From Kangiella sp. (GTDB lineage Bacteria > Pseudomonadota > Gammaproteobacteria > Enterobacterales > Kangiellaceae), in assembly GCA_002733465.1 (NCBI GenBank), contig NVVT01000011.1, forward strand, positions 91,048-140,976: a DNA stretch of 49,929 bases, given 5' to 3'. This document shows, piece by piece, positions 1-49,929 of this stretch (positions within the stretch are counted from its first letter, which is position 1; the number at the start of each line of letters is the position of its first letter). The position numbers and the translations under genes were made by a program. The notes under the pieces are model-generated. The model was given only the letters and a program-made list of their open reading frames with translations. It was not told where the DNA came from and did not search any database.

Positions 1-1445
1 TACATTGTGGAGCTGTTGTATCGGTTTCATCCGTACTGACCACCCCGATCACTTTACTAACAATAAATCCACTAAGATCCGTAGAATAAACCACACAACG
101 ATAACCGGTATTAAATTCTAAACCACTCAAAGTAATAATATGACTTTTTTCCAAAGCGATTTTATTGACTTCACTAATACCATTGATTGATTCACAAACT
201 AAACGCGTATCCGCATTAAAATTTGTTTTCCAACTCAAGGTCATGGTATTACCTGTGAGCTTTTCAATTATAGGACCTGAAGTGATTTTTAATTCTTGTT
301 CAAAAGAATCCACAACAGTGGTGAATGAAAAGATATTACTCGTCGCATTATTGCCCGCAAGATCAATTGATTGGGTTTCAAAAAAGTATGTAGTGGATGG
401 TAATAAATTGGTTAATGAAATTTTATGTTCTGATTTAAAGTCTGCAGAAGTTTCAATTTGAGTTAAGGAGTTACTGTCAAAACCAAATAAAACTAAACTG
501 GAAGATGACTCATCAGTTTGCCATCTAATTTCTGCGCTAGTATCCGTAATATCTTGAACCAGGGGTCTACCAAGAATTAGTGGCGCAGTTGTGTCAGGTG
601 TTGAGCCTGTAGAAAATGCGACATGTGAAGAAATAACTGGACCATTTCCAACCGCATCTTTTGAAGAAACCGCCAATTGATAATTACTGCTAGGCGATAA
701 TCCCGTTAATTGAACAGAGTGCTCAGTCACTAAACTCGCATCATCAGTCACACCATAAGCAGTACCATTATTAAAAGAAACACCGCTAGTGGCTGGCTCA
801 TTAGTTGTCCAAGTGACGACTGCCGAAACATCCGACACATCAATAACAAAAGGTCCACTGATAATGATTGGACTATTAAAATCAGATGCAGAAATTGTCG
901 TTACACTTACAGCAGAACTTAAGAAAGGTCCATTACCTGCAATATCATTAATGCTGGCGGTAACAATATACGTTTTATTCGATTCGAGATCAGTGATTAA
1001 CAATTCGTGACAGCTATTCGCTTCAGAAAGAGAGTAATCAGTACTATCAACCGTAACAGTTCCCGTAACAGGCTCATTAGCACAAAATGAAACCGTAAAT
1101 TCTTCTGGACCAACATCAGATGCAATAGGCGATTGAATAAATTGTGGAGCGGTAGTGTCTGGTTCTGTTGCGCTAGTAAAATTTACAGTTTCACGAGCTG
1201 ATAGATTGCCTTGCTTATCACTAATATCAACAAATACTGAATAATTTGTATTTGCAATTAAGTTAGTAATAACAACACTGTGGAAAGTAGTTAAGCTATC
1301 ATCCGTGACTGTATCGCCTCCCACTAATTCGACAGTGGCGGTAGTCACTTCATCAGTGATCCATTCGACTACGGCTGAAATATCGGTAATGTTTCTTACA
1401 TAGGGACCAATAATAATTTTTGCTGGAGTAACATCAGAAAAAACT
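1..1445 (-). repeat. Tandem FN3-like protein modules (about 95 aa, about 285 nt each, at least 5 copies) inside the surface protein gene
   Basis: Modules open with GP-x-V...SA-x-V-x-W-x-T-(D/N)-E, for example SPIIISGPFVIDVSDVSAVVTWTTNEPATSGVSF...HSVQLTGLSPSSNYQLAVSSKDAVGNGP. Several are joined by (P)DTTAP linkers (reverse complement of 1-20, 581-600 and 1141-1165). The repeats are recognisable at protein level and diverged at DNA level. Confidence 0.7.
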
Positions 1446-2161
1446 AGTTCCGCATTTAAGGCACCGTTAGAAGTCACCGGATAATCTAATTCAGAGACAT
1501 CAGCAAATCCACTTTCAGCATCTGACGCGAAGGTAATGTCGTAATAACAATCAACGTCATTGGCATAAAAAGAAGAAGCAATACAAGTATCCGATGAAAA
1601 AAGTAATAAGTCGTAATGACCATTTTCATCAGTAACCGTACTTTTATTAATATGGATAATGCTATGTTGCGAGCTTTTACCTTGCGCGCCTACTTCAGGT
1701 CCAGTCCAAACAAGCGTTGTTTGCATATCGACATTTGAAATACCTAACTGGTTGCTATCAACCACATTGCCAGAAAGTAAAAAGAAATCAAAAATAGAGT
1801 CTCGAACCGTATCACCCACTACCGGGAAATCTTCGCTTTGAAAAGACACGCTATTAGGCGCACCGGCGAGAGTCACATCAGTCGCATTGAAATATGCCCT
1901 AATAACATAATCACCATCGTCAACAGTCCAGCTATATAACCCGTCATCGGCGACTTTAATAATCGCTCCAGTTTGCACGAGAGTTCCACTATCTACTTGA
2001 AACAAAAGGGCATTTGCGCCAGATATGGGTGTACCATTTTTATCTTCAATGACACCAGATAAGGTGGCAGAATAGCTCGAAAAAGAAATAACCGAAGTAA
2101 CGAATAGAAAAATAAAGGATAACAATCGGGCTATTGACTGATTTGTAAATACCTTGCCCAT
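1..2161 (-). CDS. Large secreted repetitive surface protein, C-terminus cut off by the window edge (signal peptide, carboxypeptidase-regulatory-like beta-sandwich region, then at least 5 FN3-like modules)
   Basis: This gene is absent from the supplied ORF track because it runs off the window. Reverse-complement reading from the ATG at 2161-2159 gives MGKVFTNQSIARLLSFIFLFVTSVISFSSYSATLSGVIEDKNGTPISGANALLFQVDSGT. I hand-translated 1328-1441 (FSDVTPAKIIIGPYVRNITDISAVVEWITDEVTTATVE) and 2-61 (VSKVIGVVSTDETDTTAPQC) in the same frame and found no stops. GGAG sits 6 nt upstream of the ATG. Only short plus-strand ORFs occur in this 2.1 kb. Confidence 0.8.
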   Translation of the reverse strand, partial: MGKVFTNQSIARLLSFIFLFVTSVISFSSYSATLSGVIEDKNGTPISGANALLFQVDSGTLVQTGAIIKVADDGLYSWTVDDGDYVIRAYFNATDVTLAGAPNSVSFQSEDFPVVGDTVRDSIFDFFLLSGNVVDSNQLGISNVDMQTTLVWTGPEVGAQGKSSQHSIIHINKSTVTDENGHYDLLLFSSDTCIASSFYANDVDCYYDITFASDAESGFADVSELDYPVTSNGALNAELVFSDVTPAKIIIGPYVRNITDISAVVEWITDEVTTATVELVGGDTVTDDSLTTFHSVVITNLIANTNYSVFVDISDKQGNLSARETVNFTSATEPDTTAPQFIQSPIASDVGPEEFTVSFCANEPVTGTVTVDSTDYSLSEANSCHELLITDLESNKTYIVTASINDIAGNGPFLSSAVSVTTISASDFNSPIIISGPFVIDVSDVSAVVTWTTNEPATSGVSFNNGTAYGVTDDASLVTEHSVQLTGLSPSSNYQLAVSSKDAVGNGPVISSHVAFSTGSTPDTTAPLILGRPLVQDITDTSAEIRWQTDESSSSLVLFGFDSNSLTQIETSADFKSEHKISLTNLLPSTTYFFETQSIDLAGNNATSNIFSFTTVVDSFEQELKITSGPIIEKLTGNTMTLSWKTNFNADTRLVCESINGISEVNKIALEKSHIITLSGLEFNTGYRCVVYSTDLSGFIVSKVIGVVSTDETDTTAPQC

Positions 2162-2254
2162 ATAAAACTCCACTTTGATTTAAGCATTGTCAAAAAGTGT
2201 AGTACACAGACAGGAAAAAGCTGTTAAAAAGAAACAATGTTCTAAACAAGTGGT

Positions 2255-2345
2255 TCTTTATGCAACCCCGCTATCATAAATGACTAAACACTCTTAGATC
2301 GGTAGCTTTGCGAGCCTATTCTTTCGAAATAGGTAGCCAATATCC
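2255..2345 (-). promoter_or_regulatory. c-di-GMP-I (GEMM-I) riboswitch-like aptamer in the 5-prime leader of the surface protein gene
   Basis: The minus-strand RNA reads UUGGCUACCUAUUUCGAAAGAAUAGGCUCGCAAAGCUACCGAUCUAAGAGUGUUUAGUCAUUUAUGAUAGCGGGGUUGCAUA. It contains a GAAA-capped hairpin (CCUAUUUC-GAAA-GAAUAGG) and the conserved junction CGCAAAGC. A second hairpin carries a tetraloop-receptor-like CUAAG...UAUG pair. The conserved 3-prime junction AGCGGGGUUGC is also present (compare the V. cholerae Vc2 elements GACGCAAAGCC and UAGCGGGGUUACC, recalled from memory). It lies about 100 nt upstream of the ATG at 2161. Confidence 0.75.
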
Positions 2346-2588
2346 TTGATATTCAAGGACTGCTCAACAATACCTCATTTTGAGATATATGGTTTCTATC
2401 GACTTGTTAACGATAAGCTTTAATAATGCGTGAAACTATTTCTAAGAGTGCATTGAGGTTAAAGTAGGAATAAATTTATATTTGTTAACATCAATACCAG
2501 GTCGTATAGTTGAAGCTATTGATTCTAATTGGAAAACTAGGTATATTTTCTAGCTTGTATAACTATTAAATAGTCCGATAATTTCAAC

Positions 2589-2990
2589 TTGTTAACTTCT
2601 ATGAATCAAGATCCCTTTTATTGTTATGACTTCCATGATGCTCGTGTAATATGCGTTGTAAGAAAAGAAGATATTATCGAAATAGCTTTTGAAAATGCAG
2701 GTTTGAATAAGGAGCATTCGCAAGCATCAGGAAAGTATTGGGATATAACTAAGGGTGTGTTGCTTTTGCACGGAGTAACCGACGAAGAAGCTATTTTCTG
2801 GTCTGGAAATCAAGTAAGCGAAACGCACCCTGCTCCACAAATACCAATCGATTTGATTATGAAAGCAGAATACGTAAACGGCGTGCTTAGAATGGAGGGC
2901 TTTTTAAAAGATGTTCCTTGGTATACTTGGAACATTAAAACTAATAACTGTAGTGTAAATATATTAGAAAAAATTGAAGTAAACAACTAA
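2589..2990 (+). CDS. Hypothetical small cytoplasmic protein (the true start is more likely the ATG at 2601, MNQDPFYCYDF...)
   Basis: This is the only ORF in the interval and it has no motif I recognise. The track start is TTG; an in-frame ATG lies four codons later. Confidence 0.4.
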   Translation: MLTSMNQDPFYCYDFHDARVICVVRKEDIIEIAFENAGLNKEHSQASGKYWDITKGVLLLHGVTDEEAIFWSGNQVSETHPAPQIPIDLIMKAEYVNGVLRMEGFLKDVPWYTWNIKTNNCSVNILEKIEVNN

Positions 2991-3113
2991 ATGTCATTCT
3001 TATTTGCCTTTTTTACGATAACCTAATGTCTAATACAGAAAAAGTCAAAAATTTAAGGAATGTACGTCCAGCAAATTACAATTATTCGACTTCCTATAAA
3101 AAAAGAATGCCCA

Positions 3114-4121
3114 ATGAAAAATAACCAACTCATAATATATCAAGCCTCTGACGGAAAAGTCAAAATAGAAACACATTTTGAGAATGAGACCGTATGGTTA
3201 TCTACAGAACAAATAGCAGAACTTTTTCAACGGGATCGAAGCGTCATAACTAAGCACATTAGTAATATTTTTAAAGATGGTGAATTAAATAAAGAAATGG
3301 TCTGTGCAAATTTTGCACAGACCACTCAACATGGTGCAGTAAAAGGGCTAACACAATCAAAAGATGTTAAACATTATAATTTGGATGTCATAATTTCAGT
3401 TGGCTACAGAGTAAAGTCTCATCAGGGCATACACTTTAGAAAATGGGCAACCGCACTTATCAAAGAGTACTTGATCAAAGGTTTTGCAATGAACGATGAA
3501 CTGCTTAAAGAGGCAGGTGGCGGTAATTACTTTGATGAACTTTTGTCTCGAATCCGTGATATTCGTTCATCTGAAAAGGTGTTTTGGCGTAAAGTTTTAG
3601 ATGTTTACGCTACCAGTATCGATTACGACCCGCAAATAGAACAATCTGTTATGGTTTTTAAAACTATTCAAAATAAAATGCATTGGGCAAGCCATGGAGA
3701 AACAGCTGCGGAAACGGTATACAAGCGAGTAGATTCACTAAAAAAGGATATTGGACTGACTCACTTCAAAGGCGAAATACCGACAAGAAAAGAGGTTGAA
3801 ACGGCTAAAAACTACCTTGTAGAAGATGAGCTAAATATCCTAAACCGAATGGTGACGGCCTTTTTGGAAATTGCAGAAATCCAAGCATTAGATCGTACAC
3901 CAATGTATATGGCAGATTGGATTAAGCAGTTAGATAATTTCCTGAAATTAACCAATAAGAATATTTTGCAACATTCGGGAACAATTAGCCATCAAAAAGC
4001 AATTGAAAAAGCCCATAATGAATATACGATTTATAAAGAAAAAATTAAAAATCGAATTACCCAAGTTGAAAAAGACTTTATCAAGCAAATTGAGAATAAA
4101 ACAAAAGAATTGAAGCGTTAA
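3114..4121 (+). CDS. RhuM-family protein (virulence-island-associated family of unknown function)
   Basis: MKNNQLIIYQASDGKVKIETHFENETVWLSTEQIAELFQRDRSVITKHISNIFKDGEL...NLDVIISVGYRVKSHQGIHFRKWAT is the characteristic RhuM N-terminal signature. I place the start at the internal ATG at 3114 rather than the track start at 3060. Confidence 0.8.
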   Translation: MKNNQLIIYQASDGKVKIETHFENETVWLSTEQIAELFQRDRSVITKHISNIFKDGELNKEMVCANFAQTTQHGAVKGLTQSKDVKHYNLDVIISVGYRVKSHQGIHFRKWATALIKEYLIKGFAMNDELLKEAGGGNYFDELLSRIRDIRSSEKVFWRKVLDVYATSIDYDPQIEQSVMVFKTIQNKMHWASHGETAAETVYKRVDSLKKDIGLTHFKGEIPTRKEVETAKNYLVEDELNILNRMVTAFLEIAEIQALDRTPMYMADWIKQLDNFLKLTNKNILQHSGTISHQKAIEKAHNEYTIYKEKIKNRITQVEKDFIKQIENKTKELKR

Positions 4122-4739
4122 ATGTCATTTATATTCGCATATTTTTACGACAACTTAATGTCAAAAACAGAAGAAGCCTGCTTAAAAGAGTGGCGACAAA
4201 AACTCCTCAAAAATGTCTCTGGTGATGTTTTAGAAATTGGCGCTGGAACAGGAGCCAATATCGAGTTTTATCCTAAAAACATTAAATTAGTTTTAGCTGA
4301 ACCCGATAAAAATATGCGCCAACAAATTGAATCTAAAATCAGTAATAGCAAGTTAAAAACTACGATAGTATCTGACGGAACAGCAGAAAATATTGAAGCG
4401 AAGGATGACTCTTTTGATTTTGTTGTTTCAACTCTGGTATGTTGTTCTGTCACAAAGCCTGAACGTTCTTTACTTGAAATTAAAAGAGTCTTAAAACCTG
4501 GCGGTAGTTTAGTGTTTCTAGAACATGTTGGTGCAAAACAAGGATCTAAAAGAAGACGTTGGCAAAATATAATCAATCCATTTTGGAAAAAATTGGCTGG
4601 TAACTGTCATTTAAACCGAGATACCGAGGCATCTATATTGTCAGCAGGCTTCAAAATTAATGATATCAAACGGGAAAGCATGAGAAAAACAATACCAATT
4701 ATTCGACCTACAATTCGAGGTATGGCGGTAAAGCCATAA
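4122..4739 (+). CDS. Class I SAM-dependent methyltransferase (Methyltransf_11-like)
   Basis: It carries the SAM-binding motif VLEIGAGTGANIEF, an acidic loop LAEPD and the post-motif LKPGGSLVFLEH. Its ATG directly abuts the rhuM-like stop (TAAATG). Confidence 0.8.
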   Translation: MSFIFAYFYDNLMSKTEEACLKEWRQKLLKNVSGDVLEIGAGTGANIEFYPKNIKLVLAEPDKNMRQQIESKISNSKLKTTIVSDGTAENIEAKDDSFDFVVSTLVCCSVTKPERSLLEIKRVLKPGGSLVFLEHVGAKQGSKRRRWQNIINPFWKKLAGNCHLNRDTEASILSAGFKINDIKRESMRKTIPIIRPTIRGMAVKP

Positions 4740-4758
4740 TCTAGGTAGCCAACAGCTC

Positions 4759-6900
4759 TTATTGATCCTGTCGCCATTGCACACCTACAAAAAAGCTCCG
4801 ACGAACCCCAGGGAAATATCGCTCTTCAGTAAAAAAAGTATAGTCTGCGCGGGTGGCATATTTTTTGTTTAATAAATTATCTATTCGTGCAAAAACTTGC
4901 CAATCGTGATCCGTTTCCCAATTTACTCTTAAGTTGATCAGATCATGACCTTCATATTTATGCAGATTTTCTGCATCTGTAAAATAACCGCCTTGATGCA
5001 CCCACTCTAACTCGGTATTAAGGCTATCCGAGACGGCCCATTGTAGCTGTGCACTGCCGAATCGTTTTGGCGCGGTATCAATATCATTTCCATTGATATT
5101 TATTTCACCTAGCAATTGGTCGCTGACATATTGATGGGTTGCTAAAGATCCATTGATGGAAAAATTGAAGGAGTCGTTTATTAAATAATCGATCCGCGCT
5201 TCAACACCTCGATGTTTGGTTTGACCGTTACTTAAATTGAAAAAATTGGAATCTCGAAAAATTACATTATTTTTTTTCATTAAAAAAATCACCATTTCAT
5301 AAGAAAGTTGACGATGGTATTTCCTAAAACCCAATTCAAAACTATCTAGTTCAACCGATTTGAGATCTGCAACGGATTGCGATCGTTGCAATCGATATAA
5401 TTCAGTTGCCTGTGGAGCCCTAAACCCTTGAGCAAGATTTGCAAACACCTGCGAATTATTATCCAGTTGATAACCGACCCCCAATTTTGGCGACCAATTT
5501 GAAAACTCATCTTTTCGATCGTTTGGGCGACTGTAACGACAACCACCAAAACCACATTCAGTGCCATCCTCTCGGCTACGACCTGATAACATATTATTGC
5601 GATAGTCGTAACTCAAGTTCTCATAACGAATACCAGCGGTTATTTTCCACTGCTCTAAGAACTGCCAATCCAAGTGTAAAAAGGGTGCAACAAGGGTGGC
5701 GTCCACTTGGTAGTCATAGTGTTTACCGATGGGAATAGTGGCTTGTAAAAAAGCAGAGCCTTCAGTTGGATTTATTTGAGTTTGTTTTAAAAACCCGTCG
5801 CTAATCTCACTATCAAGACCGATAGACCAAGCTAGTTTATTACTCAGTTTTGAATAGTAACCCAGCTGAAATCCAAGGCTTTTCTGACCATTTTCTTCCA
5901 AGGGTTTGCCTGGCAAAAAATGCATTCTAAAAGTCATATCCGTCAATCGCACATAAGGGGTAAAGATGATTTTTGATTGCGTAGCTGAATTGCTAATATC
6001 GCCTAATGGTACTTCGAATCGGGACCATATTCTTAACGATTCAGCCTTTCTAAAAGCCTCTGGATTAGGGTTTGATCGAGCGACAGCGCTATTTCGATAA
6101 CTATCAGCGCCTAAAACAAAACCCGCTGTTTGTTGATTTAAATGAGTGAGACTAATTCCGCTATTCACCACTAAATCTTTAGTAGAATATAAATGTCGTC
6201 CACTCAATTTTTGTTGTTCATAGCCAGAATCATTTCGATAGCCTCCATCATGAGCAACGGTTAACGCTAGATTATAACCCGACGTTAGGTTATCAGAATC
6301 GGTGTTTCGGCTTCCAACTTGGGCTTTAAAACGAGAAAAGTCATCACTGCCTATTTCAATACCGAGCGAAGCGCGCGGGGATGCTGGTACGTCGGGAGTA
6401 TTAATGTTAATAATCCCATGTAGCGCGTTGGAACCGTAAAACGCACTTCCCGGCCCGCGCACCACTTCAATACTTTGCGCCTGTTCAGTATGTGCTTCAA
6501 AGAGTTCATTCACATTGCAAAAACCGGCGGCCCTTAAAGGGATATTATCCTCGGTGATTAAAAAACCACCGCAAGCTCCTGCTCCGGTTAACACCGGTGA
6601 ACGGATCGCCGGTAAATATTCTTGCCCGTTCCCTCGTTGTAAATTAACACCTGGAATTCTTTGTAATAATTCTTGAATATGCACATGAGCCACCTGACTA
6701 ATTTCTTCAACGGAAATTTTGTCAACATTGCCAATGTGCAAATGAGCATCTGAATCAGTGCGGGTTGCAATAACGATAATTGTTTTATCGTCAGCAGCTA
6801 GTTGTTCTTGTTGTTGCTCTTGTTGTTGATTTTTCGATTCCAAACCACTAACCAGCGGGCTTAGTAAAACCAATAAAACACACAGCGTATTTTTTCTCAT
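4759..6900 (-). CDS. TonB-dependent outer-membrane receptor
   Basis: It has a signal peptide (MRKNTLCVLLVLLSPLVSG), a TonB-box-like TIIVIATR, plug-domain motifs (IEVVRGPGSAFYGSNALHGIINI) and a C-terminal beta-barrel ending in an aromatic-rich terminus. Length is 713 aa. Confidence 0.9.
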   Translation of the reverse strand: MRKNTLCVLLVLLSPLVSGLESKNQQQEQQQEQLAADDKTIIVIATRTDSDAHLHIGNVDKISVEEISQVAHVHIQELLQRIPGVNLQRGNGQEYLPAIRSPVLTGAGACGGFLITEDNIPLRAAGFCNVNELFEAHTEQAQSIEVVRGPGSAFYGSNALHGIININTPDVPASPRASLGIEIGSDDFSRFKAQVGSRNTDSDNLTSGYNLALTVAHDGGYRNDSGYEQQKLSGRHLYSTKDLVVNSGISLTHLNQQTAGFVLGADSYRNSAVARSNPNPEAFRKAESLRIWSRFEVPLGDISNSATQSKIIFTPYVRLTDMTFRMHFLPGKPLEENGQKSLGFQLGYYSKLSNKLAWSIGLDSEISDGFLKQTQINPTEGSAFLQATIPIGKHYDYQVDATLVAPFLHLDWQFLEQWKITAGIRYENLSYDYRNNMLSGRSREDGTECGFGGCRYSRPNDRKDEFSNWSPKLGVGYQLDNNSQVFANLAQGFRAPQATELYRLQRSQSVADLKSVELDSFELGFRKYHRQLSYEMVIFLMKKNNVIFRDSNFFNLSNGQTKHRGVEARIDYLINDSFNFSINGSLATHQYVSDQLLGEININGNDIDTAPKRFGSAQLQWAVSDSLNTELEWVHQGGYFTDAENLHKYEGHDLINLRVNWETDHDWQVFARIDNLLNKKYATRADYTFFTEERYFPGVRRSFFVGVQWRQDQ

Positions 6901-6914
6901 TTAAACGCTTTTCA

Positions 6915-8045
6915 TTATTCTTTTACTGGTTGCAAACGTAAAACAGAACCACTGTCACTATCAGTCAAAACATACAGATACCCATCTGGTCCGGTTCGTA
7001 TATCGCGGATCCTTTGATTAAGTTCCTTAAGCATAATTTCTTGTTTAGTGACTTTGCCAGCTTTTAATATTAATCGTCTAACACTTCGTTCAGCTAAAGC
7101 GGCAACAAAGAGGTTACCCTTCCATTGAGGGAAAATATCGCCTTGGTATTCTGTCATGCCAGATGGCGCAATTGATGGCACCCAGTAAGTCACCGGTTGT
7201 TGCATTCCTTTAGCTTTATGATAGGGAGAAATAATCGCGCCCGAATAATCAACGCCATAAGTAATCGCCGGCCAGCCATAATTAAGTCCGGGTTTTATCA
7301 AGTTAAGTTCATCGCCACCTTTAGGACCGTGTTCGTGTTGCCAGATTTTTCCGTCTGCACTTAGTAAAATCGCTTGCGGATTACGATGACCATAGCTATA
7401 GATTTCCGGTAGCACATCTTTTCGTCCGACAAAAGGATTGTCTTGTGGAATACTGCCATCAGAATTGATCCGCAATATTTTCCCGAACATGCTTTTGAGA
7501 TTTTGTGCTTGCTCTCTATAGTTAAATCCATCGCCAGAAGTGACTAACAAAGTGCCATCCTTTAGAAAAACCATACGAGCACCGTAATGATGTGGAGTAT
7601 CTCTACCAGCTATAATAGTGAGAATGACTTTTGTTTGCTGAAGCGACATATCAACTAGTTTTGCACGAATCACTTTGAGCGTATTATCGTTTCTGGATCC
7701 AGAAGAGTAAGATAAATACAGGGTTTTGTTATTGACATAATCAGGATCGAGGATCACATCCATTAGCCCTCCTTGCCCTCGTACAAATAGCTCAGGTAAT
7801 CCTGAGATTTTCTGTTGCAGCAACTTCCCTTCTCGAATAATGCGCAAATTGCCGACTCTCTCTGTGACTAACATGTCATTATTCGGCAAAAAAGCGATGG
7901 ACCAAGGATGATCTAGCCCGTCAGCCACTGTGACGATTGAAAAATCTTTTGCTTGAATGATTTGACTCAATAGCAGAAAACAAAATCCAATAAATGGATG
8001 AAATAAATTGCGATTGCTTTGAATGCCTTGAATGCTATTTTTCAT
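6915..8045 (-). CDS. PQQ-dependent soluble sugar (aldose/sorbosone) dehydrogenase, YliI/Asd-like beta-propeller
   Basis: It has a signal peptide and the motifs LDHPWSIAFLPNNDMLVTER, GGLMDV, YGHRNPQ, EHGPKGGDELNL and NYGWP, which are typical of the sGDH/YliI family. Confidence 0.85.
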   Translation of the reverse strand: MKNSIQGIQSNRNLFHPFIGFCFLLLSQIIQAKDFSIVTVADGLDHPWSIAFLPNNDMLVTERVGNLRIIREGKLLQQKISGLPELFVRGQGGLMDVILDPDYVNNKTLYLSYSSGSRNDNTLKVIRAKLVDMSLQQTKVILTIIAGRDTPHHYGARMVFLKDGTLLVTSGDGFNYREQAQNLKSMFGKILRINSDGSIPQDNPFVGRKDVLPEIYSYGHRNPQAILLSADGKIWQHEHGPKGGDELNLIKPGLNYGWPAITYGVDYSGAIISPYHKAKGMQQPVTYWVPSIAPSGMTEYQGDIFPQWKGNLFVAALAERSVRRLILKAGKVTKQEIMLKELNQRIRDIRTGPDGYLYVLTDSDSGSVLRLQPVKE

Positions 8046-8490
8046 TAGAAAGCTCCTCAGGTTTGGACACAGAAGTTAATTTGGCGAACAACCAACCCGC
8101 TACCATGCAACAAATACCGGCTAATAACATTCCAAAGGATGTTCTAGCAGATGCGAGTAAAGTGACCCCCATAAAAAACTTTATTGAATAAAGAGTCATA
8201 GGGAAAGATGAAAATCCGGCGAACGAATACCACAGTTGACGATTTCCGCCAATAAAGCGATGGGCATAATTTGCAATAACAAATCCAACTAGAAAACTCG
8301 GTGCAATCAGCACTAATAAAGTTACCCCAAGGCCAAACAAATCCAAGGCCGTAGTCATTAAGCGATCGGTAAAAGAAACCGTCATTCCAAAACTGCTAAC
8401 TTCAGCGAGCACTAATTGGGTTGAGACTAAACTATTTAATCCTGCGGCAACCACAACCGACACGAAAAACCGAAAAAACGTTCGAAGCAT
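8035..8490 (-). CDS. Small integral membrane protein (4 predicted TM helices), first gene of the dehydrogenase/receptor operon
   Basis: The sequence is hydrophobic throughout. Its 3-prime end overlaps the dehydrogenase start by 11 nt, which suggests translational coupling. Confidence 0.5.
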   Translation of the reverse strand: MLRTFFRFFVSVVVAAGLNSLVSTQLVLAEVSSFGMTVSFTDRLMTTALDLFGLGVTLLVLIAPSFLVGFVIANYAHRFIGGNRQLWYSFAGFSSFPMTLYSIKFFMGVTLLASARTSFGMLLAGICCMVAGWLFAKLTSVSKPEELSNEK

Positions 8491-8652
8491 TGATAGACCA
8501 GTGATTCATTAGATAAGTATTCGAATCATACGACATAGGCTAGAAAATTGGAAACGGTAGAGTTAAAGTAATCATGTGACAATGTAATGGTCTAATTAAC
8601 TTGGAAGGTTTTCTAGCTTAGAATTCCAAGATCACTAGATCATTACATCAAC

Positions 8653-9252
8653 TTACGATCCAAACACAACCGGATAAAGCGATAAAATCAACAATCCAGC
8701 CATCGTATAATTAAAGATACGCAACCGAGTGTTACTACTCAAAAGAACTCTTAACTTCTGTCCCAATAACGTCCAACAGCTAACAGAGGGTAAGTTAACC
8801 AACGCAAAAACCAAAGCAACTATCGCTATTGATTCAATATTTTGCGATGGTGAGTACACACTAATCGCTGTAAGCGCCATAGTCCAAGCTTTCGGATTAA
8901 CCCATTGAAAAGCGGCTGCTTGAAGAAACGTAAATGGCTGACTTTCATCTTCACTCGCATCTTTTAACGACGCACTAGTCGCAATCTTAAAAGCTAAATA
9001 AAGTAGATAAGCAACACTAACAATTTTCAATATATCGTAGCTAACGGGATATTGGTTAAATAGTTGGACTAAACCAATTCCTACTAACAAAAGCATAAAT
9101 GCAAACCCAAGACTAACTCCCAACATATGAGGGATAGTTTTCTTAAATCCAAAATTGGCACCTGAAGACATAAGCATCAAATTATTTGGTCCAGGTGTTA
9201 TCGACGAAACCAAAGCGAAAAGTGCAAGGGCTATTATTACTTCTAAATTCAT
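8653..9252 (-). CDS. LysE/RhtB-family amino-acid exporter
   Basis: The N-terminal signature ITPGPNNLMLMSSGANFGF is present. It is 199 aa with about 6 TM helices and is divergent from an Lrp/AsnC regulator. Confidence 0.85.
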   Translation of the reverse strand: MNLEVIIALALFALVSSITPGPNNLMLMSSGANFGFKKTIPHMLGVSLGFAFMLLLVGIGLVQLFNQYPVSYDILKIVSVAYLLYLAFKIATSASLKDASEDESQPFTFLQAAAFQWVNPKAWTMALTAISVYSPSQNIESIAIVALVFALVNLPSVSCWTLLGQKLRVLLSSNTRLRIFNYTMAGLLILSLYPVVFGS

Positions 9253-9333
9253 TATTTAATGATCTACTAATAGGAGATTGTCACAATTATAATGCGAAAT
9301 TACACAAATTATCTTGCGTATTCACTATAAATA

Positions 9334-9792
9334 GTGATAAAAATGCAACATATGATTGAATTAGACCGAATTAATGAGAATATATTGTGTGAACTCGAAA
9401 AGAATGCTCGAGTAACCAATACCGATCTTGCCAGTATCGTTGGACTATCTCCTTCAGCCTGCTTACGGCGAGTACAAGATTTAGAAAAAATAGGTGTTAT
9501 AAAAGGTTATCATGCAACAATTGATAGAGCACAATTAGGCATAGGTTGCATTGCTTATGTTGCAGTCGGTTTATGCGATCACACAAAGAAATCTCAACTA
9601 GCTTTTGAACAAGCTATTGTAGGCTCGAAAGAAGTAAGAGAATGTCATAATATTACTGGCGCTTACGAATATCTATTGCGTGTTGAAACAACGAATTTAG
9701 TTACTTATAAAGCATTCCATACTGATACTTTAGGCGTTTTACCACAAGTTAATTCTATAACGACTTTTATTGTTATGGAATCAGCCAAATAA
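9334..9792 (+). CDS. Lrp/AsnC-family transcriptional regulator
   Basis: LDRINENILCELEKNARVTNTDLASIVGLSPSACLRRVQDLEKIGVIKGY is the AsnC-type HTH. The C-terminal RAM domain includes ECHNITGAYEYLLRV. The start could be GTG 9334, ATG 9343 or ATG 9352. Confidence 0.9.
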   Translation: MIKMQHMIELDRINENILCELEKNARVTNTDLASIVGLSPSACLRRVQDLEKIGVIKGYHATIDRAQLGIGCIAYVAVGLCDHTKKSQLAFEQAIVGSKEVRECHNITGAYEYLLRVETTNLVTYKAFHTDTLGVLPQVNSITTFIVMESAK

Positions 9793-9843
9793 TTTGTCTG
9801 TAAAATTTTAAAAAATATATAGAGCTAGTCATAAAGGACACAA

Positions 9844-10623
9844 ATGAAAACAAAAAAAGAAATTGTAGAAAACTGGTTACCCCGCTATACGGGCTTAAAA
9901 CTTGAAGAATTTGGCGAATATATTCTGCTAACAAATTTTCATAATTACATCGAGTTATTCGCAAAAAAATTCGATACCAAAGTGCATGGCGAAGATAAAC
10001 CAATGCAAACGGCAACTTCTAATGGCATTACCATTATCAATTTTGGAATGGGTAGCGCGATGGCCGCCACGGTCATGGATTTACTTAGCGCCGTCTCACC
10101 AAAAGCTGTTTTATTTTTAGGTAAATGTGGCGGGCTAAAACGCAAAAATAAAGTGGGCGATTTAGTTCTACCTATTGCAGGCATACGAGGGGAAGGAACG
10201 AGCAACGACTACTTACCTCCTGAAGTTCCAGCGCTTCCTTCGTTTCGCCTTCAACGTGCCGTTTCTTCAGTTATCATAAAACAAGAATTAGATTATTGGA
10301 CAGGAACCGTTTATACAACTAATCGTAGAGTTTGGGAACATGATGATGATTTTAAAAAATACCTAAGGAAAACACGAGCAATGGCAGTTGATATGGAAAC
10401 TGCCACTATTTTTACGGTGGGTTTTGTCAATGAAATTCCGCGCGGTGCATTACTTTTAATCTCAGATAGCCCAATGACACCAGACGGAGTAAAAACCTCA
10501 GATAGTGATAAACAAGTTAGTTCTGATTTTGTGACCAATCACTTGCAAATAGGGATTGATGCTTTGTTGGAGTTAAAAGACTCCGGTGAATCGGTTAAAC
10601 ATATGCGCTATTCTGAAGAGTAA
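9844..10623 (+). CDS. Nucleoside phosphorylase-fold enzyme, short AMP-nucleosidase-like (catalytic domain only)
   Basis: It carries the PNP_UDP_1-type motifs INFGMGSAMAATVMDLL, FLGKCGGL and AVDMETATIF. At 259 aa it lacks the long N-terminal regulatory domain of E. coli Amn. Confidence 0.7.
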   Translation: MKTKKEIVENWLPRYTGLKLEEFGEYILLTNFHNYIELFAKKFDTKVHGEDKPMQTATSNGITIINFGMGSAMAATVMDLLSAVSPKAVLFLGKCGGLKRKNKVGDLVLPIAGIRGEGTSNDYLPPEVPALPSFRLQRAVSSVIIKQELDYWTGTVYTTNRRVWEHDDDFKKYLRKTRAMAVDMETATIFTVGFVNEIPRGALLLISDSPMTPDGVKTSDSDKQVSSDFVTNHLQIGIDALLELKDSGESVKHMRYSEE

Positions 10624-10680
10624 GATAAGCCAGAAGATTAAAATGCCTCTGAAAATAAGATCTCTCTGAAAATTAAACAA

Positions 10681-10704
10681 CCTTCTCCTTTTTACTAGAG
10701 AAGG
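10681..10704 (-). terminator. Hairpin downstream of the PKD/beta-helix gene, between convergent genes
   Basis: CCTTCTC-N10-GAGAAGG forms a 7-bp stem. On the minus strand it is followed by TTGTTTAATTTT. Confidence 0.4.
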
Positions 10705-10720
10705 TCAAAATAATTGAGTT

Positions 10721-13654
10721 CTACTCAACCAACTGAATACCTCCTAAATCCGGCAGGTTGCCATTAGCATCTATCGAGTTAATACCCGGGATTAAAATTC
10801 CAGCGTCAACAGCAGGGCTACCCACCGTTAAAGTATAATCTCCAGTCGATTGATTAACAAATTCCGGCGACCCTTCTATACAGTTTTCGCAAACGCCAGA
10901 CGCTGCAAAGTAATCCGAAATATCAAAATAATCCTCACCTTGCCACTGTGCAGGTATACCAGAATCTGAAAATAGTAAATCATAATCCTGCACCCAATCA
11001 AGCGTAGCCGCATTATCTAAAAAGTAATAAATGGCATATTGATCGCCAGACCAAATATTATTTTTCATTACCAATTTAGTCCAATCAGCATCATTGGAAA
11101 CTGAAAAGGCATCATGACCTGTTTCTGTTGTAGTGCCTGTATTGTGATAGATAAAAATATCGCCATAAACTTCATCACCAAAACTAAATTTAACCGCTCC
11201 GGTTTCCCATTCAGTATTAGCGAGATTTTTTAAATCTACCATTAGGTTATCAATAATATAAGTTGGTCCTGCTAAAGCTGGAGCAACAGAAACACCGATT
11301 AATAAAGATTCAAAACGATTATTCTGAATTCGCACATTTGACGAATATCCATCGGTTTCTACACCATCATCGGATAAACTAATAAACCGATTATCAACTA
11401 CATCAGAGTTGCTTGGAATGGTCAAAATTTCAGCGCCTACAATTTTTACACCGTCAAACATTTCATGCACATAATTATCATAGAAGATGGTTCCATATCC
11501 TGTGTATTCATCATTAGAAATATAAAGCGCGCCTCTTTCTAACCAATAATTATCATCTTTCACAGAGTTCCAATCCATTGTGTGCACGCCTTGATCGGAG
11601 AACTCATTTCCCATAACTACTAGGTCAACCACTTTTGATTCTAATCGTATAGCTGTTTGGCTATGTTTAAATCGATTATTTACAATCCAGATTTGATGAG
11701 ATTGATCTGTGATATGAACAGAGGCTGCATGCTCAGCAGAATTATAATTATCAATGGTTAATCCATCAAAAACGATGTTATTCACATCATTCATAATAAA
11801 CGCATGTTTAAGATTGGAAACACTCATTTCATGACCCGTTGGGCTCGATCTATTTGGGAATCTTGCAAAGACTTTTTGTGTTGATGCTTCGGAATAAAAA
11901 CCACCCACATCTTCACCAAGTGCAGAGGACTCTAAATCTGACATTGAAAAATATTTCCACATTCGATTACCATCAAATCCAACATAATAAGTTTCATTAT
12001 TTGGACTATCTAGCGGAGCGCTATAAATATCATTACCTTCACTGCTCCAAGCCGATGCATCAAGCGTATTGGCATCAACGCCACTTAATATAACTTCGCC
12101 ATCACCCGCAGATTTAATGATTGTATAGGCTTGCGATAAGCTATCGCGATTTGCTGGAATAACCACATGTTCATGGTAAGTACCCGTATGAATCAATAAA
12201 GTATCTCCAACAGTTAATTGATCCACACCTTTTTGAATAGTTTCATAGGGTGCTCCATTAGAGCCATTTCCAGTTGAGTCATCGCCGGTTGTCGCTACGT
12301 GAATTTCATTTCCCGTTGAAGTGGGAACCTGACGACTTCTTGCTGTAATGCTTGCCGTTTGCACACCATTATCGACACCATCCGGATCACTAATAGTCAC
12401 TCTCACTTCAACCGTTGCCTCTTCTGGAACAGAAAATACACTTCCAACAAATCGACTAGGATAAGCACCATACTGACTAACCACTATAAAAACTCTAGAT
12501 AAATCATGAACTGGAACGAATCCCGCACCGTTTATATTGGCTTCCATAGAGGCGGTCGCGTTATTATTATCATCACCGGTATAATCGACTTGTATACCAA
12601 TATTATGAAAGGTTGCATGAATACTAATGCCCGTCGCAGTGAGTGAATTTGGCCCGCCTCCTCCGCCATTAGATGCGGTGACAGTAACGCTATCTAAAGC
12701 ACTATCAACCGTTCCATCATTAACGATTAACTCCACTATATAATCACCAACTAAATCCGCGGTAAAAGACGGATTGACTAAACTTGTATCAGAAAGTTGC
12801 GCAGAACTACCACTTGGCTTAATTGTCATGCTCCATTGATAGGTTAAGCTATCACCGTCCGGATCAGAACTAGCACTCGCCGATAAATTAACCGATGCGC
12901 CAGTAGTCACAGATTGATCGCTTCCGGCATTCGCGCTAGGTGATTGATTACCACCGCTACTTTGTGATGCCGTGACGGTTAACGTATCTGATGTACTATC
13001 AACCATTCCATCATTCACAATTAATTGAACGACATAATCACCTGCAAGATCCGCGGTAAAGGTTGGGTTAATCACCGAGCTATCCGAAAGCTCAGCATTA
13101 CTGCTAGCGGGCTTACTACTAATACTCCATTGATAAGTCAATGTATCACCATCAGGGTCACTGCTAGCACCTCCCGATAAAGCAACAACTGCATTTGTAT
13201 CAACCGTTTGATCAGCTCCACCATTTGCAATAGGTGTTTGGTTACTTGATTGTGCATTAACTGTGATGGTCAGCGTATCGGCTGAACTATCAAGGGTGCC
13301 ATCGTTAACAATGAGCTGAATAATATAATCACCGACCGAATCCGGTGTAAAAGTTGGGTTAACGATTGTAGAACTTGAAAGTTGCGAGCTAGTACCAGAA
13401 GGTTGTGAAGTGATACTCCACAAGTAAGTCAAAGTATCTCCATCTGGATCAGAACTTGCACTAGCGCTTAAATTAGTTTCGCTATTAACAGAGACAGTCT
13501 GATCGTTACCAGCACTTGCGGTTGGTGCCCGATTGGTTGAGCCACCATCGTCATTATCGTCGTCGTCGGAGCCACCAGAACTGCAAGCGCTGACTCCAAT
13601 TAATAAGATAATAGTAATAAAAATAACGGGCAATTGTTTTATCAGGTAATACAT
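10721..13654 (-). CDS. Surface lipoprotein with three PKD domains and a right-handed parallel beta-helix (polysaccharide lyase/glycosidase-like) C-terminal region
   Basis: A lipobox is present (LLIGVSAC) followed by an acidic linker (SDDDDNDDGG). There are three PKD-type repeats (SSDPDGDTLTY-W). The beta-helix repeats contain N-rich turns (VNNRF, QNNRF, DNYV, DNLM). Length is 977 aa. Confidence 0.85.
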   Translation of the reverse strand: MYYLIKQLPVIFITIILLIGVSACSSGGSDDDDNDDGGSTNRAPTASAGNDQTVSVNSETNLSASASSDPDGDTLTYLWSITSQPSGTSSQLSSSTIVNPTFTPDSVGDYIIQLIVNDGTLDSSADTLTITVNAQSSNQTPIANGGADQTVDTNAVVALSGGASSDPDGDTLTYQWSISSKPASSNAELSDSSVINPTFTADLAGDYVVQLIVNDGMVDSTSDTLTVTASQSSGGNQSPSANAGSDQSVTTGASVNLSASASSDPDGDSLTYQWSMTIKPSGSSAQLSDTSLVNPSFTADLVGDYIVELIVNDGTVDSALDSVTVTASNGGGGGPNSLTATGISIHATFHNIGIQVDYTGDDNNNATASMEANINGAGFVPVHDLSRVFIVVSQYGAYPSRFVGSVFSVPEEATVEVRVTISDPDGVDNGVQTASITARSRQVPTSTGNEIHVATTGDDSTGNGSNGAPYETIQKGVDQLTVGDTLLIHTGTYHEHVVIPANRDSLSQAYTIIKSAGDGEVILSGVDANTLDASAWSSEGNDIYSAPLDSPNNETYYVGFDGNRMWKYFSMSDLESSALGEDVGGFYSEASTQKVFARFPNRSSPTGHEMSVSNLKHAFIMNDVNNIVFDGLTIDNYNSAEHAASVHITDQSHQIWIVNNRFKHSQTAIRLESKVVDLVVMGNEFSDQGVHTMDWNSVKDDNYWLERGALYISNDEYTGYGTIFYDNYVHEMFDGVKIVGAEILTIPSNSDVVDNRFISLSDDGVETDGYSSNVRIQNNRFESLLIGVSVAPALAGPTYIIDNLMVDLKNLANTEWETGAVKFSFGDEVYGDIFIYHNTGTTTETGHDAFSVSNDADWTKLVMKNNIWSGDQYAIYYFLDNAATLDWVQDYDLLFSDSGIPAQWQGEDYFDISDYFAASGVCENCIEGSPEFVNQSTGDYTLTVGSPAVDAGILIPGINSIDANGNLPDLGGIQLVE
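12671..13531 (-). repeat. Three tandem PKD-domain coding repeats (about 96 aa, about 290 nt each)
   Basis: aa 42-133, 139-229 and 237-328 share A-x-AG-x-DQ-x-V...SASASSDPDGD-x-LTY-x-WS...NP-x-FT-x-D-x-GDY-x-x-x-LIVNDG-x-x-DS-x-x-D-x-x-T-x-T. Confidence 0.85.
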
Positions 13655-13848
13655 ATAAATACAAACTCCAACAATAAACTTAACAATCTAAAATATAAAA
13701 TATGAGAAACTAACGACTTCACCTTAATTCATATAACACCTGCAATATGGTGATTGGTTCTCATTAATAAAAACTGATTCTTATGAATAAATTAAATCGC
13801 TAACATGATTAGGGAGGAACAGTGTGAACTAAAAGGGATTACGAGGGT

Positions 13849-13886
13849 TTTTCTCAAACATTAAATCTTTTTAATGTTTGAGAAAA
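13849..13886. repeat. Perfect 17-bp inverted repeat with a 4-nt loop, in the intergenic region between the DsbA-like gene and the PKD lipoprotein gene
   Basis: The sequence is TTTTCTCAAACATTAAA-TCTT-TTTAATGTTTGAGAAAA. No U-tract follows on either strand, so it is either an atypical terminator or a protein-binding palindrome. Confidence 0.5.
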
Positions 13887-13977
13887 TTAATTGCATATAA
13901 CGACGATTGGTTATTTTTCTCTTATTGAATGACTAATTAAACCATCAAAAATTTATTACATTGACAAAGTTTTCTGC

Positions 13978-14604
13978 CTAGTTTTTCTTTAATAATTTTT
14001 CAACTTTTTTAAGCATGTTTGTTTCGTTTAAATAATCAATCGCTATTGGTGTAATAGCTCCATTAATTTGCATCGCCAAACTAGGGAAACTATTCAACCC
14101 TAATTCTCTGCATAATCTAATCTCATTGATTAATTCATTTTGTACTTCTTGAGAATCTAAATCAACTTCAAATTTATTCACATCTAGTTCAATCTCCCTC
14201 GCAAATTCAATTAGTGTATTTTTATCTGACGGATTTTTAGCCTCCAAATAATACCCTTGTTGAATTCTTACTATCATCAGCTCTTCAAATATTTTTCCTT
14301 GCTTACGAGCGGCAATCACGGCGCGGTTAGACGGATAGGTTGATCGTCGAGGTTGACATAGTTTCCAAAACTCAAAGTTAAATTCTGTGTCAGGAATTGC
14401 CTCTTGGATTTTCCTCCATGTTTGTTGTAGCATTAATTGCATAGGTTCGGCCATAGGCTGATCGGAATCTGGAGCTAACCCGCCCAATAATATTTTCACA
14501 TCTAAATTGCTCGGAAGAGCTCCAAATAACGCTTTTCTAACGGGCTCAAATCCCCAACACCAGCTACACATTGGATCATGACTATAAATTAGATAATTTT
14601 CCAT
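13978..14604 (-). CDS. DsbA-family thioredoxin-fold protein (cytoplasmic, no signal peptide)
   Basis: A CxxC active site sits near the N-terminus (DPMCSWCWGFEP). The size, 208 aa, is typical of the family. Confidence 0.75.
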   Translation of the reverse strand: MENYLIYSHDPMCSWCWGFEPVRKALFGALPSNLDVKILLGGLAPDSDQPMAEPMQLMLQQTWRKIQEAIPDTEFNFEFWKLCQPRRSTYPSNRAVIAARKQGKIFEELMIVRIQQGYYLEAKNPSDKNTLIEFAREIELDVNKFEVDLDSQEVQNELINEIRLCRELGLNSFPSLAMQINGAITPIAIDYLNETNMLKKVEKLLKKN

Positions 14605-14752
14605 ATTTCACAAAATTTCCAAATGTTAGAGAAAAATAGGCTTAAATCAATAGATTCAGGCCTAATGTTCGTAATTAATAGTGATAAGACGCTGAAATTT
14701 TACTATAGTTAATAGACGTATCTCCATTAAATACAGGAATATTTTACTCCTA

Positions 14753-16285
14753 ATGTTTCAATCTTCATTTATTACTCGCTGTATTGCCATTTGCTTAATT
14801 TGTTCTATCATAAACGTCGCCAAAGCCAGCGAAAAAGCAACGGTGATTTTTGCCGGCGAAATGACCGAAATAGCGTCCGAAGTAAAAGGCGGTTATGCAG
14901 AGCTTGCCACTCTTCTAAAACAAAAAAGAAAATCCTCTATACCTACCTTCTTTTTATTTGGTGGTGGCAGTTTAGGTCCTAGCACTCTGTCATCTCTAGA
15001 TAGAGGCACTCATATTATTGATCTACTTAACAGCTTAGAACCTGATGCAATGGGAGTGGCCAATAGAGAGTTTAGTTTTTTAGAAGATGAGCTATCTCTT
15101 CGTTCTTATGAAGCTGCCTTTCCTTTAATTGCTAGTAACTTAACGGATAAATTTACTCTTAAAAACCTTGATGGGCTTATTGAAAACACTATCGTACAAC
15201 AAGGGAAATATAGAATTGGCATATTGTCTATTCTCGATAATCGTGTCATAGAGGAATTTGCTGTATCAAGAATAACCATTACCAACCCAAGAACAGCACT
15301 TGAAAAACAATCAAAATTTTTACGAGAAAAAGGTGTCGATCTCATTGCACTAACGTATTCCTCACCTGCTCTACCAATTAGAGAATATTTACACGATGGG
15401 TTAATTGATTTTAGTTTGCGACGCAATGAACATTCAACACCAGAAAATTTTACAAATGGCGAACATCACCCAAATGACGTATTGCTGATTAATCCCGCAA
15501 AGGTAGCCATTATTGATTTAGAGTGGACTAAAAATAAACCAAATTCGCTTAAACTCAATTGGTCTTCTAAAGACCTCAATTTATTTGCAAAAGATCCGCG
15601 GGTTCTTGAACAAGTATTGGGACATACTGAAAGGTTAGCCTTTTTACTTAAACAGCCAATTGGCCTACTGACAACATCTATGAGTACCAAAATAAAAGAC
15701 GTTAGAACTAAAGAGAATGCCTTTGCCAATTTTATAGCTGATACACTGATCGATTATACTGGAGCTGATATTGCTCTAATTAATGGTGGCACTATTAGAG
15801 GCGAAAAATACTACAAAAAAAATTCAGTGATTCGTCGTAGCGACATAATTAAAGAGCTACCCTTTCGAAACAAAATAACATTGTTAGAGGTAACAGGAAA
15901 GCAACTCCGAATAGCACTTGAAAATGGTTTTAGTTTAATTGAACAATTTAAAGGACGCTTTCCTCAAATATCGGGCATGCAAATCAAATATGATTCATCT
16001 CGTCCAGCTGGTGAGCGGGTAGTATCCGTAAAAATTGATGAAAATGAGCTCGTGCTTGAAAAAACATATAAGTTAGTTACCACAGATTATCTTTCAGTAG
16101 GTGGCGATGGCTATGCAAGTTTTAGAAATTTAAAACAATTAAAATTTAACAATCAAATGTCACGATTAGTATCTGACGTTATTATTGATACTATCAAATC
16201 AAAAAAAGAAATCGCTGTTTCGATTGATTCACGTCTTGTGGATATCAGCAGTCCGGAAGTAAGTAAGTCTGGAAGTCTGGAATGA
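14753..16285 (+). CDS. Periplasmic 5-prime-nucleotidase/UshA-family homolog with a degenerate metallophosphoesterase active site
   Basis: It has a signal peptide and a conserved C-terminal 5-nucleotidase_C-type region (FANFIADTLIDYTGADIALINGGTIRG). The N-terminal metal-ligand motifs are replaced: FAGEMTE in place of HTNDxH, FGGGSLG in place of GGD, VANREF in place of GNHEF, and ALTYSS in place of ATHxG. The comparison is with E. coli UshA motifs recalled from memory. Confidence 0.75.
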   Translation: MFQSSFITRCIAICLICSIINVAKASEKATVIFAGEMTEIASEVKGGYAELATLLKQKRKSSIPTFFLFGGGSLGPSTLSSLDRGTHIIDLLNSLEPDAMGVANREFSFLEDELSLRSYEAAFPLIASNLTDKFTLKNLDGLIENTIVQQGKYRIGILSILDNRVIEEFAVSRITITNPRTALEKQSKFLREKGVDLIALTYSSPALPIREYLHDGLIDFSLRRNEHSTPENFTNGEHHPNDVLLINPAKVAIIDLEWTKNKPNSLKLNWSSKDLNLFAKDPRVLEQVLGHTERLAFLLKQPIGLLTTSMSTKIKDVRTKENAFANFIADTLIDYTGADIALINGGTIRGEKYYKKNSVIRRSDIIKELPFRNKITLLEVTGKQLRIALENGFSLIEQFKGRFPQISGMQIKYDSSRPAGERVVSVKIDENELVLEKTYKLVTTDYLSVGGDGYASFRNLKQLKFNNQMSRLVSDVIIDTIKSKKEIAVSIDSRLVDISSPEVSKSGSLE

Positions 16286-16310
16286 TTTTAGTAGGAACAT
16301 TATCCACAAA

Positions 16311-18017
16311 ATGATTAATAATAAAAGAATAGCCGATCAGTCGACAAGTAATGTCTCACAACAAAAATCTAATGTTAAACGAGTATCGTTAGCAACAATA
16401 TTCAGTGGTGTGTTTTTTAGCCTCGTTGTTATCCTTGTAGTAGTTAATATCATTATCTCTTCACGCTTATCTGATTTTCAATCAATCCTTTCTAAGCTGA
16501 CTGTTGATGTCCTGCCTAAGGTGACTATTTCAGGACAAACATTTGATCAAATTAGTCAATTAACTTATTTGACCGCTCGACTTTCTAGCTCACCCTCGCA
16601 AGCTTTTCGGTTAATAGCCTATCGAGATGTTAAAAATAAAATTGAACAAATTGAAAGCTTAGAGCTGGTATCTAATATCGATTCAGCTCTAATCAATCAG
16701 TTAGAATCTATTATTAGTGAATTAAGTGGACTAAACCGCCTAATAGAAAAGCGGATCAACATTCAAATTCAAATTAAATTCCAAGCCGAGAAGATGTATC
16801 AATTGCACTCAGATGTAATGTCAATATCGATTAATCAATTTTTAGCCAATCAAGCATTAAAAACCAACGAACAAATATACTACGCATGGATAGTGGGCTT
16901 TACCGAAATTGTAACTTTATCTAGTAAAGCTCTTGCGACTAATCGATTAAATGAAGTAAGACAAATATCAAATAGTATTAAAGATAAATTTAAAACGCTC
17001 AATAGAAATAGCAATTCACTTAACTTTGAAAGTAAGCAAAACACATTGGACTTGGTCAATCAATTAGAGAACGTGCTGGTCAATTTCGATGGAATGTTGC
17101 CAACAAAAATTAATGAACTAAGGAGTATTGGTCAGGCTATAGGGCGCAGTAATTTCGTTCATAATCTAGTAGTAGATTTTTCCCGACAAGTACAATTTCA
17201 ATCTCAGAATTTAAATGCTACGGTTCTAGAAAATGCGGAAGAAACGACAGAGCTTATAGAAAAAGAGTCTAATTTTATTAAATTAATGGCCGTTTTATCT
17301 ATTTTATTTTTAGTCGTCGCCACTTATTTTTTACATCAAAAAATAATTAAACGATTAGTTAGATTAAATTACCGAGTTTTAAATCGTATCAGCGGTGGTA
17401 GCTTAAATTTGAACTTGAAAGGAAATGATGAAATATCTGATATAGCACAATCGTTTAATTTGCTAATTGAAGAAATTGAAGAGCAAAAACAATCATTGCA
17501 CGAGTTATCTTTAACCGATGGTTTGACTGGCATAGCCAATAGACGCAGTCTTGATGAACATTTATCTAGCGTAATCAATATCGCCACTAAAAACAATTCA
17601 CATTTATCTTTTTTAATGATGGATATTGACTGCTTTAAAAATTTCAACGATCACTATGGTCATTTGGCCGGCGATGATTGCTTAAAAGACATCGTTAATG
17701 CGTTTAGAAACTCGCCATTAAGAAAAAAGGATTTTGTTGCGCGTTTTGGTGGAGAGGAATTTGTTATCATTCTCCCTGATACTAACTCCGAAGGTGCCGA
17801 AAAGATTGCCAAAGCAATGCTCAAAATTGTCTCATCTTTAAAAATTACCCATGAATGGAATTCGGCCTCACCTTACGTCACAATGAGTATTGGTGGTGCC
17901 AGTTTTGACCCTCAAAACCCTATCAGCGACGAAGCTTTACTTAATCAAGCTGATCAGGCATTGTACAGTGCGAAAGAACAAGGTAAAAATTGTTTTGTCA
18001 TGTTTAACGATAGCTAA
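16311..18017 (+). CDS. Membrane-bound diguanylate cyclase (TM, about 270-aa periplasmic helical sensor, TM, HAMP, GGDEF)
   Basis: Two TM helices are present (VFFSLVVILVVVNIIISS and LMAVLSILFLVVATYFL). The HAMP-like region is followed by LTGIANRR. The active-site motif is RFGGEEF, with an I-site RKKD five residues upstream. Confidence 0.9.
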   Translation: MINNKRIADQSTSNVSQQKSNVKRVSLATIFSGVFFSLVVILVVVNIIISSRLSDFQSILSKLTVDVLPKVTISGQTFDQISQLTYLTARLSSSPSQAFRLIAYRDVKNKIEQIESLELVSNIDSALINQLESIISELSGLNRLIEKRINIQIQIKFQAEKMYQLHSDVMSISINQFLANQALKTNEQIYYAWIVGFTEIVTLSSKALATNRLNEVRQISNSIKDKFKTLNRNSNSLNFESKQNTLDLVNQLENVLVNFDGMLPTKINELRSIGQAIGRSNFVHNLVVDFSRQVQFQSQNLNATVLENAEETTELIEKESNFIKLMAVLSILFLVVATYFLHQKIIKRLVRLNYRVLNRISGGSLNLNLKGNDEISDIAQSFNLLIEEIEEQKQSLHELSLTDGLTGIANRRSLDEHLSSVINIATKNNSHLSFLMMDIDCFKNFNDHYGHLAGDDCLKDIVNAFRNSPLRKKDFVARFGGEEFVIILPDTNSEGAEKIAKAMLKIVSSLKITHEWNSASPYVTMSIGGASFDPQNPISDEALLNQADQALYSAKEQGKNCFVMFNDS

Positions 18018-18111
18018 TTAAATCATTCAGAATCAGAGTTTAACAAGTTCGATTCTTATTTTTTTTAAAAAAAATATATACCCATTCCCACTCAATCAAT
18101 AGGATAAAAAT

Positions 18112-18492
18112 ATGTTCAGTCATATCATGGTCGGCGCTAACGACGTCGAAAAGTCAAAGAAATTTTATGATGCTATTTTAGCTACCATGGGATACAGACC
18201 CGGCGTGATCGATGAAAAAGGTCGCTGTTTCTATATGGATAAACGAGGCGTTTTTGCCATTAGTCAACCCATAGATGGTGAAGATGCGTGCCATGGCAAT
18301 GGAAGCACTATTGGATTTGCAGCGGAATCAACAGATATCGCCGATGCTTGGCATGCTGCCGGTCTTGCAAACGGTGGAATTGATTGTGAAGAACCGCCAG
18401 GATTAAGAGCAGGAACAATTGGTAATTTATATCTTGCCTATTTACGCGACCCGTCAGGCAATAAAGTATGCGCTCTTCACCGAGTGAGTTAA
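18112..18492 (+). CDS. VOC (glyoxalase/bleomycin-resistance/dioxygenase) family protein
   Basis: MFSHIMVGANDVEKSKKFYDAIL...YLRDPSGNKV is typical of small VOC proteins. Confidence 0.8.
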   Translation: MFSHIMVGANDVEKSKKFYDAILATMGYRPGVIDEKGRCFYMDKRGVFAISQPIDGEDACHGNGSTIGFAAESTDIADAWHAAGLANGGIDCEEPPGLRAGTIGNLYLAYLRDPSGNKVCALHRVS

Positions 18493-18497
18493 TATTC

Positions 18498-18534
18498 TTC
18501 AAGAAGAGAATCAAAACTTGTTTCTCTTCTTGAA
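18498..18534. terminator. Bidirectional hairpin terminator between convergent genes
   Basis: TTCAAGAAGAGAA-N11-TTCTCTTCTTGAA forms a perfect 13-bp stem. It lies 6 nt after the VOC stop and 12 nt after the stop of the converging membrane protein gene. Confidence 0.65.
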
Positions 18535-18545
18535 TTCTATTCAAA

Positions 18546-19007
18546 TTAAGAAATCCATCCTTTATTTTTAGCATTGTTTGATAGCCAGACTAACAACGCC
18601 GCTATTATCATTACCATACTCGGCATAATAGCTTGTCCAGGTCCGTATACAGTCATTGCATCTATCACAAAAAATGAATGATACATTTGGACAATTACAC
18701 CAACTAAAGAAAGCACAAGCACAGGAAAAGCAATCGCTTTTTTTAAAGCCAGTAATAGGCTTCCAGTCCCCCCACCAAGTACTGCGCAAGCAAATGCAAT
18801 AGTTGCCCACATGGGCACATTTTCATAGAGGTTTCTTTCTGCTTCCGGTAAAGCCGCTAACATTTCAGGTGTCATCATCATTTGTGCAGCAAATGCCATA
18901 ACACCTAATAAATTCCAAACCAAGGCCACCCAAGCAACAACGCTAAACCATCTTGGGATTTCACCTGTTATGTCATTATCTAGGAAATTTGATGCTTCAT
19001 CATTCAT
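18546..19007 (-). CDS. Integral membrane protein of unknown function (4 TM helices)
   Basis: Hydrophobic segments are VVAWVALVWNLLGVMAF, WATIAFACAVLGGGTG, FPVLVLSLVGVIV and MIIAALLVWL. Confidence 0.55.
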   Translation of the reverse strand: MNDEASNFLDNDITGEIPRWFSVVAWVALVWNLLGVMAFAAQMMMTPEMLAALPEAERNLYENVPMWATIAFACAVLGGGTGSLLLALKKAIAFPVLVLSLVGVIVQMYHSFFVIDAMTVYGPGQAIMPSMVMIIAALLVWLSNNAKNKGWIS

Positions 19008-19157
19008 AGTCTTCTCCTTATTTTTGTTATATAGTTTGATGCGTTGGAACGAACGAGTTTGTCAAAAAACACCTAATAATAGCACGAATAGAATTGAAAT
19101 TTTAATTCAACTCTCTTTTGCGATTTTTCTTTCAAGACAACTTATCAAGGAATTTAA

Positions 19158-19868
19158 ATGCCAAGCATTAAACGCATAATCGAAAAATCGGATACAGCTC
19201 AAGGAAAAGCCTTTGATTTAACTATGCAAACATTGATTATACTATCAATTATTACATTTTCGGTTGAAACGTTACCCGATTTAGAGGAACAAACCCGATA
19301 TTACCTGAGGATGTTTGAAGTCATTACAGTTTCTATATTTACAATCGAGTATATTTCTCGATTCATCGTAGCAACTAGTAAAAAGGCCTTTGTGTTTTCT
19401 TTTTTTGGCATTGTTGATATGTTATCTATATTACCTTTTTACTTATCAACTGGTTTGGATTTAAGAGCCGTTAGAATGCTACGCTTGTTTCGTCTGTTTA
19501 GAATCTTAAAATTAGTTAGATATAACGCTGCAATGAATCGATTTAAGTCTGCGTTTGCAATTGCAAAAGAAGAATTGATGTTATTTTTATTTGCTACGAT
19601 GGCGATGTTTTATTTATCGGGCGTAGGCATTTATTATTTTGAAAATGAAGCTCAGCCTGAAGCCTTCAGCTCGATATTTCATAGTCTTTGGTGGTCTGTA
19701 ATTACTTTAACGACTGTTGGCTACGGAGATATCTATCCAATCACTGCAGGCGGAAAAATATTTACTTTTTTCATTTTAATTATTGGCTTAGGTATTGTCT
19801 CGATCCCCGCCGGATTAATTGCTTCAGCTTTATCTAAAGCCCGAACTATGGAAAGTGATGAAGATTAG
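19158..19868 (+). CDS. Voltage-gated-type (6TM-like) potassium channel
   Basis: An S4-like arginine ladder is present (RAVRMLRLFRLFRILKLVRY) together with the K+ selectivity filter TTVGYGD. Confidence 0.85.
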   Translation: MPSIKRIIEKSDTAQGKAFDLTMQTLIILSIITFSVETLPDLEEQTRYYLRMFEVITVSIFTIEYISRFIVATSKKAFVFSFFGIVDMLSILPFYLSTGLDLRAVRMLRLFRLFRILKLVRYNAAMNRFKSAFAIAKEELMLFLFATMAMFYLSGVGIYYFENEAQPEAFSSIFHSLWWSVITLTTVGYGDIYPITAGGKIFTFFILIIGLGIVSIPAGLIASALSKARTMESDED

Positions 19869-19907
19869 ACGTTCTACGGTTTCAAAAAATTCTTTTTATA
19901 TGATATA

Positions 19908-21137
19908 TTGGTTTATCTTAAAAAGTATTTTGAGTGTAGGTGTTTTATCAATGATGAATTAAAAGAGCTGTATCTTTGCGTTAGAAAAGAAAGTGAATCA
20001 ATTTCACAACCGCTTTCATCAGAAGATATGCAAATTCAATCAATGGCTGATGCGTCGCCTATAAAATGGCATTTGGCCCATACCTCTTGGGCTTTCGAAA
20101 CTTTTATCCTTAAAGATCAAATTAAGAACTATCAAGCCTTTGATGCAAATTTTGAATATTTTTTTAACTCCTATTACAATGCCATAGGAGAACAATTTCC
20201 TCGCGCCCAACGAGGTCTTCTAAGTCGCCCTAATAACCAAACAATTACCAAATATCGAAAGCATGTAGATATCGCTATGTGCGAACTTATAGAGAATTAT
20301 GAAAATTCGATTAGCAAAGAGACAATTAAATTAATCACTCTTCTGATTAACCATGAACAACAACACCAAGAACTAATGTTGACCGATCTAAAACATGCGT
20401 TGTTTCAAAATCCTACGTATCCAGAATATAAACCAAACTCTCGTTCTAGTCTTAGAAACCTATACATTGATCAACCGTTAACTTGGATAGAATTTGAAGC
20501 TGGTTTATATGACGTTGGCCATCAAGATGAGTCTTTTCACTTTGACAATGAAGGACCGCAACATAAATATTATCTTGAAAGTTTCAAATTAGCATCTCGG
20601 TTAGTTACCAATGGTGAATACCTAAAATTTATGGAAGATGGCGGTTATCAAGATGCAAAATATTGGCTGTCAGAAGCTTGGGGGTCTATCAAAGATAAAA
20701 AAAGTATGGCCCCTATGTATTGGATTAAAAAAGATAATAAATGGTTTCAATACACTCTTTTTGGATTGCAACCGTTAGACTTAAATAAGCCAGTACAACA
20801 TATAAACTATTTTGAAGCTAATGCGTATGCAACTAGCGTTAACAAAAGATTGCCAACAGAACAAGAATGGGAAGTTGCGGCTAAAAATGAACAATTCAAA
20901 TTGAACGAGATGTTTAACCATCTATGGCAATGGACATCGAGTAGCTATTGCGCCTATCCCGGTTTTAAAATTGTTAACGGCGCCATTGGAGAATATAACG
21001 GTAAGTTTATGGTCAATCAATATGTTTTACGTGGTGGCTCAAAAGCCACACCGCAAGGTCATATTAGGGCATCATACCGTAACTTTTTTTACCCTAATGC
21101 CTCTTGGCAATATACTGGATTAAGATTGGCGGAATAG
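19908..21137 (+). CDS. egtB: EgtB-type sulfoxide synthase (DinB_2 plus FGE-sulfatase domains), ergothioneine pathway
   Basis: The DinB-type iron motif is present (SPIKWHLAHTSWAFE...NHEQQHQE). The FGE-sulfatase-like C-terminal half includes VTNGEYLKFMEDGGY, WQWTSS and RGGS. There is no in-frame ATG near the N-terminus, so a TTG start at 19908 is assumed and is uncertain. Confidence 0.8.
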   Translation: MVYLKKYFECRCFINDELKELYLCVRKESESISQPLSSEDMQIQSMADASPIKWHLAHTSWAFETFILKDQIKNYQAFDANFEYFFNSYYNAIGEQFPRAQRGLLSRPNNQTITKYRKHVDIAMCELIENYENSISKETIKLITLLINHEQQHQELMLTDLKHALFQNPTYPEYKPNSRSSLRNLYIDQPLTWIEFEAGLYDVGHQDESFHFDNEGPQHKYYLESFKLASRLVTNGEYLKFMEDGGYQDAKYWLSEAWGSIKDKKSMAPMYWIKKDNKWFQYTLFGLQPLDLNKPVQHINYFEANAYATSVNKRLPTEQEWEVAAKNEQFKLNEMFNHLWQWTSSSYCAYPGFKIVNGAIGEYNGKFMVNQYVLRGGSKATPQGHIRASYRNFFYPNASWQYTGLRLAE

Positions 21138-21170
21138 CTTTTATATTTAGAATGTATTGGAGAGAATGCA

Positions 21171-22169
21171 ATGGACGACAACTATTTATATTCAAATAGC
21201 GCTGAACAAGATTATTTCATTAACAGCGGAAGTAATACGACTAATGAAGTTGATGAAATATTTCTTCAAGATGTTATTGAAGGATTAAGCCATTCTCAAA
21301 AATCACTGCCATGTAAATATTTTTACGACGAAACAGGATCTCGGTTATTCGAACAAATTTGTCAACTTGATGAATATTATATTACTCGAACTGAATTAGA
21401 ACTTCTAGAGAATATAAAACAAGAGCTTGCAAATGAAATTGGCGAAAATGCAGTAATCATTGAACCCGGTGCAGGCGCTGGAAAAAAAATACAAATATTA
21501 CTTCATGCATTAGAATCGCCACAGACGTATGTACCAATGGACATCTCAAAAGATTTTCTTTTTTATAGCGCCAAGGTCATTCAAGAAAATTTTCGCAATA
21601 TAGAAGTTTCTCCTATTCAAGGTGATTTTACTAAGCCTATAAAATGGTTAGATAAGAATAGTGACAATCGAATTGTATTCTTCCCAGGTTCAACTATTGG
21701 GAATTTTGAAGCAGAATTGGCAGTCAGTTTTCTACAAAATATGAAAGCTCTTATGGGTAAAAAAGGCTCAATGATTATAGGCGTTGATCGAATAAAAGAT
21801 CGACAAACTTTAGTTAATGCTTATGATGATTCATCAGGCATAACCTCAGACTTTAATAAAAATCTACTTGTACGTATTAATCGAGAACTAAATGGCAATT
21901 TTAATTTAAATGCCTTTCAGCATAGTGCTATTTTTAATGAAGTTGATTCAAGAATAGAAATGCATTTAATTAGTACAATACAACAAGATGTTAGGATAAA
22001 TGGACATGTTATAAGATTTCAAAAAGATGAAGCCATTCATACCGAAAACTCTCATAAATATTCAGATAAAAGCTTTATAAAACTTGTTTCCAAAGCCGGT
22101 CTAAAATCAGTTAAATATTGGGTTGATAGTAAAAATTTATTTAACATTTACTATTTGGTACCTGAATAA
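21171..22169 (+). CDS. egtD: EgtD-type L-histidine N-alpha-methyltransferase
   Basis: KYFYDETGSRLFEQICQLDEYYITRTELELL and EPGAGAGKK are the Methyltransf_33/EgtD signature. The gene starts 33 nt after egtB. Confidence 0.85.
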   Translation: MDDNYLYSNSAEQDYFINSGSNTTNEVDEIFLQDVIEGLSHSQKSLPCKYFYDETGSRLFEQICQLDEYYITRTELELLENIKQELANEIGENAVIIEPGAGAGKKIQILLHALESPQTYVPMDISKDFLFYSAKVIQENFRNIEVSPIQGDFTKPIKWLDKNSDNRIVFFPGSTIGNFEAELAVSFLQNMKALMGKKGSMIIGVDRIKDRQTLVNAYDDSSGITSDFNKNLLVRINRELNGNFNLNAFQHSAIFNEVDSRIEMHLISTIQQDVRINGHVIRFQKDEAIHTENSHKYSDKSFIKLVSKAGLKSVKYWVDSKNLFNIYYLVPE

Positions 22170-22960
22170 TTATAAAAATTAGCAATCTCACGCCACATAA
22201 CTGTCGGATTTGCATACATTGGAAAATGACCACAATCGGGTATTTCAGACAATCTAACACCTTTCGATTCAATATCTTCTAAATAGGAAAGTGATTTGTT
22301 TTGCTCTCCATACATAAACATTTTAGGGCAAGCTAAGCTTAAAAACTTATTCATCAAATTTCCATTATCCGATAATTCTACCATTGATTTGAAAATGGTA
22401 GGTACGGCTTTGGCTCTCACTTTATGGCGTAAACTGGCAGAATATAAAGGGCTTGAATAAGCTGGCGAATTTAAAGTTCGTTGAATAAAGTTTTCAAAAA
22501 AATCATCCGCATTATCTGCAGGGTGCTCAACAATTTGCCGACTTAAAAAGCAATCTTCTGGGGCGATATTACCCTCAATATCAATAAAACTAAGAACTCT
22601 TTCAGGGCAGTGATCCGCTAACATTAACGCAGTTAATCCGCCCATTGAATGTCCAACTAAATGAAAACGATCGATATTTTCTTTATCTAACATCGCTAGC
22701 GCTGTTTTCAATAAAAAAGGAATGGATACTTTTTCTAGATTTGTACAGGTTGTTTCTCCACAACCAGGAGCATCATAAGCAAAAAATGGATATTCTTTGA
22801 GGCTACTCTGTCTAATAATGTCAGCGTAGTCTTCTTTTGTGGAACCAAAACCATGTAAGAAAACGATCGGGGGTAGCGAGCCTTTACGCGAAATAGCTGA
22901 TACATTTAATTGGATACCATCAACTTCTATTTCGGTATTAAATTTCTTAAATTCGTTCAT
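22151..22960 (-). CDS. Alpha/beta-fold hydrolase, last gene of the RraA-like operon
   Basis: It has the oxyanion HGFGS and the nucleophile elbow GHSMGG, with a C-terminal CGH. Its 3-prime end overlaps the egtD 3-prime end by 19 nt in convergent orientation. Confidence 0.8.
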   Translation of the reverse strand: MNEFKKFNTEIEVDGIQLNVSAISRKGSLPPIVFLHGFGSTKEDYADIIRQSSLKEYPFFAYDAPGCGETTCTNLEKVSIPFLLKTALAMLDKENIDRFHLVGHSMGGLTALMLADHCPERVLSFIDIEGNIAPEDCFLSRQIVEHPADNADDFFENFIQRTLNSPAYSSPLYSASLRHKVRAKAVPTIFKSMVELSDNGNLMNKFLSLACPKMFMYGEQNKSLSYLEDIESKGVRLSEIPDCGHFPMYANPTVMWREIANFYNYSGTK

Positions 22961-22978
22961 GTTATTTCATTCCCAATT

Positions 22979-24211
22979 CTAATCCGTCAAAGATTCACAA
23001 AACACTTCTATTTTTTCGCACGCTACTCGTAAAGAATCATCATCTAAAGCATAGGCAATGCGAAGATATGGGCCTAGACCAAAAGCACTGCCATGCACCA
23101 CGGCGACATTCATTTCTTCTAGCAATGCACTAGCAACATCTTTATCGCTTTGTAAGTGTTTTCCAGCGTTGGTTTTTTTACCTAATAACGCTGAACAATC
23201 TGCGAAAATATAAAAAGCGCCTGAAGGGCTTTCACAGCTCAATCCTGAAATATTATTTAATGTTTTTACTAATCGATCACGGCGTTTAACAAAAACATTT
23301 CTTGACTGCTCAAGGAAGTCCTTATCTCCTTGTAAAGCTGCCAATGCGGCATGCTGAGCAATTGAACATGCTCCAGAAGTTTGTTGCCCTTGCAGTTTAA
23401 TCATTGCATCTATTAACCATTGCGGACCAATACCAAAACCAATTCGCCAACCAGTCATCGCATAGGCTTTAGAAACACCATTCATGGTTAAAATTCTATT
23501 TTGTAAATCAGGTGCTACTTGAGCCAAAGTATAAAACTCTAAATCATCAAAAATAAGATGCTCGTAAATGTCATCGGAAAGAACCATAACATGTTCATGT
23601 TTTCGCAAACAATCGGCTAATGCTTCAAGTTCATTTTTTGTATAAACGGCGCCAGTCGGATTAGACGGCGAATTAAGAATCAACCACTTTGTCTTATTAG
23701 TAATAGCCTTGTTTAATGCGTCAGCAGTAATTTTAAAACCGCTCGAATGGTCACATGAAGTAATCACAGGCTTACCGCCACAAACTTCCACCATTTCAGG
23801 ATAGCTCACCCAGAATGGCGCAGGTATTATAACTTCATCATTCTCATTTAGAGTTGCCGCTAATGCATTAAATAAAACTTGCTTTCCGCCCGTACAAACA
23901 ATTGTTTGCTGCCAGTGACAGTCTATATTATTTTCATCGTTGAATTTTTTTGCAACCGCTTGCCTTAGCTCTTTTAATCCTGCGACTTGGGTGTAACGGG
24001 TAAACCCTGCTTGTATAGCTTGAATAGCCGCTGCGGAAATATGCTCTGGTGTATCAAAATCGGGTTCGCCCGCACAGAGTGAAATTATAGTTTCACCCGC
24101 TGCTCTTTTTTCAGCGACTCTATCTATCACTTTGTAAGTTGCAGATGGTTGTGAGCGTTCTAAAAATCGGTTTAATACATTTGTATTAGTCTTACTCACT
24201 TCTCTCTCCAT
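22979..24211 (-). CDS. Class I PLP-dependent (aspartate-type) aminotransferase
   Basis: The motifs are LCAGEPDF, NSPSNPTG and SKAYAMTGWRIG (PLP lysine). Confidence 0.9.
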   Translation of the reverse strand: MEREVSKTNTNVLNRFLERSQPSATYKVIDRVAEKRAAGETIISLCAGEPDFDTPEHISAAAIQAIQAGFTRYTQVAGLKELRQAVAKKFNDENNIDCHWQQTIVCTGGKQVLFNALAATLNENDEVIIPAPFWVSYPEMVEVCGGKPVITSCDHSSGFKITADALNKAITNKTKWLILNSPSNPTGAVYTKNELEALADCLRKHEHVMVLSDDIYEHLIFDDLEFYTLAQVAPDLQNRILTMNGVSKAYAMTGWRIGFGIGPQWLIDAMIKLQGQQTSGACSIAQHAALAALQGDKDFLEQSRNVFVKRRDRLVKTLNNISGLSCESPSGAFYIFADCSALLGKKTNAGKHLQSDKDVASALLEEMNVAVVHGSAFGLGPYLRIAYALDDDSLRVACEKIEVFCESLTD

Positions 24212-24828
24212 TCTAATAAATCCATCAACTCTAAGGTTGTTTTTCCTGTGCTCAATTGCTTCATCATGATCGCTTCTTTCTCTTCACGTGCTTTACCTTT
24301 TTGAATAATGTCTAACGCGATATTTTTTGGTAATACAACTACACCATCATCGTCAGCGATCACTAAGTCGCCCAACTGAACTGGGGTACCCGTTATTTGG
24401 ATAGAATCACCGACTGAGTTATAACTCGCTTTTTCTGTACCACAAACCGAAATACCCCGGCTAAAAACAGGGAATTTTCTTTGCCTTAGAGCCACAATAT
24501 CTCGTACGCCACCGTCAATAACCAACCCTTTTATTCCCGAATATTGAGCGGCTACTGTGAGCACTTCCCCCCAATAACCAGCAACAAAATCATCAGTCGT
24601 TACTACCATAACACTGCCCGCCGGTGCTTTTTCTAAAGCAATTTGAATCGCTAAATTATCCCCAGGTGTACATGCCACTGGATAGGCCGGACCCGATAAA
24701 ATAGCCCCTTGCCAAACGGCTGTTATTTCTCTATCTAAAGCACAATTTTTAATATTGGATGCCTCATAGAGTGTTGATGTACCAAGCGTTTTAGCGAGTT
24801 CTAATTCAGTTTCGGTATAAATAGCCAT
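24196..24828 (-). CDS. RraA / class II HMG-CHA aldolase-like family protein, paralog A
   Basis: It shows the RraA fold signature GPAYPV...YWGEVLTVAAQYSGIKGLVIDGGVRD...DDDGVVVLP. It overlaps the aminotransferase start by 16 nt. Confidence 0.8.
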   Translation of the reverse strand: MAIYTETELELAKTLGTSTLYEASNIKNCALDREITAVWQGAILSGPAYPVACTPGDNLAIQIALEKAPAGSVMVVTTDDFVAGYWGEVLTVAAQYSGIKGLVIDGGVRDIVALRQRKFPVFSRGISVCGTEKASYNSVGDSIQITGTPVQLGDLVIADDDGVVVLPKNIALDIIQKGKAREEKEAIMMKQLSTGKTTLELMDLLEWREK

Positions 24829-25503
24829 TTATCCTTTCCTTTGCAAGGTATGATAATTCATTTTTTCTCTTGCTTGTTTAATACTATCGCCAGCCTTTAT
24901 TCGCTCTCGTATAGCCTCTTCAACGGTTTCAATTTCATGTGCGATTTTGGCAACTTCTTGCGCAAATTTTCTTGGGACAACTACCACGCCATTTGCATCT
25001 GCTATCACGATATCTTGATCTTCCACTCTCACGTTACCAATATTTACGGTGCCATTAACTGAGTCAACTTCTACTCTATCTTTACCGGTCCTCATCGAAC
25101 GTCCTGCAGTAAATAATTTGTAATCATCTCCAATAGCTTTATTGACGTCTCGACATACACCATCTATCACTGTTCCCGCAATTTTTTTAATGCCTGCATA
25201 TTGAGTTAAAATATCCCCCCAAACCGTGCAGTCAAGGCGACCGTCATTATCTATTACAACAATGTCGCCCGTTTTAACATCATCTATATAATCGCCTACC
25301 GTTCCAGCGGGGATCCCAGCAGAGACATACTTAACTGTAAATGCAGGGCCAACAATCACTTCGGTATAATCTTTTAATGGCATGATCCCTAACGTTTGCC
25401 CACAAATCCCCATTTTATCTAAAGCATCGGATACACCCGGTGTATCCAATCCTTTAAATAATTCGACTAATGATTTATTTTCTATTTCTTGCTTTTGATT
25501 CAT
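24829..25503 (-). CDS. RraA / class II HMG-CHA aldolase-like family protein, paralog B
   Basis: It shows GPAFTVKY...VWGDILTQYAGIKKIAGTVIDGVCRD...DANGVVVVP. Its stop abuts the paralog A start (TAAATG). Confidence 0.8.
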   Translation of the reverse strand: MNQKQEIENKSLVELFKGLDTPGVSDALDKMGICGQTLGIMPLKDYTEVIVGPAFTVKYVSAGIPAGTVGDYIDDVKTGDIVVIDNDGRLDCTVWGDILTQYAGIKKIAGTVIDGVCRDVNKAIGDDYKLFTAGRSMRTGKDRVEVDSVNGTVNIGNVRVEDQDIVIADANGVVVVPRKFAQEVAKIAHEIETVEEAIRERIKAGDSIKQAREKMNYHTLQRKG

Positions 25504-25557
25504 TCTGTTATTCTCGCTTTTTTAGTCTTTTAGATTCGATCAACTAGAGCAAAATTT

Positions 25558-26235
25558 TTAGCTATTATTAATCGCTTCAAATTGTTTATCGTGCATCACT
25601 TCGGCTACGGATTTTCCAGAACGAACCGCTTCAACCATTCCATTTTGCCGAGTATCTATTCTTTCGGCTAATTCAATCACAGCATCTATTTCAGAAGCCG
25701 GAATAAAAACCGTTCCGCAACCATCTGCAATCACATAATCATCTTCATTAACGGTAATTCCCGCAAACTGAAGCGGACACGCGGAATCTAATTGGATCAC
25801 CCGATTTCGCGCGCTGATCATGGTTATTCCTTTGCCATACAACGGATAGTCTATTGATTCACTGCCATCAATATCTCGACTGCATCCATCAATCACCGTG
25901 CCTTGAATGTTTTTTTGTTTTGCTGCGTTAGCTAAAATATCTCCCCAACAAGAAACACCATCTGTACCACCGGCAATCACTAATATTCTATCGTGACTAC
26001 TTTCATTCACCGCGTCGATCACCGGCGAAATTAAATGCACTGTAGGTTTTTCAGTTTGTTTTGGACCAAGTTTTACAGTACTTGCTCTACCAACAATTTT
26101 TTTGCAATTCCACAAAGGCCTCACGCCAAAAGTTGCACCGTCTAACTCTAAAAAATCTAGCGCATCAGAAATAGTATTGGTGTCTAGGTTGGCTAATCGA
26201 GTTAATCTAGTTGATAAGTTCGAGTTGTTTGTCAT
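25558..26235 (-). CDS. RraA / class II HMG-CHA aldolase-like family protein, paralog C
   Basis: It shows GRASTVKL...CWGDILANAAKQKNIQGTVIDGCSRD...DGCGTVFIP. Confidence 0.8.
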   Translation of the reverse strand: MTNNSNLSTRLTRLANLDTNTISDALDFLELDGATFGVRPLWNCKKIVGRASTVKLGPKQTEKPTVHLISPVIDAVNESSHDRILVIAGGTDGVSCWGDILANAAKQKNIQGTVIDGCSRDIDGSESIDYPLYGKGITMISARNRVIQLDSACPLQFAGITVNEDDYVIADGCGTVFIPASEIDAVIELAERIDTRQNGMVEAVRSGKSVAEVMHDKQFEAINNS

Positions 26236-26261
26236 GTTGATAACTTCCGATTGGATATAAT

Positions 26262-27728
26262 TTATTGAAAACTAGAATCAGTTTCATGTTCAACTTGAGG
26301 ATCTATTTCGACCGCTGGCCACGCCTTACGATCAATATCAAGATCCTTAAAATCATCAGGATTAAATATTGGCCGATCAATACCTTTCTTTAACTGTTGG
26401 CGAAAATCATTAAGCACTCGAAGGCAAGTTGGGAGTAACATCATGATGACTAATAAATTGACCAAAGCTAAAACGCCCATCATGGGATCTGCAAAGAAGA
26501 ATATCGCGGTAGCGCCCGGAGCCGTCGCTCCAATAAAAACGATCGCAATAATCACTGCACGCAAAACATTTAATGCGATAGGATTTTTGGTTATAAATGA
26601 CAAGGCGTTTTCACCTAAATAATAGTTATAAATGATGGAACTGAATGAAAAAAGCAAAAGCATAAAAGATAAAAAATATTGAGTCCATTCGCCCAGGTGG
26701 GAAACTAGCGATTGTTGTGTTAATACAACGCCATCAATAGCTTCTGCACCTGGCTCATAAACATCCCCTAGCAAAACCACAAATGCGGTGCAAGAACAAA
26801 CCAACATAGTATCTATAAAAACAGAAAAAGACTGCGTGATCCCCTGACTGATTGGATGTTTTACATCAGCAGTTGCCGCCACATTGGGAGCCGATCCAAG
26901 CCCCGCCTCATTAGAAAATAATCCACGGCTTAAACCGTTAGAAATGGCAGCCCCCATTCCTCCACTGACCGCTTCTTCAAAACCAAACGCATTAGATATT
27001 ATCGAACTGAAAACGGCAGGCACTTCACTAATATTGAGTAGAATGACCACAAGCGCCATTAGGATGTAACTGATTGCCATAACCGGAACGATGATATCTG
27101 CGATCTTAGAAATTCGCTGTATACCTCCGAAGACGATGAAACCGGCAATTATCGCTAATAGGCTACCACTTACTAATCGGCTAATTCCCATGCTATCGTT
27201 TAATGCCCCTGCGACCGTATTACCTTGAAAGGCATTAAAGCCTATTCCAAAAGCTGCGATCAAACACACGGCATAAACAATCGCCAACCATCGATAATTT
27301 TCGCCAAGTCCATGCAAGATTGAACGTGCTGGACCGCCACGAAACGAGCCATCAGATTGTCGTCTTTTGTAAACTTGTGCGAGAGAACTCTCAACTAAAC
27401 TAGTTGCCATGCCAACCAGTGCAATCGCCCACATCCAAAAAACAGCACCTGGGCCACCCAGTGTAATTGCAACGGCTACACCGGCAATATTGCCCCCGCC
27501 AACTCGACCACCAACAGAAATGATTAATGCCGCTCTTGCCGAAAGGGTATTCGGATCATTGCTTTGATTATTGGAAGACATAACGCGGAACATTCGTTTG
27601 AAAAATTCAATTTGAACAAAACCCGAAAGCAACGTAATGAAACAACCAAAAACCACTAGGAGCGGAATTAAAGAGTGCCCCCAAGTTAGATCGCCGATTA
27701 TTCTGAAGATATTTTCAATTGTTTGCAT
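26262..27728 (-). CDS. Alanine/glycine:cation symporter (AGCS) family amino-acid carrier
   Basis: It is 488 aa and polytopic, with the motifs GGPGAVFWMW and GLFSNEAGLGSAP that are characteristic of sodium:alanine symporters. Confidence 0.85.
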   Translation of the reverse strand: MQTIENIFRIIGDLTWGHSLIPLLVVFGCFITLLSGFVQIEFFKRMFRVMSSNNQSNDPNTLSARAALIISVGGRVGGGNIAGVAVAITLGGPGAVFWMWAIALVGMATSLVESSLAQVYKRRQSDGSFRGGPARSILHGLGENYRWLAIVYAVCLIAAFGIGFNAFQGNTVAGALNDSMGISRLVSGSLLAIIAGFIVFGGIQRISKIADIIVPVMAISYILMALVVILLNISEVPAVFSSIISNAFGFEEAVSGGMGAAISNGLSRGLFSNEAGLGSAPNVAATADVKHPISQGITQSFSVFIDTMLVCSCTAFVVLLGDVYEPGAEAIDGVVLTQQSLVSHLGEWTQYFLSFMLLLFSFSSIIYNYYLGENALSFITKNPIALNVLRAVIIAIVFIGATAPGATAIFFFADPMMGVLALVNLLVIMMLLPTCLRVLNDFRQQLKKGIDRPIFNPDDFKDLDIDRKAWPAVEIDPQVEHETDSSFQ

Positions 27729-27830
27729 AGGTTATTCCACTGGCAAGTTTTCAATATTTAAGATGCAGTAAAAGCTTACCCATTATGAAATAATTTCGCT
27801 GATATTTAAATTTGTTATAACTTAACCCTG

Positions 27831-27849
27831 TGATACTATTTTCATATCA
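27831..27849. promoter_or_regulatory. Candidate LysR-type (T-N11-A) dyad in the divergent intergenic region
   Basis: TGATA-N9-TATCA contains a T-N11-A core. It lies between the AGCS operon start (27728) and the lysR-type gene start (27864). Confidence 0.3.
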
Positions 27850-27863
27850 GTAATTTAAGAGAT

Positions 27864-28766
27864 ATGCTCATGAGCACGATTAATTTTCGACTTGTTAAGC
27901 AATTGTGGATGTTTTTAGCGGTTGCGGAAGAACTGCACTTTGGCAGAGCCGCAGCACGATTAGGTATGTCTCAACCGCCATTAACTGAGCAAATCAAGGT
28001 ACTCGAGGCCTCATTATCAATGACTTTGTTTGAACGATCTCGGCGCGGCACTAAACTAACGCCTGCAGGCGCAGCGATTCTTCCGGCAGTAAAACAGTTT
28101 TCTAGGCAAGTAGAAAATCTAGAGAAGATTGTTAGAGAAGTTGCCAGAGGTCAAACCGGGGTATTGCAGGTAGGTGCCATTACTTCAGCGATGTTAGAAA
28201 CCGTTCCCCCCTTGCTGAATAAGCTTAAACAAAGATTTCCAGAATTAACGGTTTTTGTACAAGAAATTGACAGCGTAGAAGCAATACCGGCGCTAGAAAA
28301 TGGCGAACTTGATATTGCTTTTGTTCGGTTAGATGGCGAAACAAAATCAGGAATTGAAACGCTTAATTTAACGGAAGATCGATTAGCGGTGGCATTACCG
28401 ATTAGCCATCCTTTAGCCACACATACGGAAATTGCTATTGCTAAACTAGAACCAGAACAAATTGTAATGTCTTCCCGAAAGGTAAGTCCTATCTATTTTG
28501 ATATGTTAGTTTCCGCCTGTCGAAAACATGGTTTTAGTCCACGAATTTTGCATGAAGTGCGATCCATATCTTCTCAAATCGCGTATGTTAGTTGTGGGCA
28601 AGGCGTGGCATTAGTTCCCAAAGGGGTTGAGAAACTTACACCTCAAAATGTGGTGGTTAAACCGTTAAAGGAGAAAATTATGATTGTTACTTCGGCGATG
28701 GCGTGGAATAGCAACCGATATCATCCTTTGATTTCTACGGTTCGAGAGTTATTAGCTGGAGACTAG
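27864..28766 (+). CDS. LysR-family transcriptional regulator, divergent from the AGCS/RraA-like operon
   Basis: The N-terminal wHTH (FLAVAEELHFGRAAARLGMSQPPLTEQIKVLE) is followed by a periplasmic-binding-like effector domain. Confidence 0.9.
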   Translation: MLMSTINFRLVKQLWMFLAVAEELHFGRAAARLGMSQPPLTEQIKVLEASLSMTLFERSRRGTKLTPAGAAILPAVKQFSRQVENLEKIVREVARGQTGVLQVGAITSAMLETVPPLLNKLKQRFPELTVFVQEIDSVEAIPALENGELDIAFVRLDGETKSGIETLNLTEDRLAVALPISHPLATHTEIAIAKLEPEQIVMSSRKVSPIYFDMLVSACRKHGFSPRILHEVRSISSQIAYVSCGQGVALVPKGVEKLTPQNVVVKPLKEKIMIVTSAMAWNSNRYHPLISTVRELLAGD

Positions 28767-28799
28767 AGTTATTTGCGGAACGGGGCAATTGTTTGTACT

Positions 28800-28856
28800 T
28801 ATTACCTTGTATAATATCACTTAATGTTAATTTATTGCCTTGTATAATATCACTTA
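28800..28856 (+). repeat. Two copies of a 25-nt direct repeat (19 nt perfect), 33 bp apart, each containing TATAAT
   Basis: The repeat is TTATT(A/G)CCTTGTATAATATCACTTA. The perfect cores lie at 28805-28823 and 28838-28856. It sits in an intergenic region with no ORF downstream on the plus strand. Confidence 0.6.
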
Positions 28857-28939
28857 CATTATTAATGACATACATCAACAAAGCCCTTATTTTTCCTATT
28901 GAGTTCTATTGGAGCAAATTTATTAACCGAGGATTTAGA

Positions 28940-29329
28940 TTAACCCTCAGTTAATAACTCTAATGATTTTACTTTAAATACCATTGTATAAGTCAAACCT
29001 TTCTGAGACTTATTTTTTTCAAACTTCCATTTATATATTGCTCTTCTTGCATCTCTTTCAAATACTCGACGAGGCTCAGCATTAGTTAATTCAACATTAT
29101 ATGGTTGACCGAGTTCATCAACGTCAAACTTGAATTTCACCCATCCTTCTATTTTCTCCATAGCCGCTTTTCTTGGGTAACGAGGTTGTTCAACAATGGT
29201 CGGAACTGCATCTTTTAGAATGCCATAATTCTCCGCCATCACCACACCATTAGTTAACCAAATCGCACTCAAAGAAAAAATAATCGCTATCCATTTATGC
29301 CACGCTTTTGTATTAGTATTTTTTAACAT
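28940..29329 (-). CDS. Stand-alone TM-anchored TonB C-terminal-like domain protein, surviving part of a duplicated M56-TonB_C gene
   Basis: MLKNTNTKAWHKWIAIIFSLSAIWLTNGVVMAE... matches the C-terminal 130 aa of the neighbouring 404-aa protein (MLKNTNTKAWHKWVAIIFSVSAIWMTNGVVMAE...). A GGAG/GAG Shine-Dalgarno-like sequence lies upstream of the ATG. Confidence 0.5.
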   Translation of the reverse strand: MLKNTNTKAWHKWIAIIFSLSAIWLTNGVVMAENYGILKDAVPTIVEQPRYPRKAAMEKIEGWVKFKFDVDELGQPYNVELTNAEPRRVFERDARRAIYKWKFEKNKSQKGLTYTMVFKVKSLELLTEG

Positions 29330-29570
29330 TTTTACTCGCTCCTTAATTAACTAATGATACTTCCACTGTCTTATCAGTTTGTTTTGACTTCCACAAGAAG
29401 CCATTTCAACTAAGGCTTTCGTTTACTGTTTTTTAACAAAAGCCTCCATTTAGGATGACACACTACCATTAAAAATTCGATTAACAAAATATCGACCGTA
29501 CTATCAATAGGATTTCCTCGTTCAGTGATGGAAAAATTGGAATATTGTCCTTATTGATTATAATCAAGCT
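29330..29570 (-). pseudogene. Decayed blaI-blaR1 remnant: a blaR1 fragment fused to the 3-prime half of a blaI fragment by an internal deletion
   Basis: By hand alignment, 29330-29432 aligns with 29995-30100 of the intact M56 gene. 29433-29570 aligns with about 30890-31030 of the intact blaI-like gene, for example aaaagcctccatttaggatgacacactaccattaaaaattcgattaacaaaa versus aaaagctgccactaaggatgaaacactgccattgaaaacacgattgacaaaa. No long ORF remains. Confidence 0.65.
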
Positions 29571-29573
29571 ACA

Positions 29574-29608
29574 AGCCAACGTGCTGAATTGATATTGCTT
29601 CGTTGGCT
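29574..29608 (-). terminator. Hairpin just downstream of the intact M56-TonB_C gene
   Basis: AGCCAACG-N19-CGTTGGCT forms an 8-bp stem 11 nt after the stop codon. The loop is long and the U-tract is weak. Confidence 0.3.
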
Positions 29609-29618
29609 CCTTATGAAA

Positions 29619-30833
29619 CTATTCTAACGCATACTCCATTGTATAAATCATATTACTCTGCCCTTTGTTATTTTCAAACTGCCATTGATAGACAGCCGTT
29701 AATGCAACTTGATCAAATATCCCTTTAGGTTCCGACTTAATAACATCTACGTTATAGGTACGCCCAAAATTATCGATATCAAACTTTATTTTAACTTCAC
29801 CTGCGATCCCGTCCATTGCCGCTTGTCTTGGGTATTTAGACATCACAAATTTAGTCGCCACTTTTGTAATATCATCAAATGAATTGTCTGGTGCGGACTT
29901 TTCCGCCATCACCACCCCATTAGTCATCCAAATAGCACTTACAGAAAAAATAATCGCTACCCATTTGTGCCATGCTTTTGTATTAGTGTTTTTTAACATT
30001 TTTACTCGCTCCTTTATTAACGAATGATATTTCCACTGGCTAACCAGTTTATTTTGACTTCCGAATGAAGCCGACTCTATTAAGGCTTTTGCATACTGTG
30101 TTCTTTCTTCCTTAGGTGAGCCTTGTAAAACACCTAAATCGCAAGAAATTTCTTGATCCGCTTCGCAATATTTATCAGCAATAAAAATTAGCGGATTGAA
30201 CCAAAATAGACTCTTGATCAACAGCCTAACGATATTAATCCGGTGATCATGACGAGCAATATGAAATAACTCATGTCTAAGAATCATGGTTTGGTTCGCT
30301 TTTGAAAATTCCGAAAACTCTTTCGGTAAAATCATATTGGAACGAAACAAACCATATATCGCGGGTACGTCAACCACGGTACTATTAACAACATTTATTT
30401 CAGATAGTTTAGTGAAATTCATGTCCAACCTTTCATTTGAAAACTCATGGCAAGACAAAGAAAGATTAAGTTTTCTAAATTTTAAAACATGTAATGAAAT
30501 GCTAGCTAAAAATCCGAACAGCCAAATCGTTAAAATCCCACTTCGAATCAAATCACTTTCAAAAAATTGTTCACTAATTTGGTGAGGATTTAGAGGATTA
30601 GCTCCGAGAATAATGGTTATCACCGAGGAAGAACTTTCACCACTCATTATGTTGATTGGCAAAAGTAAAAATACGGGTACAATCAACCACATACCGTAGG
30701 AAACACTGGCGTTAAGATACCTTAAAACGAAAGGTCGAATCACCATTAAGATAATCACTAAAAGACTAACGCCTATGACTTTATTGAGTAGAATTTCAAA
30801 AACAGATTCGATTAAACTATCAATCATTTTCAA
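29619..30833 (-). CDS. BlaR1/MecR1-type M56 family membrane metalloprotease fused to a TonB C-terminal-like domain (no penicillin-binding sensor domain)
   Basis: It has N-terminal TM helices and the HEXXH motif (HELFHIARHD). A further TM helix is followed by a C-terminal TonB_C-like domain (YPRQAAMDGIAGEVKIKFDIDNFGRTYNVDV). It overlaps the upstream blaI-like gene by 14 nt. Confidence 0.85.
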   Translation of the reverse strand: MKMIDSLIESVFEILLNKVIGVSLLVIILMVIRPFVLRYLNASVSYGMWLIVPVFLLLPINIMSGESSSSVITIILGANPLNPHQISEQFFESDLIRSGILTIWLFGFLASISLHVLKFRKLNLSLSCHEFSNERLDMNFTKLSEINVVNSTVVDVPAIYGLFRSNMILPKEFSEFSKANQTMILRHELFHIARHDHRINIVRLLIKSLFWFNPLIFIADKYCEADQEISCDLGVLQGSPKEERTQYAKALIESASFGSQNKLVSQWKYHSLIKERVKMLKNTNTKAWHKWVAIIFSVSAIWMTNGVVMAEKSAPDNSFDDITKVATKFVMSKYPRQAAMDGIAGEVKIKFDIDNFGRTYNVDVIKSEPKGIFDQVALTAVYQWQFENNKGQSNMIYTMEYALE

Positions 30834-31185
30834 TCTCCTTGATTAATTGTTTCAACTCTGACAGCTCATGTTCCGATAACTTTTCCTTTTTTGCAAAAGC
30901 TGCCACTAAGGATGAAACACTGCCATTGAAAACACGATTGACAAAACTGTCAGTGGCATTTTCAATATAGTCTTCACGTTCAAGTAATGGAAAATAGAGA
31001 TATTCCCGACCCTGTTTATTAAAACTAATCGCTTCCTTTTTTAGCAATCGATTAATAAGACTCTTAGCCGTTTTGTCCGCCCAGTTAAGAGCAGGATCTA
31101 AGTTTTCAATAATTTGTTTGGCGGTTTTTGGAGATGAATTCCAGAGACTATCCATTATTAATTTTTCTGAATCACTTATTTGCAT
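30820..31185 (-). CDS. BlaI/MecI/CopY-family winged-helix transcriptional repressor
   Basis: MQISDSEKLIMDSLWNSSPKTAKQIIENL...REYLYFPLL. It is 121 aa and is followed directly by an M56 protease gene. Confidence 0.85.
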   Translation of the reverse strand: MQISDSEKLIMDSLWNSSPKTAKQIIENLDPALNWADKTAKSLINRLLKKEAISFNKQGREYLYFPLLEREDYIENATDSFVNRVFNGSVSSLVAAFAKKEKLSEHELSELKQLIKEIEND

Positions 31186-31204
31186 TTATGACCTCTTATC
31201 TAAT

Positions 31205-31249
31205 ATTACACTCGTAATCATTTGAACTCATGATTACATGCGTAATCAT
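31205..31249. promoter_or_regulatory. Two BlaI-type operator dyads upstream of the blaI-like gene
   Basis: The dyads are ATTACA-CT-CGTAAT (31205-31218) and ATGATTAC-ATGC-GTAATCAT (31230-31249). Both have an ATTAC-N4-GTAAT core resembling the TACA/TGTA operators of the BlaI/MecI/CopY family. They lie 20-64 nt upstream of the start codon. Confidence 0.55.
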
Positions 31250-31322
31250 AAATTGCTAGTTTTATCGGAAGAAAAGCCATAATCAGCTTGTAACCCTGTA
31301 TATATTAAATTATAGTTGCTAT

Positions 31323-32495
31323 ATGCATGGTTATTTGAGTAGAAATGTAGAAAACATCATTATTGATCGGCTTAGGAACAATCCGGCAGTTGCATTATTG
31401 GGTGCCAGACAGGTCGGGAAATCAACGTTAGCTAAGCAGATTATCCAACACTTCCCGCAATCGATATACCTTGATTTAGAAAAACAATCTGATTTAGCAC
31501 AGCTAAGAGAGCCTGAATTATTTTTTAAACAGTTTAAGGGAAAATTAATTTGTTTAGATGAAATCCAAAGATTACCGGAGATATTTTCAACACTAAGGAG
31601 TGTGATTGATGAAACCGGTGAAAATACTCAGTTTCTAATATTAGGCTCAGCATCAAGAGATCTAATTAAACAGTCAAGCGAGTCTCTTGCCGGTCGGCTT
31701 TCCTATATTGAAGTTACGCCTTTCGAGTTTGACGAAATCAATCAAATAGAAAATAACGAGCATGCCATCAGCAAGCATTGGTCTATTGGTGGCTATCCAA
31801 GAAGTTACTTATCTTCGTCCGATGAAAATAGCTTCCAATGGCGTGAAGATTATATTCGTTCATATTTGGAAAGAGATATCCCCCAATTAGGATTTAATAT
31901 ACCCGCAAATACGCTCGGCCGATTTTGGCGAATGTTAGCCCATAATCATGGACAAACACTCAATACAGCAAAATTAGCCGAGTCAATGGGTGTATCAACT
32001 CATAAAATTAGAAAATATGTTGATCTTTTAGAGCAAACCTTTGTTACCCGAAATTTGCTAGCCTATTCAGGCAATTTAAAAAAACGACTCATTAAATCGC
32101 CTAAAGTTTACATTCGAGACTCAGGATTATTACATTGTCTTTTAGGTATCGAAAATATTCAAGGATTGCTAGCCCATCCAGTTTATGGCGCATCTTTTGA
32201 AGGTTATGTAATCGAAAATATTCTAACTCAACTGGGTAGATGGAAAGCTTCTTTTTTTAGATCCTCTAGTGGTGCGGAAATTGATTTAGTTTTAGAAAAG
32301 GGGATGGACAAAATAGCCATTGAAATCAAAGCCAGCAGTTCACCAAAACCGACTCGTGGATTTTGGAATGCCATTGAGGATATTAGACCTCAAGTTAGTT
32401 ATATTGTTGCACCAGTAAAATATCAATACCCAATAAAACCCGATGTTTTTGTCATTCCTATGAATGAACTCATTAAACAACTAAAGCTTAAATAA
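31323..32495 (+). CDS. AAA-type ATPase with a DUF4143-like C-terminal domain (AAA_14 family)
   Basis: It has Walker A (GARQVGKST) and Walker B (LICLDEIQ). The C-terminal half is typical of the widespread predicted ATPase family. Confidence 0.75.
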   Translation: MHGYLSRNVENIIIDRLRNNPAVALLGARQVGKSTLAKQIIQHFPQSIYLDLEKQSDLAQLREPELFFKQFKGKLICLDEIQRLPEIFSTLRSVIDETGENTQFLILGSASRDLIKQSSESLAGRLSYIEVTPFEFDEINQIENNEHAISKHWSIGGYPRSYLSSSDENSFQWREDYIRSYLERDIPQLGFNIPANTLGRFWRMLAHNHGQTLNTAKLAESMGVSTHKIRKYVDLLEQTFVTRNLLAYSGNLKKRLIKSPKVYIRDSGLLHCLLGIENIQGLLAHPVYGASFEGYVIENILTQLGRWKASFFRSSSGAEIDLVLEKGMDKIAIEIKASSSPKPTRGFWNAIEDIRPQVSYIVAPVKYQYPIKPDVFVIPMNELIKQLKLK

Positions 32496-32574
32496 ACCAA
32501 TTCCTAAATAATAATTAATCTAATACAATAGTGATTCAATATGCCTAACTTTATCAACATCAATCGACTATTAC

Positions 32575-35500
32575 ATGCTTAGATTCTCAAAAAATGAATT
32601 AAAAAATGAGTTTGATGCTGGCGCATATTCTCGTGGCAACAGTTACTTTAATCAAGGTCGAGTGGGAAAAGTAAAATGCAATGTTGAATCAAAAAACTCA
32701 ATGACCTTATCCGGCGAAGTTGCTGGTAGTTATAAATATAATCAAAATATTCTTGTGGAAAGAGAATCGTGGGGAATTGATATAGAGGGCGATTGTTCTT
32801 GCCCTGTTAGCTATAACTGCAAACATGTTGTCGCGGTATTATTAGAGTATCTTGACAATTTACCGAAAGAAAATTTCAATAGACAAGCCTCCACTCAATT
32901 TAAGGCGAATGATGTTGCAAAAAGAGTTGCAAAAACTTATGACTCAGAAATTCGAATAGATGATTGGTTCTCTCAAGTTTCTGCTGAAAATCAAAAAGAA
33001 GTTGGTCACGCACTAGTTAACCAAAGAAAATGGATTGCCTATGTTCTACTGCCAACCAGTACTCAAGGTGAAATAGAAGTTGAACTTCAAATGAGCGGTT
33101 TCAAAGTGAAAGGTGGCTACTTAAAACCTAAACTCTTAAGCTTAAATGGTCAAATGCAAGATATACGCTATGGTTATCAATCTGATACTAGAAATCCTAT
33201 CGACAACGATATTATTCGCCTACTAGATTCATCGCAAACCAGCAATAATCGATTTGGTTATCAATATCATAGTTATAACCCAACCTTGCAAGGTGAATTA
33301 GGTTGGCAGGCTTTAGTAAAAATGCTAAATACTAGACGTTGTTTTTGGCGCTCAATGGATAATGGTTATTTATCTTTAAGTAGTAAAGTACCTATTGATT
33401 TACATTGGATGCAGAGCAGTAGCAAAGACGGGAAAATTCATCAACTAAAAATCCCCAGTAATGATGATACTTCATTGATTTTTACCCAACCGGTTTGTCA
33501 AATTGATCGCTCAAAAAACGAAATACATCCCATTCAAAGTAGGCTAACCGCTAATCAACTTAAACAGGTATTTGATGCCCCTATTGTCGCGGATAAAGAT
33601 CTAGAAGATTTTAATTTTAACCTCGTAAAAAGTGGTTTAGACAATCGAATTCCCTTGCCTCTAAAAACAGAGATTAAAAACATCGAGTCAACCGATATTA
33701 TTCCTAAAGCCATTATCTCTAGAATAATTGACCCATTAGATATTCACCCAGCAATTAACTGTTTGAAATTAAGTTTCTTATATTCGGGCAACGAAATACA
33801 ACTGTTAGATGACGAAGAGCTTGTGATTAAAAATGAAGATCATATTTTAAGGATTAACCGGGACTTGGAGAAAGAAAGTGTTTTTTTAGAGGATTTAATA
33901 GAAAATAATTTTGAATTTTGCCCTCCTGGTATCTATGAGTCAGTTCCACCTACGCAAATGTTAGCCAAAATGAAAAAAGGCATTGCGCCAACAGAAACCA
34001 TTGCACGCTGGAAACAGTTTTTAGAAACTGATCGATTTGATTTAGAAAAGAAAGGCTGGCAAATTGAAGTGTCGCCTAGTTTCCACCTTGACTTTATTCA
34101 CCCTCTTGATGAATGGGAGATCGATATTGAGCAGGAGAATGATTGGTTTAGCTTAAAGTTTGATATAAGACTGAATGAATCCGATGAAAGCAAATTACCT
34201 TTATTGCCGATCATTAGTGAACTACTCACACAATACGATCTTGAGTCTATCCCTGAAGAAGTCTTGTTTGAGCACAAGCCTGGGCAGTATATCGTTTTAC
34301 CTAAACAAAAAATAATGCCCATATTGGAGTTAATGTACGAATTATTTGATAGCGTTCCAATGGGAAATGAAGTGCTCAAGTTATCTCGATTTGATGCATT
34401 AGTGGTTGACAAATTGGCCAACGACGAAGCACTCAATATCCAGTGGTCTGGTGATTTGAGAATAAAGGAATTAGCAAAAAAGCTAGCCGACTTTAAAGGG
34501 ATCAAACAAGCAATCCCAGCTAAGGCATTCAAAGGAGAGCTTAGAGATTACCAGTTAAATGGATTAAGTTGGTTACAGTTTTTGCGTGAGTTTAAATTTA
34601 ACGGAATATTAGCGGATGATATGGGTTTGGGCAAAACCGTACAAACGCTTGCTCATATTCAAAAAGAAAAAATAAGCAGACGAATGAAAACTCCCTGCCT
34701 AATTGTAGCACCCACCAGTTTAATGAGTAATTGGAAAAGAGAAGCGGCAAATTTTACCCCTCATTTAAAAGTGCTTATTTCTCAGGGCAATGATAGACAT
34801 AAAAATTGGGACGAGTTTGAAAAATACGATATTATTTTATCCACTTATCCGTTAATCATGCGCGACTTTGACATTTTGTCAAAAATCGAATTTTATATCA
34901 TCGTGTTAGATGAAGCGCAAAATATCAAAAACGCTAAATCGAAAACAAGTAGAGGCATCAAAGCACTTAAGTCACAACACAAATTAGCTTTAACAGGAAC
35001 CCCTATGGAGAATCACTTGGGGGAGCTTTGGTCAGTTTACGATTTTTTAATGCCTGGTTTTTTAGGGAATTATTCCTCATTTAATTCTAAGTATCGCAAC
35101 CCAATAGAAAAGGATAACAATCCACTGGTTTCAAAAATACTAAGTAAACGAGTTAAGCCTTTTTTACTCAGAAGAACCAAGCAGGTGGTTGCAGATGAAT
35201 TACCGCCTAAAACTGAAATTATAAAAACGGTTTCATTTGAACCTGCTCAATCTTTATTATATGAAACCATTCGCTTATCAATGGAAAAGAAAATACAACA
35301 GGCTATTGCCACTAAAGGATTAAACCGAAGCCATATTACCATTTTAGATGCCTTACTGAAATTAAGGCAGGTTTGTTGTGATCCACAATTAGTTAAACTA
35401 GAAAAGGCCAGAACAGTAAAACAATCAGCAAAAATGGATCTGTTAATGACCTTACTACCAGAAATGGTAGAAGAAGGGCGCAAAATTTTAATCTTTTCAC

Positions 35501-35946
35501 AATTCACTAGCATGTTATCCATTATCGAAAAAGCAATCATAAAAGAAAAAATAAGTTATACCAAACTAACCGGCTCCACAAGAAAAAGAGACGAAGTGAT
35601 TGAAGAATTTACCAGTGGAAAAGCGGATATCTTTTTGATCAGTTTAAAAGCAGGTGGAGTAGGATTAAATTTAACAGAGGCTGATACGGTCATTCATTAT
35701 GATCCTTGGTGGAATCCAGCCGTTGAAAATCAAGCCAGTGATCGTGCCCATCGGATCGGACAAGATAAACCGGTTTTTGTTTACAAATTAATTGTTGAAA
35801 ACACCTTAGAAGAAAAAATATTAGAGATGCAAGCTAAAAAACAAGCGCTTGCCGATGGCATATATGGCGACAAAATTTCCAGCGACTCAAGTAAACTCAA
35901 TGCTGAAGATTTACAGGAATTACTGGGTATAACCAAGAAAAATTAA
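32575..35946 (+). CDS. SWIM zinc-finger / SNF2-family helicase-like ATPase
   Basis: The SWIM motif CSCPVSYNCKHVVAV is present. The SNF2 motifs are LADDMGLGKT (I), VLDEAQNIKN (II), LTGTPMEN (III) and GGVGLNLTEADTVIHYDPWWNPAVENQASDRAHRIGQ (V-VI). Length is 1123 aa. Confidence 0.9.
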   Translation: MLRFSKNELKNEFDAGAYSRGNSYFNQGRVGKVKCNVESKNSMTLSGEVAGSYKYNQNILVERESWGIDIEGDCSCPVSYNCKHVVAVLLEYLDNLPKENFNRQASTQFKANDVAKRVAKTYDSEIRIDDWFSQVSAENQKEVGHALVNQRKWIAYVLLPTSTQGEIEVELQMSGFKVKGGYLKPKLLSLNGQMQDIRYGYQSDTRNPIDNDIIRLLDSSQTSNNRFGYQYHSYNPTLQGELGWQALVKMLNTRRCFWRSMDNGYLSLSSKVPIDLHWMQSSSKDGKIHQLKIPSNDDTSLIFTQPVCQIDRSKNEIHPIQSRLTANQLKQVFDAPIVADKDLEDFNFNLVKSGLDNRIPLPLKTEIKNIESTDIIPKAIISRIIDPLDIHPAINCLKLSFLYSGNEIQLLDDEELVIKNEDHILRINRDLEKESVFLEDLIENNFEFCPPGIYESVPPTQMLAKMKKGIAPTETIARWKQFLETDRFDLEKKGWQIEVSPSFHLDFIHPLDEWEIDIEQENDWFSLKFDIRLNESDESKLPLLPIISELLTQYDLESIPEEVLFEHKPGQYIVLPKQKIMPILELMYELFDSVPMGNEVLKLSRFDALVVDKLANDEALNIQWSGDLRIKELAKKLADFKGIKQAIPAKAFKGELRDYQLNGLSWLQFLREFKFNGILADDMGLGKTVQTLAHIQKEKISRRMKTPCLIVAPTSLMSNWKREAANFTPHLKVLISQGNDRHKNWDEFEKYDIILSTYPLIMRDFDILSKIEFYIIVLDEAQNIKNAKSKTSRGIKALKSQHKLALTGTPMENHLGELWSVYDFLMPGFLGNYSSFNSKYRNPIEKDNNPLVSKILSKRVKPFLLRRTKQVVADELPPKTEIIKTVSFEPAQSLLYETIRLSMEKKIQQAIATKGLNRSHITILDALLKLRQVCCDPQLVKLEKARTVKQSAKMDLLMTLLPEMVEEGRKILIFSQFTSMLSIIEKAIIKEKISYTKLTGSTRKRDEVIEEFTSGKADIFLISLKAGGVGLNLTEADTVIHYDPWWNPAVENQASDRAHRIGQDKPVFVYKLIVENTLEEKILEMQAKKQALADGIYGDKISSDSSKLNAEDLQELLGITKKN

Positions 35947-35961
35947 AAAAAGGAAACCAAA

Positions 35962-37215
35962 ATGGCCTATATAAAAATGCTTAAATGCTCAGATTGTGGC
36001 GCGGAATATGACAAGAGTAAACTAATGAATCTATGCCCTGTCGATAATCGACCTCTTGAACTAATCATCGATGTAGAGCGCATAAAAAAAGAAAAACCAA
36101 ATTTTGAATGGTATAGACCAGATATAAAATCCATGTGGCGATTTGGCTCATTGCTCGGTTTGGATATCAATGACGAAAGAGATCAACCTTCCATCATTTC
36201 GTTAGGAGAAGGTTATACCCCAGAAGTGCCACTAACCAATCACCCTATTGCAAAAAAACATGGATTTTCGCTTTTTCTTAAAGATGAAGGCCAACCTCAC
36301 AAAGGCTGGGGAGCAAACCCCACTGGCAGTTTTAAAGATCGCGGTATGAGTATAGCGATTTCTATGGCTAAACATTTCGGTTTGAAAAAAATCGTGGTTC
36401 CCACACAGGGTAATGCAGGTGACTCTATGGCTGAGTATGCTATAAAGGCAGGAATGCAATCTGTGATCATCATGCCTGACGATACACCTATGCCGATTTT
36501 AGGACGAGTTTCTGCATTAGCAAAAATGAGAGATGATGTTGAATTAGAACTAGTCAAAGGAACCATTCGTGAAGCAGCAGCTTTGATGAAAGAAAAATAT
36601 GTTCCTCAAGGTTATTTTAATATGGCGACTTTTCAAGAACCTGGATGGCGAATTGATGGTAAAAAGACTTTAGGTTTTGAGCTTGCTGAACCAGAAGACG
36701 GTTTAACTCAAGAGTGGAAACTTCCTGATGTTATTTTGTACCCGACAGGAGGCGGAACAGGAATTTTAGGTATGTGGAAAGCCTTTGATGAATTACAAGC
36801 GTTAGGGATAATTGATGAAAAACGTCCTCGAATTATTTCGGTACAATCAGAAAATACTGCTCCAGTAGTTAATGCTTTTAAAAATGGACATTCAGATACA
36901 ACGCCGGCGGATCCCGGAGAAACCATTGCGACCGGATTAAATGTGCCCGGTGGTGTTGGGCATTTTAAAGTTTTAGATATTATTAAACAAAGTGGCGGAA
37001 TGGCGATAGCCGTTGATGAAAAGTCAATTGGCGAAAACTTAACTTCAATTTACCAAGATTATAGAATTTGGATTTGCCCCGAAGGTGCAGCAACAATAGC
37101 GGCTTTAGAACCAGCAATTGAAAATGGGTTGATTAAATCAGGCGATAAGGTTGTTGCGTTTAATACTGGGTCTTTTGAAAAGTATTTGCCGAATGTTCGG
37201 CATTTAATTTTTTAA
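35962..37215 (+). CDS. Threonine-synthase-like PLP enzyme (fold type II) with an N-terminal zinc ribbon
   Basis: The zinc ribbon is CSDCGAEYD...CPVDNRP. The PLP-lysine motif is NPTGSFKDRG and a glycine loop GGGTGILG is present. It starts 16 nt after the SNF2 gene stop. Confidence 0.75.
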   Translation: MAYIKMLKCSDCGAEYDKSKLMNLCPVDNRPLELIIDVERIKKEKPNFEWYRPDIKSMWRFGSLLGLDINDERDQPSIISLGEGYTPEVPLTNHPIAKKHGFSLFLKDEGQPHKGWGANPTGSFKDRGMSIAISMAKHFGLKKIVVPTQGNAGDSMAEYAIKAGMQSVIIMPDDTPMPILGRVSALAKMRDDVELELVKGTIREAAALMKEKYVPQGYFNMATFQEPGWRIDGKKTLGFELAEPEDGLTQEWKLPDVILYPTGGGTGILGMWKAFDELQALGIIDEKRPRIISVQSENTAPVVNAFKNGHSDTTPADPGETIATGLNVPGGVGHFKVLDIIKQSGGMAIAVDEKSIGENLTSIYQDYRIWICPEGAATIAALEPAIENGLIKSGDKVVAFNTGSFEKYLPNVRHLIF

Positions 37216-37859
37216 TGTGTTTTGTCAATACTAACGTTACGATGAAAATCGAATCTCAAATAAAGTTTAAAAATTTACTTGATAGCGTAAATGCGTGTAC
37301 TTTGTGTGAAAATGATTTGCCGTTAGGCGTAAATCCGGTGGTGCAACTCGATCCTCAAGCAAAAATATTAATCGCAGGGCAAGCCCCTGGAAGAATTGTA
37401 CATGAAACCAACATACCCCTTAATGACAAAAGCGGTGATCGATTAAGATTATGGATGGGCATTGATAAAGAATTATTTTACGATGCTACGAAAATAGCTA
37501 TTTTGCCGATGGGATTTTGTTTCCCTGGAACCGGCAAGTCAGGTGACTTACCTCCAAGAAAAGAATGTGCTGAAAAATGGCGTCATTCAATACTTGAACA
37601 ACTCCCCAATATTGAATTAACGCTTGTTATAGGCTTGTATGCAATGAAATGGCATTTAGGCAAGAGTATGCAAAGTAATTTAACCAACACTGTAAAAAAT
37701 CATCTTAATTACTCTAAAAAGGTTATTCCATTGCCACATCCTAGTCCTAGAAATTACGGATGGCTTAAGAAAAATCCTTGGTTTGAAAAAAACAACATTC
37801 CTCTTCTAAAAAAAATGTTTCTAATTTATTTTAATTTTTTATTTGACAAAATATTTTAG
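37215..37859 (+). CDS. Uracil-DNA glycosylase superfamily protein (non-Ung family)
   Basis: It has motif A (GQAPG) and motif B (HPSPRN), plus ACTLCE and PMGFCFPG. The start overlaps the upstream stop (TAATG). An alternative ATG lies at 37245. Confidence 0.75.
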   Translation: MCFVNTNVTMKIESQIKFKNLLDSVNACTLCENDLPLGVNPVVQLDPQAKILIAGQAPGRIVHETNIPLNDKSGDRLRLWMGIDKELFYDATKIAILPMGFCFPGTGKSGDLPPRKECAEKWRHSILEQLPNIELTLVIGLYAMKWHLGKSMQSNLTNTVKNHLNYSKKVIPLPHPSPRNYGWLKKNPWFEKNNIPLLKKMFLIYFNFLFDKIF

Positions 37860-37870
37860 CGGTGTATTAT
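37843..37870 (+). promoter_or_regulatory. Sigma70-type promoter candidate at the end of the UDG gene
   Basis: TTGACA (37843-37848), a 16-nt spacer, then TATTAT (37865-37870). Confidence 0.45.
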
Positions 37871-37875
37871 TGCGC

Positions 37876-37909
37876 GAAATTAGTTCGTAAAGTATATCGA
37901 ATTAATTTC
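37876..37909. promoter_or_regulatory. Imperfect palindrome at the predicted transcript start (operator or 5-prime stem-loop)
   Basis: GAAATTAGTTCG-N9-TCGAATTAATTTC pairs at 11 of 12 positions. It begins 6 nt after the -10 element. Confidence 0.4.
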
Positions 37910-37953
37910 AAAACCACTTTTAATAAAAGATTTAAACCATAAGGAGGCAACAA

Positions 37954-37989
37954 ATGCCGAAACTAAAACAACAGGAAAATAAAAACTAA
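37954..37989 (+). CDS. 11-codon leader-type small ORF (MPKLKQQENKN) with a strong Shine-Dalgarno sequence
   Basis: AAGGAGG lies 6 nt upstream of the ATG. The ORF sits between the promoter candidate and an intrinsic terminator, upstream of rtcB. It is too short to validate by composition. Confidence 0.35.
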   Translation: MPKLKQQENKN

Positions 37990-38065
37990 CCTTCTTATGC
38001 AAATATTCGCTCGGAAGGTAATAGAAATATTGAATACCTTTCGAGTCAGAAAAACCTTTCTAAAA

Positions 38066-38097
38066 AGCCCTGACTGGATTTCCGTCAGGGCTTTTTT
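38066..38097 (+). terminator. Rho-independent terminator
   Basis: AGCCCTGAC-N9-GTCAGGGCT forms a 9-bp GC-rich stem followed by TTTTT. An A-tract precedes the stem. Confidence 0.8.
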
Positions 38098-38211
38098 CAT
38101 TTAAGCGATCAAATAAAATCGTTTAAATTCCCTCGTAAGACATTCTTAACAGGTATTCTCAAAATTTTAAGCAACAATGCTGTTTATTAAAACAGCAATG
38201 AGGATACAGTC

Positions 38212-39420
38212 ATGCCTATAAAAATTGAATTAAATAAAAATGCGAAGAATGGAATGAAGCCAGTAAAAATATTTACTCGCGACATTGGCAACACCGCTTT
38301 GACACAGTTAAAGAACTTGTCGCAGCTTCCTTTTATTCATTCGCATATCGCCGCTATGCCGGATGTGCACGCAGGAATTGGTGCAACCGTTGGTTCGGTT
38401 ATTCCAACCGATGGCGCAATTATTCCTGCAGCGGTTGGAGTTGATATTGGTTGTGGAATGAACGCTGTGAGGCTTTCAATAAAGTCATCACAACTACCAA
38501 CTAACTTAAAGGAAATACGTTTTGCGATTGAACGTGCGATCCCGGTGGGAGCGAAGGCTCACAAAATGATATCGGCTCGAGATAAGAGTATTCGACAATT
38601 ACAAACAGGAATGGATTTTATATTTGAAAAACATTCGGCGTTGTTGAAGATGATGAAAAAACCTCGGCAAACCTGGGTTCAACAAATGGGAACTTTAGGT
38701 AGTGGCAATCACTTTATTGAAATCTGCATCGATGAAAATAAAGATGTCTGGATCATGTTGCACTCGGGTAGCCGAGGAATTGGTAATGCGATTGGTCGTT
38801 ACTTTATTAGTAAAGCGAAGAAAGATATGCAAGGTCATATGCAAAATTTACCTGACCGAGATTTATCTTATTTTAGTGAGGGTTGTGAGAACTTTGATGA
38901 TTATATGTTTGCTGTTGATTGGGCGCAAAGGTATGCATTTTATAATCGACAAGAGATGATGGAGCTAGTTGTTAGAGCGATTAAGCCTTTCCTTCCGCCA
39001 TTTCAATTAACCAAGGAAGCGATCAATTGTCATCACAATTATGTAAACAAAGAACACCATTTTGGTAAAGATGTTTACGTGACAAGAAAAGGTGCGATTA
39101 GTGCACAAGACGGTGAGTTAGGAATTATCCCAGGCAGTATGGGAACTAACTCCTACATTGTCAGTGGTAAAGGCAAAGCGGATTCTTTTTGTTCTTGTGC
39201 TCATGGAGCAGGAAGAAAAATGACGAGAACAGCCGCGAGAAAAAGATTTAGAAGAGAAGATATGGAAGAACAAACACAAGGCGTTGAATGCAGAAAAGAT
39301 AGTCGAGTGATCGATGAGATCCCTGCAGCCTATAAAGACATTGAAACGGTTATGGAAAATCAGTCGGATCTTATTAGTGTTGTTCACCAGTTAAAACAAG
39401 TTGTTTGCATTAAGGGATAG
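38212..39420 (+). CDS. rtcB: RNA 3-prime-phosphate/5-prime-OH ligase RtcB
   Basis: The motifs are MPDVHAGIGATVGSVIP, GVDIGCGM, GSGNHFIE, HSGSRGIGN, NCHHNY and SCAHGAGR (guanylylated His). It is 402 aa, like E. coli RtcB. GAGGA lies 7 nt upstream of the ATG. Confidence 0.95.
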   Translation: MPIKIELNKNAKNGMKPVKIFTRDIGNTALTQLKNLSQLPFIHSHIAAMPDVHAGIGATVGSVIPTDGAIIPAAVGVDIGCGMNAVRLSIKSSQLPTNLKEIRFAIERAIPVGAKAHKMISARDKSIRQLQTGMDFIFEKHSALLKMMKKPRQTWVQQMGTLGSGNHFIEICIDENKDVWIMLHSGSRGIGNAIGRYFISKAKKDMQGHMQNLPDRDLSYFSEGCENFDDYMFAVDWAQRYAFYNRQEMMELVVRAIKPFLPPFQLTKEAINCHHNYVNKEHHFGKDVYVTRKGAISAQDGELGIIPGSMGTNSYIVSGKGKADSFCSCAHGAGRKMTRTAARKRFRREDMEEQTQGVECRKDSRVIDEIPAAYKDIETVMENQSDLISVVHQLKQVVCIKG

Positions 39421-39539
39421 ATAAATTATGAATAGCACAACATACGAGGAGACCTAGATTATGAAAAATAATTTTAGCCACAATAACAAAAAAATGGCTT
39501 TTATAAAGCTTTTACGAAAACGAATTAGGAAAAGAAATC

Positions 39540-40490
39540 ATGGAAATAAAATTATTAGAGGAGGTGTTGGATTGTCTGAATGATGGACGACGATTAGTTC
39601 ACTATTATGATGATCAATATGCTCTATATTTGTTACAGAAATTTTGTGAGAAAAAAATCACTAAAGATCAATCTAGCATACAGATAAAGGAGATTAAAAG
39701 TTCTTGTTTTGCAAAGTTGCTAAATAAGCCAAGTATCGTAAAGTTACTGTCCGAATTAGGTGATGGAAAATTATCATCGGACCGATTGCTACAGGTATCA
39801 GCTCAAGAGTTCGAAAGCTATGTGATTACTTTATCGCAATGGGGAAAGAAGGAAGACTATCCGTGGGAACAGACTTCAGTGCCAGGTTCTAATTTAGTAT
39901 TGCAGCTAAATTTAACTAATAAGCATGACCAGTTATTGAAAGACTTAGAAATAGATAGTGAACCATTTCGGTTTGATGATCACCCTATTCACTCTGTCAA
40001 AAATTCTTTGTCTTGGGCAAGAATTGATTTTAACTTTGAAACGGGCGAAGCGTTAATCGAAGAAGTCCAAAATGATTGGTTAAGGATAGCGTCTAGGCAT
40101 GCAGAATCGGCTAAAAGAGCGATTCTAAATGGCAGTACATTTTATAGACGTTGGGGCGTAAAATATAAAGCAAAAAATATGCTTGAATATACCCAAGATT
40201 TGTTACCTAAGCATAAAAAGAACTGGCAGGAGATCACGCTATTTTATGCGATAAAATTGATTAAGCAAGAAATTGGTATCAATAAGATTTTTTATCATAG
40301 CTATGAAACAGGGGCATTGTTAAAGAACATCAATGGTCGTTTACCGCCTCGTTCTTTATATACCGATTTACCAAAGCGGTTTTGCTTTACTCCGTGTAAT
40401 ACTGGACCCGAATTTATTACGAAGGATTGCAGAGTCAAAAGAAAACTGAAGAAAGCAAAGACTGAAAATTGGTTTTGTCTATCTTTGTAA
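39540..40490 (+). CDS. Hypothetical soluble 316-aa protein, no family recognised
   Basis: This long ORF is co-directional between rtcB and the small basic protein gene. It has no TM helix or signal peptide. An acidic cluster WARIDFNFETGEALIEEVQNDW is present and the C-terminus is basic (KRKLKKAK). Confidence 0.65.
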   Translation: MEIKLLEEVLDCLNDGRRLVHYYDDQYALYLLQKFCEKKITKDQSSIQIKEIKSSCFAKLLNKPSIVKLLSELGDGKLSSDRLLQVSAQEFESYVITLSQWGKKEDYPWEQTSVPGSNLVLQLNLTNKHDQLLKDLEIDSEPFRFDDHPIHSVKNSLSWARIDFNFETGEALIEEVQNDWLRIASRHAESAKRAILNGSTFYRRWGVKYKAKNMLEYTQDLLPKHKKNWQEITLFYAIKLIKQEIGINKIFYHSYETGALLKNINGRLPPRSLYTDLPKRFCFTPCNTGPEFITKDCRVKRKLKKAKTENWFCLSL

Positions 40491-40531
40491 TTTTAACCTT
40501 TGTCACAATGACATAAAAACTAGGAGGTAAC

Positions 40532-40819
40532 ATGTCTAAAAAACGCAGTAGCAAACGAATGAACAGAACGCTGAATAGCTTAGAAGTTTCCAAAAACCAT
40601 TCGGCGATGCAAATAACGATTGCGCCAGTCGCACCTAGAAATCCGTATGCAAATCATCCATTGATGAGAAAAAGTGCGGTTCACGAAAAATCGAAATCTG
40701 CAGAACGTTCTAAGACTCGTCGCGAGACCAAGCAATTGGCTCGCGATTGGTCAACTCATTCATCCAGCTTAATATTTAAATATTTTTGGACTGACGTTCC
40801 TTTTCGCTACAGTAAATAG
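40532..40819 (+). CDS. Small basic protein with ArfA-like (alternative ribosome-rescue factor) layout
   Basis: AGGAGG lies 4 nt upstream of the ATG. The core NHPLMRKSAVHEKSKSAERSKTRR resembles E. coli ArfA [22 protein letters not shown] (recalled from memory). It shares the pattern PL-[FM]-R ... EK-x-K-x4-S-x2-R-[RK]. A Trp follows, then a hydrophobic or aromatic tail (LIFKYFWTDVPF). An intra-ORF hairpin occupies codons 63-72. Confidence 0.55.
   Translation: MSKKRSSKRMNRTLNSLEVSKNHSAMQITIAPVAPRNPYANHPLMRKSAVHEKSKSAERSKTRRETKQLARDWSTHSSSLIFKYFWTDVPFRYSK
40720..40746 (+). promoter_or_regulatory. GC-rich stem-loop inside the ArfA-like ORF (candidate RNase III / mRNA-truncation element)
   Basis: TCGCGAG-A-CCAA [GCAA] TTGG-CTCGCGA pairs 11 bp with one bulged A and a GNRA-type tetraloop. 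No U-tract follows. Confidence 0.6.
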
Positions 40820-40871
40820 CTTCACCTCTTACACTTATACTATCCAAGAGACCTTACAGGTCTGTAAAAAC

Positions 40872-41387
40872 TCACAATAAGCGCGAAACAACCTCAAGAC
40901 AATTCTTTAAAGGTAACCACATTTCAAGTCGATCGTTGTTATCAGAATCTGCTGGCAAAAAACCATATTGTTCGTAAAATTTTATGATACTTGAATTCAT
41001 CGGGTCTACAAATAACCCTATTGCTGAAATTTGTTCAGCAACTAATACGGTCCTATTGATAGCATCAATTAATAACTTTTCACCTAAATATTGGTTTTAG
41101 TAAGACTGCGCCACAGCAAGACATGCTAATTTAACAGCGCTAAGAGGATGTGGGTATTTTTTATAATATTTATGTGTTGGCGGAATCGTAACGGAATAGC
41201 CTGTTAGGGTGTGATAACCGATTATGTTGGTTGGCTCTGTATCCTGACAGGCTACGTATGTTTTTGATATTTGTTTTGCATTTTTTTGACGAGGTTAGTG
41301 TTGTAAAAATTCATTCAACTCACTAACACCACAATCAAAATATTTTCGATTATGGTACCGAGTAATCTCCTCAATGATTAGTGACAT
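40872..41387 (-). pseudogene. TacT-like GNAT acetyltransferase toxin gene inactivated by two in-frame TAA codons
   Basis: My hand translation in one frame of 172 codons gives MSLIIEEITRYHNRKYFDCGVSELNEFLQH*PRQKNAKQISKTYVACQDTEPTNIIGYHTLTGYSV...LACLAVAQSY*NQYLGEKLLIDAINRTVLVAEQISAIGLFVDPMNSSIIKFYEQYGFLPADS...LPLKNCLEVVSRLL*. The stops are at 41295-41297 and 41097-41099. The start overlaps the end of the upstream DUF1778 antitoxin gene. Confidence 0.75.
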
Positions 41388-41664
41388 TCACTGTGCCCTT
41401 GTAGCGACTAGCTGCTTTAAGTAATTTGCTACTTGTTTGTGGCGCACTCTCCAATGCGCTCAGTAAAGCATCAGCACCCGCCATCGACAAATTCAAAGTC
41501 TCTGTTCGTTCAATGACTTTTCTAGATTTTTCCATAGCCGAATCAATAAGAAACTGAGAAACGGTTGCGCCAGAATAATCCGCGGCGCGTTGAATAAATT
41601 CCTGAATTTCATTAGAAGTTCGAGCAACTAAACGAGTTTCTTTGCGTTCGATGTTAGTCGCCAT
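41371..41664 (-). CDS. DUF1778 (TacA-type, RHH) antitoxin
   Basis: RLVARTSNEIQEFIQRAADYSGATVSQFLIDSAMEKSRKVIE is the DUF1778 signature. It is 97 aa and is followed by a GNAT gene remnant. Confidence 0.8.
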   Translation of the reverse strand: MATNIERKETRLVARTSNEIQEFIQRAADYSGATVSQFLIDSAMEKSRKVIERTETLNLSMAGADALLSALESAPQTSSKLLKAASRYKGTVNVTNH

Positions 41665-41699
41665 TATTTCACCTTTGTTTCTTTATAAATAACTCTTGG

Positions 41700-41756
41700 T
41701 GCCATTATGGCGCACATACACAATATCGGTCAATATGTTTGCCTATATGGCACACG
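41700..41756. promoter_or_regulatory. Two 17-nt direct repeats with internal dyads upstream of the antitoxin gene (candidate autoregulatory operators)
   Basis: TGCCATTATGGCGCACA (41700-41716) and TGCCTATATGGCACACG (41740-41756). The first contains GCCAT-T-ATGGC. Confidence 0.4.
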
Positions 41757-41876
41757 TAGCTTGATTAATACGAATTAAATGTCAAAGTAACTTCCGTTAT
41801 AAAATATTTAATTTACGTGAGCATTAAAAAAATAATTGGGAGCCGTTTCATTTCAAAAACAGTTCATCTAATGCAT

Positions 41877-42623
41877 TCACTTATCTGACGAAGCGCGAGT
41901 TAAAAACCAATCAACCATAATGTTTTCTAAATTCGGATCATGCTTAAAAAGCGGTCGACCATGCCCATTGCCTTTATAGACAAGTAATCTTGTTTTTGGA
42001 CTCTTGGCAGAAAGGAATATTTTATTTGATGAATTAAACGTATATGCATCATCTTGCGAGGCGATAATCAGCGCCGGTATTTCACTAATGTGATTGAATG
42101 ATGCTATACCTTTCTCGTCCAATCCAGAAGAGAATAATACTAAACTTTGAGGTTTAATCTTCTGAGAAAATTTAACCGCTTGATAGCCACCACAACTAGC
42201 ACCAATAATAGAAATATTATCACTGCCAATTTTATCTGCAAGGTATTCATACGCTAGCTCAACGTCTCCCTGCCAAAACTTGTTAACTGCTTTTATTTTA
42301 TTCATAAATTCTTTTCGGTTTTTTGATTCTTTACGCAACAACTTACGAGAAAATGTCGGAGTTGTACTATCTGCAAAACCTCTAAAATCCAATGCGAGTG
42401 AGGTAACATTTTGTTCGCCTAGTAATTTTGCTAAATCAGAGTACATACTCTTATCAGCATTACACTGATGCAACATTAATACGCCGAATTTCGCGTTAGA
42501 TCCAGCATCAACAAAATTTGCTGCAAGCTGAAAACCGTCCGAAGCTTTAAGGCTAACTCTTTCCGCGCTCACGTTTAAACTAATAAATAAAATGGCTAAT
42601 AACCACACTAATTTCTTTTTCAT
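41877..42623 (-). CDS. Secreted alpha/beta hydrolase (dienelactone-hydrolase-like)
   Basis: It has a signal peptide (MKKKLVWLLAILFISLNVSA), the nucleophile elbow GASCGG and a C-terminal GHG. Confidence 0.75.
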   Translation of the reverse strand: MKKKLVWLLAILFISLNVSAERVSLKASDGFQLAANFVDAGSNAKFGVLMLHQCNADKSMYSDLAKLLGEQNVTSLALDFRGFADSTTPTFSRKLLRKESKNRKEFMNKIKAVNKFWQGDVELAYEYLADKIGSDNISIIGASCGGYQAVKFSQKIKPQSLVLFSSGLDEKGIASFNHISEIPALIIASQDDAYTFNSSNKIFLSAKSPKTRLLVYKGNGHGRPLFKHDPNLENIMVDWFLTRASSDK

Positions 42624-43087
42624 ATTATTATCTCCTTGCTCAACAAAGTTAAGTTCAAATGCCTAGCGATCAGTTATTGACAGTATGATAGTTACATTTG
42701 TAGCGATTATGTTACCATTAGCTTGGTAGCGTGTCAAAACTGCTAAATGGATTGGTGTTGGAATCGAAATTTAGTCCACAAATTAGTGCTGATTCTATAA
42801 AACAAATATAGACCATAATTTAGAATCGTTTGATTCTAGAAAAGAATAGTCATGCCGTAATAGCAAAGTCTATTATAAATTATCTTATCGATTTTTATAA
42901 TAAAAAAATGACTGATAAAATTTTAGTAATAGAACAATCCGGTGATTAGCCTTGTGATCTTATGACTCTCACTCTTGCGAGCGATTGTCCATTCTACTTA
43001 TGATCTTTTCGCTTGTTTTTATGTGTAACGCGTAATTGTGTTGCGCGTATTTTGCGTAACCACCTATTTTTTGTTATGTGATTCAAT

Positions 43088-43492
43088 TTAAATTCGATTT
43101 TGTTTATTATAAAATTTATTGTTTTGTACTAAAAACATGCCTAAGAGAGAATTGTAAAAATATTTATATGCCAGTAGCAGTATTAAAAACATACCAAGAA
43201 TCAAAGCCCAAAACCCAAACGGCAAATAGAATACGTTTATCAATTTGTCATTTTTTATATCACCAACGGCCATCGTAAGCCAAGGATAATCTTCAACTGC
43301 AATAACGTAGATAATTTGATCTGAACTGTTTTTTATACGAAAGTGAGGGCTTTCCTTATAATCATTTAATATCTCTGTCTCAAGCCTTGATTCAGTTGCC
43401 ATTGAATATATTATCGAACACGGAAACAATATAATCCAAAAAACGGCTGTGGTAGATGCCAAAAATTTTAGAATTTTAATATATTTATTCAT
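43088..43492 (-). CDS. Hypothetical membrane protein
   Basis: It has an N-terminal TM helix and a C-terminal TM helix (PFGFWALILGMFLILLLAY). No family is recognised. Confidence 0.45.
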   Translation of the reverse strand: MNKYIKILKFLASTTAVFWIILFPCSIIYSMATESRLETEILNDYKESPHFRIKNSSDQIIYVIAVEDYPWLTMAVGDIKNDKLINVFYLPFGFWALILGMFLILLLAYKYFYNSLLGMFLVQNNKFYNKQNRI

Positions 43493-43517
43493 ATATTCAC
43501 TTACACATAACGCTTCG

Positions 43518-43877
43518 CTAAAAAGCGCTGTTGTTGTTTTTGGCGTCTTTTTTCAGCACCTGGTTATGTGATCTACTCTTAAATTTCATTGTAATGTAAT
43601 TTACTAGAATTTTAGCAACAGTCAAATTAAGAGCAAAGCCAGTACATACAATTAGCGAGTCTATAAATGCTCGGCCACTGTAATTAAAAATGCTATCTAG
43701 GAAATCCGTTAGCTTATAGGCAACGGTACTCCAAGGATATGAAGTGGCTATCACAAAAAAACCATTTATTCTCATTTCGGAACCGCGACGCCATCCATAA
43801 TATTGAAACACATACCAAAAAATATAAAACAACGCGGGTAAAGCGAAACATAATAGGAAAAATTTTGTGTTACGCAT
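43518..43877 (-). CDS. Hypothetical membrane protein
   Basis: About three hydrophobic helices are present (FLLCFALPALFYIFWYVF; LIVCTGFALNLTVAKIL). It is tandem with the preceding gene. Confidence 0.45.
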   Translation of the reverse strand: MRNTKFFLLCFALPALFYIFWYVFQYYGWRRGSEMRINGFFVIATSYPWSTVAYKLTDFLDSIFNYSGRAFIDSLIVCTGFALNLTVAKILVNYITMKFKSRSHNQVLKKDAKNNNSAF

Positions 43878-44318
43878 CTACTCCTCCATAAACATAACAG
43901 CTAATTGAATGCAGTAAATCTCATTAATGTTCAAACGAGCGTTTAACTGAATTACATTTTTTTAATAATTATCAGTAAGTTACAGGTGCTATTGGAAAAA
44001 AGCAATGATTTTTAATTGACCCTAGGCTCTATTATTGTTCGCTACAATAATTATTATTCTTGTAAATCAGTAGGTTAAAAGATAACAAATGCGCAAAGTG
44101 CGCTTTAGTCGTTGCAGGTTCAACTAAAGCGGTTAGAACCAAAGGAAATGGATTCCTGCTTTTAGCAAAACTGCACGCTCGTTCTTTCATGACGTGACGA
44201 AATGTATCATTTGAGCCAAATGGAGAATACCGTGAACTTCCGCTTTAAGATATTTTGCGACCTTCAGTAAAATTTTAGCAAAGCCACCTACTAGTAGATT
44301 GTAATTGTTCAGCTCAAT

Positions 44319-44765
44319 TTATTTCCCTCTAAATTTCTTTTCAATCTGCCGTTTCTTCCAATCATCGCCAAACACATCGAATGTCTTAAAGTAAATAATG
44401 GCCAATAGAATTATCCATCCTAACGCCATCATTGCAAATGCAAACCAATTGTCAGGTTCTGAAATAGCTGTAGCAAAAGGAAAAATAAGACTAAAAACCG
44501 CCAGCCCCAATATTAAATAGAAAGATTTAATACCCTCTATATAACTTTCCTCAATTTCCTTTTGTTCAGAGCCTTCACCTGAATAGAAATTGACTTGAAA
44601 AACTGATGACAAAGCCGCGAGCGATTCAATACTCGCGGTTTCGCCATTCTCGATTCGTTGAATAGTTCGAATGCTCAACCCACTTAATTCAGCCAATTTC
44701 TCTTGTGACCATTTAAGCTCTAATCGCATTTTCTTTAAGTTTTCTAGTGATTGTGTGTTTGTCAT
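44319..44765 (-). CDS. XRE-family HTH protein with a C-terminal two-helix membrane anchor
   Basis: MRLELKWSQEKLAELSGLSIRTIQRIENGE is an HTH_3 motif. It is followed by the TM segments FYLILGLAVFSLIFPF and FAMMALGWIILLAIIYF. Confidence 0.75.
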   Translation of the reverse strand: MTNTQSLENLKKMRLELKWSQEKLAELSGLSIRTIQRIENGETASIESLAALSSVFQVNFYSGEGSEQKEIEESYIEGIKSFYLILGLAVFSLIFPFATAISEPDNWFAFAMMALGWIILLAIIYFKTFDVFGDDWKKRQIEKKFRGK

Positions 44766-44896
44766 TTTTTATTGCCGATAATTAATCATTCTTGGGAAAC
44801 GGATCATAAGAAAGTTGCACCTCCTACACCACGCCATAGGCTGTCATGTATCTGACAAGCTCATGACATTAGACTGACTTAACTAATCATCTCGTC

Positions 44897-45190
44897 TTAG
44901 TTTAGAGAGCTGTACGGATCTTGCTGTCCCAAAATTCTAACAATGATAATGTCATTATTTTTTTCTATTTTGTAATAAATAGAATTTATCTTATAGACTG
45001 AGCGTCTATATCCCGAACGAATATCATTCACACTAGGATATAATAGCGGTTCTTGGGCAAGTTTGTGAAAACGATTGATAAGTTTGTTTTGATAAGTTGT
45101 AGCTTTTTCGAGGCCATAATTATCAATTCCATAAACAAATATTAATTCAAAGTCCTTATCTGCTGACTTGCTAAGTGTGTAATGTTTCAT
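44897..45190 (-). CDS. parE: ParE/RelE-family type II toxin
   Basis: It is 97 aa. A--DFELIF-YGIDNYGLEKATTYQNKLINRF-KLAQEP...RRSVYKINSIYYKIEKNNDIIIVRILGQQD is typical of ParE. It lies 9 nt downstream of the parD-like gene. Confidence 0.8.
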   Translation of the reverse strand: MKHYTLSKSADKDFELIFVYGIDNYGLEKATTYQNKLINRFHKLAQEPLLYPSVNDIRSGYRRSVYKINSIYYKIEKNNDIIIVRILGQQDPYSSLN

Positions 45191-45199
45191 TGGGATAAA

Positions 45200-45436
45200 T
45201 TATGATTTTCTGTTTATTACACTTTCCATAATTTGCTCAGGCGTCCGCTCAGATAAACCACTTCGTTCGCCTTCAATTAGCATCGCACGAACATAGTCAT
45301 ATTGATTTTCCTTGGCTCTGGCACTTCGGATCAAATCATTAATAACCTCACTTTTACTTGAAAACTCTTGGCTGTCTATTTGGGTTTTTATCCAATTTTC
45401 ATTAGGTGTAGTAAAAGTGATACTCGAACGAGACAT
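45200..45436 (-). CDS. parD: ParD-family (RHH) antitoxin
   Basis: SITFTTPNENWIKTQIDSQEFSSKSEVINDLIRSA...ERTPEQIMESV is the ParD4-like signature. It is 78 aa. Confidence 0.8.
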   Translation of the reverse strand: MSRSSITFTTPNENWIKTQIDSQEFSSKSEVINDLIRSARAKENQYDYVRAMLIEGERSGLSERTPEQIMESVINRKS

Positions 45437-45573
45437 ATTTGCTTCCTTATTAAGTATTTTGCGCCTTAAATCACTAATCGTATTTGGCGAATGAGGTACA
45501 TGCGGTGCTAAAGTGACTCTATATTACACCACTTTTACTCTAGCCTCCACTTTTCGCTATTCCGAACTATTTA

Positions 45574-45951
45574 TTACTTTAAGTTAGAAGCTATATTAAT
45601 ACGTTTCATTTTCAACGCTCTATTTCTCCAACTAGAGATTACAAATATATTTCCGAAGTGCATAACTCCAAGAACGAGTAATGCGAATCCAATTTGACTA
45701 CTCAAAAACTCAATTGCTTGACGAATGCTCTCTAAGTCTTTATCCGATTGTAACTTCAACAAAATATAACCAAAGTTAAGCAAATAAAAACCGACGACTA
45801 ACATATGGTTAATAGAGTTTGCTAACTCCCTATTGCCATCGAAGCTATCAACAAGAAAAACCAAGCCATTTTTACTGAGTGTTTTAGCCACCCAAATAGT
45901 CATACTAATGCTAATTATTAAATAAATGATGTAGCTAATTTCAATGATCAT
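45574..45951 (-). CDS. Hypothetical membrane protein (3-4 TM helices)
   Basis: The ORF is hydrophobic (IIYLIISISMTIWVA; MLVVGFYLLNFGYILL; GFALLVLGVMHFGNIFVI). Confidence 0.45.
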   Translation of the reverse strand: MIIEISYIIYLIISISMTIWVAKTLSKNGLVFLVDSFDGNRELANSINHMLVVGFYLLNFGYILLKLQSDKDLESIRQAIEFLSSQIGFALLVLGVMHFGNIFVISSWRNRALKMKRINIASNLK

Positions 45952-46191
45952 GCTAATTCTCCTAAAGATAAATGTTTATGTGAAAGAAACATTTAAACTG
46001 TTTCTTAGGATCAGAATAAGTGAGTTTGTGGCAATTGCCGTCCTATAAGATAATATAGGAATAAGTTTTTTAAAAAACTAAATAAAACAACGGTTTAGAA
46101 ACTTCTTAAATGATAATCGAAGAAAATATTTTTAAGAACCTGTACAAAATATCAGAATTTAGAATTTAGAATTCAAAATGAGTCATCGCGA

Positions 46192-46884
46192 TTACCTAAG
46201 CGCTCTCAAAATAGCCAACCAACGCCACCACCTCAACATATCGGCTAGTGCTGCAGCCACATAAGTCAAAGCACAGGCTCTTAAAACTTGGCGAACAGCT
46301 GGCAAGTATTCTTTAGGAATGTATTCGCCCTTTTCCAAAATAGGTAATGCTTTATTAAAACTAGCATCCCACTCCTCTGGTAAAATAGCCGCGTAAATAA
46401 GAACCGAAGATAATAAAGTTACAACCCCGAGTAAAGCCGTCAAAGCAGTAACATGAGGCACTCTAAATATGGCTGTTAACATCGGCAAAGCCATTATCAA
46501 GTAGATACCATATTTTTGAATTAAGTGTGCTTTTGGAAGGTAGCGTTTTCGTAATAAACTCACCTTCTCATTTCGATTAAACTGAATAGCATGACCCACT
46601 TCGTGAGCGGCTACTGCGACGGCGGTTAATGACTTTTGATTAAAGTAACTTGGACTCAATCTAACCACGTTATCTGCTGGATCGTAATGATCGGCCCCTT
46701 CTTCAGTGGTTTCTACTTTAACCTCTGATAATTCAAATCGATGTAATAAGTGAACGGCAAGCTCACCTCCAGTGCCCGGCATTCCATCTAAAGTTTTATT
46801 GTGCTTCGCTAAGACGTATTTAACCCACCATTGAGGGGCTAAAATAAGAGCGAAAACAAACATTACGAGTAGAGCAATAAACAT
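46192..46884 (-). CDS. Membrane-associated zinc metallopeptidase (Zn_peptidase_2 / YugP-like)
   Basis: It has the HEXXH motif (AAHEVGHAIQ), an N-terminal TM helix and C-terminal TM helices. Length is 230 aa. Confidence 0.8.
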   Translation of the reverse strand: MFIALLVMFVFALILAPQWWVKYVLAKHNKTLDGMPGTGGELAVHLLHRFELSEVKVETTEEGADHYDPADNVVRLSPSYFNQKSLTAVAVAAHEVGHAIQFNRNEKVSLLRKRYLPKAHLIQKYGIYLIMALPMLTAIFRVPHVTALTALLGVVTLLSSVLIYAAILPEEWDASFNKALPILEKGEYIPKEYLPAVRQVLRACALTYVAAALADMLRWWRWLAILRALR

Positions 46885-47036
46885 TATCTATAGCCACTAT
46901 TGGTTAAAGTTGGGGAGATTAGGGGTTGGGTGTTAACCATATCATAATGAGTTAATGCAGACATTGGCTCTTTTATGATAAATTGGCAGATTAACATTTC
47001 TTTTAACTTTAAATTAAAGACTTAGAAGCTAGGACC

Positions 47037-48287
47037 TTGAAACTAGCAACATCAGTTGAGTCACTATTGGAAAGTAAATACTTGTCTTTCACTCGAAATC
47101 AAAAATTTGGCCTACTAATAAGTTTGTATGTTGCACAAGGCTTGCCCTATGGTTTTTTCACCCAAACGTTACCGGTTCTATTGAGAAGTGAGGGCGTTGA
47201 TTTAAAAACGATTGGTTATAGCAGTGCATTAACCTTGCCATGGGCTTTTAAGTTTCTTTGGGCTCCAGCTATAGACAAATATGCGTCGCGCAAATTATGG
47301 ATATTGTGGTCTAACTTGATTGCAATCACTTGCTTAATGGGCATGTCTTTTATTGAACTTCCTTTTATTATCAACGATGGAATGATGATCTTGTTTGGCG
47401 GTTTTTTTCTAATGAATTTATTTACTGCGACTCAAGATATTGCAACCGATGGTCTTGCAGTCAATTTCTTGTCCGAAAATGAAAGAGGCATTGGTAACGG
47501 TATTCAAGTTGCTGGTTATCGTGTGGGAATGATTTTGGGTGGTGGTCTTTTACTCAGTTGGTTCACTGTTTTGGGGTGGCAATATTCTTTATGGATTTTG
47601 TCTGCCATATTTTTACTGACCACCTTGCCTGTATTGTTACTCAAAGAAGTAAAATCTAACACACTACAACAAAAACTGAGTCTCTCGGAATTTGTAGATT
47701 TCTTTAAATTGCCTCATTTAGGACTGTGGTTAATCATCATTATTGTTTACAAATTTGGTGATGCACTTGGCGGTAATATGGTTAGACCAATGCTGATCGA
47801 CTCTGGATTCAGCGTTAAAGATATAGCAATAGTATTAGGCATTACTGGATTTTCAGCTGGGTTAATCGGCGCGGTTGTTGGCGGATTTTTAGTCAATAAA
47901 TTAGGTCGATTTAAGTCGCTTTTAATTTTTGGAATTATTCAGGCTTTTGCAGTTGCATCATGGGCAGTCCTCTCCATAGAAAGCCTAGCATTAGGTGACA
48001 CCACTAAGCCTATTATTTATATTTTAAGCACTCTAGAACACTTCACCGGCGGACTAGCTACAGCAGCACTATTTACGGTGATGATGGATCACTGTCGTAA
48101 ACAATGTGCTGGCAGTGATTATACTATTCAAGCTTGTATTGTCGTTGCTATGACTATACTGGCGTCAACTTTAAGTGGGATTTCTGCTTCAGAGCTGGGC
48201 TATTTATGGCACTTTATTATTGCTGGAATTTTAAGTCTTTCAGTATTCCCTTTAATTTTCAAATATAAAAATTATTTTATTTCTTAA
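47037..48287 (+). CDS. MFS transporter, AmpG/PAT-like
   Basis: It has about 12 TM helices. Motifs resembling AmpG-type permeases are GLPYGFF, WAPAIDKY and TATQDIATDGLAV. A TTG start is assumed. Confidence 0.7.
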   Translation: MKLATSVESLLESKYLSFTRNQKFGLLISLYVAQGLPYGFFTQTLPVLLRSEGVDLKTIGYSSALTLPWAFKFLWAPAIDKYASRKLWILWSNLIAITCLMGMSFIELPFIINDGMMILFGGFFLMNLFTATQDIATDGLAVNFLSENERGIGNGIQVAGYRVGMILGGGLLLSWFTVLGWQYSLWILSAIFLLTTLPVLLLKEVKSNTLQQKLSLSEFVDFFKLPHLGLWLIIIIVYKFGDALGGNMVRPMLIDSGFSVKDIAIVLGITGFSAGLIGAVVGGFLVNKLGRFKSLLIFGIIQAFAVASWAVLSIESLALGDTTKPIIYILSTLEHFTGGLATAALFTVMMDHCRKQCAGSDYTIQACIVVAMTILASTLSGISASELGYLWHFIIAGILSLSVFPLIFKYKNYFIS

Positions 48288-48325
48288 ATTTGAAAATAGC
48301 ACCCTCATAGTCTAAAACACTATAA

Positions 48326-48370
48326 CGTTCATTATCGAACACTCTTCATATCTTCGTTCACTATCGAACA
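48326..48370. promoter_or_regulatory. Two copies of a 16-nt motif with GTTC-N6-GAAC dyads upstream of the efflux operon
   Basis: CGTTCATTATCGAACA (48326-48341) and CGTTCACTATCGAACA (48355-48370) differ by one mismatch and are spaced 29 bp start to start. Confidence 0.4.
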
Positions 48371-48497
48371 ATTACAAATATTTAAAACAATCAGAATAAA
48401 TAGCTATCCCTTTGTTTTATATGAATAAACCACTAAATAACTACTATGGCATAGTTATTGTAATAGAAGATGTAAATTCTCATTTCCTGTTAAAATT

Positions 48498-49742
48498 ATG
48501 GATCAACCTCTTTCAAGCAGTCAGCTATCTAAACAAAGCAATAAAGCGAAACTTAAAGTCATTATTGGACTTTTTGGCATCACGATTGTTTTATTTAGTA
48601 TTCATTGGTTGTTAACACCTAGCGCTAAACTGTCGTCATTACGAACAGCTAAAATAGAAATAGCTGACATCGCATCAACGATTTCGGCGGGAGGAATAAT
48701 CATACCTGCAAATGAATCGACTCTTTCGAGTGAAACAAATTCTCAAATTGTTGATGTTTATGCGCAAGCTGGGCAGAAAGTCATCAAAGGCATGCATCTA
48801 TTACAATTAGAAACTCGCGCATTAAAACTATCTATTGAAACAATCAATGAAAATATTTTATTAAAAGATACACAGATTAAAACAAAAGGATTTATGGTTA
48901 ACAAAACCATTCATGAAATCGAAAGTCGCGACCAAATATTAACTGTGGAGTTAGAATTAAGAACAGTTAAAGCCGGTCGATTAAGACAATTAAGTTTAAC
49001 TGGTGCAGCCGCCAAACATGATTTACTTGAAGCTGAAATATTAGTAAAGCGTACTAAAATAGAGCTTAAACAACTCAAGCAATCCATAATAGATCACCAA
49101 TCAACTTCCAATGCGGAAATTGAAGGATTACTTTTAGAAAAAACGATCCTTAATAAATCGCTACTTGAAAAACAAAGGTTATTAGCCAATTCATTAGTCG
49201 TCGCCAATCGAGATGGTATTTTAACCTGGATAAAAAAAGAACAAGGCGCTAGTGTCACTCTTGGTGAGCCCTTGGCAAAAATATCTGATGCCAATCAGTT
49301 CAGAGTTGAGGCAACTTTGTCCGATTTTTATGCGCCACAATTAACCCATGGTATGGAAGTCATCGTTTCTTATAACGAACACAAACTTGAAGGTTATTTA
49401 GAAACATTATCACCAACCATTGAAAATGGAATAATGAAACTAATAGTCAATTTAAAACAACCTGAAAATAAATTACTTCATCAAAATATACGTGTTGATG
49501 TCGGATTGATTACTGACAGGGCAGAAAAGGCAAAAACAATTATCAAAGGGGCTTTTGTCAAAGGGCAAGGTACTCAAACTATATTTGTGATTAGAAATGG
49601 TGTCGCTTATAGAACAAAAGTTGATATCGGTTTTAGTGATAAAGATAGATATCAGATTATTGGTGATATCAAGCAAGGTGATGAAATTATTATTTCCGAC
49701 ACTAGTCACTTTGCGCATTTAAAAGAATTTATAGTCAATTAA
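48498..49742 (+). CDS. HlyD-family periplasmic adaptor (MacA-like membrane fusion protein)
   Basis: It has an N-terminal TM anchor, a lipoyl-like region (GQKVIKGMHLLQLE), a long coiled coil and a C-terminal beta-barrel. A MacB-type ATPase gene follows. Confidence 0.85.
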   Translation: MDQPLSSSQLSKQSNKAKLKVIIGLFGITIVLFSIHWLLTPSAKLSSLRTAKIEIADIASTISAGGIIIPANESTLSSETNSQIVDVYAQAGQKVIKGMHLLQLETRALKLSIETINENILLKDTQIKTKGFMVNKTIHEIESRDQILTVELELRTVKAGRLRQLSLTGAAAKHDLLEAEILVKRTKIELKQLKQSIIDHQSTSNAEIEGLLLEKTILNKSLLEKQRLLANSLVVANRDGILTWIKKEQGASVTLGEPLAKISDANQFRVEATLSDFYAPQLTHGMEVIVSYNEHKLEGYLETLSPTIENGIMKLIVNLKQPENKLLHQNIRVDVGLITDRAEKAKTIIKGAFVKGQGTQTIFVIRNGVAYRTKVDIGFSDKDRYQIIGDIKQGDEIIISDTSHFAHLKEFIVN

Positions 49743-49792
49743 AAACACCATTAAAACCAATCATTATTGAATTTTAAAATAAGGGAAATAAT

Positions 49793-49929
49793 ATGTTGCA
49801 GTTAAATAATATTTGCAAAACTTATCAAACTGATAAAATAGAAACTAGCGCGTTGTCTGATATAAACCTCACCATTAATAAGGGAGAGTTTGTCTCTGTG
49901 ATGGGACAATCGGGTTGCGGGAAAAGCAC
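49793..49929 (+). CDS. ABC transporter ATP-binding protein, MacB/LolD-like, N-terminal fragment (runs off the window)
   Basis: The fragment reads MLQLNNICKTYQTDKIETSALSDINLTINKGEFVSVMGQSGCGKS, including Walker A. It is not in the ORF track because it is truncated. Confidence 0.85.
   Translation, partial: MLQLNNICKTYQTDKIETSALSDINLTINKGEFVSVMGQSGCGKS

Follow-up and report, generated by a model that had tools for sequence, protein, structure and literature searches.

A degenerate 5'-nucleotidase-like protein encoded beside a membrane diguanylate cyclase in Kangiella sp.: a putative periplasmic co-receptor

Two adjacent genes in a stretch of 49,929 nucleotides from Kangiella sp. (contig NVVT01000011.1; hereafter the window, meaning the whole stretch analyzed) encode a nucleotidase-like protein and a membrane diguanylate cyclase, and the former is probably a pseudoenzyme serving as a periplasmic ligand-binding co-receptor that feeds c-di-GMP signaling. 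Because the metal site is lost, the nucleotide pocket is kept and the gene holds a constant place upstream of a c-di-GMP receptor, a role as periplasmic co-sensor is the most likely one; ligand binding, the class of ligand, the contact between the two proteins and the sign of regulation are what we infer from these observations. A sequence-only reading of the window had already suggested a ligand-binding partner for the cyclase, a suggestion now supported by site loss throughout the family, the kept pocket and gene linkage. The features of the locus are the following.

14605..14752, plus strand: upstream intergenic region, 148 nt, common to a divergent DsbA-like gene
14753..16285, plus strand: nucleotidase-like gene (510 aa; ORF), proposed periplasmic co-receptor
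14753..14827, plus strand: predicted Sec signal peptide (aa 1-25; last residues AKA, followed by Ser26; sequence inspection)
14828..15592, plus strand: N-terminal metallophosphatase-like domain, aa ~26-280, without dinuclear metal site (alignments)
15593..16252, plus strand: C-terminal 5'-nucleotidase nucleotide-binding domain, aa ~281-500 (Pfam PF02872)
16286..16310, plus strand: spacer of 25 nt between the nucleotidase-like and cyclase genes
16311..18017, plus strand: membrane diguanylate cyclase gene (568 aa; ORF)
16461..17273, plus strand: all-helical periplasmic sensor domain, aa ~51-321 (~270 aa), between TM1 and TM2 (hydropathy, conservation, AF2)
17340..17504, plus strand: HAMP/signaling-helix linker, aa ~344-398 (Pfam HAMP and AF2 helices)
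17505..17996, plus strand: GGDEF catalytic domain, aa ~399-562 (Pfam GGDEF, E 5e-49)
17721-17732, plus strand: RxxD I-site (RKKD), aa 471-474, five residues before GGEEF
17748-17762, plus strand: GGEEF active site, aa 480-484

The ORF coordinates bear out the 25-nt gap reported earlier between the two genes, and no terminator-like site was found in it. The region 14605..14752 is presumed to be the promoter region of the two-gene unit. It contains no Rfam element, and upstream of the nucleotidase-like gene there is a single sigma-70-like match (GTGATA-17-TATAGT at 14681-14709), to be read against the 17 promoter-like matches found in the scanned region and the 15 expected from shuffling, which is no excess.

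The AF2 model of the 510-aa protein (pLDDT 92.8) has the whole two-domain fold of the 5'-nucleotidases UshA and CD73, with a calcineurin-like N domain, a linker helix and a C-terminal nucleotide-binding domain. Foldseek matched it over its full length to 5'-nucleotidases at E 1e-44 to 1e-37, including 2z1a (E 1.5e-44) and 3ive (E 7e-44), with TM 0.70-0.77 and alignments of 520-545 columns. In Pfam, only 5_nucleotid_C (PF02872) was recognized (aa 311-457, E 3e-36), and the Metallophos HMM gave no match at E<=0.1; E. coli UshA, used as a positive control, matched that model at E 1.2e-11. The N-terminal half is nevertheless homologous to the metallophosphatase domain, as a profile built from the family aligns with PDB 3ivd over aa 42-487 (E 2e-47) and the Foldseek alignments agree. 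The list of NCBIfam matches to the protein spans families of 5'-nucleotidase relatives with varied substrates. As for export, the signal peptide that had been noted before is predicted from a hydrophobic N-terminus ending in AKA|S; all relatives have a hydrophobic N-terminus, and the model places a helix (2-23) before the first beta strand.

The alignments to 3ivd and UshA, with family conservation computed over 81 relatives, confirm the motif substitutions that had been described. In the window protein, HTNDHH has become FAGEMTE, with UshA D41 aligned to E36 and H43 left without a counterpart, and GGD has become GGG (D84 to G72). GNHEF reads ANREF, in which N116 is kept as N104, H117 is R105 and D120 is S108, so that the stretch corresponding to the catalytic dyad motif GNHEFD is ANREFS. 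ATHMG reads LTYSS (H217 to Y202/S203), and the GGHSQ/GGHSN motif carrying H252 and Q254 is absent. The window protein does keep an acidic residue at the D41 position and Asn at the N116 position.

Across the relatives, the D41 position is acidic (E/D) in 64/81, H43 is Pro in 64/81, D84 is Gly in 49/81 and Asp in 10/81, N116 is Lys in 66/81, and H117 is Arg in 76/81. The dyad partner D120 is Ser in 69/81 and H217 is Tyr in 62/81; no GGH motif occurs in the alignment of the 81 relatives, and the region of H252 has Asp/Asn in 63/81. At the positions of CD73 N117 and H118, the family has K/N104 and R105. The proper alignment called for by the sequence-only reading, extended to 81 members, shows that neither the seven ligands of the dinuclear center (UshA D41, H43, D84, N116, H217, H252, and Q254) nor the catalytic His-Asp pair (H117-D120) is a conserved feature of this family. 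With the dinuclear center and the dyad gone, we propose that the protein binds without hydrolysis, and public labels such as 'bifunctional metallophosphatase/5'-nucleotidase' are probably functional misnomers. The acidic residue at D41 and the Asp/Asn near H252 may form one residual metal or cation site.

The degenerate domain is not decaying. Mean pairwise identity is 0.417 in the N domain vs 0.421 in the C domain, and both domains are under purifying selection. The N domain also carries a family-specific invariant motif, LDRGxHIIDxLN (aa 82-93).

The substrate pocket of the C domain, with its stacking aromatic pair, ribose-binding Asp and phosphate-binding arginines, is retained. Its residues are R318, N344, and R349 (each in 81/81), F/Y371 (81/81; F in the window protein), and Y/F446 (Y in the window protein) and D452 (each 80/81). 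Of these, N344 is the counterpart of the CD73 pocket residue N390. R318, R349, F371, Y446, and D452 correspond to CD73 R354, R395, F417, F500, and D506, which contact the ligand in that enzyme (PMC7508162). The description of this domain as intact-looking thus stands for the six pocket residues, but not for the phosphate arginine at UshA R375, where the window protein has Ile314 and 67/81 relatives have Arg; phosphate recognition in the window protein may for this reason be weaker than in most relatives.

Hydropathy, Pfam and ortholog conservation likewise agree with the earlier description of the downstream gene product as a cyclase with a large periplasmic domain, a GGEEF site and an RxxD site. 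It consists, in order, of TM1 (aa 27-50), a periplasmic stretch (~51-321), TM2 (322-343), HAMP and GGDEF. The Pfam HAMP match (E 9e-5) is below the curated cut-off, and the AF2 model has a continuous helix at 262-360 and another at 374-401. The catalytic domain also matches TIGR00254 (E 7e-47), and the best among the Foldseek matches listed are the GGDEF domains of WspR and PleD. GGEEF is kept in 78/80 orthologs and RxxD in 77/80 (R and D each 77/80), while D438, D440, N446, and D455 are invariant over 119 homologs. Judged by these residues, both the GG[DE]EF loop and the inhibitory site typical of a diguanylate cyclase appear intact; Pfam detected no EAL domain in the receptor.

Between TM1 and TM2, the AF2 model has seven helices and nothing else, with a conserved motif GRxxGRxNFVxNLxxD at aa 274-289. 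No Pfam family was assigned to this domain. Sub-threshold matches to the Pfam TorS_sensor_domain (PF21689) were obtained in 5 of 18 members (best E 1.1e-4) and in one kinase (P0298), and hhalign comparisons with TorS gave E 0.07, 0.21, and 0.0013 (probability 19%), which are weak matches but always in the same register. A search of PDB sequences with the sensor-domain profile found no TorS, and the places in the Foldseek list for the cyclase model were taken up by GGDEF matches. We propose that this helical domain is the docking partner of the nucleotidase-like protein.

Gene order ties the two proteins together. Of 80 genomes, 79 have the orthologous cyclase gene immediately after the nucleotidase-like one, the lone exception (L075) being a locus that stops at a contig end. 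The commonest arrangement in relatives is an overlap of 4 nt (-4 nt in 33/79 loci). The flanking genes vary, no other neighbor being common to more than 19 of the 80 loci. When approached from the cyclase side, all three distant cyclase homologs also had a nucleotidase-like gene upstream. The pair is thus conserved elsewhere, as the sequence-only reading needed it to be, and the two genes form a fixed module with obligate linkage.

The linkage extends to other outputs. An exhaustive profile search for the helical sensor domain returned only 199 clusters, and 18 of the 19 long members scanned were histidine kinases or hybrid histidine kinases, the hybrids having the HisKA-HATPase-REC-Hpt architecture of TorS and usually being followed by a REC-GGDEF response regulator. 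A degenerate nucleotidase-like gene occupies the upstream slot in seven of the eight hybrid kinase loci examined. In the eighth (L101), a TAXI-type periplasmic solute-binding protein takes its place, which marks the slot as a position for a binding partner. What the nucleotidase-like protein is linked to is therefore the helical domain in the periplasm, irrespective of the output on the cytoplasmic side. Its divergence also follows that of the cyclase periplasmic domain (partial r 0.59 and 0.56) more closely than that of GGDEF (0.19 and 0.26), which lends indirect support to a complex between partner and sensor domain, although mirror-tree correlations of this type are soft evidence, as shared phylogeny inflates them.

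From these results the following mechanism can be proposed. The nucleotidase-like protein would be exported to the periplasm with its two-domain hinge and C-domain nucleotide pocket kept, and Lys/Arg now sit at the N-domain positions where active enzymes have the Asn-His that contact phosphate. A ligand, most likely of nucleotide or nucleoside type, would shift its open/closed state and so alter its docking on the ~270-aa helical domain of the cyclase. The signal would then pass from the helical domain through TM2 and HAMP to GGDEF and change c-di-GMP synthesis, which would also be under product inhibition via the RxxD I-site. Other lineages would use this pair of co-receptor and sensor to drive a TorS-type hybrid histidine kinase.

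Alternatively, the dead nucleotidase could act constitutively and without a ligand in the periplasm, inhibiting, activating or scaffolding the cyclase in the manner of YfiR on YfiN/DgcN. Its input would then be the state of the envelope, redox conditions or a third protein that sequesters it, instead of a small molecule. Obligate linkage and co-divergence with the periplasmic domain are explained equally well by this reading and by a co-sensor, and the family-specific invariant residues D83, G85, and H87, together with R372, could make a protein-protein interface. We nevertheless consider it unlikely, since conservation of 99-100% at six nucleotide contacts amid ~42% identity is difficult to account for unless there is a ligand, and since the solute-binding protein in the equivalent position at one kinase locus points to ligand delivery.

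A little less probable again is a co-sensor whose remodeled interdomain cleft holds something other than a nucleotide, such as a phosphorylated sugar, polyphosphate, or an NAD-derived or other aromatic metabolite. The cleft has indeed gained the basic residues K104, R105, R372, R362, and R402, which have no counterpart in active enzymes, and the substrates of 5'-nucleotidase relatives are varied as it is, ranging over UDP-sugars, NAD and cyclic dinucleotides to, for SoxB, thiosulfate conjugates. The residues kept, however, are precisely the aromatic pair that stacks on adenine and the Asp/Asn/Arg that bind ribose, and this favors a nucleoside moiety.

It is improbable that the protein is still an enzyme, working by a mononuclear or metal-independent mechanism with the cyclase sensing its product. 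Such a reading could draw on the acidic residue at D41 (64/81), Asp/Asn near H252 (63/81) and Tyr at H217 (62/81), and on the intact two-domain architecture that catalysis needs. It has to contend with the replacement of UshA H43, H217, H252, H117, the bridging Asp and the dyad partner (by Pro, Gly, Arg, Ser, and Tyr) in the window protein as in the majority of its relatives, with Lys/Arg at metal-proximal positions, and with a domain to which the Metallophos HMM is blind. Finally, a fortuitous association of a decaying nucleotidase gene with an unrelated cyclase, for which nothing speaks except that adjacency alone is no proof of interaction, is effectively refuted by linkage in 79/80 genomes within an otherwise variable context, by its survival of a change in output domain, and by purifying selection on both nucleotidase-like domains.

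Returning to the preferred reading of a ligand-binding co-receptor, a more specific and tentative possibility is that the module serves bacteria as a receptor dedicated to nucleotides or nucleosides outside the cell, in which a dead ecto-5'-nucleotidase binds the ligand for a transmembrane receptor with c-di-GMP or two-component output. If so, bacteria would have their own equivalent of purinergic sensing, by which marine particle-associated Gammaproteobacteria could switch to attachment and biofilm formation on nucleotides derived from lysis or from a host. We found no description of a dead-nucleotidase/cyclase module in the literature.

The module can be compared with several known systems. 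With the 5'-nucleotidases UshA, CD73 and 3ivd it has in common the fold, homologous sequence, the C-domain pocket residues and secretion, but not their dinuclear metal site and catalytic dyad. In YfiR-YfiN (DgcN/TpbB), a two-TM HAMP-GGDEF cyclase is likewise under the control of a periplasmic protein that acts via the periplasmic domain of the cyclase, and the NCBIfam DgcN/YfiN model aligns with the HAMP-GGDEF part of the window cyclase (E 1e-39, far below the cut-off). YfiR, however, is a small repressor whose fold is unrelated, and YfiN has a PAS-like periplasmic domain with no long helical bundle.

The analogy with NspS-MbaA drawn in the sequence-only reading is fair, but TorT-TorS, for the helical sensor with a partner, and PruR-DcpA, for the degenerate enzyme partner, are closer. 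NspS belongs to the classical solute-binding proteins, and MbaA is a GGDEF-EAL protein. That system, too, is bicistronic: the gene of the binding protein comes first and is followed by that of a two-TM c-di-GMP enzyme; in Vibrio cholerae, where it responds to polyamines, the ligand-bound periplasmic partner modulates the enzyme via its periplasmic domain (PMC11194511). The window partner has instead a degenerate enzyme fold and its receptor is GGDEF only, with GGEEF and I-site intact, so that the operon logic alone is in common. In Agrobacterium tumefaciens, PruR is a SUOX-like protein without the Mo-coordinating Cys, which binds pterin in the periplasm and controls c-di-GMP via DcpA (PMC11194511). 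Its gene is directly upstream of that for the two-TM DGC(-PDE) DcpA, and the same pair of partner and periplasmic domain also occurs with histidine-kinase outputs (PMC11194511). A degenerate enzyme as partner and output swapping to histidine kinases are therefore common to both systems, although the folds are unrelated (SUOX and a loop of ~140-150 aa there, 5'-nucleotidase and a helical domain of ~270 aa here) and the ligand of PruR-DcpA is a pterin.

TorT-TorS, which senses TMAO in E. coli and Vibrio, differs in its output, a kinase instead of the fused GGDEF of the window, and in its partner: TorT has the periplasmic-binding-protein (Venus flytrap) fold, which the module's partner lacks, its 5'-nucleotidase fold being likewise a two-domain hinge. 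As in that system, however, the gene of a periplasmic ligand-binding protein adjoins that of a two-TM receptor whose all-helical sensor of ~270 aa, in TorS two stacked four-helix bundles, is followed by HAMP, and the kinase relatives of the module's sensor share the TorS architecture; the sensor itself, perhaps a homolog of the TorS domain, gives weak PF21689 matches in the same register.

The nucleotidase-like gene and the cyclase gene are encoded on the same strand and separated by a spacer of 25 nt, in the following arrangement.

13978..14604, divergent from the pair: DsbA/thioredoxin-like gene, the upstream neighbour
14753..16285, + strand: nucleotidase-like ORF, 510 aa
16311..18017, + strand: cyclase ORF, 568 aa
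Next downstream of the cyclase: small VOC/glyoxalase gene

No terminator-like site was found in the spacer, promoter- and terminator-like matches around the pair were as frequent as expected from shuffled sequence, and no RNA family was found directly upstream. The same locus is carried, with identical gene order, by several metagenome contigs, and the closest named relatives are an uncultured Kangiella (77% identity) and Kangiellaceae (63% identity). In one metagenome locus from the same organism (L097, JGI 3300005043), the nucleotidase-like gene was called at only 289 aa (P0010, positions 2106-2975; 100% identical over 57% of the query), which probably reflects a fault of assembly or gene calling rather than a genuine truncation.

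Other genes of the window were also annotated. A c-di-GMP-I riboswitch (RF01051, 56 bits, E 2e-8) is located at 2258-2348 on the minus strand, upstream of a secreted repeat protein of >720 aa whose ORF, also on the minus strand, runs from ~2161 past the window start; the cyclase lies 12 kb away, and the protein is likely an adhesin under c-di-GMP control. At 10721-13654 on the minus strand, a 977-aa secreted protein combines three PKD-type repeats with a right-handed beta-helix region; it is probably a surface protein or one that acts on polysaccharides. Downstream of the pair, an EgtB-like gene (FGE-sulfatase and DinB_2; 19908-21137, plus strand) and an EgtD-like gene (histidine-specific methyltransferase, E 2.5e-107; 21171-22169, plus strand) form an ergothioneine-type biosynthesis pair.

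In the nucleotidase-like protein, Pfam recognized only the C-terminal 5'-nucleotidase domain (PF02872, E 3e-36), with no Metallophos match at E<=0.1; the control, E. coli UshA, matched Metallophos at E 1.2e-11. The N-terminal half is still a homolog of the metallophosphatase domain: the family profile aligned with PDB 3ivd over aa 42-487 (E 2e-47). The AlphaFold2 model (pLDDT 92.8, pTM 0.87) was aligned by Foldseek over its whole length with solved 5'-nucleotidases (E 1.5e-44 for 2z1a and 7e-44 for 3ive), with TM-scores of 0.70-0.77 against closed-state CD73/UshA structures and 0.51-0.56 against open-state ones.

The sequence-only reading had described four metallophosphoesterase motifs as substituted, and the residues were mapped by alignment to E. 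coli UshA (from NC_000913.3) and to 3ivd. UshA D41 is E36 in the window protein, D84 is G72, N116 is N104, the catalytic H117 is R105, D120 is S108 and H217 is Y202/S203, while H43 and the GGH(S)Q motif (UshA H252/Q254) have no counterpart. Among 81 family members, the D41 position is E/D in 64, the H43 position Pro in 64, the D84 position Gly in 49 and Asp in 10, the N116 position Lys in 66, the H117 position Arg in 76 and the H217 position Tyr in 62. Because the substitutions recur at aligned positions across the family, the four that had been read from a single protein are real and family-wide. By its residues and modelled fold, the protein retains the fold and pocket of a 5'-nucleotidase and lacks its metal site and catalytic dyad; its proper place in that superfamily is among the pseudoenzymes. 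The name given to the family in public records, "bifunctional metallophosphatase/5'-nucleotidase" or similar, is probably a systematic mis-annotation.

In CD73, nucleotide analogues are contacted at phosphate and ribose by R354 and R395, at the ribose by D506, at the adenine through stacking with F417 and F500, and from the N domain by N117, H118 and N245 (PMC7508162). Each of the pocket counterparts R318, R349, D452, F/Y371, Y/F446 and N344 recurs in 80-81 of the 81 sequences, while overall identity among the nucleotidase-like proteins is only ~42%. N344 corresponds to CD73 N390, which we take to be a further nucleotide contact. The N-domain phosphate contacts N117/H118 are replaced by Lys/Arg in the family, a change that may keep phosphate recognition without metals. 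The degenerate N domain is under selection: it matches the C domain in conservation (mean pairwise identity 0.417 vs 0.421) and has gained invariant residues, namely D83, G85 and H87 in LDRGxHIIDxLN and R372 in PFRN. Such a pattern marks a pseudoenzyme that has taken on a new function, not a decaying gene. A caveat to the retained pocket is the position of the phosphate-binding UshA R375, which is Arg in 67 of 81 family members but Ile314 in the window protein. Together with the Kangiella-like proteins closest to it, the window protein carries Ile, Leu or Thr there, which may indicate a shifted ligand preference.

One genome per species was scanned, and 173 genomes encode a relative of the nucleotidase-like protein. 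In the best 80 of these 173 loci, a cyclase ortholog matching in both its periplasmic and GGDEF parts was found directly downstream on the same strand in 79, the sole exception (L075) being a contig that ends ~490 nt after the nucleotidase-like gene. The commonest spacing was a 4-nt overlap (33 of 79 loci), which suggests that the two genes are translationally coupled. Viewed from the cyclase side, a PF02872-only gene was directly upstream in all three distant homologs looked up. The co-occurrence across genomes that the sequence-only reading named as a check held in both directions. All-versus-all ORF clustering of the 80 loci yielded no third conserved component of this obligate two-gene module, the best other neighbour being lineage-specific (19/80), and the window neighbours (DsbA-like, VOC/glyoxalase, ion channel and EgtB/EgtD-like genes) showed no conservation with the pair. 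Carriers are mostly marine or aquatic Gammaproteobacteria, including Alteromonas, Paraglaciecola, Glaciecola, Psychromonas, Rheinheimera, Arsukibacterium, Psychrosphaera, Psychrobium, Marinomonas and Kangiellaceae. An assembly labelled Flavobacterium sp. (L047, NZ_JBGQOM010000001.1) has a gammaproteobacterial-type pair at 42% identity, and could be mislabelled or contaminated, or reflect horizontal transfer.

The second protein has the sequence features of an active diguanylate cyclase anchored in the membrane. Hydropathy and conservation place TM1 at aa 27-50, the periplasmic part at ~51-321 and TM2 at 322-343; a HAMP-like linker comes next, and then the GGDEF domain (E 5e-49). The GGEEF site (aa 480-484) is conserved in 78 of 80 orthologs and the RxxD I-site (aa 471-474) in 77, and the large periplasmic domain and both sites proposed earlier were thereby recovered. 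In the AF2 model (pLDDT 84) there are only helices between the TM segments, the last helix continuing through TM2. Of the periplasmic motifs, GRxxGRxNFVxNLxxD is the best conserved; it is found immediately ahead of TM2, at aa 274-289.

No Pfam family reached threshold on this periplasmic domain, only GGDEF structures were among the best 50 Foldseek matches listed for the full-length model, and the sensor-domain profile retrieved only designed coiled coils from PDB sequences. Weak, same-register matches to TorS_sensor_domain were seen in 5 of 18 diverse members and one kinase relative. In hhalign, the comparison with TorS was non-significant (E 0.07 for E. coli TorS alone and 0.21 for a shallow TorS alignment), and a deeper query profile of 241 sequences gave only P 0.0013 and a probability of 19%. 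The TorS template profile was limited, as the homology search on TorS yielded mostly fragments and close enterobacterial relatives. The likeness to TorS is a lead, not a result.

The periplasmic domain alone was then used in an exhaustive HMM search of 1.84 billion cluster representatives (E<=1e-3). It was found in only 199 clusters, most of them cyclases of ~540-570 aa, and 37 of the 150 matches listed exceeded 700 aa. Of 19 long proteins scanned, 18 were histidine kinases and one was a PAS protein; most of the kinases were hybrids built like TorS, as HisKA-HATPase-REC(-Hpt). In seven of the eight kinase contexts looked up, a nucleotidase-like gene was directly upstream; its product has NMPEI for NDxH and AKREF for GNHEF and keeps the pocket residues. 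Response regulators or, in the eighth context, a different upstream partner were located as follows.

L089, 8392-9327: REC-GGDEF regulator directly after the kinase
L090, 3916-4863: REC-GGDEF regulator directly after the kinase
L092, 5427-6320: REC-GGDEF regulator directly after the kinase
L095, 4261-5202: REC-GGDEF regulator directly after the kinase
L094, 7686-8213: REC-HD-GYP gene, further downstream of the kinase
L101, 2872-3828, + strand: TAXI-type solute-binding protein gene, upstream of kinase P0346 (4001-6742)

A REC-GGDEF regulator thus follows the kinase directly in four of seven loci and a REC-HD-GYP gene is present in a fifth, so that in these loci, too, the module feeds c-di-GMP. 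Linkage to the nucleotidase-like gene goes with the periplasmic domain and not with the type of output. Consistent with this, in a mirror-tree style comparison, which is soft evidence given shared phylogeny, both nucleotidase-like domains tracked the cyclase periplasmic domain (partial r 0.59 and 0.56, given GGDEF) more than GGDEF (0.19 and 0.26, given the periplasmic domain). The partner of the eighth kinase, P0346 (sensor match E 2e-16), is not nucleotidase-like; it is a periplasmic solute-binding protein of the TAXI type that carries a signal peptide (NMT1_3, E 9e-76). A REC-Hpt gene precedes the solute-binding protein gene. Since a bona fide binding protein occupies the same upstream slot, this positional equivalence indicates that the dead nucleotidase is a ligand-binding partner of the sensor domain, and it is the strongest single argument for that role.

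Active 5'-nucleotidases such as UshA and CD73 undergo a large hinge rotation between an open and a closed state, and the two states are visible here as the two TM-score classes. The exported pseudo-nucleotidase would bind its ligand, most likely a nucleotide or nucleoside, in the retained interdomain and C-domain pocket, and the hinge motion would be the conformational switch read by the helical sensor domain. TM2 and HAMP would then relay the signal to the GGDEF dimer, with the RxxD site adding product feedback. In this scheme we infer ligand binding, the class of ligand, the contact surface and the sign of regulation. A YfiR-like regulator acting independently of any ligand is unlikely beside the solute-binding protein of L101, and a co-sensor for a non-nucleotide ligand slightly more so beside the conserved pocket. 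Residual or alternative enzyme activity is improbable; a purple-acid-phosphatase-like Tyr/Asp single-metal site was considered but judged unlikely, given the loss of the bridging Asp and of every His ligand. Mere coincidence in the adjacency of the pair can be dismissed as scarcely credible at 79 of 80 loci. A pseudoenzyme reused as periplasmic ligand-binding partner of the cyclase, as first proposed from the sequence, is supported, to the extent that computation allows, by the residues lost and retained, the fold, selection, the linkage of the two genes and the swapping of outputs.

Extracellular ATP, nucleotides and breakdown products of eDNA elicit responses in bacteria, and we know of no established dedicated bacterial receptor for them. 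The two-gene cassette, present in at least 173 species-level genomes, is a concrete and testable candidate; if its ligand is a nucleotide, it would supply this long-missing receptor. The module occurs widely among culturable marine bacteria, with cultured strains of Alteromonas, Paraglaciecola, Psychromonas, Rheinheimera and Marinomonas available. It also defines a small, unannotated family of helical sensor domains, apparently working through binding partners encoded upstream.

Literature searches turned up no paper in which a nucleotidase-like protein partners a GGDEF or kinase receptor, and the words nucleotidase, nucleoside and extracellular ATP are absent from a 2022 review and census of c-di-GMP sensory inputs. 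The module shares its partner-dependent receptor logic with TorT-TorS and NspS-MbaA, and the suggestion of NspS-MbaA-like logic on a different fold proved apt. The closest conceptual precedent is PruR-DcpA: PruR, which has a degenerate SUOX enzyme fold lacking the Mo-binding Cys, binds ligand in the periplasm, its gene immediately precedes that of a two-TM c-di-GMP enzyme, and the pairing of partner and periplasmic domain also occurs on kinases (PMC11194511). With this precedent, the 5'-nucleotidase fold would join a short list of enzyme folds turned into periplasmic co-sensors. The window module is not a member of any of these three families, from which it differs in its partner, with a 5'-nucleotidase fold, in an unassigned sensor domain and in a receptor without EAL. 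We class it with the c-di-GMP and two-component receptors that depend on a periplasmic partner; its partner fold is new, and its sensor domain belongs to a small, uncharacterised family.

Follow-up and report, generated by a model that had tools for sequence, protein, structure and literature searches.

Why should a single operon carry three divergent RraA-like genes, and do their products form one enzyme or several? We addressed this question for a locus in a 49,929-nt stretch of Kangiella sp. DNA (the window), in which six minus-strand genes form a tightly packed operon beside a divergent LysR gene (Table 1). The coordinates, gene order, junctions and motifs of the original prediction were all confirmed, with seven open reading frames in the expected places. 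Direct reading of the sequence showed that the stop codon of paralog B abuts the start codon of paralog A (TAA-ATG) and that A overlaps the aminotransferase gene by 16 nt; elsewhere the genes are 26, 54 and 18 nt apart, the 54-nt gap being the C-B spacer, which holds in-frame stops. A scan for terminators inside the operon gave no convincing candidate, the terminator-like matches being at chance expectation, and from the spacing alone we infer that the six genes are co-transcribed. The three paralogs matched the Pfam RraA-like family with E-values of 1e-31 to 1e-36 and carry the motifs VIDGGVRD, VIDGVCRD and VIDGCSRD, and at 22-30% pairwise identity they are as distantly similar as had been proposed.

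Table 1. Features of the LysR-linked operon and its control region in the window.
Feature	Position	Strand	Basis and remarks
Alpha/beta-fold serine hydrolase (esterase, lactonase or amidase type)	22151-22960	-	Pfam Abhydrolase_1 and Abhydrolase_6; last gene of the operon
Class Ib aspartate-aminotransferase-like PLP enzyme	22979-24211	-	Pfam Aminotran_1_2, 287 bits
RraA-like paralog A, putative HMG/CHA-aldolase-like class II pyruvate aldolase/oxaloacetate decarboxylase	24196-24828	-	Pfam RraA-like
RraA-like paralog B, probable catalytic subunit of a C-B lyase; 3K4I-like subfamily, basic pocket	24829-25503	-	Pfam RraA-like
RraA-like paralog C, putative partner subunit of B; 3K4I-like subfamily	25558-26235	-	Pfam RraA-like
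AGCS-family (alanine/glycine:cation symporter type) amino-acid carrier	26262-27728	-	Pfam Na_Ala_symp; first gene of the operon
Divergent control region with two perfect palindromes	27729-27863	.	Read from sequence
LysR-type transcriptional regulator, divergent from the operon	27864-28766	+	Pfam HTH_1 and LysR_substrate

The common Pfam family (PF03737), whose name many databases use, would allow the three proteins to be RNase E regulators like true RraA and not enzymes. We give this reading next to no credence, since their RraA equivalog scores were 39-46 bits against a cutoff of 136, they are 210-225 aa long with a Glu199-bearing C-terminal helix where RraA chains have ~161 aa, their catalytic residues are invariant and the operon context is metabolic. 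The expectation that all three keep the catalytic motif was borne out by alignment, its Arg-Asp being invariant in all three orthologue families.

Paralog A had its best PDB match in 3NOJ (1.7e-28), the HMG/CHA aldolase (LigK, GalC, ProA) of the protocatechuate 4,5-cleavage and gallate pathways, with which it has in common the fold and nine active-site residues that are invariant in A (Asn71, Gly101, Arg123, Asp124, Gly144, Thr145, Lys147, Arg195 and Glu199). A thus keeps a full HMG/CHA-aldolase pocket and, like such enzymes, is predicted to depend on Mg and to act as both pyruvate aldolase and oxaloacetate decarboxylase (PMC5065237); the PGAP name of its Ralstonia orthologue is CHA aldolase/oxaloacetate decarboxylase. 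On the other hand, A is only ~34% identical to the HMG/CHA aldolase, has Glu in place of Asp102 in 24/24 orthologues and falls below both NCBIfam equivalog cutoffs (155 against 179 for PRK09262). His75 is kept in 20 of the 24 orthologues and is Gln in the window's own A. The operon also differs from the HMG/CHA pathways in lacking ring-cleavage, hydratase (LigJ/GalB) and lactonase (LigI) genes and in having an aminotransferase and an amino-acid carrier.

We compared gene neighbourhoods around B, a close relative of which is encoded in at least 549 species genomes; locus counts refer to 69 B loci with good flanks, with C scored within 6 kb of B. The module, in which LysR diverges from C-B-A-aminotransferase-hydrolase, is found again in alpha-, beta- and gamma-proteobacteria with 55-78% identity (seen in Burkholderia, Sinorhizobium, an Enterobacterales MAG, Ralstonia, Vibrio, Klebsiella and Agrobacterium), and the set is complete in 34/69 loci. 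Conservation is therefore strong across proteobacterial classes, and the triple array, which had been taken for unusual, is found in many proteobacteria; our literature search turned up no description of the cluster. The orthologues of each paralog form a separate family with 55-78% identity across these classes, in support of the proposed ancient rather than recent duplication. A is present in 44 loci and absent from the other 25, all of which retain B, and in Ralstonia it is positioned after the aminotransferase. Many ascomycetes (Fusarium, Aspergillus, Penicillium, Botrytis and others) encode in-frame, full-length C-linker-B proteins of ~457 aa that are 62-69% identical to the window's C and B. 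In the clusters of Botrytis and A. niger the place of A is held by an unrelated HpcH/HpaI class II aldolase, and one Thozetella gene model fuses an HpcH/HpaI aldolase domain to C-B.

These neighbourhoods bear on the original prediction that A, B and C form a hetero-oligomer or catalyze three sequential activities. A single hetero-trimeric or hetero-hexameric A-B-C enzyme, the form preferred there, would fit the adjacency and tight coupling of the three genes in the window, the trimeric or hexameric state of RraA-fold enzymes, whose active sites include Glu199 from a neighbouring subunit (PMC5065237), and the need of C, which lacks this residue, for a partner. It is nevertheless very unlikely, given that A is missing from 25 of the B-bearing loci, is displaced in Ralstonia, stands outside the fungal fusion, is replaced in fungi by the unrelated aldolase, and has a complete LigK-like site of its own. 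The evidence favours neither an oligomer of all three nor three equivalent enzymes; the alignments and neighbourhoods point to a C-B pair plus a separate aldolase A that seems dispensable to the cluster.

Both C and B had their best PDB match in 3K4I (PSPTO_3204), an RraA-like protein from structural genomics that is 41% identical to B (E 2e-42) and 32% to C. The pockets of B and C differ from that of the HMG/CHA aldolase, B having G-K-D-R versus G-T-V-K at positions 144-147; the A-K-N-R of 3K4I is similar to the B/C subfamily motif. In B, Asp102, Arg123, Asp124 and Glu199 are invariant (47 orthologues), and identity is 65-78% across proteobacteria and 62-67% to the fungal fusions. C keeps Asp102, Arg123 and Asp124 and has Gln at position 199 in 44/44 orthologues as well as in the fungal C domain. 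This position is Glu in A, B, "D" and FlDet (an RraA-family enzyme considered below), so that among the paralogs the loss is confined to C; 3K4I retains Glu199 as B does, but offers no guide to mechanism. In 3NOJ, Glu199 is a metal-binding residue contributed by the neighbour subunit (PMC5065237). C lies immediately 5' of B in 57/69 loci and within 6 kb of it in 62/69, B comes after C in 3/3 C-centred loci, and no C without a nearby B was seen in these 69 B and three C-centred loci. Copies of B without a nearby C occur in Pseudomonas and Methylobacterium. We found no diagnostic sequence differences between lone and C-associated B, and hence B can probably act alone.

From this linkage and the fungal fusion we infer that C and B form a hetero-oligomeric lyase in bacteria. 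The alternative is that the three paralogs are independent homo-oligomeric enzymes whose reactions run in sequence or in parallel; bacteria would then have no C-B complex, and the fungal fusion would merely couple a pathway. All three invariably carry Arg123, Asp124 and an acid (Asp or Glu) at position 102, lone B copies look like the others, and the window's C-B spacer is interrupted by stops, all of which would suit independent enzymes. A fusion may indeed reflect pathway coupling and therefore does not prove shared active sites, and the AlphaFold2 model of the fungal C-B protein was of only moderate confidence (pLDDT 75.8, pTM 0.67) and did not fix the packing of its domains. We still consider independence rather unlikely, because C uniformly has Gln where every enzymatically characterised relative examined keeps the second metal-binding acid, no C was seen away from B, and the fusion physically ties together, in fungi, two subunits of a fold that is obligately oligomeric.

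The aminotransferase was most similar to S. meliloti AatA (6F77, 485 bits) among PDB entries and scored below the cutoff of the NCBIfam aspartate transaminase PRK06107 (531 against 617). Its orthologues, at 64-76% identity, occupy 51/69 loci, and three aspartate aminotransferase lineages fill the slot, namely class Ib in most bacteria, Ia in Botrytis and Ic in Agrobacterium, the last scoring above its equivalog cutoff; in Cupriavidus the slot is occupied by a PALP enzyme of the serine/aspartate-racemase or dehydratase type. The recruitment of three such lineages suggests an Asp/Glu-like substrate class. As evidence for an acidic primary substrate such recruitment is weaker than it may look, since every aspartate-type aminotransferase binds Glu/2-oxoglutarate as co-substrate. 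By its scores against Pfam Na_Ala_symp (481 bits) and NCBIfam agcS (445 bits, cutoff 272) the carrier is an AGCS member, found also in the closest relative at 82% identity and, as a 47%-identical copy, in a Pseudomonas cluster (loci L001/L006 and L039, respectively); elsewhere it is replaced by polar-amino-acid ABC, TctC or MFS transporters. Members of the AGCS family are known mainly as carriers of small neutral amino acids, which counts against the acidic-substrate reading.

The hydrolase has a GHSMGG nucleophile elbow in its translation and only weak matches, to esterases, MenH and PcaD, and with no informative relatives its role is a guess. Its orthologues occur in 40/69 bacterial loci and beside the fungal C-B fusions at 52-56% identity; judged by this distribution, the hydrolase and C-B are a co-inherited core, and it is not the mere flanking gene it had been thought to be. 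An ordinary Asp/Asn route to pyruvate, with transamination to oxaloacetate, redundant RraA-like oxaloacetate decarboxylases and the hydrolase as amidase or esterase, would draw on the three aspartate aminotransferase lineages, on the known oxaloacetate decarboxylation by HMG/CHA aldolase (NCBIfam names; PMC5065237) and on a split sulfopyruvate/phosphonopyruvate-family decarboxylase, a family acting on oxaloacetate analogues, that adjoins the cluster in two lineages. We regard this route as unlikely: a central metabolite such as oxaloacetate does not require a dedicated inducible operon whose two or three lyases are distinct and highly conserved, the pockets of B and C depart so sharply from the LigK pocket as to argue for another substrate, and the co-inherited hydrolase is left unexplained.

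A LysR orthologue (57-78% identity) lies divergently beside the cluster in 56/69 loci. The control region of the window contains the palindromes ATTAT-N3-ATAAT (27782-27794) and TGATA-N9-TATCA (27831-27849), both candidate LysR boxes, and a weak sigma-70-like match on the minus strand (27810-27782). A different palindrome, GTATC-N5-GATAC, is present in 20/52 orthologous beta-proteobacterial control regions, so the window palindromes may not be conserved. The divergent LysR and the interchangeable uptake systems (AGCS, polar-amino-acid ABC, TctC and MFS) suggest a catabolic operon. In the opposite direction, pyruvate and a carbonyl partner would be condensed, modified and transaminated to an exported non-protein amino acid. 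Both class II aldolases and aminotransferases can run in reverse, the fungal clusters resemble biosynthetic ones in having a Zn-cluster regulator and MFS transporters, and 4-methyleneglutamine was reported in a Pseudomonas culture, the genes not being named (PMC12958779). Biosynthesis is highly improbable all the same: several bacteria have periplasmic binding-protein-dependent uptake systems (ABC, TctC) linked to the cluster, catabolic operons are usually laid out in this way, compact and next to a divergent LysR, and tailoring or ligase genes are absent.

Known pathways offer parallels for the catabolic reading. The mammalian hydroxyproline pathway ends with conversion of 4-hydroxyglutamate by aspartate aminotransferase to 4-hydroxy-2-oxoglutarate, which the aldolase HOGA1 splits into pyruvate and glyoxylate; as may hold for the operon, an aspartate aminotransferase makes a 4-hydroxy-2-oxoacid for an aldolase, but HOGA1 belongs to the class I aldolases, with another fold, and the pathway has no counterpart of C-B or the hydrolase. 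In the lower meta-cleavage and homoprotocatechuate pathways, an alpha/beta C-C hydrolase or a decarboxylase and then a hydratase prepare a 2-oxoacid, which a class II pyruvate aldolase such as HpaI or BphI splits; the operon would share this end-game, and in the fungal clusters the aldolase itself belongs to the HpcH/HpaI family. The operon differs in that an amino acid would enter by transamination in place of an aromatic ring-cleavage product, and in that RraA-fold and not FAH-fold proteins would take the middle step. For that step, FlDet of Flavobacterium sp. UMI-01, an RraA-family 2-keto-3-deoxy-hexarate dehydratase/decarboxylase, is a precedent of the fold for C4 elimination and decarboxylation on a 2-oxoacid, beyond aldol cleavage (PMC8563752). 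FlDet keeps Asp102, Arg123, Asp124 and Glu199; at 24-29% identity to A, B and C it is as near to A as to B and C, and its pocket and context (alginate catabolism) differ.

We propose that the AGCS carrier would import an amino-acid compound, from which the hydrolase may remove or open an ester, amide or lactone before or after transamination of the amino acid to its 2-oxoacid by the aspartate-aminotransferase-type enzyme. C and B would then act as one Mg-dependent, hetero-oligomeric RraA-fold lyase, B supplying the complete active sites and C being a partly degenerate partner (Glu199 to Gln), in a second enolate-type step on the 2-oxoacid that could be C4 hydration/dehydration, beta-decarboxylation or a related cleavage. 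By aldol cleavage or oxaloacetate-type decarboxylation, the separate HMG/CHA-aldolase-like A would finally give pyruvate and a small central metabolite. In its general logic (import, transamination, then aldol cleavage or decarboxylation) the original prediction is backed by the varying transporters, the three aspartate aminotransferase lineages and the non-homologous class II aldolase that replaces A in fungi. The locus is thus probably a horizontally spread, LysR-controlled catabolic operon for an Asp/Glu-like amino acid, in which a C-B heteromeric lyase and aldolase A would lead to pyruvate.

Reading the window, we found the six minus-strand ORFs, and a LysR gene divergent from them, at the positions and on the strands put forward in the original prediction, and Pfam identified Abhydrolase_1, Aminotran_1_2, three RraA-like domains, Na_Ala_symp, and HTH_1 with LysR_substrate in the seven products. 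The operon was tightly packed. Gaps of 26, 54 and 18 nt separated the carrier gene (AGCS) from C, C from B, and the aminotransferase gene (AT) from the hydrolase gene, respectively, where A, B and C denote the three RraA-like paralogs. The TAA stop of B was followed directly by the ATG of A, and A overlapped the AT gene by 16 nt, both as first described. A readthrough fusion of C to B in the window was ruled out by three in-frame stops within the 54-nt gap. Terminator-like signals inside the operon were weak only, at a frequency not above that of shuffled sequence. The G+C content of the operon was 0.41, somewhat above that of its flanks (0.34-0.37).

Orthologues of B with ~70% identity were found in Burkholderia, Ralstonia, Cupriavidus, Pandoraea, Sinorhizobium and others, and a scan with one genome per species placed a close relative of B in at least 549 genomes. 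All seven proteins of the window were mapped onto the best 80 loci, and neighbors were counted in the 69 loci that extended at least 4 kb on each side. Within 6 kb of B, C was present in 62 loci (directly upstream in 57), LysR in 56, AT in 51, A in 44, the hydrolase in 40 and AGCS in 2. This neighborhood mining agreed with the expected conservation of the cluster, the full set being present in 34 of the 69 loci; by the same count the triple RraA-like array, which had been called unusual, turned out to be common. A divergent LysR gene followed by C, B, A, AT and the hydrolase was the order in an Enterobacterales MAG, the Burkholderia cepacia complex and S. fredii, while Ralstonia had C-B-AT-A. 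Other variants had C-B-AT without A, C-B or C-B-A without AT, or the hydrolase relocated to the other side of LysR. When sampling was centered on C (Klebsiella, Agrobacterium and a metagenomic contig), B again came immediately after C. We conclude that the module, probably a catabolic one, is real and widespread. It is evidently also mobile, given its occurrence on megaplasmids and an ICE-like element and the G+C shift in the window. The cluster of Agrobacterium pusense adjoined conjugative-element genes (ParA, DUF2840, signal-peptidase-like, DUF736, SLT and DUF3363), and that of Ralstonia solanacearum (locus L089 and the megaplasmids) lay on a megaplasmid by type III effector and toxin-antitoxin genes; either setting would fit a mobile module.

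The product of the divergent gene carried an N-terminal HTH_1 and a C-terminal LysR_substrate domain and is, by these domains, a LysR-type transcriptional regulator; its divergent arrangement was kept in 56 of the 69 loci. Of 52 orthologous LysR-C intergenic regions from beta-proteobacteria (L002-L017 and others), 20 contained the conserved palindrome GTATC-N5-GATAC with ATTTACATA after it, and this palindrome is probably the LysR operator in that group. It was absent from the window, whose control region had TGATA-N9-TATCA and ATTAT-N3-ATAAT instead, and we dropped the idea of a conserved LysR operator there.

Features of the window and of comparison loci from other genomes (L numbers, each in its own coordinates)
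Feature	Location	Position	Strand	Remark
EgtB-like and EgtD-like genes	window	19908-22169	+	
Alpha/beta hydrolase	window	22151-22960	-	
Aminotransferase (AT)	window	22979-24211	-	
A	window	24196-24828	-	
B	window	24829-25503	-	
C	window	25558-26235	-	
AGCS carrier	window	26262-27728	-	
LysR	window	27864-28766	+	
BlaI-type repressor, BlaR1-type sensor and TonB_C ORF	window	28940-31185	-	
TonB_C ORF	window	28940-29329		
Fungal C-B fusion + hydrolase loci	L086	5785-7161		
Fungal C-B fusion + hydrolase loci	L087	1737-3101		
Fungal C-B fusion + hydrolase loci	L091, L092	10001-11374		
Pseudomonas D/second-B module	L071	13651-16640		
Pseudomonas D/second-B module	L074	7675-10650		
Pseudomonas D/second-B module	L032	6744-10650		
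Split TPP enzyme	L002	3324-6056		below equivalog cutoffs
Split TPP enzyme	L095	3721-4849		below equivalog cutoffs
Klebsiella pneumoniae cluster	L093	4343-8810		without hydrolase
Agrobacterium pusense cluster	L094	250-5915		
Burkholderia flank, CoA-pathway-like genes	L002	1-1197		
Sinorhizobium flank, CoA-pathway-like genes	L004	1-2894		

With PF03737 scores of 124, 111 and 110 bits (cutoff 24.5) over profile positions 1-152, A, B and C are all assigned by sequence to the RraA-like superfamily. They were only 22-30% identical to one another, in line with the distant relationship proposed at the outset. None of the three reached an NCBIfam equivalog cutoff. Against the HMG/CHA aldolase models TIGR02798 and NF006731 (cutoffs 304.5 and 179 bits), A scored 141 and 155 bits, B 65 and 68, and C 62 and 55. 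A was therefore close to the NF006731 cutoff though below it, and its Ralstonia orthologue carries the HMG/CHA aldolase name in PGAP. Among characterized proteins, A came nearest to 3NOJ, the P. putida HMG/CHA aldolase (E 1.7e-28, ~34% identity). The nearest structure for B (E 2e-42) and C (E 3e-26) was 3K4I, an uncharacterized structural-genomics protein; B and C belong to this 3K4I-like branch. A role as true RraA, the RNase E regulator, is very unlikely for all three on score and length: they gained 39-46 bits from model NF006875 (cutoff 136), and they are 210-225 aa long, while true RraA is a protein of ~161 aa without the C-terminal helix and RraA chains in the PDB have 161-174 aa. The names that databases give to B and C orthologues ('diguanylate cyclase', 'dimethylmenaquinone methyltransferase MenG', 'regulator of RNase E activity', 'Protein DlpA' and '4-hydroxy-2-oxoglutarate aldolase') were likewise unsupported. 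FlDet, the RraA-family dehydratase/decarboxylase of Flavobacterium sp. UMI-01, was rejected as a close relative of or model for B and C, as it was ~24-29% identical to all the paralogs equally.

Orthologues of A (24), B (47) and C (44) were then aligned with the 3NOJ and 3K4I sequences (3NOJ numbering). In the reference aldolase, Arg123 is essential for enolate stabilization, Asp124 and Glu199 are acidic metal-binding residues, and Asn71, His75, Gly101, Gly144, Thr145, Lys147 and Arg195 line the pocket (PMC5065237). All three families kept Arg123 and Asp124, as the motif noted in the original prediction had led one to expect, and the set of Arg123, Asp124 and Glu199 was complete in A (24/24) and B (47/47). 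Asn71, Gly101, Gly144, Thr145, Lys147, Arg195 and Glu199 were invariant in the A orthologues; Asp102 was replaced by Glu, and His75 was retained in 20 of the 24, the window's own A having Gln. At the family level, the alignment assigns the HMG/CHA pocket residue set to A alone. Positions 71, 75, 144, 145, 147 and 195 were V/T, T, G, K, R and I in B, and D, T, A, R, R and I in C, which departs from that pocket in both. B retained Asp102 and Glu199 in a different, more basic pocket, with G-K-D-R at 144-147 and invariant Arg also at 140 and 143, the window's B included. C retained Arg123, Asp124 and Asp102, but Glu199 was replaced by Gln in all 44 orthologues and likewise in the fungal C domain, while every other relative examined kept it (3NOJ, 3K4I, FlDet and D, a fourth RraA-like subtype from Pseudomonas). 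The 3NOJ structure paper reportedly has Glu199 reaching into the site of the neighboring subunit. If so, C would be unable to complete the neighboring active site in a homo-oligomer, and the loss of Glu199 fits a role for C as a partner.

Some database homologues of B, with 376-386 aa, turned out to come from gene calls that had cut short a full-length protein, in which C, a linker and B are joined in frame. A search with the full fusion (~457 aa) found it to be standard in many ascomycetes, including Fusarium, Aspergillus niger, Aspergillus oryzae, Penicillium, Botrytis cinerea (BCIN_01g01420), Lasiodiplodia, Talaromyces and Clonostachys, with 62-69% identity to C and B of the window. Clustered with the Botrytis fusion were genes for a Zn-cluster regulator and two MFS transporters, along with an alpha/beta hydrolase orthologous to that of the window (55% identity), an aminotransferase and an HpcH/HpaI aldolase. 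The A. niger locus had the fusion, HpcH/HpaI and the hydrolase, and one Thozetella gene model joined C-B to an HpcH/HpaI domain. Fungal clusters thus keep the C-B fusion and the hydrolase orthologue, which marks C, B and the hydrolase as the co-inherited core, while the aminotransferase and aldolase steps are taken by analogous, non-orthologous enzymes. Since the fungal fusion and hydrolase are 52-69% identical to the window proteins, which are those of a marine-type gammaproteobacterium, the comparison implies that this core module was transferred horizontally between kingdoms. An AlphaFold2 model of the Botrytis fusion had two RraA-like domains and a disordered linker, with moderate global confidence (pTM 0.67). 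The proposal of a hetero-oligomer of the paralogs survives for C and B, for which the natural fusions, the adjacency of the genes and the loss of Glu199 in C point indirectly to a putative complex in bacteria, and it did not hold for A. Copies of B without a nearby C occurred in Pseudomonas, where they lay beside an MFS transporter and the aldolase-type D, and in Methylobacterium, suggesting that B does not strictly need C. A separate subfamily of such B proteins was rejected, as we found no diagnostic columns and identity was 77% between the groups versus 81% within them.

Pseudomonas carries a second module of LysR, D, an MFS transporter and a second B (~70% identical to B of the window), often located within 6 kb of the main cluster. 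D is of the aldolase type and 30% identical to 3NOJ, with Glu102, Asn71, Lys147 and Glu199.

The carrier scored 445 bits against TIGR00835 (cutoff 272.65) over residues 16-442 of 488, which identifies it as a member of the AGCS (alanine/glycine:cation symporter) family. Transporters were interchangeable among loci, with AGCS, polar-amino-acid ABC, TctC-type binding proteins and MFS all represented. AT gained 531 bits from the NCBIfam aspartate transaminase model PRK06107, below the cutoff of 617, and its closest relative was S. meliloti AatA (6F77, 485 bits); it is a near relative of class Ib aspartate aminotransferases that may or may not share their specificity. The Botrytis aminotransferase was a class Ia aspartate aminotransferase, non-orthologous to the bacterial one, the Agrobacterium slot held a type Ic aspartate aminotransferase (NCBIfam equivalog, 577 bits versus a cutoff of 435), and Cupriavidus had a serine/aspartate-racemase or dehydratase-type PALP enzyme in place of AT. 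The hydrolase matched Abhydrolase_1 with 76 bits, and its translation contained the G-x-S-x-G nucleophile elbow as GHSMGG, features that identify it as an alpha/beta-fold serine hydrolase. Its matches to esterases, MenH and PcaD were weak, and it approached none of the equivalog models (best 75 bits versus a cutoff of 307).

The predicted logic of import, transamination and then aldol cleavage or decarboxylation was judged sound. What the sequences show is the make-up of the module, the fusion of C to B, the patterns of conserved residues and the replacement of some enzymes by analogues; the reaction steps that follow are inferred. The carrier would import an Asp/Glu-like amino acid, which the aspartate-type aminotransferase would convert to a 2-oxoacid. 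C-B would then carry out a second Mg-enolate step on the 2-oxoacid, namely hydration/dehydration at C4, beta-decarboxylation or a related cleavage; FlDet demonstrates that the RraA fold is capable of more than aldol cleavage (PMC8563752). A, or HpcH/HpaI in fungi, would release pyruvate last, by aldol cleavage or an oxaloacetate-type decarboxylation. The hydrolase would act either before transamination or after it, opening an ester, amide or lactone. Three independent aspartate-aminotransferase lineages occupy the same slot, class Ib in most bacteria, class Ia in Botrytis and type Ic in Agrobacterium, which supports an acidic substrate; the argument loses force because every such enzyme binds glutamate/2-oxoglutarate as its co-substrate. 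Candidate reactions for C-B are the hydration of 4-methylene-2-oxoglutarate to HMG and the cleavage or decarboxylation of a beta-substituted oxaloacetate analogue. Speculatively, the substrate may be one of the 4-substituted glutamates and their amides (4-methyleneglutamine, 4-methyleneglutamate, 4-hydroxy-4-methylglutamate or 4-hydroxyglutamate); their oxoacids are, or lead to, substrates of HMG-type aldolases. Beta-substituted aspartate analogues form a second, equally speculative class. A 2026 paper describes 4-methyleneglutamine in xylem sap and Pseudomonas culture and names no genes (PMC12958779); it is only a lead. Our tentative reading, which we hold as plausible though short of probable, is that C-B is a new two-subunit (in fungi single-chain) RraA-fold lyase that catalyzes, on an oxoacid derived from an acidic non-protein amino acid, a reaction not previously seen in this family and that, with the hydrolase, defines an uncharacterized catabolic pathway exchanged between proteobacteria and ascomycetes.

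Full-text searches gave no paper describing the cluster in the literature that they covered, and the RraA gene of an Azospira paper was a different gene, not a member of it. A resembles the LigK/HMG-CHA aldolase group in how it would work and is probably a divergent member, but it scores below the curated equivalog level and lacks the aromatic-pathway context; LigI/LigJ or GalB/GalD genes were found neither in the window nor in ~90 related loci. The overall logic is like that at the ends of the meta-cleavage and homoprotocatechuate pathways and in the 4-hydroxyglutamate branch of hydroxyproline catabolism. Unlike in those pathways, the entry compound here would be an amino acid, and the middle step would fall to RraA-fold proteins.

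Several neighboring genes were also recorded. In the window, an EgtB-like gene (FGE-sulfatase domain, 409 aa) adjoined one for an EgtD-like histidine-specific SAM methyltransferase (Methyltransf_33, 359 bits), suggesting a biosynthetic pair of the ergothioneine type. The 3' end of the EgtD-like gene overlapped that of the convergent hydrolase gene by 19 nt, and the adjacency of the pair to the cluster was not conserved in other loci. On the other side lay a BlaI-type repressor (Penicillinase_R) and a BlaR1-type M56 sensor with a TonB_C C-terminus, together with a separate 129-aa TonB_C ORF. The first ~33 residues of this ORF were a near-repeat of a sensor segment (MLKNTNTKAWHKW...), and it looks like a partial duplication of the C-terminal module of the sensor. 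A split (two-subunit) TPP enzyme of the sulfopyruvate/phosphonopyruvate decarboxylase family, with its own LysR, stood beside the cluster in two lineages, accompanied by an aldehyde dehydrogenase in Burkholderia and a TctC protein in the metagenomic locus. The Klebsiella cluster was convergent with a 5-oxoprolinase-like set (LamB_YcsF, CT_A_B and CT_C_D) plus biotin carboxylase and BCCP; this could be coincidental, or could point to lactam opening as an alternative to the hydrolase. The Burkholderia and Sinorhizobium flanks held genes resembling an itaconate or methylsuccinate-type CoA pathway (acyl-CoA dehydrogenase, family III CoA-transferase, MaoC/Htd2-type hydratase and HpcH/HpaI-type lyase).

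The module occurs in hundreds of environmentally or agriculturally important organisms, among them Ralstonia solanacearum, the Burkholderia cepacia complex, fluorescent pseudomonads, rhizobia, Klebsiella, Fusarium, Botrytis and Aspergillus niger, with no function assigned so far, and its current gene names (RNase E regulator, demethylmenaquinone methyltransferase, diguanylate cyclase and DlpA) mislead. Its fused or, as the bacterial genes suggest, heteromeric RraA-fold enzyme, its distribution across kingdoms and its lack of an assigned function make it a well-defined problem that lends itself to direct tests. The comparative data narrow the problem to a few testable proteins and substrate classes. 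If our reading is true, identification of the substrate would give the RraA/class II aldolase fold a new reaction and its first heteromeric architecture. The identity of the substrate would reveal a contested nutrient, probably derived from plants or algae, and would also document the transfer of a catabolic module between bacteria and fungi, put here as from bacteria to fungi.

Follow-up and report, generated by a model that had tools for sequence, protein, structure and literature searches.

The substrates of bacterial RtcB paralogues are mostly unknown. To our knowledge, the RtcB2-PrfH pair is the only known example of ribosome rescue coupled to RNA repair. The main catalogue of RtcB gene neighbourhoods is reportedly that of Burroughs and Aravind, which appeared in 2016 and may already include the association of rtcB with the two genes described here. 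On the side of ribosome rescue, the regulation of arfA and brfA is defined by a stem-loop or terminator that precedes the stop codon within the ORF, and the two genes are mutually unrelated in sequence (PMC8012679). Since ArfA, BrfA, and ArfT are all mutually unrelated, sequence similarity is unfit for finding new rescue factors, and more small factors of this kind probably exist (PMC8012679). The locus described below lies in a window of 49.9 kb (the whole stretch of DNA that was analysed) and joins an rtcB gene to two genes of unannotated families, the second of which carries a hairpin inside its ORF.

Organization of the locus

The three genes of the preliminary description were found as ORFs on the + strand at the positions it had given: rtcB, a gene for a 316-aa protein (p316), and a gene for a small basic protein (small gene). 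The intergenic gaps are 119 nt between rtcB and p316 and 41 nt between p316 and the small gene, and the small gene is preceded by the AGGAGG Shine-Dalgarno sequence that had been reported for it. The features of the locus are as follows.

38180..38195, strand not assigned: LexA-box-like palindrome 5' of the rtcB ribosome-binding site (single occurrence in the window)
38212..39420, + strand: rtcB, predicted 3'-phosphate/5'-hydroxyl RNA ligase, 402 aa (Pfam PF01139)
39540..40490, + strand: p316, enzyme-like founding member of an unannotated conserved family (homologue clusters, AF2 model)
40520..40525, + strand: AGGAGG Shine-Dalgarno sequence of the small gene (read from sequence)
40532..40819, + strand: small basic protein gene, annotated 95 aa (iterated HMM homologues, codon analysis)
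40637..40756, + strand: conserved core of the small gene, residues 36-75 (family consensus)
40714..40752, + strand: RNA hairpin inside the small-gene ORF (dG, z versus shuffles)
40757..40819, + strand: C-terminal tail of the small protein, aromatic/hydrophobic and unconserved (family comparison)

The locus is surrounded by genes for a PLP enzyme, a UDG-family protein, a TacA antitoxin with a TacT pseudogene, and an alpha/beta hydrolase. The usual partners of RtcB (rtcA, RtcR, archease, and prfH) were correctly reported as missing, none of them being present within ~5 kb of rtcB, and an Rfam scan of the whole window likewise found no Y RNA.

The palindrome CTGTTTATTAAAACAG (CTGT-N8-ACAG) resembles a LexA box and lies directly 5' of the rtcB ribosome-binding site. 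It occurs once in the 49.9-kb window, and palindromes of this type are present in 0.2% of 310-nt windows as background. SOS control of the module was considered because of this site and was rejected, as the palindrome is unique in the window yet unconserved elsewhere: a LexA-box-like site was found upstream in 1 of 75 related loci, so the module does not include it as a conserved element. The palindrome may be a lineage-specific operator. Control by sigma54, as in rtcBA, found no support either: an upstream sigma54-like site was present in 1 of 49 loci, no more than the background level. The sigma54 activators encoded near some of the module loci have no CARF domain and are inconsistently placed.

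RtcB

The assignment of the first gene product to RtcB is genuine. PF01139 was matched over its full length with E 3.7e-131 and 438.7 bits (cut-off 27), residues 32-402 corresponding to profile positions 1-426. The translation contains the RtcB motifs PDVHAGIG, GVDIGCGM, GSGNHF, and SCAHGAGRKM and is alignable with T. thermophilus RtcB. Both the His nucleophile of HGAGR and the metal-binding Cys/His/Asp motifs are present, and the protein is a predicted ligase. Its identity to solved RtcBs is ~30%; the RtcB homologues adjoining p316 in 49-51 of 80 loci show 57-83% identity. Scores were under the cut-offs of both the NCBIfam model of E. coli-type RtcB, NF007153 (187.5 bits, cut-off 407), and the model of PrfH-linked RtcB, TIGR03073 (release_rtcB; 145.5 bits, cut-off 271.8). 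A release-factor-like gene was found neither in the neighbourhood of the window locus nor among the conserved neighbours of the 80 loci, from which rtcA was absent too. A 521-aa RtcB adjoining P0114 was examined as a possible fusion with the small protein and rejected, having no match to the HMM.

The p316 family

The 316-aa protein had been called an orphan, which is wrong: it has more than 250 matches in a 90%-identity cluster database, and its family comprises ~940 representative clusters at 50% identity, encoded in the genomes of at least 526 species. No match to p316 was obtained in Pfam, NCBIfam, PADLOC, or PHROGs. The 31 invariant residues of the family include H148, R161, E174, E175, Q177, D179, and K262 as well as the motif PPRSLYT, and p316 looks like an enzyme. 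The AF2 model was confident (pLDDT 90.6, pTM 0.91). In Foldseek searches with this model, the top matches, from the PDB and from the viral library alike, were weak but recurrently GNAT-like (PDB E of at least 0.18, TM-scores 0.2-0.45). Pfam GNAT models matched none of 30 p316 members, and the acetyl-CoA (beta4-alpha3 pyrophosphate) motif R/Q-x-x-G-x-G/A was not found in the conserved columns. Reading D163...E175-x-Q177 as a PD-(D/E)xK nuclease site was not supported by Foldseek or profile searches.

In 18 of the 80 loci p316 occurs with neither rtcB nor the small gene, an arrangement that is also seen in other phyla. In Alphaproteobacteria p316 abuts a gene for an RsmB/F-type 16S rRNA methyltransferase, and in another lineage it adjoins a ThiF-family gene. 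Members of 390-408 aa have no RtcB neighbours; their N-terminal basic extension, KKGGMGGRLGRSNMSHW..., was considered as a fused small protein and discarded, its score against the small-protein HMM being at the level of shuffled sequences.

The small basic protein is not a recognizable ArfA homologue

Differing codons in the small ORF were synonymous in 49% of cases, compared with 3-5% in the other frames. The ORF is truly coding and under protein-level selection, and this codon-position analysis ruled out that it is a non-coding RNA element. The core of the protein (residues 36-75) has the consensus PRNPxAxHPLMRKGGVHEKSxxAKRxxxK, in which His51 (40682-40684) and Arg59 are invariant.

The similarity to ArfA proposed in the preliminary description was based on the peptide NHPLMRKSAVHEKSKSAERSKTRR and on the Trp and aromatic/hydrophobic tail that come after it. 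Peptide and tail are present, and the homology found no support. Pfam PF03889 was matched by none of 47 family members, even at E<=10. The family profile had no match among all PDB chains, ArfA included, and hhalign of the family against an ArfA alignment gave a probability of 0.16% (E 0.38) over 7 columns only. BrfA is included in PDB entry 6SZS (PMC8012679), and the profile had no BrfA match in the PDB at E<=10, provided that 6SZS was in the copy searched. The invariant KGKGS motif of ArfA and its KH motif are both absent from the small-protein consensus. Judged by sequence, the small protein cannot be recognized as a homologue of ArfA, and the name "ArfA-like" is unfit.

Downstream of the core, the tails vary in length and sequence across the family and are hydrophobic or degron-like; that of the window protein, downstream of the hairpin, is THSSSLIFKYFWTDVPFRYSK. 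An ending in -AA was found in 7 of 60 small proteins, compared with 2.6% of background ORFs (p = 9e-4). The betaproteobacterial form has a conserved acidic C-terminus and no significant hairpin.

A hairpin inside the small-gene ORF

The window hairpin, GACUCGUCGCGAGACC-AAGCAA-UUGGCUCGCGAUUGGUC, follows directly on the conserved basic core and precedes the stop codon, whose last nucleotide lies 67 nt downstream of the hairpin. Its dG is -24.5 kcal/mol (z = -6.2 versus shuffles), and the fold of the 141-nt region has z = -3.27. Other genes of the same loci served as controls for the family. The best hairpin lay fully within the ORF in 50 of 60 small genes (83%) and in 142 of 377 controls (38%; p = 2e-11), and a hairpin both inside the ORF and strong was present in 46 of 60 versus 78 of 377 (p = 4e-17). 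The median dG of the best in-ORF hairpin was -20.2 kcal/mol for the small genes and -14.1 kcal/mol for the controls (p = 1.5e-14); the small-gene hairpins had a median z versus shuffles of -3.1. A stem with a U-tract, the form of a complete intrinsic terminator, inside the last 150 nt of the ORF was found in 20 of 60 small genes (33%) compared with 33 of 378 controls (8.7%; p = 2e-6). Overall, ~2/3 of the family have an in-ORF hairpin or terminator and ~1/3 have no significant hairpin.

Between clades the stem differs in sequence and in pairing register but keeps its place behind the core. Owing to these differences in register, RNAalifold recovered no common structure from 22 sequences across clades. 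Within Kangiellaceae the core stem is invariant, with no double compensatory changes; for lack of such covariation, the stem could partly reflect the conserved RRE...ARD codons. No single conserved RNA structure was found. The hairpin is retained in loci L008, L011, and L014, where rtcB lies downstream of the small gene, and is hence more than just an operon terminator. The window hairpin has no U-tract, and truncation at this point would thus depend on RNase III or an enzyme of that kind. On the model of arfA and brfA, we regard it as a candidate site of RNase III cleavage or termination from which non-stop mRNA would arise, and the small-gene product is probably truncated near residue 74.

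Conservation of the three genes

Neighbourhoods were counted in the 80 closest loci, with homologues of the small gene detected by an iterated HMM. The association of the three genes is borne out by these counts: rtcB was adjacent in 49-51 loci and the small gene in 59, and 46 loci had both. The module loci belong to Gamma- and Betaproteobacteria. Three gene orders, rtcB-p316-small, rtcB-small-p316, and p316-small-rtcB, occur and vary by clade, which favours selection on linkage over inherited synteny. The small gene is usually the last in the operon. An RbfA-domain gene stands at the head of the operon in 6 loci, and the RbfA-like and RsmB-type accessory genes point to a link with the 30S subunit. 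PADLOC defence models matched none of the three proteins at E<=10, and neither plasmid nor phage copies of the family were found; an origin in mobile elements or defence is thus not supported.

A possible rescue-and-repair module

Of the ribosome/RNA rescue-and-repair module suggested earlier for this locus, the linkage of the three genes and the in-ORF hairpin speak in its favour, and the part that did not stand is the homology to ArfA. At the sequence level the hairpin matches the arfA/brfA design; the functional analogy, a stress-gated ribosome-binding peptide coupled to RNA ligation, has thereby gained in plausibility, and the homology has failed. In our best reading, the module would be analogous, not homologous, to ArfA/BrfA and RtcB2-PrfH. 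We propose that the RtcB ligase, p316, and the small basic protein may form a ribosome/RNA rescue-and-repair module gated by translation stress, and we put the probability of this at roughly 45%.

By the example of arfA and brfA, the transcript of the small gene would end without a stop codon, and its product would therefore be tagged through tmRNA and degraded in healthy cells. Any full-length product of read-through would end in a hydrophobic or -LAA-like tail that is unstable. Only when trans-translation is saturated, for example when nuclease toxins cut rRNA, tRNA, or mRNA and many ribosomes stall, would the truncated core peptide build up. The basic core, in which a His and an Arg are invariant, might then bind a stalled or damaged 30S or 70S particle in its empty mRNA channel or at its decoding region, and the bound peptide could recruit or license p316 and RtcB. 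In this scheme p316 would supply an uncharacterised catalytic activity on the ribosome or RNA, and RtcB would reseal breaks with 2',3'-cyclic-phosphate and 5'-OH ends. We suggest, more tentatively and as a proposal that may well prove wrong, that the small family is a further, independently evolved factor for ribosome rescue or sensing that is encoded on non-stop mRNA, after ArfA and BrfA; it would be the first one in an operon with an RNA ligase and p316, and the three would form a rescue-and-repair system switched on specifically when trans-translation is exhausted.

The small protein could instead be an RNA-binding cofactor or chaperone of RtcB and/or p316, similar to archease, with no role in trans-translation; the hairpin would then be an ordinary terminator or mRNA-stabilizing stem over a dispensable 3' end of the ORF. 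A terminator is expected in a gene that is mostly operon-terminal, no covariation was seen in the hairpin, and the betaproteobacterial variant does without it. We consider this explanation unlikely, though with an appreciable chance of being right, because terminators in the last 150 nt are rare in control ORFs of the same loci (8.7% vs. 33%) and the hairpin is kept where rtcB of the same operon follows. Besides, any terminator that precedes the stop codon will of necessity give non-stop transcripts, no matter what it is for. It is less probable that p316 is an enzyme that modifies RNA or ribosomes and so marks or immunizes the repaired molecule, as Hen1 does in Pnkp-Hen1, with the small protein as an RNA-targeting subunit and heal-seal-protect as the function in place of ribosome rescue. 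The recurrent Foldseek matches to GNAT-like acyltransferases in both libraries, the stand-alone occurrence of p316, and its position next to RNA-modification genes elsewhere (RsmB/F 16S methyltransferase, ThiF-family) would fit this explanation. However, all fold matches of p316 were non-significant or had a low TM-score, the acetyl-CoA motif is not visible in its conserved columns, and the in-ORF terminator would be left unexplained.

The same structural likeness extends weakly to GNAT toxins among other GNATs and, along with the degron-like tails (7 of 60 ending in -AA), could indicate a toxin-antitoxin-like or defence system, in which p316 is a GNAT-like translation toxin, the unstable small protein its antitoxin, and RtcB reverses collateral RNA damage. 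We regard this as very improbable: PADLOC gave no match, the family is missing from plasmids and phages, and the small protein is extremely basic, unlike the antitoxins of GNAT toxins. Moreover, p316 stands alone in the housekeeping context guaB-rsmB-p316-guaA, which would be intolerable for a toxin. Least likely of all is that the small protein is a true, highly divergent ArfA homologue bringing RF2 to non-stop ribosomes. The two are alike in size and basic character, in the hairpin within the ORF, and in the unstable tail, and the best hhalign alignment falls on the patch H-x-P-L-[FM]-R that had been noticed earlier; yet its probability is as low as 0.16%, PF03889 and the PDB returned no matches, and the family consensus is missing the KGKGS and KH motifs.

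An in-ORF terminator following a conserved basic core is a searchable signature, which here flags a candidate for such a rescue factor in hundreds of species. If the module works as proposed, it would also place bacterial RtcB paralogues in a testable physiological context and offer a first clue to the function of p316, whose ~940 clusters carry no annotation and whose confidently predicted fold has no close structural relative.

Comparison with known systems

Like ArfA and BrfA, the members of the small family are annotated as ~50-100 aa, strongly basic proteins with a conserved His in a basic stretch, and they have a predicted stem-loop or rho-independent terminator in the ORF and an unconserved hydrophobic or unstable tail (PMC8012679). 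They differ in showing no sequence or profile similarity to ArfA/BrfA and in having neither KGKGS nor a literal KH; furthermore, arfA and brfA are stand-alone genes, whereas the small gene forms an operon with rtcB and p316. The GNAT acyltransferases (for instance RimI/J/L, TacT, and the GNAT domain of Elp3) are the top, though weak, Foldseek matches of p316, which in contrast has no sequence or profile match to them and no recognizable acetyl-CoA-binding motif. With the RtcBA-RtcR operon of E. coli and Salmonella the module has in common an RtcB ligase in a stress-linked operon, but it is without RtcA, a CARF-containing RtcR, and a sigma54 promoter, and its RtcB is below the equivalog cut-off. 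The likeness to RtcB2-PrfH (PMC6514570) is that an RtcB paralogue is genetically coupled to an expected sensor of damaged or stalled ribosomes, so that ligation would follow rescue. The window module lacks PrfH or any other release-factor homologue, and its RtcB falls below the TIGR03073 cut-off; this RtcB is instead partnered by proteins of two unannotated families, and a gate by trans-translation is predicted in addition. A fixed linkage of RtcB to such partners would mean that RtcB2-PrfH is not the only case in which ribosome rescue is coupled to RNA repair.

Gene content of the window

Three co-directional ORFs had been claimed in the preliminary description, and all of them were found on the + strand, with AGGAGG before the third:

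38212-39420, + strand: rtcB, 402 aa (PF01139, E 3.7e-131)
39540-40490, + strand: p316 gene, 316-aa ORF
40532-40819, + strand: small gene, 95-aa ORF with AGGAGG ahead

The intergenic gaps are 119 nt (rtcB/p316) and 41 nt (p316/small gene). The first spacer also holds a 40-codon Lys/Arg-rich ORF (39461-39583) overlapping the p316 start, which is probably spurious. The window comes from a metagenome-assembled genome of Kangiella sp. Adjoining genes are unrelated to the module: one codes for a PLP enzyme, one for a UDG-superfamily protein, and one for an alpha/beta hydrolase; a TacA antitoxin gene lies there too, beside a decayed TacT toxin gene. The TacA-type antitoxin gene is intact (41371-41664, - strand; PF08681, E 1.8e-22), and the TacT-like GNAT toxin gene downstream of it (~40872-41370, - strand) has two in-frame stop codons; judged from these reading frames, the pair (40872-41664, - strand) is a decayed toxin-antitoxin pair convergent to the module. 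An Rfam search of the window gave no Y RNA, as had been described, and detected a c-di-GMP-I riboswitch far from the module (2258-2348, - strand; RF01051, 56 bits, above the gathering score).

Conservation and genomic contexts

The neighbourhood was surveyed in the best 80 genome loci (L-numbers, with their own coordinates), which were searched by tblastn with the window proteins and with an iterated HMM. RtcB of the same clade (57-83% identity) was adjacent in 49-51 of the 80 loci, a small-protein homologue in 59, and both in 46, which bears out the co-conservation of the three genes. Most Gammaproteobacteria have the order rtcB-p316-small, Dechloromonas and Azonexus have rtcB-small-p316, and Ketobacter-like genomes have p316-small-rtcB. 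That the genes stay linked despite such rearrangement is good evidence that the module is a functional unit. No further genes were broadly conserved near it in the surveyed loci. In six loci, a gene with an RbfA domain (ribosome-binding factor A, PF02033) immediately precedes rtcB in the same orientation (L053, 4279-4683; also L060, L062, L067, L070, and L079), heading a four-gene operon RbfA-like - RtcB - p316 - small; Band-7/SPFH genes accompany the module in five loci.

In Alphaproteobacteria of the Hyphomicrobiales type, p316 occurs without rtcB and the small gene, between guaB and guaA, and begins exactly at the end of an RsmB/F-type 16S rRNA methyltransferase gene (4711-6000, with p316 from 6001, in L034 and L057; also L029, L031, L036, L046, L048, L049, and L064). 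Additional stand-alone contexts occur. Since p316 stands alone in some lineages, it has its own function; one large group of lineages recruited RtcB and the small protein to p316. The contexts of p316 hint recurrently at the small ribosomal subunit or RNA.

The p316 family

Neither p316 nor 30 family members scanned one by one matched Pfam, NCBIfam, PADLOC, or PHROGs, and the family profile found nothing among PDB sequences. The protein is nevertheless not the orphan it had been called: more than 250 relatives were present in a 90%-identity cluster database, a search at 50% identity gave 940 representative clusters, of which 480 had E<=1e-30, and p316 is encoded in 526 species-level genomes of Gamma-, Beta-, and Alphaproteobacteria, Desulfobacterota, SAR324, and Verrucomicrobiota. 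None was found in plasmid and phage collections. In a 30-sequence alignment, 31 positions were invariant, with an abundance of polar residues (Y22, Y27, Q111, N124, H148-P149, W159-x-R161, E174-E175-x-Q177-x-D179, R182, E231, K262, and PP-x-S-x-Y among them), a pattern that suggests an enzyme.

The AlphaFold2 model was confident (pLDDT 90.6, pTM 0.91). Foldseek gave no significant match in PDB, where GNAT acetyltransferases came top (E 0.18 or worse, TM-scores 0.2-0.45); in the viral library, GNAT-type proteins appeared once more, together with two uncharacterised large viral proteins (E ~4e-4, low TM-scores). The model is compatible with a possible, very distant GNAT-like alpha/beta fold, membership being not established.

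Some relatives of 390-408 aa (P0296, P0323, P0351, P0357, and P0383) carry a basic N-terminal extension of 80-90 aa with the conserved motif KKGGMGG(R/K)LG(R/H)SNMSHW, in which no relationship to the small protein was detectable. The genes (see L084, L085, and L086) have no RtcB neighbour, and in L085 and L086 the extended gene overlaps a ThiF-family gene.

RtcB of the module

The assignment of RtcB was unambiguous, as described before, and its catalytic motifs, including the HGAGR nucleophile segment, are intact. It scored below the curated cut-offs of the NCBIfam models for E. coli-type RtcB (187 vs 407 bits) and PrfH-linked RtcB (145 vs 272 bits) and is only ~30% identical to solved RtcBs. 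A 521-aa RtcB (L081, 4960-6525), only 25% identical to that of the window, adjoins a divergent p316 (P0114); it is extended by ~90 aa at the N-terminus and by a basic tail of 37 aa at the C-terminus. This locus has no separate small gene, and a convergent tRNA U5-methyltransferase gene lies downstream. In L006, rtcB upstream of p316 (~5812-5948) is reduced to its first 23 and last 30 codons, which indicates an internal deletion; the other two genes of the module are intact there.

A LexA-box-like palindrome, CTGTTTATTAAAACAG (38180-38195), directly precedes the rtcB ribosome-binding site and is the sole CTGT-N8-ACAG in the 50-kb window. Of 75 related loci, only 1 has a comparable site ahead of the module, which makes the palindrome lineage-specific at most.

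The small protein

The small ORF is clearly under protein-level selection, with codon-position entropies of 0.85, 0.57, and 1.61 (positions 1, 2, and 3) and 49% of differing codons synonymous vs 3-5% in the other two frames. In the family consensus, a basic N-terminus leads into a sharply conserved core, PRNPxAxHPLMRKGGVHEKSxxAKRxxxK, in which His51 and Arg59 are invariant; the tail after it is variable. The proposed likeness to ArfA was not sustained. PF03889 (ArfA) matched 0 of 47 members even at E<=10, and the family profile retrieved no PDB chain at E<=10, although ArfA chains are present there. With hhalign, comparison to an alignment of 20 bona fide ArfA proteins gave a probability of 0.16% (E 0.38) over seven columns only, ANHPLMR vs LHDPLFR; this is the patch noticed at first reading and is not statistically meaningful. 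The invariant KGKGS segment of ArfA had no counterpart in the family. By these comparisons, the small protein is real but not ArfA.

Hairpin inside the small gene

The most stable local hairpin was sought within 150 nt on each side of the small-gene stop codon, with other conserved genes of the same loci as controls. It lay wholly within the ORF in 50/60 small genes vs 142/377 controls (Fisher p = 2e-11), and both inside the ORF and at <= -17 kcal/mol in 46/60 vs 78/377 (p = 4e-17). The median of the best in-ORF hairpin was -20.2 vs -14.1 kcal/mol (Mann-Whitney p = 1.5e-14). Against shuffles, the median z was -3.1, with z < -2 in 38/59. The window has the following hairpin:

40714-40752, + strand: hairpin, dG -24.5, z = -6.2, ending 67 nt before the stop-codon end

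In codon register, the hairpin always starts ~12 codons past the invariant His and therefore comes immediately after the conserved core or overlaps its end, while stem sequences and even pairing registers vary between clades. RNAalifold gave no consensus structure for 22 small-gene sequences. Among the eight sequences from Kangiellaceae, pairing holds in 86.5% of cells vs 23-45% with the partner slid; with 7/13 pairs invariant and double compensatory changes in 0/13, classical covariation is not demonstrated, and in this clade the stem may be due in part to conserved RRE...ARD codons. A significant hairpin is absent from about one third of the members, including the betaproteobacterial form, which has a conserved acidic end -AEFEID instead.

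Past the hairpin, the encoded peptide is conserved neither in length nor in sequence and is often hydrophobic. C-termini ending in -AA were found in 7/60 small proteins (L010, L021, L023, L028, L044, L056, and L001) vs 2.6% of background ORFs (p = 9e-4, related species not being independent); such tails, e.g., -SLAA, -LLAA, and several -LAA, resemble the ssrA degron.

Proposed mechanism

RtcB, p316, and the small protein form a conserved module, in which the small ORF is coding, specifies a basic core, and contains a hairpin or terminator. By analogy, we propose non-stop-gated rescue and repair, a model that as a whole is tentative (probability roughly 0.45). The small protein would be translated from a non-stop transcript. 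Under normal conditions, tmRNA would tag it for degradation; with trans-translation saturated, e.g., during ribotoxin attack, it would accumulate, and its basic core would bind vacant or damaged decoding sites. p316 and RtcB would then finish rescue and repair, RtcB by sealing breaks with 2',3'-cyclic-phosphate and 5'-OH ends. A rescue-type function is favoured because a non-stop-encoded protein could, without tmRNA, be released only by an alternative rescue activity; for ArfA, this activity is ArfA itself.

The main rival takes the small peptide as a cofactor of RtcB and p316 and the hairpin as an ordinary terminator overlapping the ORF. A stem-plus-U-tract rule found terminators in 20/60 small genes vs 33/378 control ORFs (p = 2e-6), and in many species the small reading frame contains a textbook intrinsic terminator (L059, AAAAAAGCCGCGGAGGAUUCCGCGGCUUUUUU; others in L053, L067, L025, and L020/L027, CCCGCGAUUUUUU). 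In operons with rtcB downstream of the small gene (L008, L011, and L014), the hairpin is still there and hence is not merely an operon terminator; we regard the cofactor explanation as unlikely. As for the non-stop-gated model, the window hairpin has no U-tract, unlike that of its relative L001 (seven U's), and truncation of the Kangiella transcript would thus depend on RNase III or a comparable enzyme.

Comparison with known systems

No Pfam or NCBIfam model exists for the p316 or small-protein family. In full-text literature on RtcB with ArfA, ribosome rescue, gene neighbourhoods, and in-ORF terminators, the module and its partner families were undescribed; prior mention is possible in the work of Burroughs and Aravind of 2016, reportedly the main catalogue of RtcB neighbourhoods, which lay outside this search. 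We rate the components as new, and both the coupling of rescue to RNA repair and the non-stop gating of small factors as already known.

The module differs from rtcBA, which is under sigma54 control: a sigma54 promoter lay upstream in 1/49 loci, the background level. Its proposed logic parallels RtcB2-PrfH (PMC6514570), with RtcB as the sole homologous component. In arfA, a stem-loop leads to premature termination or RNase III cleavage and thus to non-stop mRNA; ArfA made from it is removed by trans-translation, and full-length ArfA is unstable due to its hydrophobic C-terminus (PMC8012679). In brfA, a rho-independent terminator precedes the stop codon (PMC8012679). ArfA and BrfA are unrelated in sequence, and more small rescue factors, missed by sequence searches, have been predicted (PMC8012679). 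With a predicted hairpin or terminator inside the ORF before the stop codon, the small gene appears to have the same design as arfA and brfA.

Follow-up and report, generated by a model that had tools for sequence, protein, structure and literature searches.

A selected sense-strand RNA hairpin marking the functional end of an rtcB-linked gene for a small basic protein in Kangiella: a candidate non-stop mRNA switch

The data show that a hairpin under selection as sense-strand RNA marks the functional end of a small protein-coding gene of Kangiella sp. and that, in this genome, it also marks the end of the operon formed by rtcB, the gene for a 316-amino-acid protein (p316), and the small gene itself, an operon with no other terminator. 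The best explanation, which we regard as plausible if a little short of probable and which is drawn by analogy with arfA and brfA, is that the hairpin forms the message's 3′ end ahead of the stop codon, so that expression of the small protein would be gated by tmRNA. The window, i.e., the whole stretch of DNA analyzed, comprises 49,929 nt of Kangiella sp. assembly GCA_002733465.1 (contig NVVT01000011.1, positions 91,048 to 140,976 of the forward strand). The small gene and its parts lie in the window as follows.

40522 to 40527, + strand: Shine-Dalgarno sequence AGGAGG, 4 nt 5′ of the ATG, as read from the sequence
40532 to 40819, + strand: small ORF (95 aa); its N-terminus is variable and K/R/S-rich, its core basic and conserved, and its tail unconstrained
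40634 to 40753, + strand: conserved core, codons 35 to 74 (PRNPYANHPLMRKSAVHEKSKSAERSKTRRETKQLARDWS), from protein alignments A1 and A2
40714 to 40752, + strand: extended sense-strand RNA hairpin (core at 40720 to 40746), from folds, 16 of 16 orthologs, RNAalifold, and synonymous-site constraint
40754 to 40819, + strand: unconstrained read-through tail and incidental stop codon, the sequence and length of the tail differing in every ortholog

Variation in the core of the small ORF falls mainly at third codon positions, which indicates that the ORF is protein coding, and a GGAGG-like motif is found 5′ of most of its orthologs. The product is identical to a hypothetical protein (COA86_11410) from a Kangiella sp. 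MAG; counting this identical protein, its close homologs number 14. In the AlphaFold2 model the N-terminus is disordered and residues 55 to 87 form a long basic helix. The stop codon is a TAG at 40817 to 40819.

The inverted repeat TCGCGAG-A-CCAA-GCAA-TTGG-CTCGCGA occupies the 27 nt from 40720 to 40746 and corresponds to codons 63 to 72 of the ORF (RRETKQLARD), exactly as an earlier note on this DNA had described it. The hairpin consists of a lower stem of 3 to 4 bp, an outer stem of 8 bp (the 7 bp of TCGCGAG/CTCGCGA plus one G-U/G-C pair), a bulged A, a 4-bp inner stem, and a tetraloop, its helix totaling ~15 to 16 bp, interrupted by a bulge and an internal loop. Folding of the RNA, which had been suggested as a check, bore out the structure: a 37-nt segment folds at −19.9 kcal/mol (z, −4.6), a value equaled by 0 of 200 dinucleotide shuffles, and the extended form at 40714 to 40752, with its 3 to 4 added bp, reaches −24.3 kcal/mol (z, −5.95). 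The hairpin still forms when 361 nt are folded, and it ranks third in stability among the + strand local folds of the 50-kb window, only 6 of 9978 40-nt segments being as stable. A second copy of the repeat was not found in the window, and this uniqueness rules out a REP-like repeated element.

The window copy has no U-tract 3′ of the hairpin, and a terminator scan of positions 38000 to 42000 called no + strand terminator, whether at the hairpin or 3′ of the small ORF, in line with the initial observation that the structure lacks a U-tract and is not an intrinsic terminator. The hairpin was also not called when the orthologs at loci L001, L002, and L006 were scanned. A canonical intrinsic terminator was therefore rejected for the window hairpin and these three orthologs.

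Selection on the structure was assessed with the DNA of 16 distinct orthologous loci from Kangiella, Aliikangiella, and metagenomes. An equivalent hairpin is predicted in 16 of 16, with free energies of −13.9 to −22.9 kcal/mol. In alignment A3 (49 columns), 93% of cells are paired, versus 22 to 39% when the partner columns are slid, and the RNAalifold consensus is the predicted hairpin itself. G-C to G-U changes at four stem positions keep the pairing on the sense strand only and, since G-U pairs exist only in the sense RNA, argue against an antisense structure or a DNA palindrome. Pairing is likewise retained in three ortholog sequences with a C-G to U-A swap and in L006, which carries A70V (GCT to GTC) and where a shift in register keeps the helix paired. 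Double-sided covariation is sparse (two pairs, four cells), a level reached by 18 of 500 shuffles.

Codon use in the stem is strikingly uniform. For R63 all 16 of 16 sequences have CGT, for R64 15 of 15 have CGC, and for A70 14 of 14 have GCT; R71 is CGC in 14 and CGT in 2; and GAG encodes E65 in 14 of 16, GAA being the codon for E52 and E58. Outside the stem, three to four synonymous codons are in use for the Arg, Ala, Ser, and Pro residues of the core (Mann-Whitney P = 0.003). At third positions, the mean pairwise difference is 0.118 in the outer stem versus 0.38 in the rest of the core (permutation P < 5e-5, with 0 of 20,000 random draws as low); third positions of the inner stem and loop evolve freely (0.385), as does that of D72, where T and C each pair with G. 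The loop itself varies among orthologs (ACAA, AAAA, or 6-nt loops), so that the GNRA cap first described is correct for the GCAA of the window but is not a conserved feature. The conservation and covariation test that the earlier note had proposed for the stem was thus answered positively as regards occurrence, synonymous constraint, and some compensation, but double-sided covariation was thin. The note had held that an unconserved stem, or one free of covariation, would speak against it; what the orthologs have is a conserved stem with synonymous constraint and compensatory changes. Selection acts on the hairpin as sense-strand RNA.

These observations bear on whether the inverted repeat could be a DNA-level element, such as a palindromic operator or a recombination or cassette boundary, or else a chance by-product of encoding RRE...ARD, a pair of readings that we consider very improbable. 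It is true that TCGCGA is a palindromic hexamer present twice and that ortholog homology breaks right after the repeat, with differing downstream neighbors. However, C-to-T changes break the DNA symmetry and the resulting G-U pairs form on the sense RNA only, leaving the antisense strand unpaired, while the register shift in L006 preserves pairing and not half-site sequence; moreover, attC-type core sites are absent, and the window contains no second copy of the element. As for chance, the Arg and Ala codons are fixed well beyond what the amino acids need, and equal synonymous diversity inside and outside the stem was tested and rejected.

Among more distant relatives, DNA of the wider family was checked for two further lineages, L018/L019 and L020. 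A GC-rich hairpin is present at the boundary of core and tail in both L018 (GGAGUGGU-UUG-ACCGCUCC; z, −2.8) and L020 (UGGCGCA-GUGA-UGCGCCA; z, −1.7), a suggestive observation from few data. Plasmids, phages, and viral contigs were searched for more family DNA and gave no matches.

Conservation of the gene ends with the stem. The core DNA of the window and its close orthologs is 88 to 96% identical as far as the stem, and from 5 nt 3′ of it, where indels also appear, identity is 42 to 49% in seven of the eight close relatives (63% in L011). Stop codons are scattered, the first one in frame being met between +7 and +115 nt beyond the stem. All orthologs have the hairpin inside the ORF and never 3′ of the stop, the exception being L015: there the stop codon is part of the lower stem, directly after the outer stem, and the protein ends in ...LARDV. 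The arfA-like placement originally claimed is upheld in the sense that the conserved protein ends at the hairpin and that tail and stop drift like noncoding DNA. The hairpin had also been placed directly after the basic core, but its codons belong to that conserved core, and the tail, which had been called hydrophobic, is variable and not specifically so. T content rises from ~0.20 in the ORF 5′ of the hairpin to 0.27 to 0.53 after it, which accounts for the Phe/Leu/Ile-rich, hydrophobic-looking tails. At least six T in an 8-nt stretch follow the stem in L001, L002, L005, L006, L015, and L016, and a T5 run follows it in L017; in some orthologs T-rich runs lie 4 to 12 nt beyond the stem.

In the wider family, 11 of 147 tails (~7%) end in -AA or -VA, compared post hoc with 1.2 expected from tail composition; examples are SLAA, PLAA, LLAA, and FLVA (proteins P0015 to P0163), which resemble ssrA/ClpXP degrons. 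Such ends imply that the stop codon is reached in some family members, with the products still being destined for proteolysis.

Upstream of the small ORF, on the same strand, the window contains the following features.

38062 to 38100, + strand: intrinsic terminator with a 13+2 bp stem and a U-tract, between a UDG-family gene and rtcB, ending the preceding unit
38212 to 39420, + strand: RtcB RNA ligase gene, first of the unit (PF01139, E 3.7e-131; PDB RtcB matches; synteny)
39540 to 40490, + strand: gene for p316, an uncharacterised 316-aa protein, adjoining the small ORF on its 5′ side as part of the three-gene module

The p316 protein matches no Pfam or NCBIfam entry, and every one of its 252 homologs is named "hypothetical." Its AlphaFold2 model has a pLDDT of 92.7, and a Foldseek comparison with the PDB gave no significant match; the weak matches (E 0.04 to 1, TM < 0.3) were mostly to GNAT acetyltransferases and too poor to be of use. 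The p316 gene lies directly 5′ of the small ORF at 10 of the 16 distinct loci, with a remnant at one more, and rtcB precedes it wherever the contig extends far enough. As shown by this synteny, the small gene is linked to RtcB and p316 in a conserved three-gene module across the Kangiellaceae. The remnant, in a Kangiella MAG without rtcB at the small-ORF locus (L001/L004, positions 2745 to 2909), consists of 55 residues that are 89% identical and lie 5′ of an intact small ORF, indicating that rtcB and p316 were lost and the small gene and its hairpin kept. Loss of rtcB and p316 with retention of the hairpin-bearing ORF is also seen in L007, L012, and L016. In the distant lineage L020 (positions 4001 to 6380), where p316 is 43% identical, the order is p316-small-rtcB, with the hairpin-bearing small ORF 9 nt upstream of rtcB.

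The neighbors downstream of the small ORF differ by locus and include toxin-antitoxin modules, MatE, and an AAA_14/DUF4143 gene. In the window, a gene for a TacA-type antitoxin (PF08681) lies on the − strand at 41371 to 41664, followed on that strand by ORFs at 41295 to 41387 and 40872 to 41000 that appear to be a broken GNAT (TacT-like) toxin gene; in L007 and L012, ParD toxin-antitoxin modules occupy the position of the TacA-type gene. Elsewhere in the window, a c-di-GMP-I riboswitch aptamer (RF01051, 56.2 bits, E 2e-8) is found at 2258 to 2348 on the − strand. A tiny ORF at 37944 to 37979 (MPKLKQQENKN) was considered as a decayed paralog of the small gene and discarded, its alignment score equaling the shuffle mean.

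No local fold in the window is more stable than the hairpin at 38062 to 38100 (−22.3 kcal/mol), which, as a strong terminator, sets off rtcB-p316-small as a separate unit. With A and U runs on both sides, it is possibly bidirectional; the terminator scan made no + strand call there, its nearest match being on the − strand ~100 nt further on, at 38197 to 38178. This is what a standard terminator of this genome looks like, with a U-tract, in contrast to the intragenic hairpin, which has none. A sigma-54/RtcR-type promoter for rtcB was sought and rejected, matches occurring at chance level with none upstream and the sole match in the 38,000s being intragenic. Nor was there support for the hairpin as an XBP1/HAC1-like splicing substrate of RtcB, the loop sequence being unconserved and no nuclease having been found.

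The fact that no other strong structure closes the rtcB-p316-small unit, together with the U/T-rich runs that follow the stem in several orthologs, would also suit an operon 3′ terminator or stabilizer devoid of regulatory meaning, with non-stop translation an incidental cost or the small ORF poorly translated. We think this unlikely. Purifying selection on the protein core is clear, and the ORF has a strong Shine-Dalgarno sequence; the ORF and hairpin were kept in L007, L012, and L016 after rtcB and p316 had gone; and the hairpin always lies within the ORF, save in L015.

The small ORF belongs, by sequence searches, to an unannotated and apparently undescribed protein family. It has no Pfam or NCBIfam match at E ≤ 1, and when 1.84 billion representative proteins were searched with a core profile, 323 were recovered at E ≤ 0.001, with lengths of 44 to 110 aa; the family count amounts to at least 323 clusters at 50% identity. 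The family consensus is RNxxAxHP[IL]MRKGGVHEKSKSAxR...ET...[ED]W, followed by variable tails. None of the 58 family members tested matches PF03889 or another meaningful family, the few source names are "hypothetical protein" (e.g., in Leucothrix mucor), and a text search of the papers covered gave none with the family motif. In a KGG subfamily (L018, positions 3031 to 3070; L020, about 5014 to 5058), the mRNA for HAxHPIMRKGGVHE itself forms a second strong hairpin (−17 to −23 kcal/mol) through pairing between its HP and GG codons, as observed in two to three DNA sequences; it is absent in Kangiella, where S-A replaces G-G.

The earlier note had called the ORF ArfA-like and had aligned P43 with P23 of E. 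coli ArfA, and neither claim was supported. ArfA contains KGKGS(Y) and KH motifs in the segment that binds the mRNA channel; the KGKGS motif and the KH dipeptide are absent from the core (...HPLMRKSAVHEKSKSAERSKTRRE...). The E. coli ArfA sequence was confirmed by PDB entry 5H5U and an ArfA alignment was then built for hhalign, which compared the family with ArfA at a probability of 0.2 to 0.4% over 7 to 8 columns only, the short HPLMR~DPLFR motif on which the proline register also depends. The family profile retrieved no ArfA or BrfA chain from the PDB at E ≤ 10. With Pfam (PF03889), NCBIfam, the PDB profile search, and hhalign all negative, membership in the ArfA family was rejected, and no homology of the small protein to known rescue factors was detectable.

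What the gene shares with arfA is its layout. E. coli arfA mRNA is cleaved by RNase III or ended by termination to give a non-stop mRNA, making its expression tmRNA gated. As in arfA, a gene for a small basic protein carries a strong intra-ORF hairpin near the end of the conserved part, the hairpin has no canonical U-tract, the tail beyond it is dispensable or unconserved, and conserved C-terminal core residues are encoded by the hairpin arms (RRE/ARD here). In the E. coli control (L022), a hairpin of ~20 bp has arms that code for the invariant WEASGK and FFTTG. The genes differ in that the small gene has no sequence or profile homology to arfA and no KGKGS, in the length of the helix (~15 to 16 versus ~20 bp), and in context, arfA lying next to mscL and the small gene in the rtcB-p316 module; cleavage and tmRNA control would apply here by analogy alone. 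In both arfA and brfA, a hairpin or terminator within the ORF, ahead of the stop, yields a non-stop mRNA (PMC8012679), and, as brfA shows, a protein with no relationship to ArfA has come to use it too (PMC8012679). The T-rich runs right after the stem in L001, L002, and L006 are similar to the layout of Bacillus subtilis brfA, whose ORF contains an intrinsic terminator and from which the window copy differs by its missing U-tract, by not being called in the scans, and by the absence of a BrfA chain among the PDB matches at E ≤ 10.

Any role of the hairpin in forming a 3′ end would place the mRNA end 5′ of the stop and hence produce a non-stop message. From this we infer the position of the mRNA 3′ end, the tagging by tmRNA, and the role of the small protein in the following scheme. 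Transcripts would end at the base of the hairpin or be trimmed or cleaved back to it, candidate routes being arrest of a 3′ exonuclease, endonucleolytic processing, or, in orthologs with a U-rich run, weak termination. With the mRNA end preceding the first in-frame stop, ribosomes would reach the end of a non-stop mRNA, and the basic product of ~70 to 74 residues would be tagged by tmRNA-SmpB and degraded, building up only if trans-translation were saturated or damaged. The accumulated protein could then act with the co-encoded RtcB and p316 against damage to the translation apparatus. The tmRNA feedback and the rescue activity of the small protein would both follow the arfA precedent, and a ribosome-rescue function is suggested by the basic helical product and the linkage to RtcB.

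Several observations favor this non-stop reading: the stability rank of the hairpin, its conservation in 16 of 16 orthologs, the synonymous constraint, and the pairing-preserving substitutions; the collapse of identity at the stem, the +7 to +115 spread of stops, and the naturally "truncated" protein of L015; the boundary hairpins of L018 and L020; and the lack of a canonical terminator after the ORF, whereas the upstream unit has one. To these may be added the arfA/brfA layout and the absence of arfA from Kangiella koreensis, in which ssrA, smpB, and arfB are present (PMC11633108, Table S1). Against it weigh the ~15- to 16-bp helix with its bulge and internal loop, compared with the ~20 bp of E. 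coli arfA, the sparse double-sided covariation, the missing U-tract, the terminator left uncalled in the orthologs tested, the ~7% of -AA/-VA tails, and the absence of homology to known rescue factors. In L020, where the small ORF is upstream of rtcB, a strict 3′-end function would cut off rtcB. RNase III substrates typically contain roughly two helical turns (~20 bp) of mostly uninterrupted double-stranded RNA; the helix is short relative to these, and cleavage of the hairpin by RNase III would be hypothetical.

Some of these points lend weight to the main alternative, namely, that the mRNA runs past the stop, the full-length protein is made, its C terminus is unimportant, and the hairpin serves as some other cis-regulatory RNA element, be it an autoregulatory site for the basic protein, p316, or RtcB, a ribosome-pausing signal, or an element of intercistronic processing or stability. 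RNA-level selection would suit any RNA function equally; the L020 hairpin ORF sits inside an operon, 9 nt ahead of rtcB; the -AA/-VA enrichment implies that stops are reached in some family members; and the helix is short for RNase III, with no terminator called. We nevertheless find this alternative rather doubtful. It leaves unexplained why, in each ortholog, DNA conservation breaks off exactly at the stem's 3′ base and why the stop position is random, the sequence has no slippery site for frameshifting, and a stable hairpin with nothing conserved after it, in a unit with no other terminator, is the signature expected of a 3′ end.

The genomic context invites comparison of the proposed non-stop gene with other rescue systems. 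The PrfH-RtcB2 "rescue and repair" module links a translation-related gene to the RtcB ligase (PMC9304027; PMC6514570). Like it, the present module has an accessory gene tightly linked to RtcB and a sporadic phyletic distribution; unlike it, there is no release-factor domain, there are three genes including that for the 316-aa protein, and there is no known ribotoxin context. Since Pfam and NCBIfam detected no RF-1 or PCRF domain in p316 or the small ORF, and thus no release-factor homolog next to RtcB, the unit was not assigned to the PrfH-RtcB modules. ArfT and the C-terminal tails of SmpB and ArfB are charged helices that probe the empty mRNA channel. The small protein resembles them in being short, strongly basic, and predicted to be helical (residues 55 to 87), ribosome binding being purely hypothetical. 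A basic helical peptide, linkage to RtcB, and a genus without arfA give an indirect context for the small protein as a putative ribosome rescue factor, a class that releases peptidyl-tRNA or recruits RF1/RF2 on non-stop ribosomes.

The regulatory design is known, while the protein family, its breadth, and its linkage to RtcB and p316 appear undescribed. To our knowledge, arfA and brfA are the only gene families in which an intragenic hairpin or terminator yields a protein made from non-stop mRNA that reports failure of trans-translation. That the present gene would be a third such tmRNA-gated switch, of independent origin, in a fairly widespread family of small basic proteins acting with RtcB and p316 as damage sensor and effector, i.e., a rescue and RNA-repair module in bacteria without ArfA, is a possibility with the balance clearly against it. 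Further small rescue factors probably exist that are not findable by sequence similarity (PMC8012679). The four-part signature described here, comprising a hairpin whose synonymous sites are under selection, a loss of conservation beyond the stem, a stop codon at random positions, and a basic helical product, offers a sequence-independent way to search for such genes and singles out the present family as a concrete, testable candidate. If the non-stop reading is true, the RtcB/p316 linkage would connect the status of trans-translation with RNA repair. We know of such a connection so far for PrfH-RtcB2 only, and its confirmation in Kangiella would genuinely interest researchers on ribosome rescue.
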